This document shows, one piece after another, positions 1-64,000 of a stretch of 64,000 bases of DNA; positions within the stretch are counted from its first letter, which is position 1, and each line of letters opens with the position of its first letter. This stretch comes from Scenedesmus sp. PABB004 (taxonomy: Eukaryota). The notes beneath the pieces are model-generated. The model made no database searches. It was not told the origin of the DNA and saw only the letters and a program-made list of their open reading frames with translations. Both the position numbers and the translations under genes were made by a program. The DNA lies in NCBI GenBank assembly GCA_014905635.1, contig JABVCE010000007.1, positions 310,001-374,000 of the forward strand, given 5' to 3'.

Positions 1-1030
1 GCTGCTGCCGCTCGCATACTGCGTGTACCGCCTGGGCGCGCCCGCGGCCGCCGGCGCGGCGCGGCGCGCCGCGCGCGGCGACGCCGCGGCGCCGGCGCCG
101 CGCGGCGACGGCGACGCCGCGGCGCTCGAGGACGAGTGGGAGGAGGCCGGCGGCGAGTTTGGGCCCGACGACGGTGCCGGCAGCTCCGGCGGCAGCGGCA
201 GCCCGCTCGCGTTTGGCGCCTCGCTCGACGGCGGGGCCCACCTGGACGGCCGCTTCGAGCCGTTTGGCGCCGACGGCGGCGCGGGCGCGTACTTTGAGCC
301 CGGCGACGCCGCCGCCGACTTTTACGACGCCGCGAGCGACGCCACCGGCAGCGCGCGCAGCGCACGCAGCGGCAGCGCGCGCGGCGCCGGCGGCGCCGCG
401 GCGGTGGAGCTGCAGCCGCTGCGCCGCGGCGGCGGCAGCAGCGCGAGCGCGAGCGCGAGCAGCGGCCGCTCCGACCACGCCGCCGCCGGCGGCGGCGGCG
501 GCGGCGCCGTGTCTGCCATCTGGCGCATGCTGGGCCTGCAGCAGCAGCAGCAGGAGCCCGCGCCGCACGGCGGCGGCGCCGCCGCGGCGGGCGCGGCGGG
601 CGGGCGGCGCGGGTGGGGCCCTGCCTCGGCGCTGGTGCTCGAGGGCGAGCACGACGGCCGCGGCTTTGCCGGCATCGCCGAGGGCGAGGACGAGGGCGCC
701 GCGTCGCCGGGTGAGCGCAGCGGCGCGCGCGCGGGGGCGGGCCGGCGGCGCCGGCCGGGGCGCGGCGCCCGGCAGCGCGGCCGCGCCCGCGAATGCGCGC
801 GTGCCGCAAGCGACCATCACCACGCCACAGGCGACCTGCCTTCCTGGCGCGGCGAGCTGCTGGCCGAGTCGGAGGAGGAGGGCGACGACGACGAGGCGTG
901 GGCGCGGCAGGAGCACGCCGCCAAGGGCGCGGCCGCGGCGGGCGGCGTCGACGAGGACGAGGCCAGCACCGGCACGGGCGCGGCGGGGCTCTCGTCGCGG
1001 CGGCGGCTGGGCTACGCGTACCGCGCGTGA
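1..1030 (+). CDS. 3' part of a hypothetical protein (hydrophobic segment then low-complexity acidic/Gly-rich tail); starts before the window
   Basis: Open frame LLPLAYCVYRLG...GYAYRA* with coding-like codon usage; probable GT-AG intron 711-830. Confidence 0.55.
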   Translation, partial: LLPLAYCVYRLGAPAAAGAARRAARGDAAAPAPRGDGDAAALEDEWEEAGGEFGPDDGAGSSGGSGSPLAFGASLDGGAHLDGRFEPFGADGGAGAYFEPGDAAADFYDAASDATGSARSARSGSARGAGGAAAVELQPLRRGGGSSASASASSGRSDHAAAGGGGGGAVSAIWRMLGLQQQQQEPAPHGGGAAAAGAAGGRRGWGPASALVLEGEHDGRGFAGIAEGEDEGAASPGERSGARAGAGRRRRPGRGARQRGRARECARAASDHHHATGDLPSWRGELLAESEEEGDDDEAWARQEHAAKGAAAAGGVDEDEASTGTGAAGLSSRRRLGYAYRA

Positions 1031-1292
1031 GTGAGAGTTGTGTGTGCGTCCTGTACATCAGCGCCCGCGTCTTGCAATTGAGATCGCGCCGCGAGCGGCG
1101 CCCGCGACGCGGCGGTGCAGCGCGGCGGCGGGTCAGCGCGGCGGGTCAGCGCCCGCAGCCCCTGACCGGCTCGTGAGCGCTTCCCGGCCGCACAATCTGC
1201 GGATCGCGACCACCGCCGGCCCCTCGCGCGCTGCCAGCTGCGCGGCCGACGCCGCCATCAGCTCTCAATCAGCGCACGCCGCTGCAGCCAGC

Positions 1293-1994
1293 ATGCTCTG
1301 CGCACGCGCTCCGGCTCGCGCCGGCGTGGTGGTCCCGCGGTGCAGCAGTCAACCAGCGAGGGCAGTGAGCGCCGCGGCAGTGCGCGGCGGCGGCGGCAGC
1401 AGCGCGGAGCGGCAGCAGCAGCAGAGCGCGGCGGCGGCGGCGGCCCTCGTCGCGGCGGCGCTGCTGGCGCTCAGCCCGCCGGCGCTGGCCGAGGAGGACG
1501 AGTGCTTTGGCCCCACGTGCCTCAAGGCGGGGCGCGAGGCGATCGAAGCGCTCAAGGGCGTCAACGACGCGCAGAAGGCTAAGCTGAGCGCCGCGGAGGA
1601 CGCGTTCAGCACGAGCCCCACGCTCAAGGCGCTGCTGGAGCGGAGCGAGGCCAACCGCGCCAAGAACAAAAAGGCAATCGAGAACAAGTGCGGAGCGCGG
1701 CGGCTCACCTGCGGCCGGCCGGCCTCGCGCCGCGGCCGGCCTCGCGCCGGGACCCGGCGTCGCGCCGCGGCTGACCTCGTTCGCGCCCCGCGCGCGCGCA
1801 GGTACTGCTACCGCCAGGCGGAGCTCGGGATCGGCGACTGCGGCGGCCTGCGCCTGATCCCGGGGATGACCAAGAACGGCAAGCAGCCCACGCCCGAGTT
1901 CCTCCAAAAGGCGCTCGGGATCGAGGGCAAGATCCCAAAGCAGGAGGGCGAGGGCAAGACCATCGAGGAGCTGCTGGGGGGCGCGCCGGAGTGA
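1293..1994 (+). CDS. Putative thylakoid-lumen protein with weak PsaN-like segment
   Basis: Transit peptide, hydrophobic stretch and AxA site (LLALSPPALA); LLERSEANRAKNKKAIENK/YCYRQAELGIGDC; intron 1688-1801. Confidence 0.55.
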   Translation: MLCARAPARAGVVVPRCSSQPARAVSAAAVRGGGGSSAERQQQQSAAAAAALVAAALLALSPPALAEEDECFGPTCLKAGREAIEALKGVNDAQKAKLSAAEDAFSTSPTLKALLERSEANRAKNKKAIENKCGARRLTCGRPASRRGRPRAGTRRRAAADLVRAPRARRYCYRQAELGIGDCGGLRLIPGMTKNGKQPTPEFLQKALGIEGKIPKQEGEGKTIEELLGGAPE

Positions 1995-2257
1995 TGCGTG
2001 TGCGTGCGAGCGCGCCGCCGGGCGAGTTGGCAACCTGCTGAGCCGCCGCGCGACAGCGTGCCGCGGCGCTCCACAGCCGTCCCACTGGCGCTGCCGCGAG
2101 ACCCGCACCACTGCGCACGCCGCGCGCGCACGCGACCAGAGGCTCGCCGGAGCCCGCTGCCGCCGCGAGCGCGCCCGCCGCCGCCGCTGCCGCCAGCTCG
2201 TCGCCGCGGTCACAGCGCTCGCCTGATTGGGCACAGCGCTCGCGCGCAGCATCGCGG

Positions 2258-3391
2258 ATGCTGCGGGCGCGCCCGGGCGCGTGCGCGCCCTCGCGCGCGC
2301 CCTCGCGCGCGGCGTCTGCTCGCTGCGCGTGCCACGAAATTGCGCGCCCCGTGGCGCTGCCCACGAGCCGGCGCGCGGCGCTGGCAGCGCTGCTCGCGGG
2401 TGCGCCGCGTGCCGCCGCCGCAGCGCGCTGCTCCCGCCCGCAGGACCGCCGGCGCTCACGCCTCGCGCCGCTCGCAGGCCTGGCGGGTGCATCGCGACCG
2501 GCGTGGGCCGTCACGCCGCCGCCGCCGGCGCCGGAGCCCGCGCCGGAGCCTGCCGTGGCGGAGCAGCAGCAGGCGCTGCCGCAGCCGCCGCCGCCGCTGG
2601 ACGGCGGCGCGCCAGCGCCGCCGTCGACGGAGGGCGGTCCGCCGCCGCCGCCGTCGCCGGCGGACGGCGCGCAGCCGCAGCAGCCGCTGGGGCAGCCGGC
2701 GCCCGCGCCCGACGCGGGGGCCCTCGCGCCGCCGCAGCCCGCGGCGGCGCAGCCGCCCGACGCGGGCGCGCCGCCGGCGCCGCCGGGCGCGCCGAGCTTC
2801 CAGTTGACCCAGGAGGAGGCGCAGCGGCTGCTGGACGACGAGGACGCGAAGCGGCGCGCGCGGCGGCGGCTCAAAAAGGGCCCGTTCTCGGGGCGCCTGC
2901 GCGAGCTCGAGGAGGTGCGCGGCGCGCCGCGCCGCGCGGGGCGCTGCGCCGCGGCGGCAGCGGAGGAGTGCGGCGCGCGCGGCCCATGCAGCATGCATAG
3001 TCACACGCGCCGCGCCGCGCGCCGCGCCGCGTCGACGCTCGCGCCGCCGCGCAGATGCGTGCTGAGCTGGCTGAGAAGGAGATCACTCTGCTGCAGAAGG
3101 AGCAGCAGCTGCTGGACAGGGAGCAGACGCTGCTGGTGCTCAAGGAGGAGGTGCGGCGGCGGGCGGCGCAGGGGGCGGGGGTGGGGCGCGGGCCCGCGTG
3201 CGCGGCGGGCGCTGCGCGACGGCACGGGCGGGCCGGCAGCACGCCTGCGAGCCGCCCGCCCGCCCGCCGCCCGCCCGCAGCTGGAGCTGGAGCGCAAGCT
3301 GCGCGCGCTGCTGACGCGGGAGAAGGAGCGCGCGGAGGAGGAAGCCGCGCTCGCGATGGGCCTCTGCACCGGCGGCGCGATGCTGCCGTGA
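2258..3391 (+). CDS. Putative plastid/lumen-targeted Pro-rich and coiled-coil protein
   Basis: Twin-Arg-like signal SRRAALAALLAG...AWA; Pro-rich linker; coiled-coil exons RELEE/MRAELAEKEITLLQKEQ.../LELERKLRALL; about 3 GT-AG introns. Confidence 0.55.
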   Translation: MLRARPGACAPSRAPSRAASARCACHEIARPVALPTSRRAALAALLAGAPRAAAAARCSRPQDRRRSRLAPLAGLAGASRPAWAVTPPPPAPEPAPEPAVAEQQQALPQPPPPLDGGAPAPPSTEGGPPPPPSPADGAQPQQPLGQPAPAPDAGALAPPQPAAAQPPDAGAPPAPPGAPSFQLTQEEAQRLLDDEDAKRRARRRLKKGPFSGRLRELEEVRGAPRRAGRCAAAAAEECGARGPCSMHSHTRRAARRAASTLAPPRRCVLSWLRRRSLCCRRSSSCWTGSRRCWCSRRRCGGGRRRGRGWGAGPRARRALRDGTGGPAARLRAARPPAARPQLELERKLRALLTREKERAEEEAALAMGLCTGGAMLP

Positions 3392-3685
3392 CGCGCCGCG
3401 CCGCGCCGCGCCGCGCGGTCGGCGGCCGAGCCGCGCCGCCGCCGGCTCCGCCCCAATTGGGGCGCGCATCTCTTCATCAGCCGCTTGTGCCGCGCCGCGG
3501 CCAATGTTGAGGTTAACGCTACCAGCCACAGGGGTCACTCCGCGGCGACCAAACCCCGCGCAACCGCCGCCCGGCCGGCTGCCGCCTGGCTGCGCACGAG
3601 GCCGGCGCCGCGCGCGCCGCCCGCACCTTTTTCCGGCGCCCCCAGCAGCCCCCAGCTCGCTCTCCCGCTCCCAGCAGCCGGCACA

Positions 3686-5372
3686 ATGGCTGAGGCCAAG
3701 ACGCTCGTCGTGGAGGGTGCGGCGGCCGGCCGTGCGCGCTGCTGCTGCGGTGCCGCTGGCGCGCTGCTGCCCGCGCGAACCTGGGGACCGCCCGCTCCGC
3801 AGTGGCCAGCTGCAACGTGAAGAAGCTGGACCTCAAGGTGCGCCGCGGCTCAAACACATGCCCCCCGCGCGGGGAGCCGCCATTGCATCGGGCCCGCGCT
3901 CCCAGCGCCAGGCCCGTCCAATTGGCTCGCCAGCCGGCGTACGCCGCGGGCGCGACCGAACAAGCAGCCTGGAAAGCCGCAGGCGGCTCCCGGGCCTGGG
4001 AGCGCCGGCGGGATCGGCGGCAGCGGCAGCGGCAGCGCCCGGCGGCCGGCGGCGGCACCTGGGCGCCCCCGCGCTGCGCCGCGGCCGCAACGTCGCGGGT
4101 ACCGGACCTGCTGGCGCGGACGGTGGCCGCCACGTCGGCGGACGCGGTGCCAGCAGCGCGCGGCGCGGAGATGCCCGCTCACGCGCGGGTGCCGCCGCGC
4201 GCCGCGCCCGCCGCGCAGGCGTACGGCGTCACCAAGCAGCGCTCGTACGTGGTGGTCAAGGTCGGCGACGTGGAGAAGAAGACCACCGTCGGCCTGGGTG
4301 CGCGCCGCGCGCGGCGTGGGGGGGCCGCCGCGCGGGGCGAGGCGCGCCGGCGTGCGCAGCGGTTGGACGCGGGGCCGCGCCGCCGCCGACTGCCGCGCGC
4401 GCCCTGCTCAGGCCTGGACCCCACGTGGGAGGAGACGTTTGAGTTTGACGTCGCCGACGAGAACACCACGCGGTGCGGCGCGCCGCGCCGCGCGCCAGGA
4501 GGGGCGCCGCGCACTGCGCCGCGCCGACCGCGACGCGCGGCCGCCGCCGCCGCGCTCGCGCCGCACTGCTGCCCGCCCACCCCGCCCCGTGCGCGCGCGT
4601 GGCCGCCGCCGCCCGCCCGCGCGTGCCGCCGCCCGCCCGCGCGTGCCACAGGTGCTACGTCTCGTTCTTCATGGGCGCCGAGGGCGAGGAGAAGCGCATC
4701 GGCGACGAGTGTGAGCCGCCGCCGCCGCCGCCGCCCGTGCCGCCGCCCGCGCCGCCGCCCGCGCCCCGCGCCCCGCCGCGCAGACTGCGCGGCCGCGCCG
4801 CGCCGCCACGCACGCCTCGACCGTGCCCGCGCCCCGCGACCATGACCATCACGTCATGCCACCGCCACCGTCACCCCCCAGGCGAGTACCTGCTGAACGT
4901 GCTCGTCGTGGCCAAGCCCACCTACAAGGGCCTCATCGTGCCCGGCGGCAAGGTGCGGCCGCGCGCCGCGCGCGCGGCGGGCTGTGCCCACCAGCAGCTG
5001 CCGGCTGGACACTGGGTCACCAGCGGCCGGCTGAACGCTGGGTCACCCCGCGCGGCGCGGCCTGCGCCCGCTCAGCCCGCGTGCTGCGGCCCGCGCCCGC
5101 TCACCCCGCGCACTTACTAAACCATCGCCGCCGCGGGGTGCAGGTGGACATGATGTTCACCGCGCGCGGCTTCGGCAAGGAGGACGGTGCGGCGCGGCGC
5201 GGCGCGCAGGCGGGGGCCGCGGCGCGGCGGCGCGCCCGTGCGCCGCCGCCCGGCTGCGGCCGGCGCCGCCGACCGCGCACGCGCCGCGCCGCGCCCAGTG
5301 CCCGTGGACGACTCGGCGCTGCTGGACCTCATGGATGGCGGCGAGATGTGCATGGACAGCGACGACGAGTAG
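3686..5372 (+). CDS. Small C2-domain protein (8 exons)
   Basis: Spliced product contains SYVVVKVGDVEKKTT, LDPTWEETFEFDV, EEKRIGDE and an acidic tail; TGTAA at 5570-5574. Confidence 0.75.
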
Positions 5373-5569
5373 AGGCCGACGCGCGCGCACACGCCGAGGA
5401 GCCGCCCGCCGCGCGGCACGTGGCGTGCGCCGTGCGGGCGAGAGAGAGAGAGGGAGCGGGGGCGGGAGCGGGAGCGGGCCGCGCGCCCGCACAGCCAGCT
5501 GGGCTGCGGGGCGCGCGCGCTGCCGGCGCGGCAGCGCGGCCGCCGCCAGCGCCGGACCCGGGGCGGGTG

Positions 5570-5574
5570 TGTAA
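5570..5574 (+). terminator. Chlorophyte polyadenylation signal TGTAA of the C2 gene
   Basis: GTGTGTAACCG about 200 nt after the stop; same context as after RPS6. Confidence 0.6.
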
Positions 5575-5650
5575 CCGCCCTCGGGGACGCCGCTGCAGCG
5601 CTTGGCGGCCAAGTTTCAGGCTGCTGGGCGGGCCCGTCGTCGCGCGCGCG

Positions 5651-6318
5651 GCCGCCGCCGCCGGCAGCTGCTTGCCGCGCCAGCTGGGCTGCGACCGGGC
5701 TGCGCCCAGAGCAACGCAGCTGCGGCGCACAGCGCGACCAAAACGCCTGCCCCCGGCATATGCGCGGCCCCGTTCCCTCAGCTCCGCAGCGCCGCTCACC
5801 CTCGCCAGCCCGCGGGCAGCGCCGGGGCGTCCCCCAACTCCGCCGCCGCGACAGAGGGCGCGGCCTGCGAGGCGGCACGTGCCGTGCCTGAGCCGCCGGG
5901 CCAACGTGGCAGCGCCGGGGGCGCGGCGCGGCCCCACGGCGCCGCGGCGCACCTCCCAGCGAGCGGCCGAGGCAGCCCTTGCGCTCGAGCCCGGCGGGGC
6001 GGGGAGCCGGGGGTCGCGCCTCAGGCGCGGCGCGCAGGTATGCTGAACGCCGGGCTGTAGGCCGCGCGCGCCATCGCTGCTGTGTGGCGCCCCTCTCAGC
6101 GCCGCGGCGGGCATGGGCGGGACGCAGGTGTGCGGCGGCGGCGGCGGCGCGGCCGGCTGCAGGCGGGCGCCGCCAGCCCAAACCCTGGCGTCAGCTGGAG
6201 GAGCAGCGCCGCCCAAACCGGGCGGCGTCAGCTTGCTCCCACCGCAGCCGCCAGGGCCTGGCCGGGGTCCTGCCCGTCGTGCCGTGCGTCGGGCGTCACA
6301 CGCGACCGCGCCGCGCCC
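5651..6318 (+). repeat. ~665-bp repeat, copy 1 (inverted relative to 12159-12823)
   Basis: Direct comparison with the reverse complement of 12159-12823 shows near-identity with only a few 1-2 nt indels. Confidence 0.95.
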
Positions 6319-6487
6319 ACGCAGTGCGCCCGCCACTCCCTTCCTCCACTCCCGTCCCACCTTTTTGCCCCGCCGCACGCAGGCCGAGTGGACCACGTGC
6401 AGCGCAGCGCCGGCAGCCCCCTGCCGACACGCCGCCGCTGGCCGTCGCAGCCGCCCCGCGGGCTCCACGTCTCCCCCCAGGACCGCC

Positions 6488-7279
6488 ATGAGCACCATGT
6501 GCTGCGCCAGCCGGCCGCTCACGGCGCAGGCGCGGCGGGGCGCGGTCGCACCCGCGGCACGCCTGCGGCTGCGGCGCGCACAGGCGCCGGTGCAGGCGCG
6601 CTTCGGCGGCGGCGGTGAGCGTTGAGGGCTCTGCGCTGTTTGCTGGCGGCGCTGACGGGCTGCTGGCGGCCGCGACGACGCCGCTGGCGGCGGAGCAGCA
6701 GATGCTTCTGGTGACCCCTCAAGCGCGGCTGCCTCACGCACGGCTGCCTCACGCGCGGCTGTCTCACGCGCGGCTGCCCCTCCAACGCAGGCGTGGCTGA
6801 CTGGCCGGCCGGCGCCGACATCGACGTGACCAAGCGCTCCGGGGGGTGGGACTCGGACCGCGACGGCGGCGTGCTGACCGTGGCGCGCCCCGACACCGGC
6901 AGCGACGGCGGCTCCACCGATCGCTCGCCGCCCGGCGGCGGCAACCACCGCCTGCTCCTACTGGACAGCCCTCGCCACCGGGAGGCGATGGTGGTCCGAG
7001 CGCTGACGCAGGTGGTGTCGGGCTGCGACGAGCCGCACGCGAGGAACTGCTACGCGACGAGCAAGCAGCTCGGCGCGGCGATTGTCACCAGCTGCCTAAA
7101 GGAGCATGCAGAGCACTTCATGCAGGTGCGGCGGCGCGCAGGCGCCGGGCCCCGGCGCCGCCGGCCGAGCCAGCCCGTGACCCGAGCGCGGCCCGCCCGC
7201 CCGCCGCGGCCCGCCGCCCCAGGCGCTGTACCGCTGCGGCGTGCGCACCGCGATTGAGCCGGACAACACCACTGCGTGA
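6488..7279 (+). CDS. Plastid-targeted ClpS-like adaptor protein
   Basis: Transit peptide; HRLLLLDSPRHREAMVVRALTQVV...AAIVTSCLKEHAEHFMQ/ALYRCGVRTAIEP matches the ClpS fold pattern; 2 introns. Confidence 0.75.
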
Positions 7280-7764
7280 GGAGAGCAGAGGGGGGAGTGT
7301 CGCAGGGCTGCGGGGCACCGTTGGCGCGACGAGCGAGCGAGCAAATCAAGGCTTTGCGGCGGCAGCAAGACATCTGCTTGCGTCCACCCGGGCCGCCGGC
7401 GCATGTCGCCGCCCGGCGCGCTGCCGGGTGCGCGCGGCGTGCGCACTGGTCGGGCACTTGTGTTGAGCGCGCGCGCGGCGCTGGCCGAGGGTTTGCTGGC
7501 CGTGGCAGGGGAGCGGGCAGCCGCGCATGCGGTGCCAGCGAGGGGACGAAGAGGGCAAGCTGGCCAGCGGCTGCAGCGACATGCTGCGGTCGGCAGCGAA
7601 CGCTGACGCTGCAGAGAATAGGGCGCACGCGGGCTCTGTGCTGAGTCACAAGCGAAACCGTTCGCGGTGCAACTCCTTTTCGAGCTCTGGAGACCGTGGC
7701 CGCCGCCCGCCCGCCGCGCGCAGCAGACAGCATGCGCCACTGCCCGGCCCCTGCACGCCCGGCG

Positions 7765-9427
7765 TCACTCCTCGCCCTCGCCGTGCCACAGCGTGTCACC
7801 CAGCTCTGGCGCGGCGGCCGCCTCGGCGACCAGCAGCACCAGGCGCCCTGCGGGAGCGGCGGACCGGGCTCAAGCGGCGGCGGACCGGGCTCGGCGCTCG
7901 CCGCACCCGCCGCTCGCCGCACTCGGCGAGCGCGGGTGCGGCGGCCGCGCGCCGCGCACCCAGGGCGGAGGTGTTGGCGTACGCCGCCTCGCTGCTGTGC
8001 TCCTCGAAGCCGCAGCCCTTGTAGAGCGCGACGGCGACCTCGTTGTCCGCCTCGACGTGCGTGTACATGCGCGCCGCGCCCCAGCGCCGCACCGCGCGCG
8101 CCATGGCTGCGCGCCGGCGCGGCGGCGCGCGGCGGGCGCGCGTTCGGCGGCGGCGAGCGTCATGCCGCGGCGGCGGCGCGCCGGTTCCCGCACCTGCGCG
8201 CATGAGCGCCCGCCCGATGCCGCGCCCGCGCGCCGCCTCGTCCACCACGACGTTGAGCAGGTAGCAGCCGGCGGGCTCGCCCTCGGGCACGCCTGCGGCG
8301 CAGGCAGGCGGCGGGGCGGCTCGGCGCGCGCGCCGCGGCCGCCGCGCGGGCCCCCCTGCGCTGGCGCCGCTGGCGGGCGGCAGCGGCGCCGCACCGATGG
8401 TGCGCGTGCCGGTGGCGCTCTGCGGCAGGCGGATGTCGATGCAGCCCTGCACCGCGCCGCTGCCCGGGTCTACCGCCACCTGCGGCCGGCGCGCGCGGGG
8501 CGGCGGGCTCGGCGGGGCGCTGCCGGCGCGCGCCGCGGCCAGCCCGCGCGCGCCGCCGCGCCGCGCCGCGCCGCACCAGGCAGTCGCACAGCTGCGGCCG
8601 CCCCGCGCCGCCCGCGGTGCGCTGGCGCAGCGACTCCACCTCCTGCGCCGCGAATTGGCGCTTGAAGCTGGCGGCAAAGCGGCTGTGGTCGTCCTGCGGC
8701 GGTGGCCGGGCAGGCGCGGCGCGGCGCGGCGCGCGTGGGCGCCGCCGCCGCTGCCGCCGCCCGGGGCCGGCCGGCCGCACGCCCCGACTCGTGCGCAGGG
8801 CCGGCGCAGCCCCCCCCCCTGCCCTTCGCGGCCGCCGCACCGCGTGGTACGCCTCGGCGCGCAGCCGCGCCACGGCCGCCAGCTCGTCGCTGCTCCGCGC
8901 CGCCTGGACGACCACGTCGGGGCTGCCGCGCGCGGCGTCGCTGTTGCTGGCGGCGGCGGGGGGCTGCGGCTCCTCGTCAAAGTCAAACACCTGGCCGCCG
9001 CCGCCGCCGCCCTGCTCCGGCGCCGGCGCCTGCGCCTCTTCTGCTGCGAGCGAGCCCGCGTCGGCGGCGACGCGGCAGGCCGCCGCGCGCCGGCGCGCTC
9101 GGCCGCTGCCGCTGCTGCTGCTGCTCCAGCCGCTGCTGCTACTGCTGCTGCAGCTGATGCTCCTGCTCCTGCTGCTGCTGCCCCTGCTGAGCGCCCGCTG
9201 CACGCGCGCCGCGGCGGCGTGAGGCAGCGGCCGGCTCGCCTGCGGGCGGCGGGCGGCGCTGCGCGGTCGGCAGCGGCCCGCGGCCGCGCGGAGGCGCGCA
9301 TGGGGCGGCCCCAAGTCGCGTGGAGCCCCAGGCACGAGCCAATTACCTGCAGCCGGGGCACCGCCGCTGCGCCGGCAGCGGCGGCGGCGCTCGCGCGCGC
9401 CCGCGCGGCGGCGGCGCTGGCGGCCAT
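7765..9427 (-). CDS. GNAT-family N-acetyltransferase, probably plastid-targeted
   Basis: Acetyl-CoA motif YLLNVVVDEAARGRGIGRALM; MYTHVEADNEVAVALYKGCGF; multiple introns. Confidence 0.85.
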
Positions 9428-9719
9428 GGCGAGGTGTGGTAGATGAGCGCGGAGGTGCGCCGGGCCCGTTCAATGGCGCACAAGCAGAGACCTGCTGGCA
9501 GGTCTCTGTCACGCCCGCCCCTCGCGCTCCCGGTGCGTTGCCTGGCTCCCCGAGACGGCGGAGTCTCTCTGGCAGACAGCACCCCGAAACCGCCGATCAG
9601 CAGCACAGGCGCAGGCGCGCCCGACACCGCGGCGGCCGCCGCTGCTCGCCGTCGAGCTCGCGCCGCAGCCAGCACACCGTCCGTCAGGCCTTGCCCAGCG
9701 CTCGATCGCGTCGGAGGCC

Positions 9720-10802
9720 ATGTCGCTGCACGTGAGAGCCGGCGACCGCGCGTGCTGTGGCCGCGCGGGCGGGCGGCGCCGCCGCTGAGCGGGCGAGCAG
9801 CGTGCGCACCGCCGACCCGCCCGCGCGCAGGAGGACGAGGAGGCCGCGCTGGAGGCCATCCGGGGCGCCAACCCGGGCCTCGCGGAGGACTGGCGCGGGC
9901 CGCCGAGCGCGGGCTGGCGCGGGCTCAAGCGCGGCGACGACGGGGCGGGCCTGGCCGAGCTGTGAGCGAGGCGGCCGGCGGCGCGGCGCGGCCGTGCTTC
10001 GCGGGCCGCGGGCCGCGGGCTGCGGCGGCCTCACGCCACGCCGCTGCCGCCGCAGGATGCTCGACGCGTGCGGCCTGGTCGCGCTGCCGCCGCAGGTCGC
10101 CGCGCTGACCGGCCTGCGCAAGCTGTGCGTGCCGCCGCCGCCGGGCGGGGCGGCCCGGCACGGCGCTGCGCCGCGAGCGCACCCTCGGCACACGCTGACG
10201 CCGCGCCCGCCCGCGCAGCTGGCTGTCCAACAACGGCCTGCGCGTGCTGCCGGATGAGATCAGCTGCCTGGTCGGCCTGCACTCGCTGTGGCTCGGCAAC
10301 AACCTGCTGCGCACGCTGCCGGCCGGCGTCAGCTGCCTGGGCGCGCTCAAGCAGCTGTGAGCACGCGGGCGCGCGCCGCGGCGTTTCGTCGCCTGGCCCT
10401 GGCAGCGCGGCGGCTCACCCGCGCGCCGCCCGCGCTGCGCCGCAGCTGGCTGCCCAGCAACAACATGGCGGAGCTGCCCGAGGCGGTGTGCCGGCTGCCC
10501 GCGCTGGAGTGGCTGTGAGCGGCGCGCGGCGCGGCGCGCCGCCCGGCAGCGGCGGCGGCGGCGGCGACGCGGCCGGCGGCGGCGGTCGGGCCTGAGCGCC
10601 CGCGTCTGCCCGCCTGCCCGCCTGCCCGCCTGCCTGCCCGCCTGCCGCACAGGGACGCTTCTGAGAACAAGCTGACCTCTGTTCCGGCGGCCATCGCGGG
10701 GCTGACGTCGCTCAACCGACTCGACCTGCACTCCAACAGCATCGCCACGCTGCCAGAGGAGATCGGGCAGCTGCACCAGGCGCGCGCCGCGCGGCAGGCT
10801 CC

Positions 10803-10858
<56 letters not shown>

Positions 10859-11356
10859 CCGGGTCGCATGGCTCACGCCGCCGCGCCGCTCGCAGGTGCG
10901 TCACCTGAGCCTTCACTTCAACGCCCTGGAGGCGCTGCCGCCCGGCATCGGCGGCTGCACCGCCCTCGTGTGGCTGTCGCTCAACGCTAACCGCCTCACC
11001 GCCCTGCCGGATGAGCTCTGCGGGCTCACCCAGCTCGTGCGCATCTCCCTGCACATCAACGAGGCGAGCCGCCGCGCGCCGCGCGCCGCGCGCCGCGCGC
11101 CACAGGGCCGGCACGGTGTCGCAGACGCGCGCCGCCGCCGCCGCCGCCGCAGCTCGCGTCGCTGCCGGCGGGCATCGGCGCGCTGACCGCGCTCGAGGCG
11201 GTGTCGCTGCACAAGAACCGGCTCGCGGCGCTGCCGCCCGGCGTCGGGCGCTTTGCCGGCGCGAGCCGGCTGAGCCTGTACGAGAACCAACTGACGTCCA
11301 TTCCGCCCGAGCTCGGGAACATGGCCGCCCTGGAGGAGCTGTGAGCCCCCCGCCGC

Positions 11357-11416
<60 letters not shown>

Positions 11417-11417
11417 T

Positions 11418-11450
<33 letters not shown>

Positions 11451-12065
11451 TGCGCCCGTGCGCGCCACTCTCTGTCGCCGCCGCCGCCGCCGCCCGCTGC
11501 CCCGCCGCAGCTGGCTGTACAGCAATCAGCTGACCGAGCTGCCGCCGGAGCTGGGGCGGCTGCGCGCGCTGCGCAAGCTCTGGGTCGACCGCAACGCGCT
11601 GCAGCGCCTGCCAGAGGAGCTGGGCGACTGCAGCGCCCTGCAGGAGCTGTACCTCGACCACAACCAGCTGCGCACGCTGCCGCTCAGCCTCACCCGCCTC
11701 GCCAACCTGCGCCGCCTGTGAGCGCGCCGCGCCGCCGGCCGCACGCTGCCGCGCCCGTGCGCCCGCCCACACCGCCGCCGCATGCCCGCCGCCGCGGCCG
11801 CAGGTACCTGGAGGGCAACCCCGACCTGGTCGTGCCCCCGGAGCTGGCCGGCCTGCCCGCGCTCGCGGCGCGCGACTACGGCGAGGCCCCGGCCGGCGCG
11901 GCGGCGGGCGGCGTGGCGGCGGGCGGCGCGCCGCCACTGCCGCCGCTCGAGGCGGGGCTGGCGGGGCTGGCGCTCGGCGGCGGCGGGGCCGGCGGCGGTG
12001 CAGCCCCGGCGCACCAGGAGTTTCTGCTCGACCCGGCCCGCTTCGTGGAGCAGCAGGACAAGTAG
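9720..12065 (+). CDS. Leucine-rich repeat protein (intracellular type, about 14-15 LRRs)
   Basis: Repeated LxxLxLxxNxLxxLP units over about 11 exons, e.g. LQELYLDHNQLRTLP; introns tend to fall at equivalent repeat positions. Confidence 0.9.
10804..10858. repeat. (GCC)n microsatellite in an LRR-gene intron
   Basis: Perfect trinucleotide run. Confidence 0.9.
11359..11460. repeat. (CCCGCG)n hexanucleotide repeat in an LRR-gene intron
   Basis: Near-perfect tandem hexamer. Confidence 0.9.
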
Positions 12066-12158
12066 TAGTGACAAGGGCGCGGCGGCATCACCCAACCAAA
12101 CGCACGAGGCTCAGACGGGGCGCGCGGGCGGGCGGGAGCGGCGGCGGCGCAGGCGCGC

Positions 12159-12823
12159 GGGCGCGGCGCGGTCGCGTGTGACGCCCGACGCACGGCACGA
12201 CGGGCAGGACCCCGGCCAGGCCCTGGCGGCTGCGGTGGGAGCAAGCTGACGCCGCCCGGTTTGGGCGGCGCTGCTCTCCAGCTGACGCCAGGGTTTGGGC
12301 TGGCGGCGCCCGCCTGCAGCCGGCCGCGCCGCCGCCGCCGCCGCACACCTGCGTCCCGCCCATGCCCGCCGCGGCGCCGAGAGGGGCGCCACACAGCAGC
12401 GATGGCGCGCGCGGCCTACAGCCCGGCGTTCAGCATACCTGCGCGCCGCGCCTGAGGCGCGACCCCCGGCTCCCCGCCCCGCCGGGCTCGAGCGCAAGGG
12501 CTGCCTCGGCCGCTCGCTGGGAGGTGCGCCGCGGCGCCGTGGGGCCGCGCCGCGCCCCCGGCGCTGCCACGTTGGCCCGGCGGCTCAGGCACGGCACGTG
12601 CCGCCTCGCAGGCCGCGCCCTCTGTCGCGGCGGCGGAGTTGGGGGACGCCCCGGCGCTGCCCGCGGGCTGGCGAGGGTGAGCGGCGCTGCGGAGCTGAGG
12701 GAACGGGGCCGCGCATATGCCGGGGGGCAGGCGTTGGTCGCGCTGTGCGCCGCAGCTGCGTTGCTCTGGGCGCAGCCCGGTCGCAGCCCAGCTGGCGCGG
12801 CAAGCAGCGCCGGCGGCGGCGGC
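12159..12823 (-). repeat. ~665-bp repeat, copy 2 (inverted copy of 5651-6318)
   Basis: Reverse-complement near-identity with copy 1. Confidence 0.95.
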
Positions 12824-12888
12824 GGCTCGCGGAGCAGCGGCGCAAGCTGCGCCGCCCGCGCCCACCCCCGCGCGCCGCCGGCCGCAGG

Positions 12889-14169
12889 ATGGCGCCCACG
12901 CAGAAGATGAACATCCTCGACCTGCAGCCGTCGAGCCTGCCCGCCATCGGCGGCCACCGCGGGTGCGCGCCGCCGCGGCGCTGGCCCCGCGCCCTCCCTC
13001 GCTCCCTGCCTGCCTCTCCCTGCCTCACGCCCCCCTCTCCCCTCCCCCGTGCGCCCCCCGCGCGCAGCATGGGCGCCAACGTCATCCGCGACGGCGCGCT
13101 CGCGCCGGCGTGGCGCGAGAACACGCTGCGCAGCTTCCAGGCCGCCGCCGCGAGCGGCGCGGCGTTTGTGGAGTTTGACGTGCAGGTCACCGCCGACGGC
13201 GTGCCCGTGGTGTGGCACGACGACGTCGTCGAGTACGGCGACCCGAGCCAGCCGACGACGTGCGCGGTCGCGAGCCTGACCGCCGCCGAGTTCCAGGCCC
13301 TCGGCGCGCTCTCCGCGAGCGGCAACTGCAGCCAGCTCAGCGTCGTGCGGCGCTTCAAGCACGCGGGCGCCGCCCCCGGCGGCGGCGGCGGCGACGCCGC
13401 GCCCGCTGCGGCGCGCGCCGGGCCGGGCCGGCAGCGCTGGCGCTGCGAGGCGGACGACGCGTTCCCGACGCTCGAGCAGCTCTTTGCGACGCTGCCGGGC
13501 GGGCTGGCGTTCAACATCGAGGTCAAGCTCGCGACGCCGCCCGAGCTCGCGGCGACGCCGGCGGCCGAGATCGCGCGCATGGTGGGGCCGATCCTGGACG
13601 TCGTGTCGCGCGCGGCCGCGCCCGGCGCGCCGGCGCCGGGGCGGCAGGTCGTGTTCAGCAGCTTCGACCCCGACGTCTGCCGCGCGCTCGCGGCGGCGCA
13701 GCGCGCGCATGCGGTGCTGCTCCTCTCGACCGGCGGCCGCGACTGGCACGCCGACGCGCGGCGCATGTCGATCGCGGCCGCCGTCGACGAGGCGTCCGAC
13801 GCGGCGCTGAGCGGCGTCGTCGTCGACAGCGGCGCGCTGAAGCAGGCGCCCGAGGCGGCCGGCCTCGCGGCGCGGCGGGGGCTCAAGCTGCTGACCTACG
13901 GCCTCGAGAACGACGACCCCGGCTGGGTGCTCACGCAGCAGCGCCTCGGCGTCGCGGGCGTGATCGTGGACGACCTGTCCGGCCTCATGCGCGCGCTCGG
14001 CGCCGCGGCCGCGGGGCAGGGCGCCGCGGCCGCGGCCGCGCACGGCGGCGCGGTCGGCGCCGCGGCGGCGGCCGCGGCGGCGGGCGCCGCGCTCGGCGCG
14101 GCCGGCGCGGCCGCGGCGGCGGCGGGCATGCCCCCGCAGGGCGCGCCCGTCGTGTCGGCGGTCAGCTGA
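12889..14169 (+). CDS. Glycerophosphodiester phosphodiesterase (plant GDPD1-like)
   Basis: IGGHRG/MG...RENTLRSF...FVEFDVQVTADGVPVVWHD, FNIEVK, FSSFDPD, GVIVD; intron 12963-13067. Confidence 0.92.
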   Translation: MAPTQKMNILDLQPSSLPAIGGHRGCAPPRRWPRALPRSLPASPCLTPPSPLPRAPPARSMGANVIRDGALAPAWRENTLRSFQAAAASGAAFVEFDVQVTADGVPVVWHDDVVEYGDPSQPTTCAVASLTAAEFQALGALSASGNCSQLSVVRRFKHAGAAPGGGGGDAAPAAARAGPGRQRWRCEADDAFPTLEQLFATLPGGLAFNIEVKLATPPELAATPAAEIARMVGPILDVVSRAAAPGAPAPGRQVVFSSFDPDVCRALAAAQRAHAVLLLSTGGRDWHADARRMSIAAAVDEASDAALSGVVVDSGALKQAPEAAGLAARRGLKLLTYGLENDDPGWVLTQQRLGVAGVIVDDLSGLMRALGAAAAGQGAAAAAAHGGAVGAAAAAAAAGAALGAAGAAAAAAGMPPQGAPVVSAVS

Positions 14170-15067
14170 GCTGGCGCGCGGCGGCGGCGGCGGCTCGAGC
14201 GGGCGACGGCAGCAGCAGCAGCAGGTGGCGCGGCACAGCGGGCTCGGGGGCTTCAGCGCGGCATGCACGCGCGCACACACACGACCGCCGCGCGCGGGCC
14301 GGCCCGGACGGGACGCAGGTGTGCTCCCCGGCCGGGGCGGACGCGCGTGCGGCGGCGGGCGGCGGGGGCGGGACTGAACGCGCGCGCCGTCGAACGGAGG
14401 CGCAGGCTCGGGGCGCGCACACGGGACGGGGTGCACCTGCGCTCCTGTGGGGCGGTGGGCGGGGGAGGGGCGCCGCGCGCCACAGCACTCGGCGCCCGGC
14501 GGGCCGCGGGCCGCCGGCGCTCATTGCTGCGCAGCGGCGGCGGCTCGATGGCTGGACGGCATGAATTGCATGCCTCGTGTTCTAGGCGACGCTGCCGCAG
14601 AGGCAGGCACAGCCCCACCAGAGTGTGTGTGCGGGTCGACGGACGGCAGACGGACCCGCGGCGCGCCCGGCGGCCGCGCCGCGCTCCCTCTTGAGCGCGG
14701 CGCGGCCGGCAGGGCAGCGGCCGGCAGGGCAGCGGCGCCGGCGGGGCAGGGTCGGGGGGCCGGCAGCGGGGCGACGACGTCGACTTTTGGGGCAGGCTGC
14801 TCACACGCACTCAGGTCTGCTGCTGTACATGCTTGCCGCCGAATGGCGTTGCGTGGCTCTGGCGCACGACGCGCGGCGTAACGGCTGATGACTCCCCGGC
14901 CCGGGAGAGCGTGACCCGCAGAACGCAGACGACCGCTGGCCCGCCCACACGAGCGCAAGCACTGTCTGCACAGCCGCGGGCGAGAGCTACAGCGCTCGCC
15001 GCACCGCCGCCGCCTGCGCGCCGCCAGCCCCGCGACAGCGTCGTTCGCAGGCGGAGCCGGCTCAGAG

Positions 15068-16885
15068 ATGCGATTGCTAGCCTGCTCGCGGCGTGCGCGC
15101 CTGTCGAGCACGCCCGACAGCTGCGCGCGGCCGGCCATCGCCCAGCCCCGCGCTCGCCCGTGCGCGGGCCGCTCAGCCGCGAGGGCGGGCGCTCGAGTGA
15201 CGGCACCCGACACCGACACCGGCACGACGCGGGCCGGTCGCGCCATCTTGCTCGCGGTGTGCCGCCGCCGCTGCCGCGCGCCCGCGCCGCTGCTGCCCGC
15301 GGGCCGGTCGCGCCATCTTGCTCGCGGTGCGCCGCCGCCGCTGCCCCGCGGGCCCTCACCTCGGCGGCCTCCCCGCCCCCCAAAAAAACAAATCTCACGG
15401 CCGGCCAGGTCGACGACGGCCCCGACTCTGAGCACGCGCTCGACTGGGCGCTGACCCACCTGGCGCGGCGCGGGGACCGGCTGGAGCTGGTGCACTGCCT
15501 GCCGCCTCCGCCCGCGCCGGGGCGGCTGGCCGCCGCGCCGGGCGGGGGCCTGCTGCGCGTGCCGCGCGTCGACCCCGCGCTGCTGACCGAGAAGGCGCGC
15601 GTCCACGCCGACGGCGCGCTGCGCGACAAGCTCATGGCCCGCCTCGCCGCAGCCGGGGTGCGGCGCCGCCCGCGCCCGCGCGCGGGGAGGCGCTCGCCCG
15701 CTGCGAGCTGGCGCCGCGGCAGCGGCGCCGCGCCCGCGCCCGCGCCGGCATGAGCGCACCGCCGCCGCTGGCTCACCGCGGGGCCTGGCCGCGCAGGCCG
15801 AGGGCACCTTCACGGTCCTGCCGGCGCCGGGCGCGGGCGCGTCGGCGGGCGAGGCCAAGGCGTGCGTCGGCGCCGCGGTGTGCGACCGCGCCAAGGCGGC
15901 GTCCGCGGCGGCGGTCGTCGTCGCGTCCACGAGCCGCGGCGGGCTGCGCGAGGCGCTGCTGGGCAGCGTGGCGGCGAGCCTGGTGCACGAGTGCGCAGCG
16001 GTGCCGGTGGTCGTCCTGCACCGCCCCCAGGGCGGCGCCGGCGGCGCCGGCGGCGGCGGCGCCACCGGGGCGGACGAGGCGCGCGTGGAGTGGCTGCTGC
16101 GCGCGACGACGCAGGACCTCGCCGAGTCCACCAGCGCCGGCGGCACCGGCGACGCGGCGCAGCAGGACGCCGTGAGTGCGGCGCGGCGGCGGGGTCGCAG
16201 GCCACGCCACCGCCGCGAGCGCCGCGCGCCGACGCCGCGCCGCACGCGCCGCGCCGCCGCAGACGCGGCACCTCGTGCTCGCCGTCGACGACGGCGCCGA
16301 GGGCGCGGCGGCGCTGCGCTGGGTGCTCGCGCACCTGCACCGCCCCGGCGACCTGCTGCACCTGCTGCACGTCGTCCCCGCGCTGCCGGCCTACATGACG
16401 CCCTCGCTGGCGCCCGATGGGATGCTCTACGGCGCGCCGCTGCCGCAGGTCGAGGAGGCGCAGGTGCGGCCGGGTGCGAGGGGGGCAGGCGTGAAGGAGG
16501 GCAGGGGTGAAGGGGCAGGGGGCGAGCGTGCGCGCCCGCGCGCCGCGCGGCGAGCGCCCGCTGTCCGCGGTCCGCGCAGGCCGCCGAGGACGAGTGGCGC
16601 GCGCTGCTGCTGGAGCGGCTCGGGCCGCTGCTCGCGGCCGCGGGCGCATCGTTCCAGCTGGACGTGCTCACCGACTATGGCGCCGACCCGCTGTCCGGCG
16701 TGGGCGGCGCGGTCGTCGCGGCCGCGGAGCGCCTGCGCGCCGCCGCGCTCGTCGTCTGCGGGCACAGCCACGGCACCGCCGCCGACTGGCTGCTCGGCAG
16801 CGTGAGCGAGTGGGCCGCGCACCGGAGCGGCGTGCCGGTCGTCGTGCTGCACGGCCCGCAGCTCGAGGCGCCGCAGACCACGTGA
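15068..16885 (+). CDS. Universal stress protein with two tandem USP domains and an N-terminal extension
   Basis: RAILLA/VDDGPDSEHALDWAL...LLGSVAASLVHECAAVPVVVL and HLVLAVDDGAEGAAALRWVL...LLGSVSEWAAHRSGVPVVVL; 4 introns. Confidence 0.85.
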
Positions 16886-17320
16886 GCGAGTTGGCCGCGC
16901 AGCTCCAGGCGCCCAGTGCGTGAGCGGGGTGACAAATCGCGGCGCCGCCGCCGACCGCCGCGGCAGCTGCGCGCGCGCCGCCGCCGCGGGCCCGCACGCG
17001 CAGCGCGCGCGCGCGCGCGCCCGTGCTCACGCGGCCGCCGCCTCCACAACGAGCCCCGCCCCCCTGCTGCGGTCGGGGCTTGGTCGGGAGCGTTCCCCTC
17101 GGCCTGCCTGCGGGCGCCTCGCGTGAGGCACGGCCGCGGGGCTTGGCGACACGCAGCACCTCTGCAAAAGCCCCGTCCCCGGCTCGCCCTGCGCGCAGAC
17201 CGCCCGCCCGTCACACTCTTGGCGGTCACCTCCTGCGCGTGGGCCGCGCCGCTGGCCGGGGCGACGGCCACAGACCCCTGTCTGCAGCCAGCATCGGCCT
17301 TCGCGCTCGAACGGATCGCC

Positions 17321-20300
17321 ATGCTGGACCTCATAGACACCCAGCGCGTCGGGGCGCCCCTGGATCGCCTCGACCGCTGCGCGGCCGTGCTCGGGCGGGC
17401 CGCGCGGCGCTGCTGCGGCGCCGCGGGCCGAGGCGCGCCGCTGCAGGGCGGCCCGCACATCACCGCGGCGCTCGTGGGGACGCCCTCCAAGCCCTCCGGC
17501 CGCCTGGAGCTGCAGCTCTGGCTGGAGGCGGGCGAGGGCGCGCCGGGAGGCAGCGACGAGGCCGAGGAGAGCGCCGTGGTGCTTCCGCCCCACGTCGCGG
17601 CCGCCTACGCGCTGCAGAGCACCGACCTGCGCGCCATCAGCAAGGTGGGACCGCCCGCGGCGCCGCGGGGGCGCGCGCCGCGCCGCGCCGCGCACCCGCG
17701 GCGCGCAGCAGCGCGCGCGCGCGCCCGGCGGCGCCGCGGGGGCGCGCGCCGCGCCGCGCCGCGCACCCGCGGCGCGCAGCAGCGCGCGCGCGCGCCCGGC
17801 GGCGCGCGCGGCGCCGCCGCACGATCGCGCGCCGCGCCGCCGCCCGCGCGCGCCGCCGCCCGCGCGCGCCGCCGCCCGCGCCCACCGCGCCGCGGCGCCC
17901 GCGCGCGGCCCGGCGGCGCCGCGCGCAGAAGTACGTGGTCGCCTGCCCCGACTGCGGGCGCAGCAGCCCGCCGCTGTCGAGCCGCAAGGCGGTGCAGCAG
18001 TTTGTCGCCGACCACGTCGCCGGCGCGGGCGGCAGCGGCGGCGGCCCCGCCTGCCGCGCGCTCAGGGCGGCGGCCGACGCCGGCGCGTACGCGCGCGCCG
18101 AGGCGTTTGGCGAGCCGCCGCCGCCGCCCGCGCCGCCGGCGCCGCCCGCGGGCGACGCGGCCGACGCGGCCGCGCGCGCCGCGCGCCGCCGCCGCGCGGC
18201 GGCCGCGTCGGCCGACGCGCCGGTTGAGCCCGAGGTGCGCGCGCTCATGGCGCGGCTAATCATGCTCGTCTCACTGCACGTCGTCTCGCGCACCGACCCC
18301 GCGCCGCGCAAGCGCGCCGGCGGCGGCGGCGGCGCCGGCGCGCCGCCTCCCGGCGACGCGGCGGCGCAGCTGCAGCCCTGGCGCGACTGGGCGGTGTCGT
18401 GCCTGTCGGAGGACGTCGACCTGCTCGAGGCGGCCAACTGGGTGCGCCCGAGCCTGCGCAGCCTGTCGCTGCCGCGGCGGCCGAGCCTGCTCGAGGTGCT
18501 GCTCGCGCTGCCGTACGTCGCGATCGCCGAGCCGGGCGCGGGCAAGCGCCAGGTGCTGGAGAAGCTCGCGGTGCTGCTCGCCGGCGCGGCGCCCGGCGGC
18601 GCGCGCGGCTGCGGGCCCGCCGGCGCGGGCGCGGCGCTCGAGGCGCTGCTGTCGCGCGACGCGGTGTTTGGCAGCATGCCGCCGCACGCGCGCCTGCCCG
18701 AGTTCCTCGCGCTCGCGGGCCTCGGCAGCGTGGCCGAGGTGGCCGAGGTCATGGGCGAGCCCTTTGTCTCGCCGGACCACCTCGAGGTCTGCGCGGTGTG
18801 CGGGCTGGAGGCCAAGGCGCTCGCGCGCGGGCAGGGCCCCGGGCCGGCGGCGAAGCTGCGCGGCTGCGCGTTCTGCATCGTCTGCGTGTGCGGGCGCTGC
18901 GCGGCCGGCGGCGGCGCCGCCGACAGCGGCAGCGACGGCTCGCCCGGGCCGGGCGCGCCGCCGTGGCCGCGCGGGCTGTGCCCCTGGTGCCAGGTGCACC
19001 CGGACACCGCCGACTTTGAGCCGGGCGGCGGCAGCGCCGCAGCCGAGGGCGCCGCCGCGCGGCCCGGCGGCGGCAGCAGCAGCAACAGCCCCGTCGCGAC
19101 GTCGGACGGCCTGGGGCCCGCGGCGCCCGCCGCCGTGGCGGCGGAGAGCATGCCCTCGGCGGCCGCCGTCGCGGCGGCGGAGGCCGCGGTCGCCGCCGCG
19201 CGACAGCAGCGCCTCGCGGCGGCCAAGCCCGAGGTCAAGGCCGAGCCCGGCAGCCCCGGCGCCAGCGGCGGCACCAGCAGCGGCGGCGCGGCCAAGCCGC
19301 CGGTGGGCGCGCCCCCGGCACCGCCGCCGCACGCCGCGGGCGAGGCGGCCGCCGCGGTCGCGCGCAAGCGCAGCCGCAAGCCCGTCAAGCCGGGCGCAGC
19401 GCCGCCGCCGGCGCCGCCGGCGGCCGCGGGCGGGGCGGCGGAGGCCGCCGCCGACGCGGCGGCGGACGGCGCCGCGGAGCGCCGGCCCACGCGGCGCGCG
19501 GCGCTCAAGGCGGCGGAGAAGGTGTTCTGCTGGACCGCGGACGGCGCGCACGTGCCCGGCGGCGGCAGCTCGAGCAGCGAGAGCAGCAGCGAGAGCGGCT
19601 CCGACACCGGCAGCGATGACGAGAGCGACGGCGGCGGCGGCGCGCTGCCGCCGGAGGTGATGTTGCAGCTCATGTCGTGCGTCGCCGACGCGGCGGGCAA
19701 GGACGGCGGCGGGCGCGGCAAGCTCAAGCTGCCGGCGGGCGTCGACGCGGCGGCGCTGCAGGGCATGGGCGTGCAGAAGCTCGCCAAGCTGCTCTACGCC
19801 GGCCTGCGGCAGCAGCAGCAGCAGCAGCCCCGGCGCGGCGGCGCCAAGCCACGCGGCGGCGGCGGCCGGCCCACGAGCAGCGGCAGCAGCGACGGCGGCG
19901 CCGCCGCGGGCGACGCCGGCGGCGCCGGCGCGAGCAGCCGCGCCGCGCCGCCGCCCGCGCGCGGCGGCGGCTGGGCGGGCGAGCTGCAGCTGGCGCTGAT
20001 GGAGGAGGTGCTGCAGCTGGGCGTCGACGCGCCGCCCGCGGCGGTGCAGTCGGCGCTGCAGGCGGGCGGGCGGCGCGTGGGCAGGGCGCAGGTGGAGGAG
20101 GCGCTCGCGAGCTACCGCGCGCAGCTGGCCGACATGGCGGGCCTGCTTGGCTGCAGCGGCCTGCCGACGGGGCACGCGCTGGTGCAGCTGCAGGAGGCCG
20201 CGATCCAGCACCAGCGCGGCCTCGTGCAGCAGGCCGCGACGCGGCGCGGCGGCGCAGCCGCGCCGCCCGCCCGCGCGGCGGCGCCGCCGCCGCCGCGCGC

Positions 20301-21360
20301 GGCCGACGCCGGCGGCGGCGCCAAGCGGCGCGCGTCGCACGCGTTTGGCGACGACGACGACACCGACTGGGTCGCCCGCGCCCGCCGGCGGAGCGGCACG
20401 CGGCCCAAGGCGCCCCGGCAGAGCGGCGCGCGCCCCAGCGCCGGCGCCGGCGCGTCCGCGCAGGCGCGGCTGGGGCTGCCGCCGCCGGCGTGCGCGGGCG
20501 TGACGGTGACGCCCGAGGCGGTCGCGGCGGCCGAGGCGGCGGCCAACAGCATCGCCGCGTGCGTGATGCTGCTGCGCATGGTCCCCGGCGTCGACGCCGC
20601 GGCCAAGGACTTCCTCGGCGGCATCGAGTCGCGCTCGCGGCGCTTCGTCGCGGCGTACAAGGCGGGCGGGCTCGCCGCCGACGCGGCGGGGCTGCAGGTG
20701 CTGCTCAAGGTCGTGACCGCGCTCACGACGCTGCACGAGGACGAGTGCCGCCCGCTGCGCGGCCTCGTGGCCTGCCTCGCGCAGGACGTGCCCGAGGGCT
20801 ACGCCGTCGGCGGCGGCGTGTGCACGGGGCTCGACCTCCTGCTCGCCTGCTGGCTGCGCGAGGCCGCGGTCACGGGCGTCGGCGTCGACGCGTCGGAGGC
20901 CGCCGCCGCGGCGGGGCCGGTCGCGTCGGCGTTTGCGACCGACATGCACCCCGGGTCGCCCATCAGCCTCAACTGCTTCCTCGCCGGAATGTCCCAGCTC
21001 GCGCTCGCGTTCCTCGCCGCGGCGGCCAAGGCGCGCGAGCCCGCGCCGCCCGGCGCCGGCGACGGCGACGGCGGCGGCGGCGACGGCGAGGACGGCGGCG
21101 ACGACGGCGGGGACATGTTCCGCCGCGTGCTCGCGGTCGAGGTGCTCTCGGGCACGGCGGTGCTGATGCTGCACTGGCCCGACGGCGCGGGCTGCCACGC
21201 GGAGCGCTGCGTGCAGGCGGGGCTCTGGCGCCAGCGCTTGCTCAGCCACGGCGGCGGGCGCGAGCTGGGCGCGATGCAGGAGGGCGTGCGCGAGCAGCTG
21301 CAGGACTTTCTCATCTACCTCGCGCGCAGCGCCGGCCTCGTGCCGCCCGGCGCCGAGTGA
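17321..21360 (+). CDS. Large hypothetical protein with a PHD/ADD-like Cys-rich zinc finger; start uncertain
   Basis: Intron 17645-17928, then a 3.4-kb exon; CPDC...H and CAVC...CAFCIVCVCGRC...CPWC; basic NLS-like RKRSRK. Confidence 0.65.
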
Positions 21361-22323
21361 GGCGCGCTCGCGGCGCGCGTCGCGCGCTCGTTCGCGCGTG
21401 CTCGCTACCCGGTCGGCGCGGCGCGGCCCTGCGCATCTGTGCAGCGCGCCCGCCGCGCCGAGGCGGGCGGCGGGCTCGTTTTTTGGCGCGCGGTCCGTCG
21501 GCGGCGAGTGCGTGACTGGGCTGGCTGTGACCTGCTTTGCTGCTTCACGTTTGCGCGCGACGGCGGCGCGGGCGGGCGTCCGGGCGCGTGTATTTGCGAG
21601 AGTAACCAGCTGCCTTTAGGTTCCCCGCCGCCCGCCCGCCAGATCTTGGCGGCGGCGGCGGCCGGTTGGGTTGCGCCTCGCCGCACTCGCGCCGCCCCTG
21701 CCCCCTCCCTGCGCGCCCCAGCGCCAGGCTCACATGCCGTTCCTGATTATGAGAAGAAGGGGGGCCTAAGAAGGAGATGAAGAAGACCGAGAGCAAGCAA
21801 GCAAGCCTCGGGCGCCTGCTCGCTGTCGGGCTGCGCTGCGGCGCGCGGGGGGCCCTGGCCGCACCGGCTGCCCGGGGCCCCCTCCCGCTCGCTGGCAGGC
21901 GGCGGGCGCGCAGCGCCGGGCGCGGCAGCCAGCGCTGGCTGGCCACGGCTGCGGGCCCGCGCTGCTGCGCGCCGCCGCTCCCCTTGCGCAGGGGGCTGCT
22001 GCCGCCGACACGCCCGGGGGCCCCTCGTCGGGAGCGCGCACAACGCACGCACGCAGTGCTGGCCTAGCTGCCTGGTCCATGCTCAAGCCGCACGCGCCGC
22101 CGCCTGCCTGCCCTAAACAGCACACAGTCAGTCCACACAACACACGCCCGTGCTAGAATTAATAGGCCGCCGCCCAGCGCGCCGCCGCCCCGAGTTGACT
22201 GCACGGGGGCGCCAGCGCACGGCCCACAGGGGCCCGCGCGCGGCAGCCGCCGCGGCCGGGCTTGCGCCACGATCAGAGTGTGTCCCGTCGCCGCCCCGCC
22301 GCGCCGGCTCGGGCGCCGCTCGC

Positions 22324-23112
22324 TCACGTGCCGCGCGCCCGCTGCGGCGCGAGGCCCCAGCGCGCGATCTCGGCCGCCGCGCCGGGCGCGACGAGCAGGC
22401 GGCGCGAGGGCCGCGGCGCCCGCGCGCGCGAGAGCGCCGCGAGCAGGCGCCGCAGCGGCGCGCCCGCGCGGACCTCGCCGTCGTCGCCGGTCGGCGCGAG
22501 CGCGCTGGCGGCGGTCGCCGCGCGCTGCGGGCGCGCCGCCTCGGGCAGCGCGGCGACGTGCACGCTCATGCCGTGCCCGCGCGACACGCCGCCCAGGCGC
22601 GCGGCGGGCGCGGGGATCTGCAGCTGGTGCCGCGCCGCGCCCGCCGCGGGGGGCCTGGGCGCCGCCTCGGGCGCGTACGCGCGGCCGGAGCGAAAGTCAA
22701 AGTACGCGCCCGCGCTGCCGTAGCCGTAGCCGCCGTAGCCGCCGCCGCCGTAGCCGCCGGGCGCGGCGGCGGCGCCGTAGCTGCCCGCCGCGGCGCCGCC
22801 GTCGTCGCCGGCCGCGTCCCACGACGCCTCGGGCGGCAGCTCGGGCGGCACGATGTCGCCGCCCGGCGCGGGGCCGGCCGCGCTCAGGCGGCGCCGCGCG
22901 CCGGCGCCGAGCGGCTGCTGCAGCGGGGCCGCGAGCTGCGGCTCCAGCGGCAGGCCGCCGTAGCTGCCGTAGCCGCCGTAGCCGCCGTAGCCGTAGCCGC
23001 CGGCGCCGCCCTCGCCGTAGCCGCCCTGCGCGGCCGCGCCGCCGGCGAGCGCGGCGGCGCACGCCGCCAGCAGCGCCAGCGCCGCGGCGCGCGCGCCGCC
23101 ACGCCGCCCCAT
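22324..23112 (-). CDS. Secreted Gly/Tyr-rich (GGYG) protein
   Basis: Signal peptide ALALLAACAAALAGGAAA|Q; two GGYG clusters; RRRLS and RRLL motifs; 3' end uncertain. Confidence 0.6.
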   Translation of the reverse strand: MGRRGGARAAALALLAACAAALAGGAAAQGGYGEGGAGGYGYGGYGGYGSYGGLPLEPQLAAPLQQPLGAGARRRLSAAGPAPGGDIVPPELPPEASWDAAGDDGGAAAGSYGAAAAPGGYGGGGYGGYGYGSAGAYFDFRSGRAYAPEAAPRPPAAGAARHQLQIPAPAARLGGVSRGHGMSVHVAALPEAARPQRAATAASALAPTGDDGEVRAGAPLRRLLAALSRARAPRPSRRLLVAPGAAAEIARWGLAPQRARGT

Positions 23113-23150
23113 GGCTCTCCGGGAGGTGGCCGCCGCCTGCGCCTGCGGCC

Positions 23151-23196
<46 letters not shown>

Positions 23197-24645
23197 GCGG
23201 TTGGCGTCGTGCGCGCGCAGACGGCTGGAGCGCGCGCGCGCGCGGCCGTCCTGCAAGCGAGCGGGGCCGGGAGGAGCTGTGATAGCGCAAGCGCTGCCCC
23301 CTGACACGCTGCGGGAGGCGGGGGCGGCCGCTCCGGGGCCTGGCAGCAGCCCAGGAGAGCCAGCTGGCCTGTCCCGCTCGTCCCCGCCGCGCTGCCGGCG
23401 CTGCCCGCTCAGCTGTGCCCTGCCAGCAGCTGCAGGAACGCTCCGAGCGCAGCGGCTGGCCGGCGGGGGCCCGGTCGCATCATGAACGCGCGGGTGCTGG
23501 CCATCAAACGCCCCGCCTCGCCCGCACACCTGCGCTGGGGCCGCGCGCGCCATGCGAGCCGAACGATTCACGCTCGGCACTGCTCCAGACGCGCGCCCGG
23601 CGCTCAGGAGGTTGGAGCGGGGGGCGCTGTTTCGGGGTGGAGGTTGGCGGGAGGGCGGGCGCGGGGAGCGCGTGCGCGCCCGGGGAGGCGTGGGGGCGCA
23701 CGCGGGGGCGCGGGCAGGCCGTGCGGGGGCGCGGGGGCGGCCTGGAGGCGGCGCGGCGTGCGCGGTCAACTCGTCACGAGACCCGGAGCTGCCCAACGCA
23801 CACCCGCCTCCCCCCCCAGGCCGCTACGGCGTGTCGGGCGCGGCACGTGGGCCGCAGCTCCGTGTGCCTGCTGGCACTGCGGCCCGCCGCGGCAGCGGCA
23901 GCGGCGGGCGGCGGCAGCAGCGCCGCTGGGAGCGGCGGCGGTGGCGGCAGCGGCGGCGGCGGCGGCCACGCCGACGCAGCCTGGCCAGTGACCAGTGTTC
24001 AGGCAGCCTGGTTCAAGAGCGCAGTGCCGTGCTCGATGGGAACAGAGGCGGCCAATCACACGCAGCCTCCTGCTCGCTGCTCCCTGGCGGGTGCGCGCGC
24101 TGGGGTGGGCCTGCTCTGGTGCGCTCGCGGCGCCCTGGGCGCGGCGCAGGGCGAGCTCACGCCAGCAGCGCGAGCTGCTTTCGAGGTTTAGCTACACAAC
24201 CGAAGGCGTAGCTGCCCCCGGGAGCCCGCTGGGCAGCCCCCTGCACAGGCACCGCAACGCACTAGGAGCGCGCGACTTCTGAACGGCCGCGCGAGGCGCG
24301 GCCGCCACCAGCAGGCAGGCTCCAACAGCAGCACGACGGCAAAACCCGGGCGCGGCCAGCACACCTTGTTCAGGTGGCCTGCTGGTGTTCTTTATTAGCC
24401 GCACACACACGTGTGTGGCGCCCGGGGCCGCTTGCCCCCAGACGCGTCGGGCGTCCCGGCGGGACGCCCCGCGAGGGCGCAGCGTGCTGCTGTGCACACG
24501 GTCGTTTGCCACACACACACATGAGAAGACGCGCAGGCAGGTCCTGAGCAACTCGGACGCAGGCGCCGCTCAAACCCATTTAAGCCCGGCACCCGCCGCG
24601 ACCGGGCACCGGCCGCCGCCGAGCTGCCCACAAACAGGCCGCCGC

Positions 24646-25630
24646 TCACCGCACGAGGTGCAGCAGCAGCGTCTCCGCCCTGTCCGTCGCGGTGTGTCCC
24701 AGCACGACGCGGCACGCTCCTGCCTCGCGCGCCATGCCTGCCAACGCTGCGTGCCGCCACTCACGCGCTGCGGCCTGTGGGGGCCGCGGATCGTGTGTGA
24801 GCTCACGTGCGCTCACGTGCCTGCTGGCTGGGTGGCTGCGCCCGGCGGCGAGCGCACCTCTGACCGCAGGGCCGCGCCCGCCACGCGCTCGTGGCAGGGC
24901 ACGCCCAGACGCGCCGCCTGCGCCGCGACGAACGCGGCGTTGGCCGCCGCGTCGCTGCGCATGCGGTGGTCGCAGTGCGCCACGGCCAGCTGCAGCGGCC
25001 AGTGGCCCTGGGCGCTGAGGTCGTGCAGCAGCCGCAGCAGCGCCATGGAGTCCTGCGTCGCAGGCGCAGCGCGTGGCGCAGGCAATCGGCGCGGCGCTGT
25101 GCGCACTTGGCTGCCCGGCGCCGCCGCGGGCCCACCTGGCCTCCCGACACGCCCAGCAGCACTGCCTCTCCGCGCGGCAGCAGCTCCGGCCGCTGCCGCA
25201 GCGTGCGCAGGAGCCGCGCGTGCAGGGGCGTCCACGTCTGCAGCCGCCGCTGCTGCTCCGCGGGCGGCCGCGCGCCAGCCGTCGCCGCCTGCCGCTGCAT
25301 CCGCCGGAGCGCCTCGCCGTCCGCTTTCTGCACGCGTGAATGCGCCGCGCCGGTGCGTGAATGCGCCGCGCGGTTTAGCGCCCTGGGCCCGCCCTCTTGC
25401 GCGGGAGCGGCGCCCAGCGTCGTCCTCTTTCCAGGTGCTGCCAGCAGGCGGGCTCCGCCTCCAGGTGCGGCCGGCGGCGGCGCGTGGGGCGCGGCCGGCG
25501 GGCGGTGGCAGCGGGGCGCGGCGCGGGCCCGTTTGCAGCTCTGGGCATCGCGCAGCGCCAGCGGCGTCTGCCAGCGGGCGGAGGCGGCCCGCCGTGGCCC
25601 CGCGCGGGGCAGGCGCGCCGCGATGGCCAT
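24646..25630 (-). CDS. tilS: tRNA(Ile)-lysidine synthase TilS, N-terminal half only, organelle-targeted; possibly truncated
   Basis: PP-loop [48 protein letters not shown]; no downstream RPLL or D-x-SN exons found. Confidence 0.7.
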
Positions 25631-26152
25631 CGGCCGCGCAGGCGCCGCCTGGGCGGCCCGTGCGCCCGCTCTGCCGCGGCTGCTGGGCCATGGCGGGCAC
25701 TGGGCCACCCGGGCGCGCGCGGCGGCCGCGCAGCCGCGCCAGGCGGCCGCCAGCGGCGCAGCAGCCGCCCGGGGATCAGTGCGCGCCCCCGCAGCGGCAG
25801 CCCGGCGCGCCGCTCCCCCGGCGCCGGCTCCCGGCGGAGTCTGGCGAGCCGCGCGGCGCGCCCGGCGGCTGCAGCGGCGGCAGCGGCCGACGACGCACCG
25901 CCGCTGGCGGCAGCAGCGCCGGCGGCGGCGCCGGAGCACGCGCCCGTGCTGGGTGCCCGTCCGTCACCCCGCAGCGGTCGCGCGGCGACGACGCGGGCGC
26001 GCGCAGCAGCCAGCGGCCAGCGGCCAGCGGGGGGCGGCCGGGACGGGCGGCGACGCGCCGCGCCCGCGCCCGCGCCGACGCCGCGCGCGCCCTCACGCCG
26101 CGCCCGCGCCGCCCGCGCGCCCACGCCGCGCCGCGCCCGCAGCGCAGCAGCC

Positions 26153-26963
26153 ATGAAGCTCAACATCGCGTACCCCACCACGGGGTGCCAGAAGAAGCTG
26201 GAGATCGATGACGACCAGAAGCTGCGCGCCTTTTACGACCGCCGCCTCGCGGCCGAGGTCGAGGGCGACGTGCTGGGCGAGGAGTTCAAGGGCTACGTCT
26301 TCAAGATCATGGGCGGCCAGGACAAGCAGGTGCGGACCGCACGCGGTCGCGGCGCCAGGCACGCGGCGCCAGGCCGCGGCGGGCGGCGTGCCGCAGGAAG
26401 CCGCGGCGTGCGGCGGGAGCGGAGCGGCAGTCGCGCGGAGCTGGGGCCGGCGGCGGCAGCAGCCACACGTGCCGGAGGAGGCGCAGCAGCAGCGCCAGCA
26501 GCGGCGGCGGCGGCGGCGGCGGCGGCTGGAGCGGCGGCGCCAGCAGCGGCACCAGCAGCTGCCGCGGCGTGCTGACGGCGCCGCGCCGCGCCCGCGCCGC
26601 CGCCGCCGCCACGCCGCCGCAGGGCTTCCCCATGAAGCAGGGCGTGCTGACCAACGGCCGCGTCCAGCTGCTGATGAGCCCCGGCGACCAGTGCTTCCGC
26701 GGCCACGGCCGCCGCAACGGCGAGCGCCGCCGCAAGAGCGTGCGCGGCTGCATCGTGTCGCCCGACCTGAGCGTGCTCAACCTGGTCATTGTGAAGAAGG
26801 GCGAGAAGGACCTGCCCGGCCTCACCGACGAGGAGAAGCCGCGCATGCGCGGCCCCAAGCGCGCCAGCAAGGTGCGGCACCGCGCGCGCCGGCCGCGGCG
26901 CGGCCGTGCCGGACGCGCGCTCCCGCGGCGGCGGCCGCAGCAGCCGCGGCGCGTCCGGCTCAC

Positions 26964-27009
<46 letters not shown>

Positions 27010-27540
27010 GCCCCCCGCGCGGCCGCGCAGATCCGCAAGCTGTTCAACCTCACCAAGGACGACGACGTGCGCAAGTACGTCGACACCTACCGCCGCACGT
27101 TTGAGGTCAACGGCAAGAAGCACAGCAAGGCGCCGCGCATCCAGCGCCTCGTCACGCCCGAGACGCTGCAGCGCAAGCGCAGGAAGGCGTCGATCAAGAA
27201 GGCCAAGCACGAGAAGAGCCGCACCGAGGCCGCCGAGTACCACAAGCTGCTCATGACGGTGCGCGCCGCGCCCGCCGCCGCTGCCGCTGCAAGCAGCGGC
27301 AGCAGCAGCGGCCGCCGCAGCGCGCGGGCCAGCGGCGGCGGCGCGGGCGCGGGCCGGCGGCGGGGCAGCTGCGGGCGGGGCCCCCGGTGTGCGCGCCGCG
27401 GCGCGGGCTGACCCGCGATCCGCGCCCGCCGCGCCGCCCCGCGCCGCGCGCAGCGGCTCAAGGAGCAGCGCGAGCGCCGCTCCGAGTCGCTGGCCAAGAA
27501 GCGCGCGATGCGCATGGCCAGCCAGGCCTCCAAGGAGTGA
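26153..27540 (+). CDS. RPS6: 40S ribosomal protein S6 (eS6)
   Basis: [21 protein letters not shown]..., [32 protein letters not shown]; exons 26153-26329, 26623-26871, 27031-27258, 27454-27540. Confidence 0.98.
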
Positions 27541-27671
27541 GCGGCGCAGGGCGGGCCGCCCGCGGCGCGCCGCAGCAGCTGGCGCGGCTGCTGCGGCGGG
27601 CGCCGTGGCCGCGGCGGCGGGGCCGGTGGCGGCCGGCCGCCGGCGGTGCCAGGCGAGGAGGCGGGGCGGTG

Positions 27672-27676
27672 TGTAA
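27672..27676 (+). terminator. Polyadenylation signal TGTAA of RPS6
   Basis: GTGTGTAACCG about 130 nt after the stop. Confidence 0.65.
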
Positions 27677-28060
27677 CCGGCTCCCATTAAACGCACACAG
27701 CTCGGCCAGCTCGGCCAGCCGCGGCGCAGCCCTCGTCGCGCTGCCGGCGCACGGGCGCCTCGAAACAGAGTTGTTTACACGGAGCGGCACGGGCCGATCC
27801 TGGCCAAACCACGAGAGTCGCAGTCCTCACCACTGACCGCGGCCGAGCAGGGGCGCGCCGGCGCCGCAGCAACAGCCGACGCGCCCCGCCCGCCCGCCCT
27901 CCTGCCTCGCCGCCACACGCGCTCGCTCAAGCGCGCGCGCGCGCGCGCGCGCGTGGCCGGCAGCCGCCGCCCCGGCCTGCGCGCCCCAGCTGCGCCGCGC
28001 GCCAGCCTCTCTGCGGCGCGCCCGCGCCGCGCCGCCGGCGCCGCCGCCGCCGCGCCGGCG

Positions 28061-28513
28061 TCACGCGTCCTCGGGGCGCTCCACCACGCGCACGCCCATG
28101 CTCTGGCACTGGCTCATGAGGCACTTGACCACGCCGCGCAGCGACATGCCCGGCATGTCTGGCGCCTTGACCTTAGCGATCTCGTAGAGGTGCTTCAGGC
28201 TGATGCTGCCCACGGTCTCGTGCCCCGCGCGGTCCGCGCCGCGCGCGAGCCCCGCGGCCTGCTTGATGTACCAGCTGCTCGGCGGGCCCTTGAGCATCCA
28301 GTCGTACGACTTGTCCTCGTACACCTTGATCAGCACGCGCAGCGGGACGTCCTTGAAGTCGGCGGTCTTGGCGTTAAACTCCTTGCAAAAGGCCATGATG
28401 TTCAGCCCCGCCTGCCCCAGCGCCGGGCCGACCGGCGGCGCGGGCTTTGCGGCGCCGGCGTTGATGAGCAGCCGGATGCTCGCGACCGCCTTGCGCTTGG
28501 CGGGCTGCGACAT
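28061..28513 (-). CDS. MRPL11: Ribosomal protein uL11, probably mitochondrial; intronless CDS
   Basis: AGAAKPAPPVGPALGQAGLNIMAFCKEFNAKT...ISLKHLYEIAKVK. Confidence 0.92.
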   Translation of the reverse strand: MSQPAKRKAVASIRLLINAGAAKPAPPVGPALGQAGLNIMAFCKEFNAKTADFKDVPLRVLIKVYEDKSYDWMLKGPPSSWYIKQAAGLARGADRAGHETVGSISLKHLYEIAKVKAPDMPGMSLRGVVKCLMSQCQSMGVRVVERPEDA

Positions 28514-29075
28514 GATGGCGCGCGCCGCGCCGCGGCGCGCCGTCCCGCGGCGGCGCCCCCTGCGCCACCTGCGGCAACTGCGGCGGCGGCGGTGGCGCGG
28601 CAGGCGGTCGGCAGGAGGGCGGGCCAGCGCCGCTGGCGGCGGCGCTGCTGCATGCGCGGCGCCGCCGGTGGGCGCGCTTGCTCAGCGCGCCGGCCGGCGC
28701 ACTGCACGCCCGGGCCCGCACCTGGCCGGTCAGGCGCGCGAGGGCTGGCGCCGCCCGCGGGGAGAGCGATGGGCCTGCAGCTGCTGCTGCGATGGGCGGC
28801 GCCCGGGCGCTGCGGGCCGCGGCCGGCCCCGCCGCCGGGTCGAGCGCTTAGGATTCGCTGCCGTAATGCGCTGGGAGCGCGCTGAGCGTGTGCAGCCCAG
28901 CAGCGGCGGTGCGAGGCTTGGGCGCCTGCCCGCCGAGAGAGAGCTGCTGGCGCGGCCGGGGAGCACGAGCGCGATGCGTGTGCTGTGCTGACGCTTGTGG
29001 GGCGATCGCAGCTGGAGGCGGCGCGGCGCGGCGCTGCGGCTGGCCAGGGCGCAGGGCTGTGTGTGCGCGGCTCGG

Positions 29076-31108
29076 TCACCGCCGGGCGGCGGCCGGGTCA
29101 GCGGCCGCGATCGCGCGCTCCGACGCCGCCGCCGCGGCGCCCAGCCGCAGCACGCGCGCCGGGCGGCGCCGGCAGAGCGCCTCCAGCTGCCGCAGCACCT
29201 GTCCTGCGTGCCGCACCGTCTGGCCGCCGCGCCGCCAGCGCGCGTCAAACTCGCAGCACGCGCCGGCGTGCAACGCGGCGGCCGCGGCCGCGTGCCCGCC
29301 CAGCGCCGCCGCCGCGCGGTCAAGCGCGCCGTCGCGCAGCGCGCAGAGCGCGGCGCGCGTGAGGGTGAGCGAGACCAGGGCCAGCGGGAACTCCTGGCCC
29401 GGACTGCGGCGGGCGCCGGCCGGCGGCGGCTGAGCAAGCAAGGCCGCCGCGGCGCGGCGCGGCCCCCGGCAGCGCGCAGGCCCTGCGCCGCGGCGCGCCT
29501 GGTCGACAGCGCGTGCAGCGCGCGCGCCGCCGCGGGGTGGCGGTGGGCCAGGTGGGCGAGCTGCAGCAGGCCCAGCACGCCCACACCCCGCAGGTCGGTG
29601 GCGGGGTGGTCGCCTTGGAAGCCGATCGCCGCCCAGTGCGGGCCATAGCGCGGCACCGCCGCGGGGTCGGCGCCTGGCCGGGCGCCGCATTGCGCGCGGC
29701 GGCCGAGCGGCGGCGTGAGGCTGGCGCCGGCTGGCGAGGCATGCGCATGCGTGCAGGGCTGCCCATGGCGCTGGCCCGCGCCCAGCCGCCGCACCCGTGA
29801 AGGCACAAAACGCCGCCGTCAGCAGCTGCGTGTGCACCGGGTCGGCGTCGCTCAGCGGCGTCTTGGCCAGGCAGAGCAGCGCCACCGCCTGCTCCGGCCA
29901 CGCGCCGCCCTCGCCGCCCCCGCTGCCGCAGCAGCACGCACAGCCGCGGCGGAGCAGGCGCTGCAGGCGGCCTCGCCGCCGCAGCGGTGGCAGGCCCGCC
30001 AGCGCGGCGGCACGCACGCCGCGCATGTCGGCCGCTGCTAGCAGCTGCGCCTCGGCGTCCGCGTACGACAGCACGGCGCCCGGCGCCTGCGCCTGCGCCT
30101 GCTCCTGCCCGGCCGCCGCCGCGGCCGCCTGCTCGCGGAGCACCTGCTTGGTGGCGGCCACCCACTCGTCGTCGGCCGTGGCCGCTGCCTGCTGCGGCGC
30201 GCCGCCGCCGCGCGGCGGGTCGCCCAGGTGTTCCTCCGCACAGCTGCTGTGCTGCGCGACTGCCGCTGCTACTGGTGCTGGCACCGCGCCGCATAGCTCG
30301 AGCTGCACGCCGGCGGCGTCCAGGGCCTCGCCGTCGGCGGCCCGTCCTGCGAGCTGCTGCTGCTGGCCCTGCTGCTGCTGCTCCGGAGGCTGCTCAGCCT
30401 GCGGCTGCTGCGGCGCAGCCGAGCCGAGGCCGCCTGTGGCGGCCTCCTCGCCGTCCGCGCCCTCGTGCTCCCCCTCCCTCACCACGCTCAGCGTGCGCCG
30501 GCTTAGCAACGAGGCAAACTGGGGCGGGAGCCAGCCGTCCTCGAGCTCCGCCAGGTGCACGCCGTGCGGGCGGTGGCCGCCGCCGCTGACACCGGCGCCG
30601 GCGCCGGCGCTGGTGCTGTCGTCGGGCGCGCTGGGCTCGGGTGGCGCGTCAAACCACTCAAAGCCTGACGTCGGCGCCGGCGTGTGCGGCGTGCGCGTGC
30701 TGCGCGGCGGCGACTCGTCGCCCGCGCTGTCGACGAAGCAGCACTCCGCTGGCACGACGAACAGCAAGTCTGGCAGCGCCAGCGCCGGCGCGCGTACGGC
30801 GCTGACGGCGCTGTCGAGCACGCTCAGCGTGCGGTGGTGGCACGGCGCGCTGCGGGCGGGTGCGGCCGCGGCTGAGCGCCGGCGCGGCGCCGGGTGCTGC
30901 CGCTGGTCACGCACCAGCACCACCGCGCGTGAGCGCGCGCGCGCCGCCCCGTGCGGCCGCGCCGCACGCACACGCGCTTGGCGCGCCAGCGCGCGCACCT
31001 GCAGGCGCCGTCCAGCGGCTCGCCCGACAGCGAGCACGTTAGAAGCTCGCCTTCAAGCTCGAGCGCGTCCAGTGGGAAGGAGCCGGGCCCGTCGGCGCCG
31101 GGCGCCAT
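29076..31108 (-). CDS. ELMO/CED-12 domain protein (ELMOD-like)
   Basis: RYGPHWAAIGFQGDHPATDLRGVGVLGLLQL and EFPLALVSLTLT; multi-exon. Confidence 0.85.
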
Positions 31109-31397
31109 TTTGTCGGTGCGGTCCGCGCCAGCGCGGCGCGAGACTGGCCGCCGCTGCTTCTCTCTGCCGCGCCGCTGCTCCGCCAGCCGCTTGCTGGTAA
31201 GAGTCAAAAGCTCGGCGCGGGAACTCACCGTCGCCCGCGCGCGGTCTCAGGTCTCCGCGACAGCGGCGTTGGACCAAGCCGCCGCCGCTGCCCGCGGCGC
31301 TCCAGAGCTGCCCCGCGAAGCTGCCCCGTCAACCCGCAGACCCAGACCGGTCCCGAGCCGCGACGGTAAACGAACGAGCGCCGCCGGGGCAGCGGCG

Positions 31398-33476
31398 ATG
31401 CTGCGCCAGCAGGCGGCGGCGCTGCTGGCGCTGCGGCGCCCCGCCCCAGGCTCCGTGATCGCCCGCGCCTCAAGCTACGCCAGCTGGGGCGATGGAAGCA
31501 GCCGCAGCGGCCCCCGCGGCGGCAGGGGCAGCAGCGGGCGCGGCAGGGGCGGCGGCAGCGGCAGCCGCTCCTACCAGCAGCAGCGCGAGCGCGAGCGCGA
31601 GCGCGGGGGCGGCGACCGCCCGCCGCCGCGCCCGCCGCCGCGCCCGCCGCCGCGCGGCCGCCACCGCTACCTGGCCACCTGCCACCCGGGGCTGGAGGAG
31701 GTCGTCGCGGCCGAGCTGCGCCAGCCGTGGGCGGCCGGCCTCGCCAGAGACGTGACCGCGACCGCGCCCGGGCGCGTCGAGTTTGGCGCCGACTCGCTGG
31801 CCGCCGGCTACGCCGCCGCGTGCTGCCTCCACTCCGCCACGCGCGTGCTGCACCTGCTGCACGAGGAGCGCCTCGACACGGCGCGCCCCGCCGGCGACAC
31901 GGTGCGCCCGCGCCAGCGCGCGCCGCGGCACGCGCTGCGCTCGTGGGGCGGCGGCGCGAGCTCACGGCGGCGCCGCGCCGCGCCGCAGATCTACGAGGCC
32001 GCGCGCGCCGCGGCGCCGTGGCCGGAGCTGCTCCCGCGCGGGCGCACGCTGGGTGTGCACTGCATCCACGTGCACAACAACACGACGGTGAGCAACAGCC
32101 AGCTCGTGACGCGGCGCGTGCGCGACGCGGTCTGCGACGCGGTGCGCGACGCGAGCGGCGAGCGCCCCGCGCCGCCGGACGGCGCACCGGACCTGCCGCT
32201 GGCGTTCCAGCTGCTCAGCGACCGGCTGCAGCTCTTCCGCGACGTCGGCGGCGGCAGCCTCCACCGGCGCGGCTACCGGCCACCCGGGGCGCCGACGCAC
32301 CGCGCAGCACTCAACGAGGCCGCGGCCGGCGGCCTGCTGCAGCTGGCAGACTGGGCGGAGCGGTGCACGCAGCCAGGTGCGCCGCGGCGACGCCGGTGCG
32401 GCCGGCCCGCCGGCCGCTGGCGCGGCGCGTGCACCGCGGCCGCGCTGCCTCACTGCTGTGCGTGCCGCCCACGTGCCCTGCAGGCGTGGTCCTGGCCGAC
32501 CCGATGTGCGGCTCCGGCACGCTGCTGGTCGAGGCGGCCCTGCTCGCCACGACGACAGCGCCGGGGCTGCTGCGGCGCGGCCCGTGGGCGTTTGAAGGCT
32601 TCCACGACCACGAACAGGCGCGGCGGGGCTCTCTGCGGCCGCGGCGACGCTGCGGGCGGGCGCGGCGCCGCCGGCGGTGCGGCACCTGCGGCGCCGACCC
32701 GAACGTGCCCGCACATGCGCGCGCAGGTGGCCTGGCAGGAGGTGCAGGACGCCGCGCGGGCGCGCGCCGAGGCAGGCCGCGCGCGCTGGCTGCGCGATGG
32801 CGGCCGGCTGCTGGGCAACGACGTGCACAAGGTGCGCGCGGGGGGCCTAGCCGCGAGCTGCCGCGCGAGCTGCTGCGAGCGAGGCCGCCGCCTCACCGCC
32901 GCGCCGCTCCCCGCGGCCGGCGCCGCGCAGGGTGCGCTGGCGCTTGCGGAGCAGGCCGCGGCGGCGGCGGGCGTGGGGGGCCTGATCGCCCTGAGTGCCG
33001 GCGAGGCAGGCGCATGGGCGCCGCGCGCCACGCCGAGCCAGGTGGTGGTCAACCCGCCGTGGGGTCTGCGCCTCGGCGGCGAGCGCGACGACGGCCCCGG
33101 CGGCGGCGGCGGCTGGCGCGGCGCGGAGCAGGAGCCCCCGCCCGACGTGGTCGACGCGTGGGCGCAGCTTGGCGCGTTCCTCAAGCGCCGCTGCCCCGGC
33201 GCCGAGGCGTGGGTGCTCTCCGGCTCCGACGCCGGCCTCACGGCGCAGCTCGGCATGCGTGCGTGCCGCAAGCGCTCGGTCGCGCTGGGCGGGCAGCGGG
33301 CCAAGTGGCTCAAGTATGAGGTGCGCGGCGCGGGGGAGCTGCTGACGCGCCGCGCCGCCGCGGCCGCGGCGGCGGCGATGGCGCTCGGCGCGGCGGCGCC
33401 GGCGCCGGAGCTCGCGATCGCCGCGCCGGCGGCCGCCGAGGACAGGTGCGCGCGGCAGCTGGTGGCGGCGCAGTAA
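31398..33476 (+). CDS. THUMP-domain RNA (guanine-N2) methyltransferase, RlmL-like, organelle-targeted
   Basis: [55 protein letters not shown]; 4 introns. Confidence 0.88.
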
Positions 33477-34304
33477 CCGCTGAGCGGCGGGGAGCGCGCG
33501 CGGCGCAGCTGCGCGGTTGTCGGGCGGCAGCGCAAGCCCGCGGGCCCGGCAGCGCTACGCCGTGCGCGCGGCGGCCCGGCAGCGCCACGGCCGCCTCGAC
33601 CCGGGCAGCTCCTGCGCGCACCTACCTCCCCGCGCGCTGCGGGCGCGCCGCGCGCCGCCGTCTGCCCGCGCCGGCCGTTCCCGCCCGCCGCCGTCCGTGC
33701 TGCCCCGCTGGCGCGCCGGCCGCTGCCGGCGCTGGGCGCGGCGCAGCTGCGCTGCCGGGCACCGAGTCCCACGCGCGTTTGGCGGTGGGGGCGCGCCCCC
33801 GCAGCCGGCACGGCGCGCCGCCCCGAGCCAGCCCGACTGGCGCGCGGGCCGAGCTCCGCCAAAGCGTGGCTCCAGCTGCGGGCGGGCCTCGGGGAGCCTG
33901 CTGGGGCTGCCAGCAGCGTGATGCGACAGCGCGATCGGCTGTTTGGCGGCCGCACGCGGGGGCAGGTGCCGGCGCCAGCGCCGCAGCGCCCCCTCGGCGG
34001 CGGCCGTCGCGCGCGGGCGCGGCCGCGCGCTTGTGGGCCAGCGGCGCCCTCTCTGAGCACGTCAGTGGCGGCGTTCGGGGCCCGGGCTGGAACTAACAAT
34101 TACGCGCCTCGGGGGGCGTTGCGAGGGCGCCAGGCCCCGGCCCGCCCCGCCCGCCGCACACCCGCGTAGCCCCGCGACGCGCCTCGCCGCCGCGCAGCCC
34201 CACCGGCCCGCCAGCAGAGCCTCCGGCGCCGAGTGTGCGTAATTTTTGCGGCGCGCCGCGGCCCATGTGGAGCTAGGAGGCGCGCGCCCGAGCCAGCCGG
34301 AGCC

Positions 34305-37300
34305 ATGCAGCCTGCTCGTGCGGCCGCGCGCTCGTCGGCGTTCCCTGGTGCGCGCGGCGTGCTGGCCCGCATGGCGCCGAGGCACCCGCCCGCGCTGCGG
34401 CCGCGCGGCGGCCGGGGCGGCGGGCCGAGCGCCTCCCGTGGCCCGCCCGCAGACTATCGCAAGACTGACATCGCGCACAAGCACATCAGGCGCGGCCTGG
34501 CGCTGTTCTATCGCCATGTCCCCACGCTGCTGCTGCTGCCCGTGGCCGCCAGCCTCGCGGTGAGGCGCCGCGGGAGCGCCCGGGACCCTCCCGCACGCGC
34601 GGCGCGGCGCTCACGCCCGCACGCGCGGCGCCCGCAGCTGGAGCTGCTGTCCATGGCAAAGAACGGCGACCTGCACCGCCTCTGGACCGTGGCGAGCCAG
34701 ACGGACCTCACCTTCAACCTGGTGCGCCCGGGGCGCGAGCACGGGCGCCGCCCGGCGGCCCGCGCGGCGCGCGGCGCGCGGCGCCAGCAGCGGCGCGCCC
34801 CGCCGCGCGGCGCCGCCGCCGGGCGCGGCGCCGCCGCCTCGCCGGCTGGCGAGCCCACCGCGCCGCCCACCCGCCGCCCGCACCCGCCGCCGCGCACCCG
34901 CCGCCGCGGGCGCGGCAGGTGACGGTCGTCGCGTGCGTGAGCGTGATGGCGGCGGCCATCCTCGCGTTCTTCCTCCTGCAGACGCGGCCGGTGTACCTGG
35001 TGGACTACAGCGTCTACCGCCCGCCCGACAGGTGCGAGGAGCAGCGGCGGGGCGCGGCCCGCGGCGGCGGCCCGCCGCGCGAGGAGCAGCGGCGGCGCGC
35101 GCGCGGGCGCGCACGAGGAGCAGCGGCGGCGGGAGGCCGCGGCAGCCGCGGCAGCGGGCGGCCGCGGCAGCAGCGGGCGGCAGCGGCAGCCGCGGGCGGC
35201 AGCGGCAGCTGCTGCAGGCGGCAGCGGGCGCCAGCGGGCGAGGCGGGGCGCGGTGGCGCGCGCGCGGCAGCTGGAGGGAGGCGCGCCGGCGGCGGCGGGC
35301 GGCTGCAGCTCGGCGCAGCGCCGGCGTGGCCCTGCCCCGCCCCCCACCGCGCTCCGCCGCGCGGCAGCTGGAAGATCGCGGCCCCGCGCTTCCTGGGGCG
35401 CTCGGTGTCCTCCCAGGTGCTGACGGCCGCCCCCGCCCGCGCCGCGCCGCGCCGCGCCCGCGCGCCCCGCTGCTGCAGCTGGAAGTGGCCGAAGCAGTGG
35501 CACGCGCACTGCACCGCGGCGTGCAAGGTGTGTGGCCCGCGCGTGCTGCGGGGCGGCGGGCCGCGCGCCGCTGGCGGCGCCGCGCCCCCGCGGCGCGGCG
35601 CCGCCGGCGGCGCGCGGCGCGGCGCCCGGCGGCGCGCGCGGGCGGCCCGGACCGCCGCGGCGCGGCGCGCGGCCGCCTCGGGCGCCGCGGCCGGCCCGGC
35701 CGGCGCTGACGCCCGGGGCCCAGCGCCGCCCGGCGGCAGCACCGGCCGGGCCGGCCGCGGCGCCCGCGGCGCCCGCGCGCCGCGCCGCGGCGCGCCGCCC
35801 ACGCCCCACCCACCCCCCGCCCCACCCAGCCGCCGCGCCCCCGCGCCGCCGCGCGCCGCCGCGGCGCCGCTCACGCCCGGCGCCCGCCCGCCCGCCCGCC
35901 CGCCCGCCCGGCCGGCCCGCTGCGGTGTGCGCCGCGCGTGTCGCGCGCAGAAGTTCACGCCCGAGAGCATAGAATTCCAGGCCAAGATCCTCGCGCGCAG
36001 CGGCCTCGGCGACGAGACGTACCTCCCGCCCGGCCTCGCGCAGCAGCCGCCGGCCATCAGCATGAGCGACGCGCGCTGGGAGTTTGAGCAGGCGCGTGAT
36101 GATGATGGGGGGGAGAGGGAGAGGGAGAGGGAGAGGGACAGAAAGAGAGAGCGGCGTTGCGCCGCGCCGCGCCGCGCCGCGCCGCGCGCCGGCCGGCCGC
36201 CGACCCCGTCTCGCCCGCGCGCGCCGCCGCGCAGGTGTGCTTCACCGCGGTGCGCGACGTGCTGGCCAAGGCGGGCGTGAGCCCGCGCGCGGTCGGGTGC
36301 GTGATCGTCAACTGCAGCCTCTTCAACCCCACGCCCAGCCTCGCGGCGATGGTGATGAACCACTTCAAGATGAGCAGCAACGTCATCAACTACAACCTCG
36401 GCGGCATGGGCTGCTCGGGTGCGGGGGGTGGGCTGCTCGGGACGCGCGCCGCGCGGGCCGCGCCGCCCGCGCCGCCGGCGCCGCGCCGCGCCCGCGCCGC
36501 CGGCGCCGCCGGCCCGGAGCCGCGCCCCCCTGACACGCGCCCACGCCCGCAACACACACCCACGCACCCCCCCCCACCCCCGCCCACCCCCCAGCCGGCA
36601 TTGTCGCGATCGACCTGGCGCGCCAGATGCTGCAGCTCATGCCCAACACCTACGTGCTCGTGGTGTCGACGGAGAACATCACACAAAACTGGTGCGACCC
36701 CCGCGCCCGCCGCCCGCGCCCGCCGCGCGCGCGCGCCCGCCGCCGCCGCCGCCGCACCGCGCGTTCGGGTGTCGCGCGCGCCCCGCGCCCGCCCGTCTGG
36801 CCGCGTGCTCTGCCAACACGCACGACGCAAAAGAAAACACACAGCTCACACCACCCACCACCACGCCCGCAGGTACTTTGGCAACACCAAGTCGATGCTC
36901 ATCCCCAACACGCTCTTCCGCGTCGGCGGCGCGGCGATGCTGCTGAGCAACAAGCGCATGGACGCGTGGTGCGCGCGCGGCGCTGGCTGCCGCACGGCGG
37001 CGGCGACACGGGGGGGGGGGGGGGACGGGACGGCGGGCGCCAGAGGGGACTGGGAGGGGCGCCCGCACGGCGCCGGGCCGCCGCGCCCGCGGCGCCCGCC
37101 GGCGCCTCGCCCCACTGCTCCCCGCCGCCGCGCGCGCCGCCGCGTGCTGCCCACAGGCGTGCCAAGTACGAGCTCACGCACGTCGTGCGCACGCACCTGG
37201 CCGCCAACGACGCGGCGTTCAACTGCGTGGTGGAGCAGGAGGACGCGGAGGGCAGCCGGGGCGTGAAGCTGAGCAAGGAGCTCATGGCCATCGCGGGTGA

Positions 37301-38339
37301 GCGGGCGGGAGGGGCGGGCGGGCAGGGACGGGGCGGGGCTGCGGCGGCGGCGGCGGGCTCGGGGCTGCGCGTCGCCGGCGGGCGCCGCAGCAGCCGCCGC
37401 AGCGTGGTGCCTGACGCCCCCGTCCCCCGCCCTCCCCTGCCCTCGCCGCCCCGTCCCGCCAGGCGAGGCGCTGAAGGCCAACATCACCACGCTCGGGCCG
37501 CTCGTGCTGCCGCTGAGCGAGCAGATGCTGTTTGCGGCGAACATGCTCGCCCGCAAGGCGCTCGGCAAGGGCCGCGTGCGCCCCTACATACCAGACTTCA
37601 AGCTCGCGTTCGAGCACGTCTGCATCCACACAGGTGCGCGGCCCGCGCCCGCGCCGCACCGCCGCCGCGCCGCCGCGCCGCGCCGCCGCCCGGCCCACGC
37701 CGCCGCACGCGGCTCTTAAACCCTGGACCTGTGCACCCGCCCTGAACGCCGAACCCCGCCAGGCGGGCGCGGCGTGATCGACGAGATTGAGAAGCAGCTG
37801 AGCCTCACGGCCGACTACGTCGACCCCAGCCGCGCGACGCTCTACCGCTACGGCAACATCAGCAGCAGCAGCATCTGGTGCGCGCCCGCGCGCGCGCGCG
37901 CGCCCGCGCGCCAACGTGCCTGCACCCCCGCGCCCGCCGCGCCCGCGGCCGCCGCGCCGCGCGCTGCGCGCGCGCGCGCTCACCCTGCCGGCGTGCGCCG
38001 GCCCGGCGCCGACAGGTACGTGCTCGCCTACATCGAGTCCTGCAAGGGCGTGCGCAAGGGCGACCGCGTCTGGCAGCTGGGCTTCGGCTCGGGTGCGCGC
38101 GCCCGCCGCGCCGCGCCGCCGCCGCCGGCCGCGCGCGCGCGCCGCGCCGCGCGCGGCGCCCCCCCGCCGCCCCGCCCACGCCCGCGCGCCGCCGCCGCCG
38201 CCCCGCCCGCGCGCGCCCGGCAGGCTTCAAGTGCAACAGCGCGGTGTGGCGGGCCAACCGGCGCATCTGCGAGACCCACGCCGCGTGGGAGGGCTTTGAC
38301 CACGACCAGATGGTCGCCGACCTGGCGCAGCAGGAGTGA
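34305..38339 (+). CDS. KCS: 3-ketoacyl-CoA synthase (FAE1/KCS very-long-chain fatty-acid elongase)
   Basis: [96 protein letters not shown]; two alternative 49-nt exons at 35368-35416 and 35479-35527. Confidence 0.97.
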
Positions 38340-38353
38340 GCTCAGCCCAGCCT

Positions 38354-38417
38354 GGCCCGGCCCGGCCCGGCCCGGCCCGGCCCGGCCCGGCCCGGCCCGG
38401 CCCGGCCCGGCCCGGCC
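38354..38417. repeat. (GGCCC)n pentanucleotide repeat at the start of the KCS 3' UTR
   Basis: Perfect tandem pentamer. Confidence 0.9.
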
Positions 38418-39776
38418 GCGCGGCCGCGGCCGCGGCGGGGCGGCGGGCGGGCGGGCGAAGAAAGCGGGAGGGATGGGTGGGCGCGCCGGCCGCGAGGCGG
38501 GCGCGGGGCGGGCGGGCGCGCGGGGGCAGGGGGCGAGGCCGGGTCGAAGAAGAATCGAATAGCCCCGGGGCTCCCGGGGGTGTGCGCGGCGCCCCGGGCG
38601 CGGCGGCGCTGCGGCGGCGTGCGATTTTCTGCGGCGGCCGCAGGCGCGCGGCGACGCATGCCCGCGCGGCGCGGCCGCCGCGCGGCGCGGGCCCGCGGCG
38701 ACGCGGCGACGCGGGACGGAGACCAACACAACACAACACCGGATGCGGCTTGCCGCGCGTGCGCGCGGGGTCTGCGCGGGGGCGGGGCCGCCGGCGACGG
38801 CGCGCCCCGGCCCTCTGTCTGTCTTGTCTCTCCTTTCTTTGAGCTGCGCAGGCGGGCGGCGGCGCGCGGGGCGGCGGCAGCGCGCCGGCGCCGCGCCGCC
38901 GGGCGCGGCCCGGCCGGCGCCGCCCGCGCGGCCGGCTGCGCACGCAGACGCAGACATGTTTGACTGTTTTCGATGTATTCGGCGCCCCTGCCTGCTGGCC
39001 GCGCCAGGCCAGGCGCGCGACGCGGCGCGACGCGCGCGCGCAGCACACGACAGCAGCGGCGGGGGAGGGGGAGCGATTCTTCTTGGCGCGCGCGCCGCGG
39101 CGGACACAGCGCCGCGGCGCCGCCGCCGTTTGACGCGCCTTGCTTGTGCAGCTGCAGAGAGAGGGGGCGGGCGCCGCACGCGTCGTCGCGTGCGAACAAA
39201 GGCCAACGGGCGCGCGGCGGGGACGGGGGCGCGCGGCCGCCGCGCGCGCGCGCGGCTGCGCGGACAGGTCGCGGCCCCTGCACAGGCGCGGCGCGCGGCG
39301 GCGCGCGCAGGGGGGCTGACAAACACACACCACCGCCGCGGCGCGCTCGGCGCGCGCGCGGCAGGCTCGGGGCGCGCCGCAGCCGCGGGACAGCCTCCAT
39401 TGTTTGATAACGGTAACGCGAGAGATGCTACGGCGGCCGGACGCTCTCACACTCGCGCGCGCGCAAGCTGGGCCCAATCGACCGGACGATGTGCGGCCGC
39501 CGCCGCCGACGACAGTGTGTTACACAGCGTTGTTTGGCCCGCAGGGTTGCGTTGTGTGTGCTCGTGCGGAATGCCGAGGCCCGCCCGCTCGCGCCAATGG
39601 GCGACAGTCCAGACGGGGGGCGGGTCAAGTCAAATGCTCGGCCGTTGCCGTGGGACGCGCGGCATGCGCGCGCGCGTCGTGGCGGTGCAGGGAGGACGCG
39701 TGACGTCGTGGATGCAGAGGGGCGCGGAGGAGGAGGAGAGGCGGCAGGGTGGCTCGGCGCCAGCCTTGCCGCCGCC

Positions 39777-41360
39777 TCACGCGAGGAGGTGCTTGGCCAG
39801 GAACGCGGCGCCCGCGTTGAACGCGGTCGTCGCCGCGGCGGTGGTCGCCGGGTCTGACGCGTTGGCGCGCATCGCAAAGCCGTGCGGCATGCCGGCAAAC
39901 GCCGTCGCGCTCGCGTCGAGCCCGCCCGCCGCCGCCTTGCGCGCGAGGCTCGCTCGGATCGCAGCAAAAAACTCGGTCTTAATTTGACTGTCGAGCGTGG
40001 GGTCGGCCTGCTGGAAGCTGATCGGCGCGGCGATGGCCTCGATGTCGGCCGGCGTGAGCAGCGAGCCGTGGTACACGACCGCCGCCGCCACGCGCGCCGG
40101 CTTGTGCGTGAGCAGCACCGCGTAGAGCCCGCCCCAGCAGAAGCTGCGTGCGTGTGTGTGTGTGTGTGTGTGTGCAGGCGCGGCGCGGCGGGGGCGGTCG
40201 GCCGGGCGCGGCGGGGGCAGTCGGCCGGGGGCGGCGGTGGCGGCCCTGCGGCCGCGCGGCCGCGCGGCGCTGCGCGGCCGCCCTGCGCCGCGCGCGGCCC
40301 TGCCGCGCGGCGCTCACCCCTGCACGCCGAGCTTCTTCACCGACGGGTACTGCTTGCGCACGTCCGCGAGCACCGCGTCCGTCTCGCTCAGGATGCGCTC
40401 GCGCGGGAACTTGGCCAGCCTGCGGCGGCGCGGCGGCGGCGGCGCCGCGCCGTCGGGGGCGGCTCGCGGCTCGCGGCGGCGGCGGCTCGCGGCGCTCGGG
40501 CGGCGCGCCGTTTTTGCCTGCCGCCGCGCGCGCACCAGGTCTTGAAGGTCGCCGGCGCGTCGGCCTTGGTGCGCGCGCCGCCCTTGAAATAGTCGGGCAT
40601 GACCACCAGGAAGCCCTGCGTGTGCAGCGCGCGCAGCGTGCAGCGCGGGCGGGCAGGCGGCGGGGCGGGGCGCAGCGGTGAGCGGAGCGCGAGGCGCGGC
40701 GGAACGCGAGGCGCGGCGGCCGGCGGCGGCCAGGTCGGGCGGGTGCTGCCCATCCACCCCGCGCCGCGCGCGCGCACCTTCTTGGCGAGCTGGTCGGCCC
40801 AGACGCGCGCGTTGTCAGCCTTCCAGCCAAACACATCCGTCACCAGCAGCACCGCCGCGGCGGGCTTGGCGCCGCCCGGCGGCGCCGCGACATACGCGTC
40901 GTAGCCGCCTGCGCGGCGCGGCGCGGCCGGCGGACTCAGAAAACAGGGCTCGGCGGCGGCGGCGCGCCGCGCGGGGGGCGGCGCCGCCCGGCAGTGGCAG
41001 CCCGCATGCCAGTCGCGGCTGCCCGCCGGCACAGCGCGGGTGTGTGGACGGCGGCGTCCGCCGCCGCGGCGGCGCCGGCGCCGCGCGCGCTGCCGCAGCG
41101 GTCGCGACTGGACGACGCCGTGCCTGGGCGCAGTTCGCGCCCAGCGGGCAGCCCTGGCGCTGCGCGGAACGGCCGCACGCACCGATTTTGCGCTCGGATC
41201 CTGCGCCCTTGCCGGTGAGCGTCACCGTGCCCGCTGCAGGGCCGCTGTGGCCCTCCGCGAAGGCCTTGACGTCCAGCGTGCGGGCAGGCGCCGCGGGGGC
41301 GGGCGCCGCGCTCGCCAGCGCGGCCAGCGCGACGAAGACCAGGGCCAGGCGGTGCATCAT
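39777..41360 (-). CDS. Dienelactone hydrolase-family alpha/beta hydrolase with signal peptide
   Basis: TDVFGW, VVMPDYF, nucleophile elbow G/FCWGG, YHGS, MPHGFAMR; N-terminal MMHRLALVFVALAALASA. Confidence 0.9.
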
Positions 41361-42149
41361 AGTTCCTTCAGCAGCACGCCAGGTTGCTGGGAGCGGCGGG
41401 AGAGTGCGGGCGCCACGCGGGGGCGGAACGGGTCGGCGCACCAAGGCATTTTCGGCGCGCAGAACCTCCAGCCGCCAATTGGCCGCCCCACCGCCGCCCG
41501 ATCGACGTATTCAGCTCAGGGCCGGCCGCGCGGCCGCTGCGGTGCGCCGCGCCGGCGCCGGTGCCGCCCGCGGCGCGCGCAGCGCTCTCGCCCGGGCCGC
41601 CGCCTTGACGCTCGCCCAGCTGCCGGCTGCCGGCCGCACGGGCGCGCCTTCCCTCGTTACTCCTCGTTCTCGAGATAAGCCGTGGTGACCGTGCCGGCGC
41701 AAAAAAGGCCGCCGCGCAGCCGGCGCGGCGCGCGCTCGCGCTGCGCCGGCCTTCTTCTCGCCCTCGATCGTCTCCCGCGACGCCTGCAAGCGTCCGGTGG
41801 TGGTACGCCCTAGTGTGGTGTGAGAAGACACACAGAAATGCAGGGGGGCTCGCGGCACGCCAGGGGGCCGGTGCAGGCCGCTGGCGGCGCGCAGCACAGG
41901 ATGCACTCAAGATGCACACGCGCTCAACCACTCACGCTCACGCACGCGACGCGGCACGCGCCGCGCGCAGCAAAGGAATGGCGCCGGGGGCGGGCGCGCC
42001 GCACGGCGGGCCGCGCCCACTTGGATTTCGCCCGCCGGTCAGCCGCCGCTCGCGCGCGCGGCACGCGGCGGGGAGGGAGGGGCGACAACAACGCACGCAG
42101 AGAGAGTGGGAGGGGGTCAGAGAATAAAATGCGCGCGCCGCCCGCGCCC

Positions 42150-42909
42150 TCACGCCGCGCGCCGCTCGCCCTCGCCCTCGCCCTCGCCCGGCGCCGGCGC
42201 GGGCGCGGGCGGCGCCGCGTCGTCGTGCCCGGGCGCCGCGTCGGCCGAGGCCACGGTGCCGGCGTAGCTGTCGAGGGAGAAGCGGCGCTGCGGCGTGCAG
42301 TGCTTGTTGGTGTCGTCCATCATCATCGAGCAAAACTGACGGCGGCCGGGGCGGCGGGCGCGCGCGGCGTGTGAATGCGCGTGTGAATGTGCGCGCGCGC
42401 GGTGCTTGCCGGGGCTCGCGGCGGCGGCGGCGCGGCGGGCGCGCCCGGCGGCGGGCGCGCGCGCGCGGCGGGCCGGCCGGCGCCGCCGCTCGGTGCGCGG
42501 CGCGCGGTGCGCGCACCTCTGTGTACGTCATCTTGCCCTCGTGCGCCTCGTCGATGCAGGAGGAGACCTCGCTCATCATCTCCTCCGCGAGCGCGGGCGT
42601 GATGTGGTGCTGGCCGAGCAGCTGCTGCTGGAGGTGCAGCAGGTCGGCGCAGGTGATGAAGCCGTCGTGGTCCTGGTCCAGCGCGTCAAACGAGCGGCGC
42701 AGCTGGGGGCGCGCGGGGGACACGTGGGGGGACGGGCGGGGCGGGGCGGGGCGGGGTGTGGAGGGAAGGGGCGGGCGGAGGGGCGCGGTGGGTGAGAGGG
42801 CTCGGAGCGAGAGGCGAGGCGAGAGAGGGGTGGCAAGCGACGGCGCGCCGCTGGCCGCGCGCGCGCGCGCGTGCCCCGTCACGCCCCCTGCTCCCCCTCC
42901 CGCCCCAGC

Positions 42910-42985
<76 letters not shown>

Positions 42986-45900
42986 GCCGCCGCCGGCGCC
43001 CCGCGCCCCGCGCACCGCGTCCTTGGCCTTGGTGTAGTTTGAGTTAGCCAGCATCGCGGCGAGGAACTCGTCCACGTCGACGTAGCCCTCGCCGTAGAGG
43101 TCGCTCGCCGCAATGAGGCCTTCGAGCGCCTCCGGGCCAATCTCGCTCACAAAGCCCGCCTTGGCCAGGCTGCCCGTGCTGCGCAGCGCCTCGTGCAGCT
43201 CTGCGGCGGTGGGTGTGTGTGGGCGTGGGGGTGTGAGGTGTGTGGGCGGGTGTGGGCGTGGGCGCGTGTGTGGGTGTGGGCGTGGGGGTTGGATGTGCGT
43301 GTGTGTGTGGGCGTGTGGGCGGGGGGTGTGGTGAGGAGAGGAGGAGGGAGGGGAGGGGCGGGAAGGGGGACAGGGGACAGGGGAGGGGCGGCGGCCCCGC
43401 CGCGCGCCGGGGGGCGCGGCGCGCACCCGCTGGCGTGAGGTGGCCGTCGCCGTCCTTGTCGAGGGCGTAGAACGCCTCCTGCGCGGGGCACACACGCGGG
43501 CGGGTGGGTGGGGGGGGAGTTGTTGTTGTTGTTGTTGTGAGTGTGTGGGGGTGTGCATGTGTGTGTGTTTTGGGGGGGGGGGGGTCAAGGCCCTGCTGCC
43601 CCCCCCCATACACACACATCCCCGCCCGCGCGCCGCGCGCCTTGAGCGTCGTGATGTGGCGGTCTGTCACGGTGTGGCAGAGCACGCTGAGCGCGAGGCG
43701 CTTCATGCGGGACATGCCGGCAAACGCCTCCAGCCGCGCGACGACGTGGCTCATGCCGCCTGGGGGGCGGCCACGGGGGGGGGGGGGGGGCGTGTGAGTG
43801 GGCGCGGGCGCGCGTGTGAGTGGGCGTGCGCGGGCAGGAGTCGGCGCGCGTGCGGGGGGATGAGCCGGGGAGGAGGGGAGGGGCGGGCGGGGGCGGCGCA
43901 CCCGCGGCGGTCGTGCTGCCGTCGGCGGGCGCGGGGCCGGGGCCCTCCTCGGGCTGGCGGAACCAGTCGTGCGCGAGCAGCTCCTCCGCGCTCGGCCGCG
44001 CTGCGGCGCGGCGCCGCGGCGGCGGCGCGTCAGCGGGCGGCGGCGGGCGCGGCAGGCGGCGGCGGGCGCTGCATGCGCTGCGTGTGCTGCGTGCTGTGTG
44101 CTGCGTGCGCTGCGGCCGCTGCGCCGCCCACCCGTGGCGTCAAGCTTGAGCATCTCCCTCACGAGCGCCTTGCCCGCGACGCTCACGTGGGCCCACTCGT
44201 CGGGGCACATGCGGAAGTGGCCTGCGTGTGGCCGCCGCCGCGCGGCGGCGTGGGCGGGGCGGGCGGCGGGCGGCGGCGGGGGGCAGGCGTGACGCGAGCG
44301 GCGGCCCCGCACGCCGCACAGCCCCCCTCGCGCCGCCGCCGCCGCGTGCGCCGCCGCCGCCGCGTGCGCCGCCGCCGCGTGCGCCGCCGCCGCGGTGCGT
44401 GGCGGCCTCACCCCCCGCCGCCTCACCTGTGCGGACCTTTGCCACGATGTCCTCGTCGCTGCGGCCGTTGAAGGGCGGCCGGCCGCTGAGCAGGATGAAG
44501 AGCACCACCTGCGTGGCCGGGGGGGGGGTGTCAGGGTTTAGGGTTCAGGGTTGCGAGGGTTCAGGGTTGTGAGGGTTCAGGGTTTCAGTGATTCAGGTTT
44601 TTGGTGCGTTGGAGGGGCTCTTCAAGCATTGGGGGAGACGGGCGGCGGCTTGAGGCGGCGCCGGGCGGTGCGCGGCGGCGTGGCGCACCCCCGCGCTCCA
44701 GACGTCTGCGCCCTTGTCGTAGTCGCGCCAGAGCACCTCGGGCGCGACGTAGTACGGCTGCGCGTGCGTGTGTGTGTTGTGTGTGTGTTGTGTGTGTGTT
44801 GTGTGTTGTGTGTGCGTGTGGAGGGGGGGGGGGGGGCAGCGGCGGCGGCGCCCGGGCAGTCAGTCACGCCCAGGCGGCGGCGGCGGCTCGGCTGCCCGCC
44901 GGGGGCCTCGGCCGGCCGGGGCCCCGCCACTGCGCGCGGCGCGACCGCCGCCGCGCGCCGCTCGCGGCCGCCGCGCACCGTGCCGAACTTTTTGCAGAGC
45001 CGCTTGCCCGGGACGCAGAAGGTGCTGCAGCCAAAGTCGATGACCTTCAGCGTCAGCGCCCCGCTCTCCGCCTTGGAGAGCAGCAGGTTCTCGGCTTGAT
45101 GTCCCTGTTGGAGGCGGTGGGCGGGGTGGTGGGCGGGTGGTGGGTGGGTGGTGGGAGGGGTGGGCGGGGTGGGCGGGTGAGAGAGTGCGTGAGGGCGGGC
45201 GGGCGGCGCGTGGCGCGGCGTGCCGAGGCGCGCCAGCCAGCCCCCCGCGCGCGGCCCGCGCAGCGCGCGCCGCGCGCCCCACGCGCGGCGCTGGCCGCCG
45301 GCGGCGCGCGTGCGCGGCGCGGCGGCGCGCGGCGCGGCGGCGCGCGCCTGTGTATGACGTGCTTTGCGTGCGCGTGCGCGAGGAAGGAGAGCAGCGCCTG
45401 CGCCTTGGCCGCGGCCATGCCCTCGGTCATGTGCCCCGACCGGATGATCTGGTCGAAGAGCTCGCCGCCGTTGCAGAGCTCCATCACGAGGTAGAAGCTG
45501 GCCGCGTCCTGCAGCACCGCCTCCAGGCCCACCATGTTGGGGTGGCCCGAGAGCAGGCGCATGATCGCGACCTCCTTCACGATGTCTGGGGGTGAGAGGG
45601 GGGGTGGAGGGAGGGGGGTGGAGGGAGGGGGAGGCCGGACGTGAGCGGCGGCTCGGGCGGCGGGGCGCGGCGCGGGGCGCGGGGCGCGGCGAGCGCGCAG
45701 CAGTCGCCCCGCAGCAGTCCCCCCGCGCGCTGAAACCCGCCCGCCCGCGCCCGCCCCCACACAACCCAAGCCCTCGCCGCCCCCCCCCCCCCCCCCCCCC
45801 CGGGCCCCGCGCCTCACTCTGGAGCTGCTGCAGCAGCGCCTCCTTGCCCTCCGCCTTCTTCATGATCTTCACCGCGTAGCGCCGCCCGTCCTTGAGCGAC

Positions 45901-46455
45901 ATCGCGACCTGCACGCGCGCGTAGTGCCCCGTGCCGATGACCTGCGGCGCACGGCGGCGGCGGCGCGGGGTGCGCGGGGTGGTGCGCGGGGCGTGAGCGG
46001 CAGGCGCGCGGCGCCGCCGCGCGCGCCGCCGCGCCGCCGGCCTCTTCCCGCGCCCCCGCCCCTCCCCGCCCGCGCGCCCGGAACGGGCGTTGAGGCCAGC
46101 CACCACAGCCCCCCCCCCTCCAGAAAAACCAGCCCCGCCGGCCACGCGCCTGGCCGAGGCGGTAGTGCTCCGCAAACTTGAGCCGCGCGCCGGCCTTGAC
46201 CTCGCGCTGCGCCGCCGTCACGGCGGCGCGGATCTCGGGGTACTCGTCCCCCTCCGGCGGCGGCGCGGGCGCGACCTTGATGCTGATCGCCGCCGGGCCG
46301 CCCAGGCCGTCGGCCTTGGCGGTCTGGATGCTCGCCGAGCCGCCGCCGCCGCCGTCGCCGCCGAGGCTCGCGCGGCCGCCCGGCGCCGCGCCCGCCGCGG
46401 CGCCGCCGCCGCGCGGCTCCGCGGCGTCGGCCGCGCTGCCGCACACGTTGCCCAT
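42150..46455 (-). CDS. Calcium-dependent protein kinase (CDPK) with EF hands; apparent 1-nt frameshift near 45093
   Basis: MGNVCG acylation motif; IGTGHYARV, YAVKIM, LVMELCNGGELFD, HRDIK(P)ENLLL, IDFG, YYVAPEVL; EF hands DKDGDGHLT and DQDHDGFIT. Confidence 0.93.
42912..42984. repeat. (GCC)n microsatellite in a CDPK intron
   Basis: Perfect trinucleotide run. Confidence 0.9.
44531..44600 (+). repeat. Degenerate telomere-like repeats (TTTAGGG/TTCAGGG) in a CDPK intron
   Basis: tcagggtttagggttcagggttgcgagggttcagggttgtgagggttcagggtttcag. Confidence 0.65.
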
Positions 46456-47030
46456 CGCTCACCCCCGCCACGAGGACGAGGGGGGTGTGGCCCTGGGCCG
46501 CTGCCGGCGAGCGCGCCGCGCGGTGCGGCGCTGCTGCCGGCGCGCGCCGCGCGCTGCTGCCGCCTGGCCTGGCCGGCCCGGTGGGGGCCGCCGGGCGCCG
46601 CGCGGCAAGCGTGGCCGCCGGAGATCCCGGCCCGGAGCTGACCCGCGCGGCCCCGGGCGCTGGGCGTGCTCCAGCGGCGGAGCGCGGCGGCGTGCGAGGG
46701 CCCCGGCGACCGCCGCCGCGAGCGCTCGAGGTGCTCCTGCGTCCCGCTGGTGAGGCGCGTGAGGGTGAATCCGGAGCGTGACGGGGGCCGGCGGGGGGCT
46801 GCGAGCTCGTCCTGCGAGCGGTGCTCGTGCGAGTTAAAGCTCCAACCAGAGGTGTTCGCGCCGCCCCTGCCCCAGCCAGCGCGCATCACGCAGTGGGCAG
46901 CGAATCCCGCGCCGGGCCGCGCCATCTGGGCCCACCCGGCACGCGGTGAGCTCGGCGCGTTGACCGCCGGGCGCCGCCGCCGCAACCAGCGCCGGGCGCC
47001 GCCGCCACGCCCGCTGCTCCTCCAGCGGCG

Positions 47031-50000
47031 ATGACGGCTTGGACCGAACACGGCGGCGCCGCTGCCGAGCCGCTGCCCGCGCTGCGCCGCGCCAAGCCGC
47101 CGGCGGAGGTGGTGCGCGAGGCGCGGGCCTGGCTAGCGGAGCCCAGCCGCCCGCTCACGCCGGCCGCGGACGGCCGGCGGCTGCTGGGCGGCGCGGCGCG
47201 TGGCGGCGCGCGGCCGTCCACGCCGGCTGCGGTGACCAGGCGCGCTGGGCGGGCGGGCGCGGTCCGGCGAGGCTGCCGCAGACCACCTCCCCCAGACCCC
47301 CAAACCCCCGCCGCCGCCGCCGCAGCTGGGACTTTGCACAGCCACGCTGTGGCGCCGCCGGCGGGCCGTGGGGCGCGCCACCGCCGGCCTGCGTGCCGTG
47401 GCGCGCGAGCAGCGGCTCAGTGCGTGGCGCTGCCGACGTTTGGCGCGCCGACGGCGCCAGCCCGGAGCCGCCGCGCCGGCCGAGCAGCGGCACGGCAGGG
47501 CAGCCGCCGGCCCAGCTGCCGCCCCTGCCGGCGCGGCTGCCGCCCGCGCCGGGCGCGCGGCCGGCGAGTGCCGCCGCGGCGGGCAAGAGCGCGCCGCTGC
47601 GGCCGAGCAGTGCGCTGGGACGGGGCACGACGGGGGCGGCGGCGGCGCCGCCGACCGCAGCGACGCGCGCGCGCAGCGCGGGAGCAGCTGCGGCCGCGGT
47701 CCAGCCGAGCGAGCCGCCGGCGACGGCACAGCCGAGCGGACGTGCAGCGGGCGCACTGGCCGCGCCGACCGCCCTGGCCCCCGACTGCTGGAGCGGCAGG
47801 AGCAGCTTATGCAGCAGCTCGCGCAGCAGCAGGGCCAGCTGCAGCAGGCCTAGCAGCAGCAGGGCCAGCAGCAGCGGCGGCGGCGCGCAGACGGCAGCAG
47901 CAGCTGCCTCGGCAGCAGCCGCCGAATCGGCCGCAGCGACGGCAGCGGCGGCGGCTGCTGCCGACGATGCGGCCGCCGCAGCCGCCTGGCGGCGGGAGGT
48001 CGGCGCCGTGCTGCCGCAGCTGGCCGCGCTGCCGGTGTGCGCGCCTGACGCCGCGCCGCTGCTGCGGGGCTGCGCGGAGCTGCAGGCGCTTCTCGACGCC
48101 GCCGAGGACCGGCAGCGCCTGGCCGAGTGGCTGGCACCGCCGGCGAGCAGTGCCGGTGAGGCGCGCGGCGGGCTGCTGGACGGCGTGGTCGCCGGCCTCA
48201 TTCGCCTGGTGGACTGCCCGCGGCCAGACGTGCAGGTCAAGGTGTGTGCTGCCGCAGCGCCCGGCGCCGCACGCAGCACGCTCGCCGGCCCGCCAGCGCG
48301 CCCGGCGAGCCTGCAGCACCCCGCCACCCCGCCGGCAGGTCGGGGCGATGCTGCTGCGTGTCCTGCCAGCCCGCAGCGAGCTGCTCCCGCTCGCGGCGCA
48401 GCTGCTGTACGGCCTGGCCAAGGCGCCTGCCAACGACGCGCGCTTCCGGCACCACGGCGCGCTGCGCCCGCTGCTGGCCGCAGCCTGCGCGCTCGCGGCC
48501 CAGCGCGCAGACGCGCCGGGCACGCCGGGCGCGCCGGACGTGCCGGGCGGGCTGGGCCAGGCCCAGCGCACCGCGCGCCCCGGGCACGAGCCGCTGCCGC
48601 TCCTGCTGGGCGCGCTGACGCACGTAAGCGGCGACGCCGCCAACCAGCTCGCGCTCGGCCGGCTCGGCGCAGTGCAGACTGTGGCGGGGCTGCTGCGCGC
48701 GCGAGCGGCTGCGCTGCGGGCGACGTGCGGCGCCGCGCCGCCACGGGACGAGGCGGAGCTGGAGCTGCGCGGCGCGGCGCACGAGGCCGCCGCGCAGGTG
48801 TGCGCGGCGGCGGCCGCGCTGCTGCGCAACCTGGCGGTTCAGCCGACGCACGCGCCGCTGTTTGCGGCGGCGGACGGCGGCGGCGCGAGCCCGCTGTCGG
48901 CGCTGCTGGATCTGCTGGAGCTGTTTGAGGCGGACGACGACGTGGCGCTCAACGTCACGCGCTGCTGCGCCAAGCTGTCGCTGCACGGCTGCTGCCGCGC
49001 GGCGATACTGGCGCCGGCGCCGCCGGCCCCACCCGAGCAGCCGCGGCGGCCGGGCTCCGCGCGGCCGCGCACCGCCGACGGCAGCGGCCGCCGGCCCAGC
49101 AGCGGCGGCAGCGGCAGCTCCTGCTGCAGCGCGGGCGGTGGCGTCCCCGCGCAGCAGCTGCAGCAGCCGGCGGCTGTGCCGTGCCTGATGCGCCTGCTGC
49201 TGCGCCCCGCGGCAGCGCAGCCGGCGCAGTGGCCGCTCGTGCTGCGGGCGGCCTTCACGCTCGCCAGCTTGACGACCGAGCACCCAGAGGCGCGGGCCCA
49301 GGTCGCCGCCGCGCCGGGCGGCCTGGAGGGGCTGCTCGCGCTCGCGCTGCGCCTGCTGCCCACCAGCGCGGCGGAGGCCGGCGAGCAGCGCCCCGCGCGC
49401 GAGGTGCTGGTGTGCCTGCTGCGCCTGCTGGGCAACGTCGCCATCGACGCCGCGCTCGGCCCCGGCCTGGCGGCGTCGCCGCGCGCCGCGCAGCTCCTCG
49501 TCGGCGCGCTGGCCGCGCACGCGTTTGAGCCGGGCGGGGAGGAGCTGGTGCTGAACGCGGTCGCTGCCCTGACCAACGTCTCCTTCTGGGCGCCACCGGA
49601 CAACCCCGGCGCGCTGCTGGCGCCGCTGCTGGCGCCGCTGCTGGCGCTGCTGACCAGCGGCAGCGACGAGGCGGCGGCGGAGGGCGCGCGCGCGCTGAGC
49701 AACCTCGCGCGGGGCTCGCCCGCGCTCGCAGCCGAGCTGCTGGGCGCGGCCGGCCGCGGCGGCGGCGACGGCGACAACGGCAGAGGAGCACGTGCTGGAC
49801 CGTTTGTGCTGCAGAGCCTGGTTCTGCTGCTCGGCCACGGCAGCTGGGAGGTGGTGGGCGCGGCCGCCGGCGCGCTGGTCAGCGTCACCAGCGCGCCCGG
49901 CGCCTGGCCGGCGTGCGCGCAGGTGTGTGGGCGGCGGGCAGCCGAAATGGGGGCCTGGCTGCCGCTGGCAGCTGCCGGGGGCACTGGCAGTGACGGCGAG

Positions 50001-50337
50001 CAGCTGCGCGCTGCCCGCCTGCCCGCAGGCGGGGCTGCCGGGCGAGCTGACGGACGTGCTGTGCCGTGTGGCGGCGGCCGGCCTGGGCGAGCAGCGGCCC
50101 TGGGCGCTGGAGGCGACCGAGCTAGTGCTGCAGCTGGCGTCCAACTGCGCGCTCGGCGCCGCGACGGACGGCGCCGGCGCCGACGAGCTTTGCGGCCTGC
50201 GCGACACGCTGTGCGGCGCCACGGGTGCCCTGCTCACAAACGCGCCGCCCGATCGCGCCGACCTCGCCAAGCTTGCGCAGCTAGCGGAGCTGGCGCAGCG
50301 GCGCGTGGCGGCGGCGTGCGAGCGCGGCGCAGGGTGA
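47031..50337 (+). CDS. ARMC2: Armadillo-repeat protein, ARMC2/PF27-like
   Basis: N-terminal AEVVREARAWL...RPLTP...RRLLG resembles the ARMC2 N-terminus as I recall it; ARM repeats LLRNLA, NVTRCCAKLS, LLRLLGNVAI, EELVLNAVAALTNVSF, EGARALSNLAR. Confidence 0.75.
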
Positions 50338-50532
50338 CCTCTCGTCTCGTTCGTGACGCGCCGCGGTTCTGCGGAATGCGGCGCGGCCGCATTCCGCCCA
50401 TTGCGCCTGCCGGTCCCCACCCGTGCAGCCCCGACCAACGCGCGCAGTCGGGCTGACGTAGTGGCCGCGGCAGCAACCGCAGCGCCGGCGGCAGCAGCAG
50501 CGAGCGCGCGCCGCGGCGAGCCAGCCGCAGCC

Positions 50533-52725
50533 ATGGCGCCGGTCGACTGGGAGGCGCGCTGGTCTCGTGAGGCGAAACACAAGCACATGCCCACGCTGCA
50601 GGGTGCGGCGCTTCGGCGCGGCGGCCTCTGCTGCTGGCCGCCCGCCCAGCCGCGCGGCGCCGCTGCCGCAGGCATCGTCTCCCGCTTCGCCGGCACGCCT
50701 GGGCTCATCGGGCTGCACGGTGGGCTGCCGCCTCCGGAGACGTTCCCGTTCGCCGCCTTCGACTGCCGCCTCAGCGCATGCGCCGGCGGCGCCGGCAGCG
50801 AGCAGGCCTCCGCGGCGGCGCAGCAGCAGCAGGGCGTGCTGCGCGTTGACGACCCGGCTCTCGTTGGTACGGCGCAGCAGTACATCATGCACGCGCTGGT
50901 GAGGTCGGTGGGGTTCAGGATGGCGCGGCCGCCCGCAGGGCCACCCGCCGCTGCAGGCGTGGGCCAAGGCGCTGGTCACGGAGCTGCACCAGCCGGCCAC
51001 GCAGCGCGGCGGCGGCGCGGCGGTGGGGCTGGAGGTCGGGCTCACGCCCGGCTCGACCGCGGCGCTGGACGCGCTGGCGCGCGTGCTGCTGAACCCCGGG
51101 GACCCGGTGCTGGTCGAGGAGTTCACGTATCACCACCACCTCGAAGCACACCTGCTGCCGCTCGGGTGCGGCGCCCGGGGCGCAGCTGCGAGGCGCAGCT
51201 GAGAGGCGCGGCTGGCCGCAGACGCGCGCCGCGGCTCGCCTGCCTCTGCCTGAGCCCGCCGCCCGCGCCGGCGCCGACGCCCGCGCAGGTGCGAGCCGCT
51301 GGCGGTGCCGCTGGACGGCTGCGGCATCGTGCCGGCCGCGCTGGACGCGCTGCTCGAGGCGCGGGCGGCGGCGGGGCTGGCGCTGCCGCGGCTGCTCTAC
51401 ACCATCCCCACGGGCCAGAACCCCACGGGCGCGGTGATGGGCCCCGAGCGCATGGCCGTGCTGTACGGCCTCGCGTGCAAGTGGGACCTGGTGGTGGTCG
51501 AGGACGACGCTTACTACTGGCTGCAGTACCCCGCAGGCCCCCACGACGTGCCGGGCCTCGCGCTGCGCCGTGAGTGCCGGGGCGACCCGCGGCGGCGGCG
51601 GCGGCGGCTGCCGCGCCTGAGGCTGCACTCACGCTCACGCGGCTGCACCGCCGCCGCCCCGCCGCCGCCGCGCAGCCGGCTTCCTCTCGCTGGACGTGGA
51701 GGGCCGCGTGGTGCGCCTGGACACGCTCGCCAAGCTGCTGGGCCCCGGCTTCAGGTGCGCAGCAGCCGCGGGGCGCGCCGCCGCCCCAGCGCGCCGGCCG
51801 CGCTCTGGCGCCGACGCCCGCCGCGCCCGCCGCCGGACCCAGGCTGGGCTGGGTGTCGGGGCCGCCCGCGGTGGTGCGCAAGGTTGCCCTCTACCTCGCA
51901 GCGACCAGCGTGGGCGCGTCGAGCCTCAGCCAGGTGCGCGCACCATGCTCCCGCCAGCGGTGGGGAGAGCGGCGTGCTGCCCACGGTGCCCTGCCGCGCC
52001 TGCCAACGCACGGACGCGCGTCGCGCCCGCCGCGCCGCCGCAGGTGCTGGTGCACCAGCTGCTGGAGCAGTGGGGCCGCGCCGGCCTGGACGCGTACGTG
52101 CGCCGCCTGCAGCGCCGCTACGCGGAGCAGGCCGCCGCCGCGGACGCCGCCGCGGCGCGGCACCTTGCCGGCCTCGCCGAGTGGCGGCCGGTCGCGGCGG
52201 GCATGTTCATGTGGGTCCGGCTCACAGGTGGGCCTGCGCCGGCCCGCGCCGGCGCTGCGCTGGCCCTGCGCGGCCGACGGAGCGGCCGCGCAGCCGGCGC
52301 CGCCCGTCGCCCTCACGCCGTGCGCGCTCGCCGCCGCCACAACGGCAGCACCCGGCGCGGACTCGAGCGGCCTGATGGTGGCTGGCTCGGCCGAGGGCGT
52401 CCTGGTGGTGCCGGGCCACCTCTCGTCCACCGCGCACCTCACCGCCGCCGCGCGCGCGCGGCGGCGCGCCGGCGGCGGCACGGAGCGGTTGTCGCAGCAG
52501 CAGCAGGCGCAGGCGCAGCAGCAGCAGGAGCCGAAGAAGCAGGAGCAGCAGCAGGAGCAGCAGCAGGAGCAGCAGGAGCTCGGGTCGGCCGAGCTGGCAC
52601 CGTGCCCCTTCTTCCGCGCCTCCTTCGCCAGCGTGGGCGGCGACGAGGCGCTGGACGCGGGCTTCGCGCGGCTGCGGCGCGCGATCCTGCGCTGCCAGGG
52701 CGGCGGCGGCGGCGGTGGCGAGTGA
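50533..52725 (+). CDS. PLP-dependent class I/II aminotransferase (AADAT/KAT II/ARO8-like)
   Basis: LHGGLPPPETFPF, YTIPTGQNPTG, VVEDDAY, LDTLAKLLGPGFR/LGW (PLP Lys), AGMFMWV, FFRASFA. Confidence 0.9.
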
Positions 52726-53013
52726 GGGTGCGCGTGCGGTCGCGCGTCTGGGTCTTGCGGTCGCTGAAACGCGGCCGCGCTTTTGAGTCGTTGAACGCGG
52801 CGCGCCGCCCCCGGCAAGTTGAGCGGTGCCCGGGCTTTCAGGGACGCAGCCAGACCTCCCTGCATGCGCAGTCAGTCAGTCGCCAACACGTTTGCGCCGC
52901 CGCTCTGCAGCCGACCCACGCTGCCGCTGCCTGCCCGCTGCTGCCCACCTTGCGGCCGTCTCGCTCGCCTGCATCGCGCACCGCATCTGGCATGCCGTCG
53001 TGGGCCCCTTAGC

Positions 53014-54962
53014 ATGCTCGGGGCGGCGCTGCGGTGCCCGCGCGCGGCGGCAGCAGCAGCGGCGCTCACAAGCGGCGCACGGGCGGTCGCGGTCGCGCCC
53101 AGGGCCGCTGCGTCACGGCCCATGGCCACGCAGGCGCAGGTGCAGAGCCGCAGCGGCGGCGGTGCGCGGCAGCCGCGCGGTGGGGCCGCCCAGCGCGCCG
53201 CGCCGACCGACCTACCGCGGCCGCGCAGGTGGCGGCGGGCGCCGCGGCCGGCGGCGCCGGCGACGCGCCCCCGCGGCGGGCGCGCGTGGCGGTGGGCCAG
53301 ATGACCAGCGTCGGGGACCAGGCGGCCAACTTTGAGACCTGCCGGCGCCTGGCAGAGGTGCGGGCCCCGCACCCCGCGCGGCTGGCCGCGCCGCTGGCCG
53401 CGCTGCGCTGTCACCGCCGTCACCGCCGCCGACGCCGGACCTGCCGCAGCAAGCCGCCGCGGCGGGCTGCTCGGTGCTGTTCCTGCCCGAGTGTTTCTCA
53501 TTCATTGGCGCCAGCCAGCCAGAGGTGCGGCGGGGCGTGCGCCGCGCGGGCGGCAGCCGCGCCGCGAACCGGCGGGCCGGCCACCTCAAGCCCTGCTTGC
53601 ACCCCGCCCATCCTGCCGCCCGCGCCGCCGCCGGCAGTCGCTGGCCAAGGCGGAGCCGCTGGACGGCCCGGCCATGGCGCGCTACCGCCAGCTGGCGCGG
53701 TGCGGCGCGCGGCGGGCGCGGACGGGGGCGCCGCCGCCTGCGGGGCGAGGAGGCCCTGGCGCTCGCCGCGACAACCCCCGCTGCCGCCTCACCGCAGTGA
53801 CACGGGGCTGTGGCTGTCGCTGGGAGGCTTCCAGGAGGTGGGGCCCGACCCGGAGCACCTGTGAGCGAGCGCGGGCGCGGTGCCGCCGTGCGCCGCCGCG
53901 CCGCGCGCGCCCGCCGAGCCGCCGGCGAGCGCCAAAACGCCCCGCCCTGCCCCGCGCCGCGCGGCGCAGGCACAACACGCACGTGGTGCTCGATGCCGAC
54001 GGCGGCACGGTCGCAGCGTACCGCAAGGCGCGGCGGCCTCCCAGCAGCGCTGCGAGCGCTGCCGAGCCCCACGCCGCGCGCCGGCCCGCGCCGCGCGCCG
54101 CCGTGGCCGACCCCGCATCGCCTGCGCGCTGCGCGCCGCGCAGGTGCACCTGTTTGACGTGGACGTGCCAAACGGGCCTGTGCTCATGGAGTCACGCACC
54201 ACCGCGCCCGGGCGCGAGGTGCGGCGGCGGCGCGGCGGCGCGGCGCGCGCCGCGGCCCCCGCCAACTCGCTGCCTGCCGCCGCCGCCGCCGCCGCCGCCG
54301 GCGGCGCGCCGGCGCGCCAGCTGGTGGCGTGCGACAGCCCCGCGGGCCGCCTGGGGCTGTCTGTCTGCTACGACCTGCGCTTCCCCGAGGTCTATCAGGC
54401 GCTCACGTGGCACCGCGGCGCGGAGGTGCTGCTCGTGCCGTCGGCCTTCACCAAGGTCACTGGTGCGGCGGCGGCGCGGCGCGCTCTGCCCCGCGGCGCA
54501 CGGCCCCGCGGCAGCGTTAACGCAACGTTGCGCGGCGCGCCACGCCTGCCGCCGCCACGCCCGCGCCCGCGCAGGCGCGGCGCACTGGGAGGTGCTGCTG
54601 CGCGCGCGCGCGGTCGAGTGCCAGGCGTTTGTGGTCGCGGCGGCGCAGGCGGGCGTGCACAACGAGCGGCGGGAGAGCTACGGCCACTCGCTCGTCGTCG
54701 ACCCCTGGGGCACGGTGATCGCGAGGCTTGACGACCCCCACGCCACGGGTGCGCGCGCGGGGCCGGCAGGCGTCGTCGCAAGATTGCCGCAGCGCGGCGC
54801 GGAGCGGCCCGCAGCACCCGCCGCCGCCGCGCCGCGCGCGCCCCCGCAGGCATCGCCGTGGCGGAGCTCGACTTTTCTGCGCTCGCCGCGGTGCGCGCCA
54901 AGATGCCGATCGCCGAGCACCGGGCGCGTGGGCGCGCGCTGCTGGCGGGGCAGCTGTGCTGA
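53014..54962 (+). CDS. NIT1: Nitrilase-superfamily amidase, Nit1 (deaminated glutathione amidase)-like
   Basis: Glu-Lys-Cys triad: [62 protein letters not shown]; second in-frame ATG at 53122. Confidence 0.92.
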
Positions 54963-55372
54963 GGCTGCTGGGCTGCGCGGGGGTGGTTGGGCCCGTGCCG
55001 GTTACTGCCCCCTTGGCCCCCTCCCTTCGCCGCCTGCTCGGTCACGCCACCACCCGGTCACACGTGCCACACCAGCCGCAGACTGCAGAGTCGACTCTAG
55101 GTCCCCACACGAGACTAGTCTACGTCAGGTCAAACTGGCGGCTCACAGGAGCCCTATGATCACAGCGTCACAGCCGTCACAACCATCAATGAACAGGCTC
55201 GGCGCGCGTGAGAGTCCAGTCCCGCCGCCGGCCGCCACACAGCCGGTCACGGGGGCCGCCACTGCGGGCGCACGCGCGCTTGCACAGCGCAGCGCAGCGT
55301 GCAGCGACGGGCAGCCCGGCCCGCACGCGCGAGCCGGCGTCACCGCTCAGCTCAGCAGCAGCAGGCCGCCGC

Positions 55373-56249
55373 TCACGCCAGGCGGCGGCCCCAGCCGCCG
55401 TAGCCATAGTCGTCGTAGCCGCCGCCGCCGCCGCCGCCGAGCGACGCGCTCTGCGCGGACGCGGCCGCCTGCGCCGCAGAGCCTGCGCGGCAGGTGCGGG
55501 CGGGGCACGCGCGTGAGCGGGGCGGCGCGTGCGCACAGCACCGCGCGCAGCGCGGTCCGCGCGCGGCAGCCCCAGCGCGCCGCTGCAGCAGCCACGCACC
55601 TCCCCAGCCGTTGGAGCTGCTGAACGCGTCGGCGCTCGCGCCGGCGGCGCTGCCGCCCCAGCCGCCCAGGGAGCTGGACGACGCGCGCGCGGCGGCCGAG
55701 GCGGAGGAGCCGCCAAAGCCGCCAAAGCCCCACTGCAGCAGCTTGCGGCCCCAGCCGCCGGCCTGCGCCTGCGCCTGGGCCTGCGACTGGGACATGCCGC
55801 CCATGCTCTGGCTCTGCGCCTGCGCCTGCGCTTGCGCTGCGGGGCGGGCAGCGCGTGCGCGGGCGGCGGTGGTGAGCGGCGGCGCAGCGCGCAGGCGCAG
55901 GCGCGGCCGGCCGCCGGCCCCCAGGCCGCGCCTGCCGCGGCGGGCCGCGCACCTCCCGCGCCGCCGCCGCCGCCCATGGCCTGCGACTGCGCCTGGGCCT
56001 GGGACATGCTGCCGCCGCCGCCCCAGCCGCCGAGACCCGAGCTCTGCGACTGCGCCTGCGCCTGCGCCTGCGCGGCCGAGGAGCCGCCGCCCCAGCCGCC
56101 ATAAGAGGGACGGTACCCGCCTGTGTGTGTGTGTGCGTGCGCGTGCACGGGGCAGAGGGCGGGGCGGGGGTGTGTCAGCGGGCGCGTCGGCGAGTCGCGG
56201 GCTTAGACCTTAAACCCTGACCGGGGGCCGGGTTCTAGGGAGACCGGGC

Positions 56250-56284
<35 letters not shown>

Positions 56285-57110
56285 TCGCCGCGCGCGCGCG
56301 CTCACCGCCGTAGCCGCCCCAGCGGTTGCCGTAGCCGCCCCAGCCGCCGTGGTGGCCCCACCCGCCCCACTGCAGCATCTTGCGCCCGCCGTAGCCGCTG
56401 CCGTACATGGGCCCGGGGCCGTACATGGGCTGGGGGCCGTACATCATCGGCTGCATGGGGCCCATCGGGCCCCAGGCGCCGGCCATCGGGGGCGGGCCGT
56501 CGTAGGCGGTGCGCGCGACCTGGCCGTTGGGCAGGAGCGTGGCCATCTCGGTGCGGCCGTTGACCGTGTTGGAGGTCATCATCGTGCTCTGGCCCTGCCC
56601 GTTACTGTTGACGCTGGACGAGGACGACATGGTCGTCACCACCGGCGCCTGCGCCTGCGGCGGCGGCACGACCTGCTGCGGCGCGCGCACGGGCTGCACG
56701 GGCGCCTTGGCCTGCGGCTGCGCCGCGACTGGCAGCGGCGCGCGCGGCGGCGGCGCGCGCGGCGGCGGCGGGCGAGGGAGGGCGGCGTCAGGCGGCGGGG
56801 CGGGAGGGGGCACTGCTGCCGGGGGCAGCCTGCAGGGGCGCAGCGTTGAGCGCTGCGCCGCCTCACCGGTCTTGGCGCTGGACGTCGACGCGCCGCCGGC
56901 GCCGTTCTGGGCGAGCGCGCCGGGCGCCGCGGCGAGCAGCAGTACTGCGGGCGGGCGCGCGGGGGGTGATCGTGGAGTGATTCTCACGCGCGTAAGCGTG
57001 CGGCGGGGCCGCCACGCGCGCCGGCGCTGCCGGGAGCTGCTGGCGTCACCGCCGCGGCGGCGGCGCGCACCTGCTGCGACGCAGGCGAGGCGAGCCATCG
57101 CGGGACGCAT
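55373..57110 (-). CDS. Secreted Gly/Ser/Ala/Gln/Trp-rich low-complexity protein with repeated GRK(L/M)LQW and GRRL motifs (6 exons)
   Basis: Signal peptide [22 protein letters not shown]; all five introns are phase 1; SQAQAQAQ and GGWG repeats. Confidence 0.8.
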
Positions 57111-57285
57111 CGCTCGGAAAGCTCGAGGGAGCACGATACAGCTTTCTGGCTGTCGGGGCGGGCTCGGCGACACGCTGCGCGCCGGGCGGGAAGGACGACG
57201 GATCGGCCGGTGGGCGGGCGGGCCGGAGGGCTCGCGGCTTCTTCGCTGAGCTTGTTTTGCTCTGGGGAGCGTGCGGGAGCGGCGC

Positions 57286-57291
57286 TTTATA
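57286..57291 (-). promoter_or_regulatory. Putative TATA box of the secreted protein gene
   Basis: TATAAA on the minus strand about 180 nt upstream of the ATG, in very GC-rich DNA. Confidence 0.55.
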
Positions 57292-57578
57292 GCCCGGCGA
57301 AGGCGAGCGCCAGCTTCCGATCGATAAACTGAACGCTCGATAACCTGCATGGAAGCTGGTCGCAGCAGCACGGCGAGGCAACTCCAGCTGCTCATCGCCG
57401 TCACCGCAGCTGCTCATCGCAATCACCGAGCTTACACCAGCCAGTACGCGCCAACTCGAGCGCCGGCACGCCGCGTGCTGCCCTCCCCGGCCGCGACGGC
57501 CGGTGTGTACTGCTGCTGCCGCGGCGGGTGACCTCAGGGCGGCGGCCTCAGGGCAGCCCAGGGCGGTCGCAGCTCACC

Positions 57579-59029
57579 TCACTCGGCCAGCAGCCCCGGC
57601 GCGCAGTCGGGCAGGAAGGCGTTGGTGGCGAGGGCGGACGCCACGACCGCCTCGCGCGGCAGCGGCGCGCCGGCGCCGCCGCCGCGCATCTCCGCCAGGC
57701 TCGCCAGCCCCGCGCCCGGCCGCCGGCTCTGCGCGTGCTCGGTCAGCAGGCCCTCCGCGGCGAGCCAATCCAGGAAGGCATCCCACGCGCTCGCGCGCAT
57801 CACGCCCCACGCGCCGCGGCCGTCCAGGTAGGCCGGCGCCACCGCTGCCTGGCTCTCGGCGACCATGCCGCGCTCGAGGCCCTCCGCCGCGCCGGCGACC
57901 GCGAGCAGCGCGTCCACCGCGTCGCCGGGGTGCGCGGCGGCGTGCGCGTAGCCGCGCGCCGTCGCCGCGAGGAACGCGCGCACCGCGTCGCCCTGACCCG
58001 CGAGCGTGTCGGGGTGCGCCGCGAGCACGGGGGAGTAGCCGTACGGGATGCCCGCGCCGGCCAGCTTGAACACGCGCAGCTCCACGCCCGCGCGCGCCGC
58101 CGCCACGCCCTCCCACGGCATGAACACCTGCCGCCGCGGGCGGCGGCCGCGGGGGCAACACGGCTCGGCAGCTCAGCCGTGGCGGCAACGGCTCAGCCGC
58201 GGCGGCTCAGCGCCCCCGCGCCCGCGCGCGCGAGCGTCGCTGCGCGCGCACCCAGGTCGCGTCGGCCTCGCCCGCGATCAGCGTGTCCCAGATGCCCAGC
58301 ATGGGCGGCGTGAGCTCCTCAAACTCGCCCCGCCCGCCGTCGGCCCGGATCAGCGCCTGCACGATGCGCGACTCGTAGCTGCGCGCGAGGCGCAGGGCGG
58401 CGAGGCGCGGCGGCGGCGGGGGCGGCGGTGGGGGCCTCGCGGCCTCACCGGCCCGACGTGCGGGCGCGCGGCGTACGCGCGCGGTCGGCCCCGCTCCCTC
58501 GGCCGGCGCCGCCGCAAGCAGCCCAGAGCGGCGGGCCTGCCGCCCCCGTCGCTGCCGCCGCACCGGGCCGCGTAGGAGGCGTAGCGCTTGCCATCCAGGT
58601 CGCGCGGGCGGGCGATGCCGCTCGACGCGAGCGCCACGACCGCGCTCTCGTCGCGCTGCAGCAGCGCCGCGACGGCCACGATCTTGGGCTTGGCGCCGCC
58701 GGGCCAGGTCGCGTGGGAGATGACCGTCTCGCTCGGCACGACCGCGAGCGCGGCCGAGCCGTCGGCGAGGCGCGACGCGGGCGTGGTCTGCGCGGCGGCG
58801 GCGGCGGTGGCGCGGCGTCGGGGGAGAGAGGACAGGCGGAGTTTGCCAGCGGCCATGTGTGGCCGTGCCTCGCGCGCGCGCGCACCTTGTAGCCGTCCAC
58901 GCTGGGCGAGAGCAGCTCCACGTCCAGCCCGGCGTCCGCATACCAGCCGCGGTGCAGCGCGAGCGCCATGCCAGAGTGGTTGGTGTTGAGCGTCCAGTCC
59001 AGCGCGACGGTGAAGCGCGTGCGCGCCAT
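57579..59029 (-). CDS. NMT1/THI5-like (ThiY/SsuA substrate-binding fold) protein
   Basis: VALDWTLNTNHSG, GWYADAGLDVEL, RPRDLDGKRYASY, GEADATW/VFMPWEG, IPYGYSPVL, FLAATARGY, ATNAFL; 3 introns. Confidence 0.85.
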
Positions 59030-59365
59030 GGCTGCTGCGCCGGCTGGCTGCCGCTCCCGCTGCCGCCGCTGCCGGCGCTCCCGCCGCTGCCGGCGCTGCT
59101 GCCGCTGCCGATCTGCACGCTGAAGGCAAAAGAAACCAGAATCTGCGCTGCTCCAGGCGCGGCAGGGCGCGGCGTGCGGCGGGGCGCGCAGGGCGGGCGG
59201 CGGCGCAATCTGCTGCTGGCGCTGCTGCCAACGAGAGCAAGCAACGGGAGCGGCTGCGGGCGCGATGCGTGGCGCGATGAGTGGCTGGCCGACAGGCGCG
59301 CAGGCCGGCGATAGCACGCAGCCGGGCAGCCCAGAACCGCGCAGCGAGCGTCACACTCGCCGAAG

Positions 59366-59402
59366 CTAACTCTCGCCGCGACCGCCGCCGCCGCCGCGAC
59401 CA

Positions 59403-59447
<45 letters not shown>

Positions 59448-62414
59448 AGCGCCTTGCTGCCCGCCGGCGGCGCCGCCGGCGCGGGCGCGTCGGCGCCGCC
59501 GCCCGCGGCGCCAAAGCCGGCCTTGAGGCGCTCGAACACGCCGTGCACGAGCTTGCCGCGCTGCGCCGCGGCGAGCCGCGCCGCCGACGCGCCGCCGGGC
59601 GCGCCGTCACCCCAGTCGACGGCGTCGTAGCGCCGGCGCAGGCCCTCGAACGACGCCGCGTCGGCGCCGTCGCCAAACGCGGCGAGGCTGGGCGGGCTCG
59701 CGAGCAGCGCGCGCACAAAGGACGCGATGTCGTGCCCCGTCACGCCCCGGATCATCTCCTCGTACTCGCGCACCCCCACCCTGCGGGCCCGCCCCGCGGC
59801 GGCGGCGTGCGGCGCGGCGCTCAGCTGGCCGCGCGGCGCTGCGCGCGCGGCGCTGAGCGCGCATCGGCGGCGCGCGGGGTGCGACTCGGGCGCGCCGCGG
59901 GCGGGCGCCGGCGCGGCGCGCCTGTGTCCGTAGGTGAGGAACTGCCGCCCGATGTCCTCCGCGCGCGCGGCCTTGCCCTCGAGCGCGTTCTGGATGAGGC
60001 TCACCGCCATGGCCTTGGCGCGCTCGAGCTGCTCGCCCGGCGGCGGCCGCGCGAGCGACTCGAGCTCCGCTGCGGCGCGCGGCGGCTCGCCATGGGCGGC
60101 GGCGGCACGTGGGCGGCGGCGGCGCGTGGGCGGCGGCGGCGCGCAGGCCACGGCGGCGTGCAGGCGGCGGTGCGCGGGCGGCGGTGCGCGGGCGGCGGCG
60201 GGCGGCGTGCGCCCTCACCGCACATGACGTCGAGCATGTGCGTGGCCTTGTGGGGGTCGCAGCTCGCCTGGATGCCCATGAGCCCGCTGTTGTTGAGCGT
60301 GTTGGAGTAGCTGCTGCAGCTGTGGACCCAGTGGTGGTAGTTGAGCACGCGCGTGTAGAGCCTGCAGGCGCACCACGGCGGCGGCCGCGGCGGCCGCGGC
60401 GGCGGTCGCGGCGCGCGCCGGCGGCATGCAGCCGCACGGCGGCGGCTCTGCGCCGGCGCGGGCGGCCTGCCCGCGCGGGCCCCCGCGCGCGCCCCCGCGC
60501 GCCTGCTGTGCATGCCCTTGCCGGGGCCGCCGCTGCTGAAGCTGTTGCCGCCGCCCAGCAGGTAGGTCAGCACCGTCATCACCACAGACCCCTGCCGGCA
60601 GGAGGGGGGGGGGGGGCGAGGCAGGCGTCGGCCGCGCGTCGGCGCGTGCACGCGCCGCGGCGCCGCCGGCAGCCAGCGGCGACGGCGCCAGCACGCGCGG
60701 TGCGGCGCGCCGCGCGCCTGGATGTCGCGCCAGCCGCCCTTGTATTCAAACGCCAGGATGAGGTTGGCGTGCGGCGCGGAGCCGGGCAGCAGCACGTGCC
60801 CGCCGACGTACCGGCTCGCCGGCTCCGCGGCGCCGCTGCCGTCGCACCGCCCCGCGGGCAGGCCCTCCAGCATCGGCGCGGCGAGGTCGACGAGCTGCTG
60901 GTGCTCCAGCCCCGCGCCCGCGAGCACCAGCCGCTTGCCTGCCCCCGGCGCGGCGGCGGCGGCGGGGCGGTCTCGGCCGCCGCCGCGCGCGCCGCGCGGG
61001 CGCCGCGCCGGCCGGTGCGCCCGCGCCCGCGCGCCCCACAGCGCCCCACAGCGCCCGCGCGCCGGCCGGTGCGCCCGCGCCCGCGCGCCCCACAGCGCCC
61101 CACAGCGCCCGCGCGCCGGCGCACCGGTGTAGTTGGCGGCCACGAAGCCGGCCAGCGTGGCGGGCGTGATGTGGTGCAGCGCGTCGGGGTCGGGGATGAG
61201 CGGGTACGACAGCGCGCCCTCGTACGCCTGCCGCACCAGGTGCTGCGCGCGGGCGCGCGGCGCGCGCGGGGCGCGGAGTGGTTGGAGCGCGGGGCTGGAG
61301 CGTGCGCCGGCCGCGGCGGCGGCGCGCGCGCGCGCGCGCGCCGCCGCCGCAGCACACGCGCCGCGCACCTCTGTGAGCAGCGTGAGCTGCACGTCGGGGC
61401 TGCCGAGCAGCATGCGCAGGCGCGCCTTCTGCTCCTCAATCTCGTCGCCCTCCAGCGCGGGGTTGACCACGCAGTCGGCGAGCAGCTCGAGCGCGGCGGG
61501 CACGTGGCTGCGCAGGCAGTCGATTGTGTAGCTCATCTGCTCGCGCGAGCCGTTGGCCGCGACGTTGGCGCCCAGCAGCTCCACCTGCGCATGCGTGAGC
61601 GCGGCGCGCGCGCGCGTGTCAGACGCGCCCACCGCGGGCCGCCAGCGCCCGCCCGGCGTCCGCGGCGCCGCCGCCGCTGCTCTCTGCTTCTGCTGCGCGC
61701 CGCACCTCCTTCATCACGCGCAGCGTGTCCCTGTGCCGCGTGGCCTTGAAGGCCAGGCACTCCAGCAGCGCCGTCGCGCCTGCGCCGCGTCGACGCCGCG
61801 GCACGCAGCGGCGGCGGCGGCGGCGGCCGTCGGCGGCGGGCCGCGTGCGCGCGGAGGCGGCCGCCGCTGCCTGGCACCAGGCCGCGCGGGCGCGTTCGCC
61901 CCGCGCCATGCGCGCGCACCCGTGGTCTGCGCGTCCTCGTTTATGCTGCCGCTGTTGACGTAGATGCCCATGCTCGCGGTGGGGCCCTGCGCCGCGCCCC
62001 GGCGCGGCGCCAGGCGGGGTCGGCGGCAGCGGCGCGGGAGCAGCGCCGGCACCGCGCCCGGCGCGCCGCGCCCGACGGCGCCCGGCCGGCCGCCGCCGCC
62101 GGCCGGTTGCGCGGCGGCGCGGTGGGCCCGCCCCCTCGCCGGCGGGCGCGCACCATGGAGGCCTCGCTGACGATCCTGACGCCGTTGGAGAGCGTGGTGA
62201 CCTCGGTCGGCGGCTGCTCCCGCGGCGCCGCGAAGCCGGGGCACGCCTCCAGCCCGGGCAGCGGTCGCGTCAGGGGCGTGGCCACGCGCTCGGGGCCGCC
62301 CGCCAGCCAGGACGGCCAGGGCGCGGCGCCAGCGGCCGGGCCGGGCGCGCCGCTGCTGCTGTAGCCCCGGCCGGCGCGCAGCAGGCGCGCGCCCGCCGCG
62401 GCGAGGCACCGCAT
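59366..62414 (-). CDS. MPPA: Mitochondrial processing peptidase alpha subunit (M16 family)
   Basis: TTLSNGVRIVSE, SREQMSYTID, Gly-rich loop LLGGGNSFSSGGPGKGMHSR/LY, EDIGRQFLTYG; no HxxEH motif; 10 exons. Confidence 0.95.
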
Positions 62415-62776
62415 GGCGGCCGAGCCTGATCCCACACGCGCGGCCCCTGCCGGCACGCGCAGCGGCCGCGGGCGCGCGAAGCGGCCGGCGCCCGACAGGC
62501 GCAGCGATCGAGGTCGGCGGGAGACGCGGGACGGCCGATCAAGAGACGCCGCGAGCTGTGACCGAGCGCAGGGGGCACGCGGGTTGTCAGGGCGTCACAT
62601 CGCGCCGCGCCGGCGAGCCGTCTCCCCGCCCGCTGGGCGCGTCCATTGCTCCTCCCCGCCATTCCCCGCTCCCGCCGGTGCTCCTGCCAAGTCCCTACGC
62701 GCCCGCGCCGCATCGTGCGCGGCCCGCAGCCTCCGGCGCGCGGCGCAGCAGCGGCGGCGGCGCGCCGTCTGGCGCG

Positions 62777-64000
62777 ATGCCGAACGCCCTGGACTTCATC
62801 CAGGGCGTGGCCCTGCTGCCCTGGGAGCTGAACAACCTGGGCGCCGTCTTCGGCGCGCGGCGGGACAAGGCGCAGTGCGTGGCGAGCCGCGCGCGCGTGG
62901 TGCTGCGCCGCGGCGGCGGCGACGACGGCGCCGCCGCCGCGCCGCCCGACGGCGGCGGCCCCGCGTACGGCAACGTGATGGAAGCCCTCGGCGACGTGGG
63001 GTTCAACCTGCGCTCCGGCGAGGCGGCGTTCCACGTCGGCGCGTCCAACCTGAGCCTCCGCGCGGGCGCCGACGCGCCGCTGCGCGCGACGTCGGCCGTC
63101 GGCGGCACGCTCGCGAGCCTCAAGCTCGCGTACGCCCAGGAGGTCGCGGAGGACCGCTTCGTGGGCCTCTCCTACGACTTTGGGCAGCGCAAGCCCGAGC
63201 TCAGCCTCGCGTGGGCGGGCGACGCGCTCACGGAGCAGGCGAGCCTCGCGCTCACGCTCGACCCGGTCGACCGCGCGGCGCGGCTGCGCGCGGGCGTGAC
63301 CTTCCCCGGCCCCGAGTGGCGCCGCGACGCGTGGGACCTCGCCAGCCGCAGCCTGCAGCTGGTGCCGGTGCGTGCGCGCGCGGCGCGCGGCGCGCAGCGC
63401 GCGGCGCGGCGCGGCGGGGGGACGGGCGGCGGCGGCGGCCCCGGCGGCGCAGCGGCGGCGGGTGCCGCGCCGCGCCGCCGCTCGCTGCTCAGCGCGCTGA
63501 CCCCGCGCGCGCGCGCGCGGCCCCGCAGGTCGAGCGCGGCAGCCGGCACACGGTGTGGGTGCAGCACGAGGCGCGGCGCGGCGACCTGCTCGCGTCGACG
63601 CAGCTCGGCGCGCGCCTCGACGTCGGGCGGCTCGCCAACCTCGCCGGCGGCTTCGTCGACCGCCAGATCGAGCCGCGCGTGCCGCTGCTGCTGTGGCGGC
63701 TGCCGTTTGCGCAGCGCCTGTACCGCCTGGCCGTGCCGGCGGAGGACGCGGACCAGCTGCGCTACCGGATCAAGGGCTGGGCCGCCGAGCTCAGCCACGA
63801 CTTTGACCGCGCGGGGCCGACGGTCGGGCTGAGCAAGCAGCTCGGCGCCGGCGACACGCGGCTCGCCGCGAGCTACGACACGGCGAGCGCGACCGCGGGC
63901 GTGGAGCTGCGCGGCCGCTGGCTCGCCGCGGCGGCGCGGCTCACGCGGCAGGAGGACGGCGGCTGGCGCAGCCCGAGCGTGCAGCTGCTGGTCCAGCCGC
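62777..64000 (+). CDS. Hypothetical protein with amphipathic beta-strand pattern (possible outer-membrane beta-barrel); runs off the window
   Basis: ASLKLAYAQEV, FVGLSYDFG, PELSLAW, WAAELSHDF, TRLAASYD; intron about 63368-63528. Confidence 0.5.

Follow-up and report, generated by a model that had tools for sequence, protein, structure and literature searches.

A candidate pair of mutually exclusive exons encoding the helix-4 segment of a 3-ketoacyl-CoA synthase in Scenedesmus sp. PABB004

Some exons are kept apart by the geometry of the intron that separates them. In exons 2 and 3 of alpha-tropomyosin, the downstream branch point lies too near the upstream donor, so that the two exons cannot be spliced together. 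To our knowledge, mutually exclusive exons are seldom met with in the green lineage, and a link to a defined biochemical determinant is available for few of them. Exons 4 and 5 of Volvox carteri cyn23, of 106 nt each, are mutually exclusive, give isoforms of equal length and were verified by RT-PCR (PMC4378016). Like the pair described below, these are green-algal exons of equal length, and this length is not a multiple of three. Unlike it, they belong to another gene family, and the accessible part of that article gives neither a specificity determinant nor an exclusion mechanism.

In plant 3-ketoacyl-CoA synthases (KCS), an element called helix-4 lines the distal acyl tunnel, according to the accessible parts of the plant studies cited here. 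In citrus KCS6, the substitution F109N abolishes activity and V104N reduces it; T108W caps the products at C26 and H112W at C24 (PMC12716393). In maize CER6, V103, F108 and I115 line the tunnel (PMC12674111). In poplar, the helix-4 swap PtCER6(106-118) moves the product range from C28 down to C20-C24 and gives a 3.4-fold rise in monounsaturated products, and the authors term helix-4 modular (PMC9574513). The segment studied here is, by ungapped alignment, the same structural element as these residues (poplar PtKCS1 131-141 and PtCER6 106-118; citrus T108, F109 and H112; maize V103, F108 and I115), which in plants also contacts CER2/GL2 partners. Plant helix-4 diversity resides in separate paralogous genes or in engineered chimeras, whereas the gene described here would exchange the element by splicing.

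The closest counterpart is the orthologous KCS gene of Tetradesmus obliquus, found under the locus tags OEZ85_013868 and OEZ86_014126 (WIA16946-8, WIA37166-7). Each tag carries a pair of isoforms (P0036 and P0037; P0035 and P0041) that are equal in length and differ at only 8 positions, all within one 17-residue segment. These isoforms are known here as database protein records. They presumably derive from the UTEX 3031 genome, a two-haplotype T. obliquus assembly annotated with BRAKER and RNA-seq according to the accessible part of its preprint. The literature searched yielded no published description of the isoforms and no paper on alternative splicing of KCS in algae.

Here we analyse a window of 64,000 nucleotides from Scenedesmus sp. 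PABB004 (positions 310,001 to 374,000 of contig JABVCE010000007.1), which contains two candidate alternative exons, A and B, in a KCS gene. We think it likely that A and B are tandem duplicates of an ancestral 49-nt KCS exon, kept as a mutually exclusive pair in a Scenedesmaceae-like lineage. Judged on sequence, the pair appears to be a conserved mutually exclusive one; exclusive exons as such are already known, and the algal KCS case would be a new example.

The gene and its two candidate exons

The gene model, which was built and translated, extends from 34305 to 38339 on the forward strand with 13 introns. It has 13 coding exons with either A or B in place and a product of 545 residues. The model is supported by tblastn with P0002, from Flechtneria, and P0005. 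Three of the four window exons tested against Pfam score above the gathering cut-off of 27 bits for PF08392 (FAE1_CUT1_RppA), with 38.8, 88.6 and 31.5 bits; the last exon, the fourth tested, matched no family. Orthologues carry PF08392 together with a C-terminal PF08541/PF02797. The spliced model contains all three motifs, GMGCS, IHTGG and GNxSSS, of the Cys-His-Asn catalytic triad, a triad named for KCS in the accessible text of PMC12674111 and PMC12716393. In an alignment of 20 sequences, these motifs occupy invariant columns (C239, H412 and N445 in P0037 numbering). The whole protein is 87% identical to Flechtneria P0002 and about 82-84% identical to the T. obliquus orthologue. By domain content as well as by catalytic motifs, the gene is thus classed as a FAE1-type 3-ketoacyl-CoA synthase.

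Table 1. Features around the alternative exons (window positions; a slash marks an exon border, lower case is intron)
Feature	Positions	Strand	Remarks
Constitutive exon	34919..35031	+	end of membrane anchor and strand beta1; phase 2 at 3' end; CGACAG/GTGCGA
Intron before exon A	35032..35367	+	336 nt; GC 0.88
Alternative exon A	35368..35416	+	49 nt; gcag/CTGGAAG...TCCCAG/GTGCTGAC
Spacer	35417..35478	+	62 nt; CTGAC at 35420-35424
Alternative exon B	35479..35527	+	49 nt; gcag/CTGGAAG...TGCAAG/GTGTGT
Intron after exon B	35528..35950	+	423 nt; GC 0.94
Constitutive exon	35951..36091	+	followed by a GC-AG intron

An earlier note on this DNA had described the two exons, and its coordinates, phases, lengths and AG/GT borders hold exactly (Table 1), as do its spacer, the CTGAC within it and the remark that the flanking introns are long for the gene, in which the remaining 10 introns measure 78-197 nt. 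It had also proposed that one exon keeps the frame and that both or neither shift it. Translation of all four combinations bears this out: A alone or B alone gives an open coding sequence of 1638 nt, inclusion of both gives 1687 nt and of neither 1589 nt, the last two being frameshifted into early stops. A and B both start in phase 2 and have their first seven nucleotides and the preceding gcag in common. Over a stretch of 28 nt, 21 of them in the upstream intron, the two are 79% alike; direct identity over the exons is only 24 of 49 nt. In the intron before A, a CCCAC-like adenosine lies 21 nt ahead of the acceptor. This intron also contains 19-nt tandem repeats (35120-35264) and a 15-nt copy of the acceptor region of A (35261-35275). 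The intron after B contains two long hairpins (35535-35643 and 35648-35797). Within its last 100 nt, the sole adenosine besides that of the acceptor AG belongs to a CTCAC (35870-35874), 77 nt upstream.

The 17-residue segment encoded by either exon corresponds to the residues right after strand beta1 and includes helix-4. It aligns without gaps (phmmer) to residues T101-L117 of citrus KCS6. AF2 models of both T. obliquus isoforms, used for local secondary structure only since their mean pLDDT is low (62-64), agree on a strand at 118-120 and a helix at 121-130; pLDDT in this block is 77-81. The A type has F at position 9 and S at position 13, and is plant-like in combining this F with a residue 4 that is either small or aliphatic. 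The B type has W4, W8, H9, T13 and C16. The chain-length role that the earlier note had assigned to the segment finds support in its identification with helix-4, an element altered in the published plant mutants and swaps. Because of the W4, W8 and H9 of B as against the small or aliphatic residue 4 and F9 of A, the two mRNAs would encode elongases that differ in tunnel volume and polarity, and hence in chain-length or unsaturation preference. By analogy with the plant enzymes, the two isoforms would then make different products.

Support for both exons and the state of exon A

Frame compatibility is cheap in this region. Between 35032 and 35950 there is room for 21 AG..GT candidates of 25-150 nt that are open and fit the frame, and three of them measure exactly 49 nt, namely A, B and one other. 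Homology to the KCS segment, unlike frame compatibility, is not cheap: best identities to orthologous segments are 16/17 for B and 12/17 for A, and at most 3/17 for the third 49-nt candidate. Profiles made from the orthologous segments were scanned against about 112,000 17-mers from the six frames of the window. Exon B came first with the B profile (z 14.6). It also led with the A-type profile (z 8.9), followed by A (z 7.5). Exon B was also recovered by tblastn with P0005 (E 1.4e-4). Finally, A and B are the sole low-GC islands between 35032 and 35950, with values of 0.735 and 0.694, respectively, as against a minimum of 0.816 among 677 local intron windows of 49 nt.

We infer that both exons are used in the organism of the window. 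An alternative would be that only B is used and that A is a decaying relic or splicing noise. Exon A is indeed the most divergent A-type copy. It lacks P5 and C12, which are kept in all six distinct A-type orthologous segments, and for this reason it may be relaxed or decaying. It has R at the tunnel positions 8 and 12. Its donor, GTGCTG, is weak and has no G at +5, a nucleotide found in all ten constitutive GT donors of the gene. Once the shared SWK is dropped from the A-type profile, A falls outside the top five 17-mers, and a crude GC-HMM called B a low-GC segment and merged A into the intron. B is also far better conserved. Against this, A retains its exact length, an open frame and AG/GT borders, and its GC content is below that of every local intron window. 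Two residues, F9, which corresponds to F109 (essential in citrus), and L10, are retained, and the SVSSQ end of A is identical to that of P0027, the A-type segment with which it shares 12 of 17 residues (8/17 with Flechtneria and Enallax, 7/17 with the metagenome locus L002). R8 is also found in Enallax and L002, and the A type is the one used in transcripts of the closest relatives, Flechtneria and Enallax. On balance, we regard the use of B alone as unlikely and favour the use of both exons.

Orthologues and ancestry of the pair

A search for both exons in chlorophyte KCS orthologues, as the earlier note had suggested, finds both types in T. obliquus, in two records, and in Scenedesmus sp. 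NREL 46B-D3 (P0004 and P0042). Both variants are therefore kept in other species, as expected of mutually exclusive exons. The T. obliquus B isoform is identical to exon B of the window at 16 of 17 positions, as against about 82-84% over the whole protein, and its A form, SWKTPRQMFHECSVASK, is identical to exon A at only 7 of 17. One could argue that such pairs are annotation artefacts (alternative predictions, alleles or paralogues), and that a single copy is used constitutively with no regulated exclusion. Indeed, the two types of T. obliquus and of Scenedesmus sp. NREL are known from protein records alone, P0004 and P0042 lie on different contigs, and the transcriptome-derived proteins show the A type only. 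However, in the two T. obliquus records both forms stand under one locus tag each and are identical outside the segment, every isoform carrying one version of it alone. The conservation of B between the window and T. obliquus, together with the A-type mRNAs of relatives, argues that selection acts on both types within the clade. BRAKER/AUGUSTUS, moreover, is not known to report alternative transcripts except where RNA-seq hints back them. We therefore hold an annotation artefact to be very improbable, and retain a conserved pair as the reading of these data.

A metagenome scan, in which pattern matches were confirmed by alignment of the downstream exon, gave four loci (L001-L004) among at least 600 matches; among the matches listed, these four confirmed loci include no close relative. 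L002-L004 have one 49-nt exon (CAG/CTGGAAG...AGG/GTAAGG) behind the same phase-2 upstream intron; in L001, the segment is fused to the upstream exon. A protein search with the upstream exon gave 6 matches and no new isoform pair among them. A and B are adjacent, equal in length and phase and homologous, and both match the same segment of the family, which is the pattern of a tandem duplication. From these alignments, A and B are taken to be both homologous to one ancestral 49-nt exon, of which the distant relatives L002-L004 keep a single copy. In a gene tree calculated with the segment removed, one clade (support 83/87, drawn open) unites the window sequence with Flechtneria, Enallax, Scenedesmus and Tetradesmus; within it, these four genera form a subgroup (support 87/86) that leaves the window sequence outside. 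Hence, the exon pair probably predates the common ancestor of the window sequence and these genera. The possibility of two clean ancient types, considered at first, lost ground through L001, which combines I4 with H9 and T13, and through P0017, which is A-like with C16 and K17.

Spacer, exclusion and possible consequences

The earlier note had proposed a steric exclusion of the two exons, and this signature turns out to be stronger than stated: the adenosine of CTGAC, A35423, is the only one in the spacer apart from that of the acceptor AG. Its distance is 6 nt to the donor of A and 55 nt to the acceptor of B. Because this sole candidate branch adenosine is so close to the donor, splicing from A to B looks sterically blocked. 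The predicted layout would resemble that of alpha-tropomyosin, but with a candidate adenosine so near the donor that it overlaps the 5' splice-site region itself; in the window, the branch point is a prediction from sequence. In the 2348 intron nucleotides of the gene, CT[CG]AC occurs 8 times, as against about 1.4 expected by arithmetic from base composition, and seven of the eight lie 25-78 nt from an acceptor. The broader CTNAY is missing from 6 of the 13 introns; not all branch sites of the genome thus have that form. The spacer is also shorter than all 12 other introns of the model (78-423 nt). The GC-HMM, used as an intron finder with obvious false positives, gave 68 candidates, of which 4 are under 62 nt and the next measure 74 and 77 nt, which weakly suggests that 62 nt marks the lower end of the intron length range.

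Exclusion would then operate in two layers. In the first, A35423 would be the sole usable branch adenosine for the acceptor of B and would overlap the 5' splice site of A. The donor of A and the acceptor of B would exclude each other's use, and the 62-nt A-to-B intron would be unable to form a lariat. In the second, mRNAs with both exons or with neither would be unproductive because the frame shifts into early stops, and such misframed mRNAs would be subject to NMD. A docking-site/selector mechanism of the Dscam type was also considered and set aside, as intron pairing did not exceed that of dinucleotide shuffles in four duplex tests with 200 shuffles each (z -0.26, -1.65, -0.07 and -0.13).

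Co-inclusion of A and B could in principle come about through retention of the spacer: the two exons share one genomic frame at a distance of 111 nt, this frame is open between 35009 and 35998, and the resulting 160-nt exon would be in frame, open and add 37 residues. Other in-frame donors could also serve, with an end of A at 35404 (37 nt) or of B at 35542 (64 nt). Such readings have very little to commend them, since all 20 extracted orthologue segments are 17 residues long with no insertion or deletion in any orthologue here, a 37-residue insertion would disrupt helix-4, and at 90% GC an open frame is no surprise. The A-spacer-B reading frame was compared with longer proteins, and none of 1341 candidates matched at E <= 10.

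A wider reading, which we put forward tentatively, joins a helix-4 splice switch in Scenedesmaceae, its hard-wiring at GTGCTGAC and a fixation of the B form in Selenastraceae. First, a conserved splicing switch would swap helix-4 of a single KCS and so retune its acyl tunnel; the two Trp and the His of B, as against the small residues and Phe of A, would set the chain length or unsaturation of the very-long-chain fatty acids. Second, U1 and U2 would be rivals for one set of nucleotides at this donor. Third, Selenastraceae would have lost the intron and exon A via a cDNA; this would have fixed the B form and left a fused exon made of the upstream exon plus B, as in P0050 and P0018.

The 16 swapped codons fall on the helix which, in structural and chimera studies of plants from 2022-2025, was named a modular determinant of chain-length and saturation specificity in KCS, and the prediction of two isoforms with two products is thus directly testable in yeast. 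The extreme poverty of the introns in adenosine pins the candidate branch points unusually well, which makes the steric model easy to test. If true, the pair would represent nature's own version of the engineered helix-4 swap, and exon duplication would do here the job done by gene duplication in plants. These algae are oleaginous and serve in lipid production, and an elongase specificity controlled by splicing would therefore be of practical interest.

Anatomy of the KCS gene and of its exon pair

Two alternative exons, A and B, had been proposed in the KCS gene by the earlier note, and its coordinates for exons, spacer and borders all proved correct once the gene was rebuilt and translated. 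The exon models were checked by tblastn with two homologues and by Pfam searches on four exons, three of which scored above the cut-off for PF08392. The proposed frame rule was also borne out. Indeed, inclusion of A or B alone gives an open CDS of 1638 nt (545 aa), whereas the frame is shifted, leading to early stops, with both exons (1687 nt) or with neither (1589 nt). The introns flanking the pair, described as long, measure 336 and 423 nt vs. 78-197 nt for the 10 others of the gene. In the sequences below, a slash marks an exon border. The intron at 36092-36234 is of the GC-AG kind (CAG/GCGCGT...GCAG/GTG): homologues need the junction ...WEFEQ/VCFTAV, and the frame would be lost with any GT donor. 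Near 36105-36150, the same intron is rich in purines, as (GAGGGA)n. Directly 3' of the stop codon lies a microsatellite, (GGCCC)n, with about 13 units (38350-38415).

Coordinates of the KCS gene and of its alternative exons (window positions)
Feature	Position	Strand	Remarks
FAE1-type KCS gene	34305-38339	+	exons reconstructed by hand and translation
Exon upstream of A/B	ends 35031	+	phase 2
Exon A	35368-35416	+	49 nt; gcag before, CTGGAAG at start, GT after
A-B spacer	35417-35478	+	62 nt
Exon B	35479-35527	+	49 nt; gcag before, CTGGAAG at start, GT after
Next constitutive exon	starts 35951	+	

Frame compatibility by itself is weak evidence. The G+C content of the window is about 79% throughout, and one frame stays open for 330 codons (35009-35998), from the end of the upstream exon through both introns, A and B to the start of the next exon; hence, open frames are uninformative at such a G+C content. 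Between the upstream and downstream exons, 21 AG..GT candidates of 25-150 nt are open and frame-compatible, three with a length of exactly 49 nt. Homology separates A and B from the other candidates, with a best identity to orthologous segments (the 17 encoded residues) of 12/17 for A, 16/17 for B and at most 3/17 for the third 49-nt candidate. When all six frames of the window were scanned with an A-type and a B profile (about 112,000 17-mers), each profile ranked exon B first (z 14.6 for the B profile), and the A-type profile placed exon A next (z 7.5); A falls out of the top five when the shared SWK is removed. Exons A and B are also the sole low-GC islands of the interval (0.735 and 0.694). 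The lowest value among 677 local 49-nt intron windows is 0.816, and the gene has 0.60-0.69 in its constitutive exons, the first one excepted, and 0.80-0.98 in its introns. A and B share only 24 of 49 nucleotides; their duplication is thus old.

Other sites and repeats were observed in the interval. A 15-nt exact copy of the acceptor region of A plus CTGGA (CGCGCGGCAG/CTGGA, repeat family D9) lies at 35261-35275, 97 nt upstream of A, at the head of a 55-nt AG..GT candidate (35271-35325) with an open, compatible frame, an intron-like composition and no similarity to the family beyond SW; this candidate may be a decayed third exon copy, or chance. The same intron carries a tandem repeat of 19-nt period (35120-35264; 4-5 copies, GCGGCAGC(A/C)GCGGGCGGCA-like). 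Alternative in-frame donors would end A at 35404 (37 nt, /GTGTCC) and B at 35542 (64 nt, adding VCGPR); the latter, /GTGCTG, is the same hexamer as the donor of A. Length variants matching these two donors were found in none of the orthologous segments compared. Finally, just 3' of its donor, B is followed by two long, near-perfect intronic hairpins (35535-35643, with 52-nt arms, 88% complementary, and a 5-nt loop; 35648-35797, with 69-nt arms, 90% complementary, and a 12-nt loop). Such structures could reduce the effective length of the intron or hide the donor of B.

Occurrence and history of the two exon types

Sphaeropleales KCS proteins were found by a search with the downstream exon, and isoforms then by cluster look-up. 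A-type segments have F at position 9 and S at 13; B-type segments have W4, W8, H9, T13 and C16. Both types, which the earlier note had suggested looking for in related chlorophytes, are present in protein records of T. obliquus and Scenedesmus sp. NREL 46B-D3. The T. obliquus locus OEZ85_013868 has two isoforms of 515 aa each, P0036 and P0037 (segment of P0037: SWKTPRQMFHECSVASK), whose records differ at only 8 positions (119-131), all within the segment. A second record, OEZ86_014126, has the same isoform pair (P0035 and P0041). The UTEX 3031 preprint, in its accessible part, presents a T. obliquus genome of two haplotypes, with a BRAKER annotation that drew on RNA-seq, and we infer that the OEZ85 and OEZ86 records are these two haplotypes. 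Among P0033-P0035, P0040 and P0041 (OEZ86_014126, OEZ85_013869), one T. obliquus record annotates the KCS as the C-terminal portion of products of 806-1107 aa that begin with an armadillo-repeat-like product of an upstream gene, and the other record has two separate genes; the fusion is probably a gene-model merge. In Scenedesmus sp. NREL 46B-D3, the A type is represented by protein P0004 and the B type by the partial protein P0042, from different contigs; the two are identical except for the segment and the last five residues of P0042. The A type is also found in transcriptome-derived proteins of Flechtneria rotunda (P0002, P0029) and Enallax costatus (P0028), and in the JGI protein P0027.

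The window B segment is identical to that of T. obliquus at 16/17 positions, the whole proteins being 82-84% identical. Window A is identical to P0027 at 12/17 positions and to the other A types at 7-8/17. It retains the exact length, the borders, F9, L10, the terminal SVSSQ and an exon-like composition. However, it is the most divergent A-type copy, and in this lineage selection on it may be relaxed, or the exon may be dying. Positions 5 and 12, which are P and C in 6/6 orthologous A types, are A and R in window A; the +5 G of 10/10 constitutive GT donors of the gene is missing from its donor, and a crude GC-HMM left it unseparated from intron.

In a gene tree built without the segment, the window groups with Flechtneria, Enallax, Scenedesmus and Tetradesmus in one clade (support 83/87, drawn open), outside the subgroup of these four (87/86). 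Since the window and Tetradesmus both have the pair, it probably predates their clade. A metagenome scan gave at least four loci (L001-L004). In L002-L004, from a more distant relative of moderate GC, the same phase-2 intron is followed by a single 49-nt exon (CAG/CTGGAAG...AGG/GTAAGG) encoding an A-like segment (F9, S13, V14), and the flanking introns (about 95-100 nt, counted by eye) are too short for a second copy. A B-like segment (H9, T13, C16) occurs in L001, in the read-through proteins P0018 and P0050, and in the Monoraphidium/Raphidocelis group. In L001 (5446-5676), P0018 and P0050, it is joined to the upstream exon without the phase-2 intron; that of P0050 is clearly B-type. This fits a loss of the intron and of exon A, possibly via a spliced B-form cDNA. 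The ancestor would have had a single A-like 49-nt exon; F at position 9 is shared with plants. Duplication would have preceded the Scenedesmaceae/Selenastraceae split, and the Selenastraceae side would have retained B alone, speculatively through such cDNA-mediated intron loss.

Predicted basis of mutual exclusion

A and T make up 7% and 4%, respectively, of the introns of the KCS gene. In the spacer there are just two adenosines, that of the acceptor AG and A35423, in CTGAC, 6 nt from the donor of A and 55 nt from the acceptor of B. The motif CT[CG]AC occurs 8 times in the 2348 nt of KCS introns vs. about 1.4 expected from base composition, with an acceptor 25-78 nt away in 7 cases. The last intron has one possible branch adenosine, 45 nt from its acceptor, and in the intron before 35951 the only adenosine within 100 nt of the acceptor is 77 nt upstream, in CTCAC; these single candidates indicate that branch-acceptor distances of 45-77 nt are normal here. 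As A35423 is the sole non-acceptor adenosine of the spacer and lies at a normal distance, the likely branch point of B is predicted to overlap the 5' splice site of A, which would make an A-to-B lariat implausible. At 62 nt, the spacer would also be the shortest intron of the gene. For the acceptor of A, a candidate adenosine is found in CCCAC at -21. Because 49 is not a multiple of 3, early stops would act as a second safeguard. No excess of docking/selector-type intron-intron pairing was found in four duplex tests against dinucleotide shuffles.

Mutually exclusive exons that arose by tandem duplication are of a known kind, as are steric exclusion and the policing of inclusion by the frame. 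In green algae, the available part of one paper describes RT-PCR-verified mutually exclusive exons in Volvox cyn23 (PMC4378016). The T. obliquus KCS isoforms are already known as database records; a literature search for alternative splicing of KCS in algae found no paper.

The segment and helix-4 of plant KCS

Plant KCS structures in the PDB are 9kqg and 9lgy (citrus KCS6, according to the paper's data statement) and 9uu3-5. With phmmer, the T. obliquus segment aligns ungapped on citrus T-C-R-V-P-F-A-T-F-M-E-H-S-R-L-I-L. The aligned letters match the published numbering at R103, V104, T108, F109, E111, H112 and R114; thus, segment positions 1-17 correspond to citrus KCS6 residues 101-117. As reported in the accessible text of PMC12716393, elongation by citrus KCS6 is abolished by F109N and strongly reduced by V104N, products are capped at C26 with T108W and at C24 with H112W, and R103, E111, H112 and R114 contact CER2. 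In maize, V103, F108 and I115 line the tunnel (PMC12674111, in part); they are segment positions 4, 9 and 16, the 9uu3 chain numbering being offset by 6. "Helix-4" (PtCER6 106-118) is described, in the portion available of PMC9574513, as a modular major specificity determinant; with the helix swapped, C20-C24 products replaced C28, and monounsaturated ones rose 3.4-fold. The FAE1 chimera work to which the earlier note alluded is also cited there. Y258 being common to PtCER6 and citrus, the numbering was taken as the same; PtCER6 106-118 would then cover segment positions 6-17 and extend by one residue into the next exon.

In T. obliquus, the A form is distinguished from the B form by positions 4, 8, 9, 10, 11, 13, 14 and 16, four of which are tunnel positions. 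B types have W at 4 and 8 and H at 9; A types have T/I/M/V at 4, M/L/R at 8 and F at 9. In AF2, the models of the two isoforms, poor overall (mean pLDDT 62-64), agree in a strand at 118-120 and a helix at 121-130, where the local pLDDT is 77-81, and Pfam scores are alike (417 and 420 bits). The interest of the pair lies in an unusually clear predicted overlap of donor and branch point, and in a swapped exon that corresponds to an experimentally defined specificity helix. There, a natural Trp in B, where T108W shortens the products of citrus KCS6, suggests by homology that B would be the shorter-chain form.

What the first reader, a model, noticed from the sequence alone, without database searches (positions are those of the whole stretch)
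55373..57110. Secreted polyprotein resembling a neuropeptide-style precursor of Trp-amidated peptides
After a signal peptide ending ALA|Q, the protein is divided by three Gly-dibasic sites: [25 protein letters not shown] and the C-terminal [12 protein letters not shown]-Gly-basic-basic is the canonical signal for convertase cleavage, carboxypeptidase trimming and PAM amidation, and PAM and amidated products are established in Chlamydomonas. Two products would end GGW-amide, reminiscent of animal Wamide peptides. Cleavage after RK(L/M)L, a site-1-protease-type motif, would expose N-terminal Gln (pyroglutamate). Between the sites are silk-like SQAQAQAQ and SSASAAA blocks on symmetric phase-1 exons, so an alternative role as a processed self-assembling wall or adhesive protein is plausible. 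Processing and function are inference.
Basis: partly seen in the sequence, partly recalled or inferred. Interest (0 to 1): 0.7.

Follow-up and report, generated by a model that had tools for sequence, protein, structure and literature searches.

The report
Secreted algal protein cut into modules
This is a secreted, glycine-rich green-algal protein that is probably cut by a Golgi protease into silk-like pieces for the cell wall or slime; the pieces may be capped with an amide as animal hormones are, but they are too large and repetitive to look like neuropeptides.

Summary
The gene is real: six exons, five GT-AG phase-1 introns, 351 aa, GC3 0.95, signal peptide, and exactly three dibasic pairs, all G-R[RK]-[LM]-[LA]. 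The main signal is the R[RK]-x-[LA] tetrapeptide, a site-1-protease (S1P) / diatom-RXL type motif. It is common in this genome (RK[LM]LQ 28 vs 1 control), and lies in fasciclin, papain and LRR genes too. S1P, two PAM-like genes, glutaminyl cyclase and M14 carboxypeptidases are encoded. But Gly precedes 11 of 31 other coding-like sites genome-wide. G-RR-LM is also cut in Arabidopsis and RRIL is removed in diatoms, both without PAM. Products are 76-128 aa; GGWG is a 7-fold internal repeat; Trp-before-Gly (4 of 9) and N-terminal Gln (3 of 10) are not conserved. Best reading: an S1P-processed low-complexity wall or matrix polyprotein (0.55). Amidation of at least one module about 0.3; Wamide-like signalling about 0.1.

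The parts
57287..57292 (-). TATA-like box (TATAAA), about 180 nt upstream of the ATG
   Evidence: sequence
57071..57110 (-). Exon 1: start codon, first half of signal peptide
56867..56944 (-). Exon 2: rest of signal peptide; predicted cleavage ALA|Q between 56910 and 56909
   Evidence: hydropathy; cleavage site inferred
56306..56728 (-). Exon 3: Gln/Pro/Ala linker, conserved Ser/Thr/Asn four-strand beta-meander (aa about 69-115), Pro/Met/Tyr tail, site 1, start of module 2
   Evidence: homologue block score 79, 0 of 2000 shuffles reach it; AF2 strands with pLDDT 67-76
56373..56387 (-). Site 1: G-RK-ML, followed by Gln159
55953..56120 (-). Exon 4 (phase 1-1): GGWG repeats and two Ala-Gln alternating blocks
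   Evidence: same blocks in P0001 (69% identity to this exon) and in the C16 gene
55600..55836 (-). Exon 5 (phase 1-1): Ala-Gln blocks, site 2, Ser/Ala blocks of module 3
55736..55750 (-). Site 2: G-RK-LL, followed by Gln271
55373..55482 (-). Exon 6: Ser/Ala/Gln block, acidic Tyr-rich end, terminal site 3 and stop
   Evidence: the C16 gene has a similar D-Y-rich end
55376..55390 (-). Site 3: G-RR-LA then stop

Best explanation
A secreted, low-complexity multi-module precursor of a GC-rich green alga. Shown: the gene model, the signal peptide, three R[RK]-x-[LA] tetrapeptides, the enzymes in the genome, and the same design in two relatives. Inferred: after ER entry and signal removal, a Golgi S1P-type subtilase cuts after RKML158 and RKLL270. 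This releases module 1 (about 13.5 kDa; small beta-meander plus Pro/Met/Tyr tail), module 2 (about 10.9 kDa) and module 3 (about 7.4 kDa). Modules 2 and 3 are Gly/Trp/Tyr linkers alternating with A-x-A-x-A blocks (x = Q, S; N in the paralogue). They most likely act as structural material of the wall or mucilage: the alternating blocks stack as beta-strands, the aromatic Gly repeats act as flexible stickers or oxidative cross-link points, and the precursor form keeps them soluble in the ER. Trimming of the leftover tetrapeptide and PAM amidation may follow as end-capping but is not needed for this reading.
For: All 3 dibasic pairs are followed by [LM][LA]. This matches RxxL/RxLx cut by plant S1P/SBT6.1 (RALF23 RRIL) and the RRLL/RKLL of processed pectin methylesterases. 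An MBTPS1/S1P orthologue is encoded (PF23090, best E 3e-20). The motif is a general secretory mark here: RK[LM]LQ 28 vs 1 reversed control, RR[LM]LQ 101 vs 19. It lies in a fasciclin, a papain-family and an LRR gene (the LRR match is weak, E 0.006). The homologue's site 1 is G-RR-SLL, which keeps the S1P register while changing the rest. Precedent for extracellular polyproteins cut at such motifs: diatom silaffins, whose mature peptides lack RRIL/RRNL. Composition after the signal peptide: 24% Gly, 15% Ala, 13% Ser, 11% Gln, no N-glycosylation sequon, and the only Cys is in the signal peptide. The closest atlas cluster to the homologue was loricrin-like, score 0.76, a lead only.
Against: No expression, localisation or cleavage data; no RNA run was listed. 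AF2 of exon 5 alone shows no beta structure (pLDDT 54.7, one helix over the site), so self-assembly is unsupported by prediction. Gly is kept at 9 of 11 family sites, above the local (27%, P 2e-4) and genome-wide (35%, P 2e-3) rates, though the sites are not independent. Both genes end in [WY]-G-RR-L with at most a 7-residue tail, where an S1P cut frees nothing useful; that points to C-terminal trimming or amidation rather than release of a module. The C16 gene also has a G-RR pair not followed by Leu.
Confidence: 0.55

Rival explanations
1. Two-step maturation with amidation. S1P (or a basic-site subtilase) cuts, the R[RK]xL remnant is removed, and PAM turns the exposed Gly into an amide, so the large modules end in Trp/Tyr/Gly-amide. 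The amide neutralises the C-terminus of a structural or adhesive module, or marks a large amidated product as in proGATI. This can coexist with the best explanation.
For: Gly at 9 of 11 family sites; both exceptions are the first site near the N-terminus (E-RKLL 11 residues after the presumed signal peptide of the C16 gene; L-RRLL at the edge of P0001, possibly intronic). Terminal G-RR-L sites in both genes, and G-RRR-LA-stop in a duplicated small Cys-rich secreted gene. Two PAM-like loci and M14 carboxypeptidases. In Chlamydomonas, large proteins are amidated and an internal G-RR site of VLE1 is cut and amidated. Diatoms show that the tetrapeptide can be removed whole.
Against: G-RR-LM is cut in Arabidopsis PROSCOOP12 and RRIL is removed in diatoms, and both lineages lack PAM. 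Genome-wide, Gly is as frequent just after the motif (32%) as just before it (35%), which looks like a flexible linker. Two Gly sites in the C16 gene end mere spacers. A CPB-type enzyme cannot remove Leu-Leu (general knowledge). 331 of 771 Chlamydomonas secreted proteins have G(K/R)(K/R), yet 3 amidated peptides were found in all six samples.
Confidence: 0.3
2. Neuropeptide-style precursor whose products are diffusible Trp-amide signals acting on receptors.
For: Signal peptide, Gly-dibasic sites and the full enzyme set are present; an amidated chemoattractant exists in Chlamydomonas. The C16 gene would give a very short aromatic-amide peptide between two RR pairs, and both genes share an Asp-Tyr-rich end that a second protease could free.
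Against: Products are 76-128 aa. The nearest basic residue upstream of sites 2 and 3 is 83 and 61 residues away. GGWG is an internal repeat, 7 copies of which 2 touch a site. The would-be amidated residue varies (W in 4 of 9; also G, A, Y, P) and Gln after the cut is kept in 3 of 10. No repeated short peptide cassettes. No Pfam match.
Confidence: 0.1
3. The motifs are not cut; the protein is secreted whole as a glycine-rich wall protein and R[RK]LL is a sorting signal or a relic.
For: A terminal RRLA has nothing to release. No processing data exist for this alga.
Against: The motif matches experimentally cut sites in plants and diatoms. It is kept at 11 positions in three proteins whose other sequence diverges, and basic residues are otherwise rare in the modules.
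Confidence: 0.12

Closest known systems
Diatom RXL polyproteins (silaffin Sil1p, silacidins, cingulins)
   Same: Signal peptide, low-complexity extracellular modules separated by RR-x-L motifs, including one at the end of the last unit; motif removed from the mature peptides (passages)
   Different: Green alga; modules are Gly/Trp/Tyr and Ala/Gln/Ser, not Lys/Ser or Asp/Ser; 76-128 aa and not tandem copies; PAM is present here but absent from diatoms; no sequence homology tested
Plant S1P/SBT6.1 substrates (RALF23, GOLVEN/CLEL6, group 2 pectin methylesterases) and SBT3.5-cut PROSCOOP12
   Same: RRxL/RKLL tetrapeptide in a secreted precursor; G-RR-LM in PROSCOOP12 (passages); orthologous protease encoded
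   Different: Three sites rather than one or two; no Cys-rich or short conserved ligand domain; land plants cannot amidate by PAM
Chlamydomonas amidated precursors (proGATI Cre03.g204500, Cre12.g487700, Cre17.g722300, VLE1)
   Same: Green-algal secreted proteins with Gly-basic sites; large amidated products; same enzyme classes
   Different: Those end in G-R(n) needing only carboxypeptidase, or are cut after basic residues; here Leu-x follows every pair; proGATI has folded domains, this protein is low-complexity; homology to them not tested
Animal Wamide neuropeptide precursors (GLWamide, MIP/AstB, APGWamide; features recalled, from no call)
   Same: W-G-basic-basic at two sites
   Different: No short repeated peptides; products 10-20 times longer; W not conserved in relatives; resemblance covers two residues
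Glycine-rich structural proteins (plant GRPs, loricrin, silks; recalled)
   Same: Gly-Gly-aromatic repeats with Ala/Ser/Gln-rich blocks
   Different: Internal protease sites; no Pfam match at E up to 0.1-1; atlas similarity only 0.76

Membership tests
Neuropeptide-type amidated peptide precursor | Signal peptide, no other transmembrane segment | tested here: met
   hydropathy only; SignalP not available
Neuropeptide-type amidated peptide precursor | Gly followed by a basic pair | tested here: met
   3 of 3; 9 of 11 in the family
Neuropeptide-type amidated peptide precursor | PAM (PHM and PAL) and carboxypeptidase encoded | tested here: met
   CPB-type specificity of the M14 enzymes not tested
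Neuropeptide-type amidated peptide precursor | Short peptides bounded by basic sites, with a conserved C-terminal signature | tested here: not met
   76-128 aa products; amide-bearing residue varies, W in 4 of 9
Neuropeptide-type amidated peptide precursor | Amidated product detected and bioactive | not testable with these tools
   needs peptidomics and assay
Wamide family | Repeated short W-amide peptides and homology to metazoan precursors | tested here: not met
   no repeated short peptides; no metazoan precursor among the 2 hits; no Pfam match
S1P/RXL-processed secretory precursor | R-x-x-L or R-x-L-x motif in an exposed linker of a secreted protein | tested here: met
   RKML, RKLL, RRLA; 8 further such sites in two relatives
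S1P/RXL-processed secretory precursor | S1P orthologue encoded | tested here: met
   PF23090, four exons on C1, best E 3e-20; catalytic domain not inspected
S1P/RXL-processed secretory precursor | Cleavage shown at the motif and dependent on S1P | not testable with these tools
   needs N-terminomics and protease loss
Self-assembling glycine-rich structural protein | Low-complexity Gly/aromatic and Ala-rich blocks | tested here: met
Self-assembling glycine-rich structural protein | Beta-sheet assembly, wall or matrix location | tested here: inconclusive
   single-chain AF2 of exon 5 is low-confidence with no strands; location not testable

The most novel reading that the evidence does not exclude
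Green algae couple S1P-type cleavage to a second trimming step and PAM, so that G-R[RK]-L-x is a combined release-and-amidate signal. This family (and perhaps a third of the R[RK]LLQ sites in the genome) would then yield C-terminally amidated, partly pyroglutamylated extracellular modules, including short Asp-Tyr-rich aromatic-amide peptides from the conserved C-terminus. That would supply a class of PAM substrates outside cilia-based signalling and a route to amidation that dibasic-site predictors misread.
Probability: 0.25. Interest if true: 0.72.

Novelty: new variant of a known kind. Interest (0 to 1): 0.45.

Why it matters
PAM substrates in algae are largely unknown: 3 amidated peptides in all six samples of one study, plus VLE1, and a cilia-independent role is only suspected. 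This small family offers a clean test, since every module ends in Gly plus an S1P-type tetrapeptide and both candidate pathways predict different termini. Even without amidation it points to S1P/RXL processing as a general maturation step of green-algal extracellular proteins, linking plant RRLL and diatom RXL processing, and it names candidate silk-like wall components. My literature searches found no paper describing the motif or this family in green algae; they cover only the open-access library.

Tried and rejected
Wrong frame: the reference I first used for exon 5 was one base off, so (own genome; one of three homologue searches), protein 2 and row 3 say nothing about this protein. I repeated the own-genome, findings and Pfam searches in the right frame; the homologue search could not be repeated, so exon 5 was never searched against the protein collection. 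Homologue searches with exon 3 (0 of 406 candidates) and alignment A1 (1 hit at E 0.49, 8% covered) gave nothing. One search gave 2 hits: P0001 is real, P0002 is a bacterial-type repeat protein, rejected. Own-genome protein searches missed the C16 gene (other hits L108, L110, L150 were noise), so more paralogues may exist. Composition-adjusted BLAST of exon 5 against the last C16 exon is not significant (best E 0.29). Paralogy rests on whole-protein score 341 vs at most 247 in 300 shuffles, two shared 8-residue motifs and the shared design. Metagenome, viral and prokaryote-genome scans found no relative (0 of 24 loci relevant, 68, 98, 105). Atlas: no usable hit for exon 3. Foldseek of the beta-meander: no match at E up to 0.001. 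No RNA holder was listed. Supplement of PMC6313938: no family motif found; its table holds only predicted amidated peptides, long cells are cut, and 6 predicted peptides begin LL after a 'known motif' cut. Earlier findings of the scan: nothing relevant. Terminal RR[LM]x-stop scan: 45 matches vs 15 control, mostly non-coding; 6 of 44 others passed the coding filter and only one duplicated gene looked secreted by eye. A DDYG likeness of the C-terminus to sulfakinin-type peptides (recalled) was dropped because the C16 gene does not keep the register.

Full report
Observation. The window is 79% GC and lies in a 40-Mb, 80-contig genome. Intron style and gene content mark it as a GC-rich green alga; this is inference. 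The finding is a six-exon minus-strand gene, 57110 to 55373, with five GT-AG phase-1 introns of 116-185 nt, 351 codons and GC3 0.95. Four of five introns have a branch-like word, and a TATAAA lies about 180 nt upstream. Splicing is not verified: no RNA run was listed. A donor-like word overlaps the stop, but the putative intron lacks a branch word and leads into poorly coding sequence.

What is signal and what is composition. The mature protein is 24% Gly, 32% in modules 2-3 and 40% in the ten residues before the sites, so Gly at 3 of 3 has P 0.014-0.064. [LM][LA] after all three has P about 3e-6, post hoc. The tetrapeptide is the real mark. GGWG occurs 7 times and only two copies touch a site. 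Cutting at the sites gives pieces of 128, 107 and 76 residues if amidated, and the nearest upstream basic residues are 83 and 61 residues from sites 2 and 3.

The motif in this genome. RK[LM]LQ codons occur 28 times vs 1 for the reversed control, and RR[LM]LQ 101 vs 19 (that pattern excludes preceding codons that start with T and following codons that start with C). I examined 120 of these 129 places, leaving out 8 tandem-repeat copies and 1 unlisted. An ad hoc coding filter (no stop, Arg at most 12%, GC3 at least 0.85) passed 33, of which 2 are this gene. Gly precedes 11 of the other 31 (35%; flank Gly 15%, P 0.004) and 10 of the 87 that failed. Gly is nearly as common right after the motif (32%). 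One of the 11 is the family member below, and some passes are surely intracellular or antisense. G-RKLLQ lies in a fasciclin gene, before the mature domain of a papain-family protease and in an LRR gene. So the motif, often with Gly, is a general mark of extracellular proteins here.

Enzymes. Two loci (C37, C46) encode PHM, PAL-like and transmembrane parts. C46 exons match solved PAM chains (PAL E 3e-10, PHM E 0.005). C37 lacks the Tyr of the DGYCNSR motif. An MBTPS1/S1P gene, a plant-type glutaminyl cyclase and M14 carboxypeptidases are present.

Relatives. A full-library HMMER search with exon 3 gave 2 hits. P0001, an unnamed Logan ORF, is a true homologue: its non-repetitive block scores 79, reached by 0 of 2000 shuffles. 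It shares the Ala-Gln blocks, and its site 1 reads G-RR-SLL-G, with Gly kept, Gln lost and Pro before the Gly. AF2 models the shared block as a four-strand meander (pLDDT about 70-76) with no significant fold match. The motif survey uncovered a second gene on C16 (L227; 8 exons, 377 aa, GC3 0.93) of the same design: signal peptide, GGWG/GGYG linkers, A-Q-A-Q, A-S-A-S and A-N-A-N blocks, six R[RK]L sites, an acidic Tyr-rich end and a terminal YG-RRLL with a 7-residue tail. It is a probable paralogue: whole-protein score 341 vs at most 247 in 300 shuffles and two shared 8-mers, but exon-level BLAST is not significant. Across the three proteins Gly precedes 9 of 11 sites (P 2e-4 at local, 2e-3 at genome-wide rate; sites are related, so these overstate). 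Both exceptions are the most N-terminal site. The residue before the Gly is Trp in 4 of 9 and the residue after the tetrapeptide is Gln in 3 of 10. One of three homologue searches was lost to a frame error, so the family is under-sampled.

What is known. Plant S1P/SBT6.1 cuts after RxxL/RxLx, as in RALF23, and PROSCOOP12 is cut after G-RR-LM by SBT3.5 (passages of PMC13082318; PMC12605736). Processed pectin methylesterases carry RRLL or RKLL (passage of PMC11494411). Mature silaffins lack their RRIL/RRNL, and RXL marks many diatom wall precursors (passages of PMC4557024 and PMC5525289). Land plants and diatoms lack PAM, while chlorophytes, including non-ciliated ones, have it (passages of PMC6529398). 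In Chlamydomonas 331 of 771 soluble secreted proteins have G(K/R)(K/R), and an S1P-like enzyme and two CPB-like enzymes exist (PMC6313938, parts 2-3 of 7 read, supplement searched). Three amidated peptides were seen in all six ectosome samples, on large proteins (passages of PMC6919629), and an internal G-RR of VLE1 is cut and amidated (passages of PMC9351486). PMC5461114 gave nothing relevant. Searches for the motif or family in algae found no describing paper; subscription literature was not searched.

Mechanism. Shown: anatomy, motif, enzymes, conservation. Inferred (about 0.75-0.8): Golgi cleavage after the tetrapeptide by an S1P-type enzyme, giving Gln-started modules that the glutaminyl cyclase could cyclise. 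Inferred (0.55 overall): the modules are wall or mucilage material, with alternating Ala blocks stacking and aromatic Gly repeats as stickers; single-chain AF2 does not show this. Open (about 0.3): removal of the remnant and amidation. For it are Gly conservation, terminal G-RR-L sites that release nothing, two PAM genes and the diatom precedent for removing the tetrapeptide. Against it are the same G-RR-Lx and the same removal in PAM-less lineages, and the symmetric Gly enrichment. Unlikely (about 0.1): Wamide-like signalling.

Verdict. Observation confirmed, interpretation partly supported. It works like a diatom RXL or plant S1P precursor; it fails the short-peptide test for a neuropeptide precursor and is not a Wamide family member. 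It is an apparently undescribed small family and a good test case for algal amidation. Interest 0.45.

Noticed in passing
L043 (G000:C37, about 182400-185700) and L044 (G000:C46, about 1217700-1221900): Two bifunctional PAM-like genes, where Chlamydomonas has one. The C37 copy reads DGCSPR where the C46 copy and solved PAL have DGYCNSR, so its lyase half may be inactive (role of the Tyr recalled).
   Followed up: partly
L227 (G000:C16:325221-323039, minus): Probable paralogue with six R[RK]L sites, paired sites around short spacers, and a G-RR pair without Leu that would free a three-residue aromatic peptide.
   Followed up: yes
L130 (C15:115695) and L222 (C67:39476): Two apparently identical copies of a small Cys-rich secreted protein gene ending G-RRR-LA-stop.
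   Followed up: partly
L045 (G000:C10, about 266500-268500, minus): Fasciclin-domain gene with a Lys/Pro/Thr-rich linker, GG-RKLLQ and a short Asn/Ala/Tyr-rich C-terminal peptide after the site.
   Followed up: partly
L113 (G000:C46, about 1244550-1246600, plus): Secreted protein with Ala/Gln/Ser-rich, Cys-paired repeats and Ser-Pro runs, starting after an RTLH|Q motif.
   Followed up: no
window 53500-54963 (+): Multi-exon nitrilase-family gene (CN_hydrolase, E 1e-4 on one exon), convergent with the finding; stops about 410 nt apart.
   Followed up: partly
window 57576-59000 and beyond (-): NMT1/THI5-like gene (E 6e-7) ending about 470 nt upstream of the finding's ATG.
   Followed up: partly
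window 56208-56220; L227 intron 6: Short telomere-like words (TTTAGGG type, label recalled) inside introns of both family genes.
   Followed up: no
G000:C13:2026-6794 and C59:3981-15859: Pattern hits recur every 2,372-2,378 bases near contig starts (3 and 6 copies): a tandem, probably subtelomeric, repeat.
   Followed up: no
window 26001-28000 and 42001-46000: Strong strand skews (AT skew 0.32; GC skew 0.10-0.18 with AT skew -0.15 to -0.20), unexplained.
   Followed up: no
window 55262-55376 (-): Possible cryptic intron whose donor overlaps the stop codon; no branch word, downstream frame poorly coding.
   Followed up: partly
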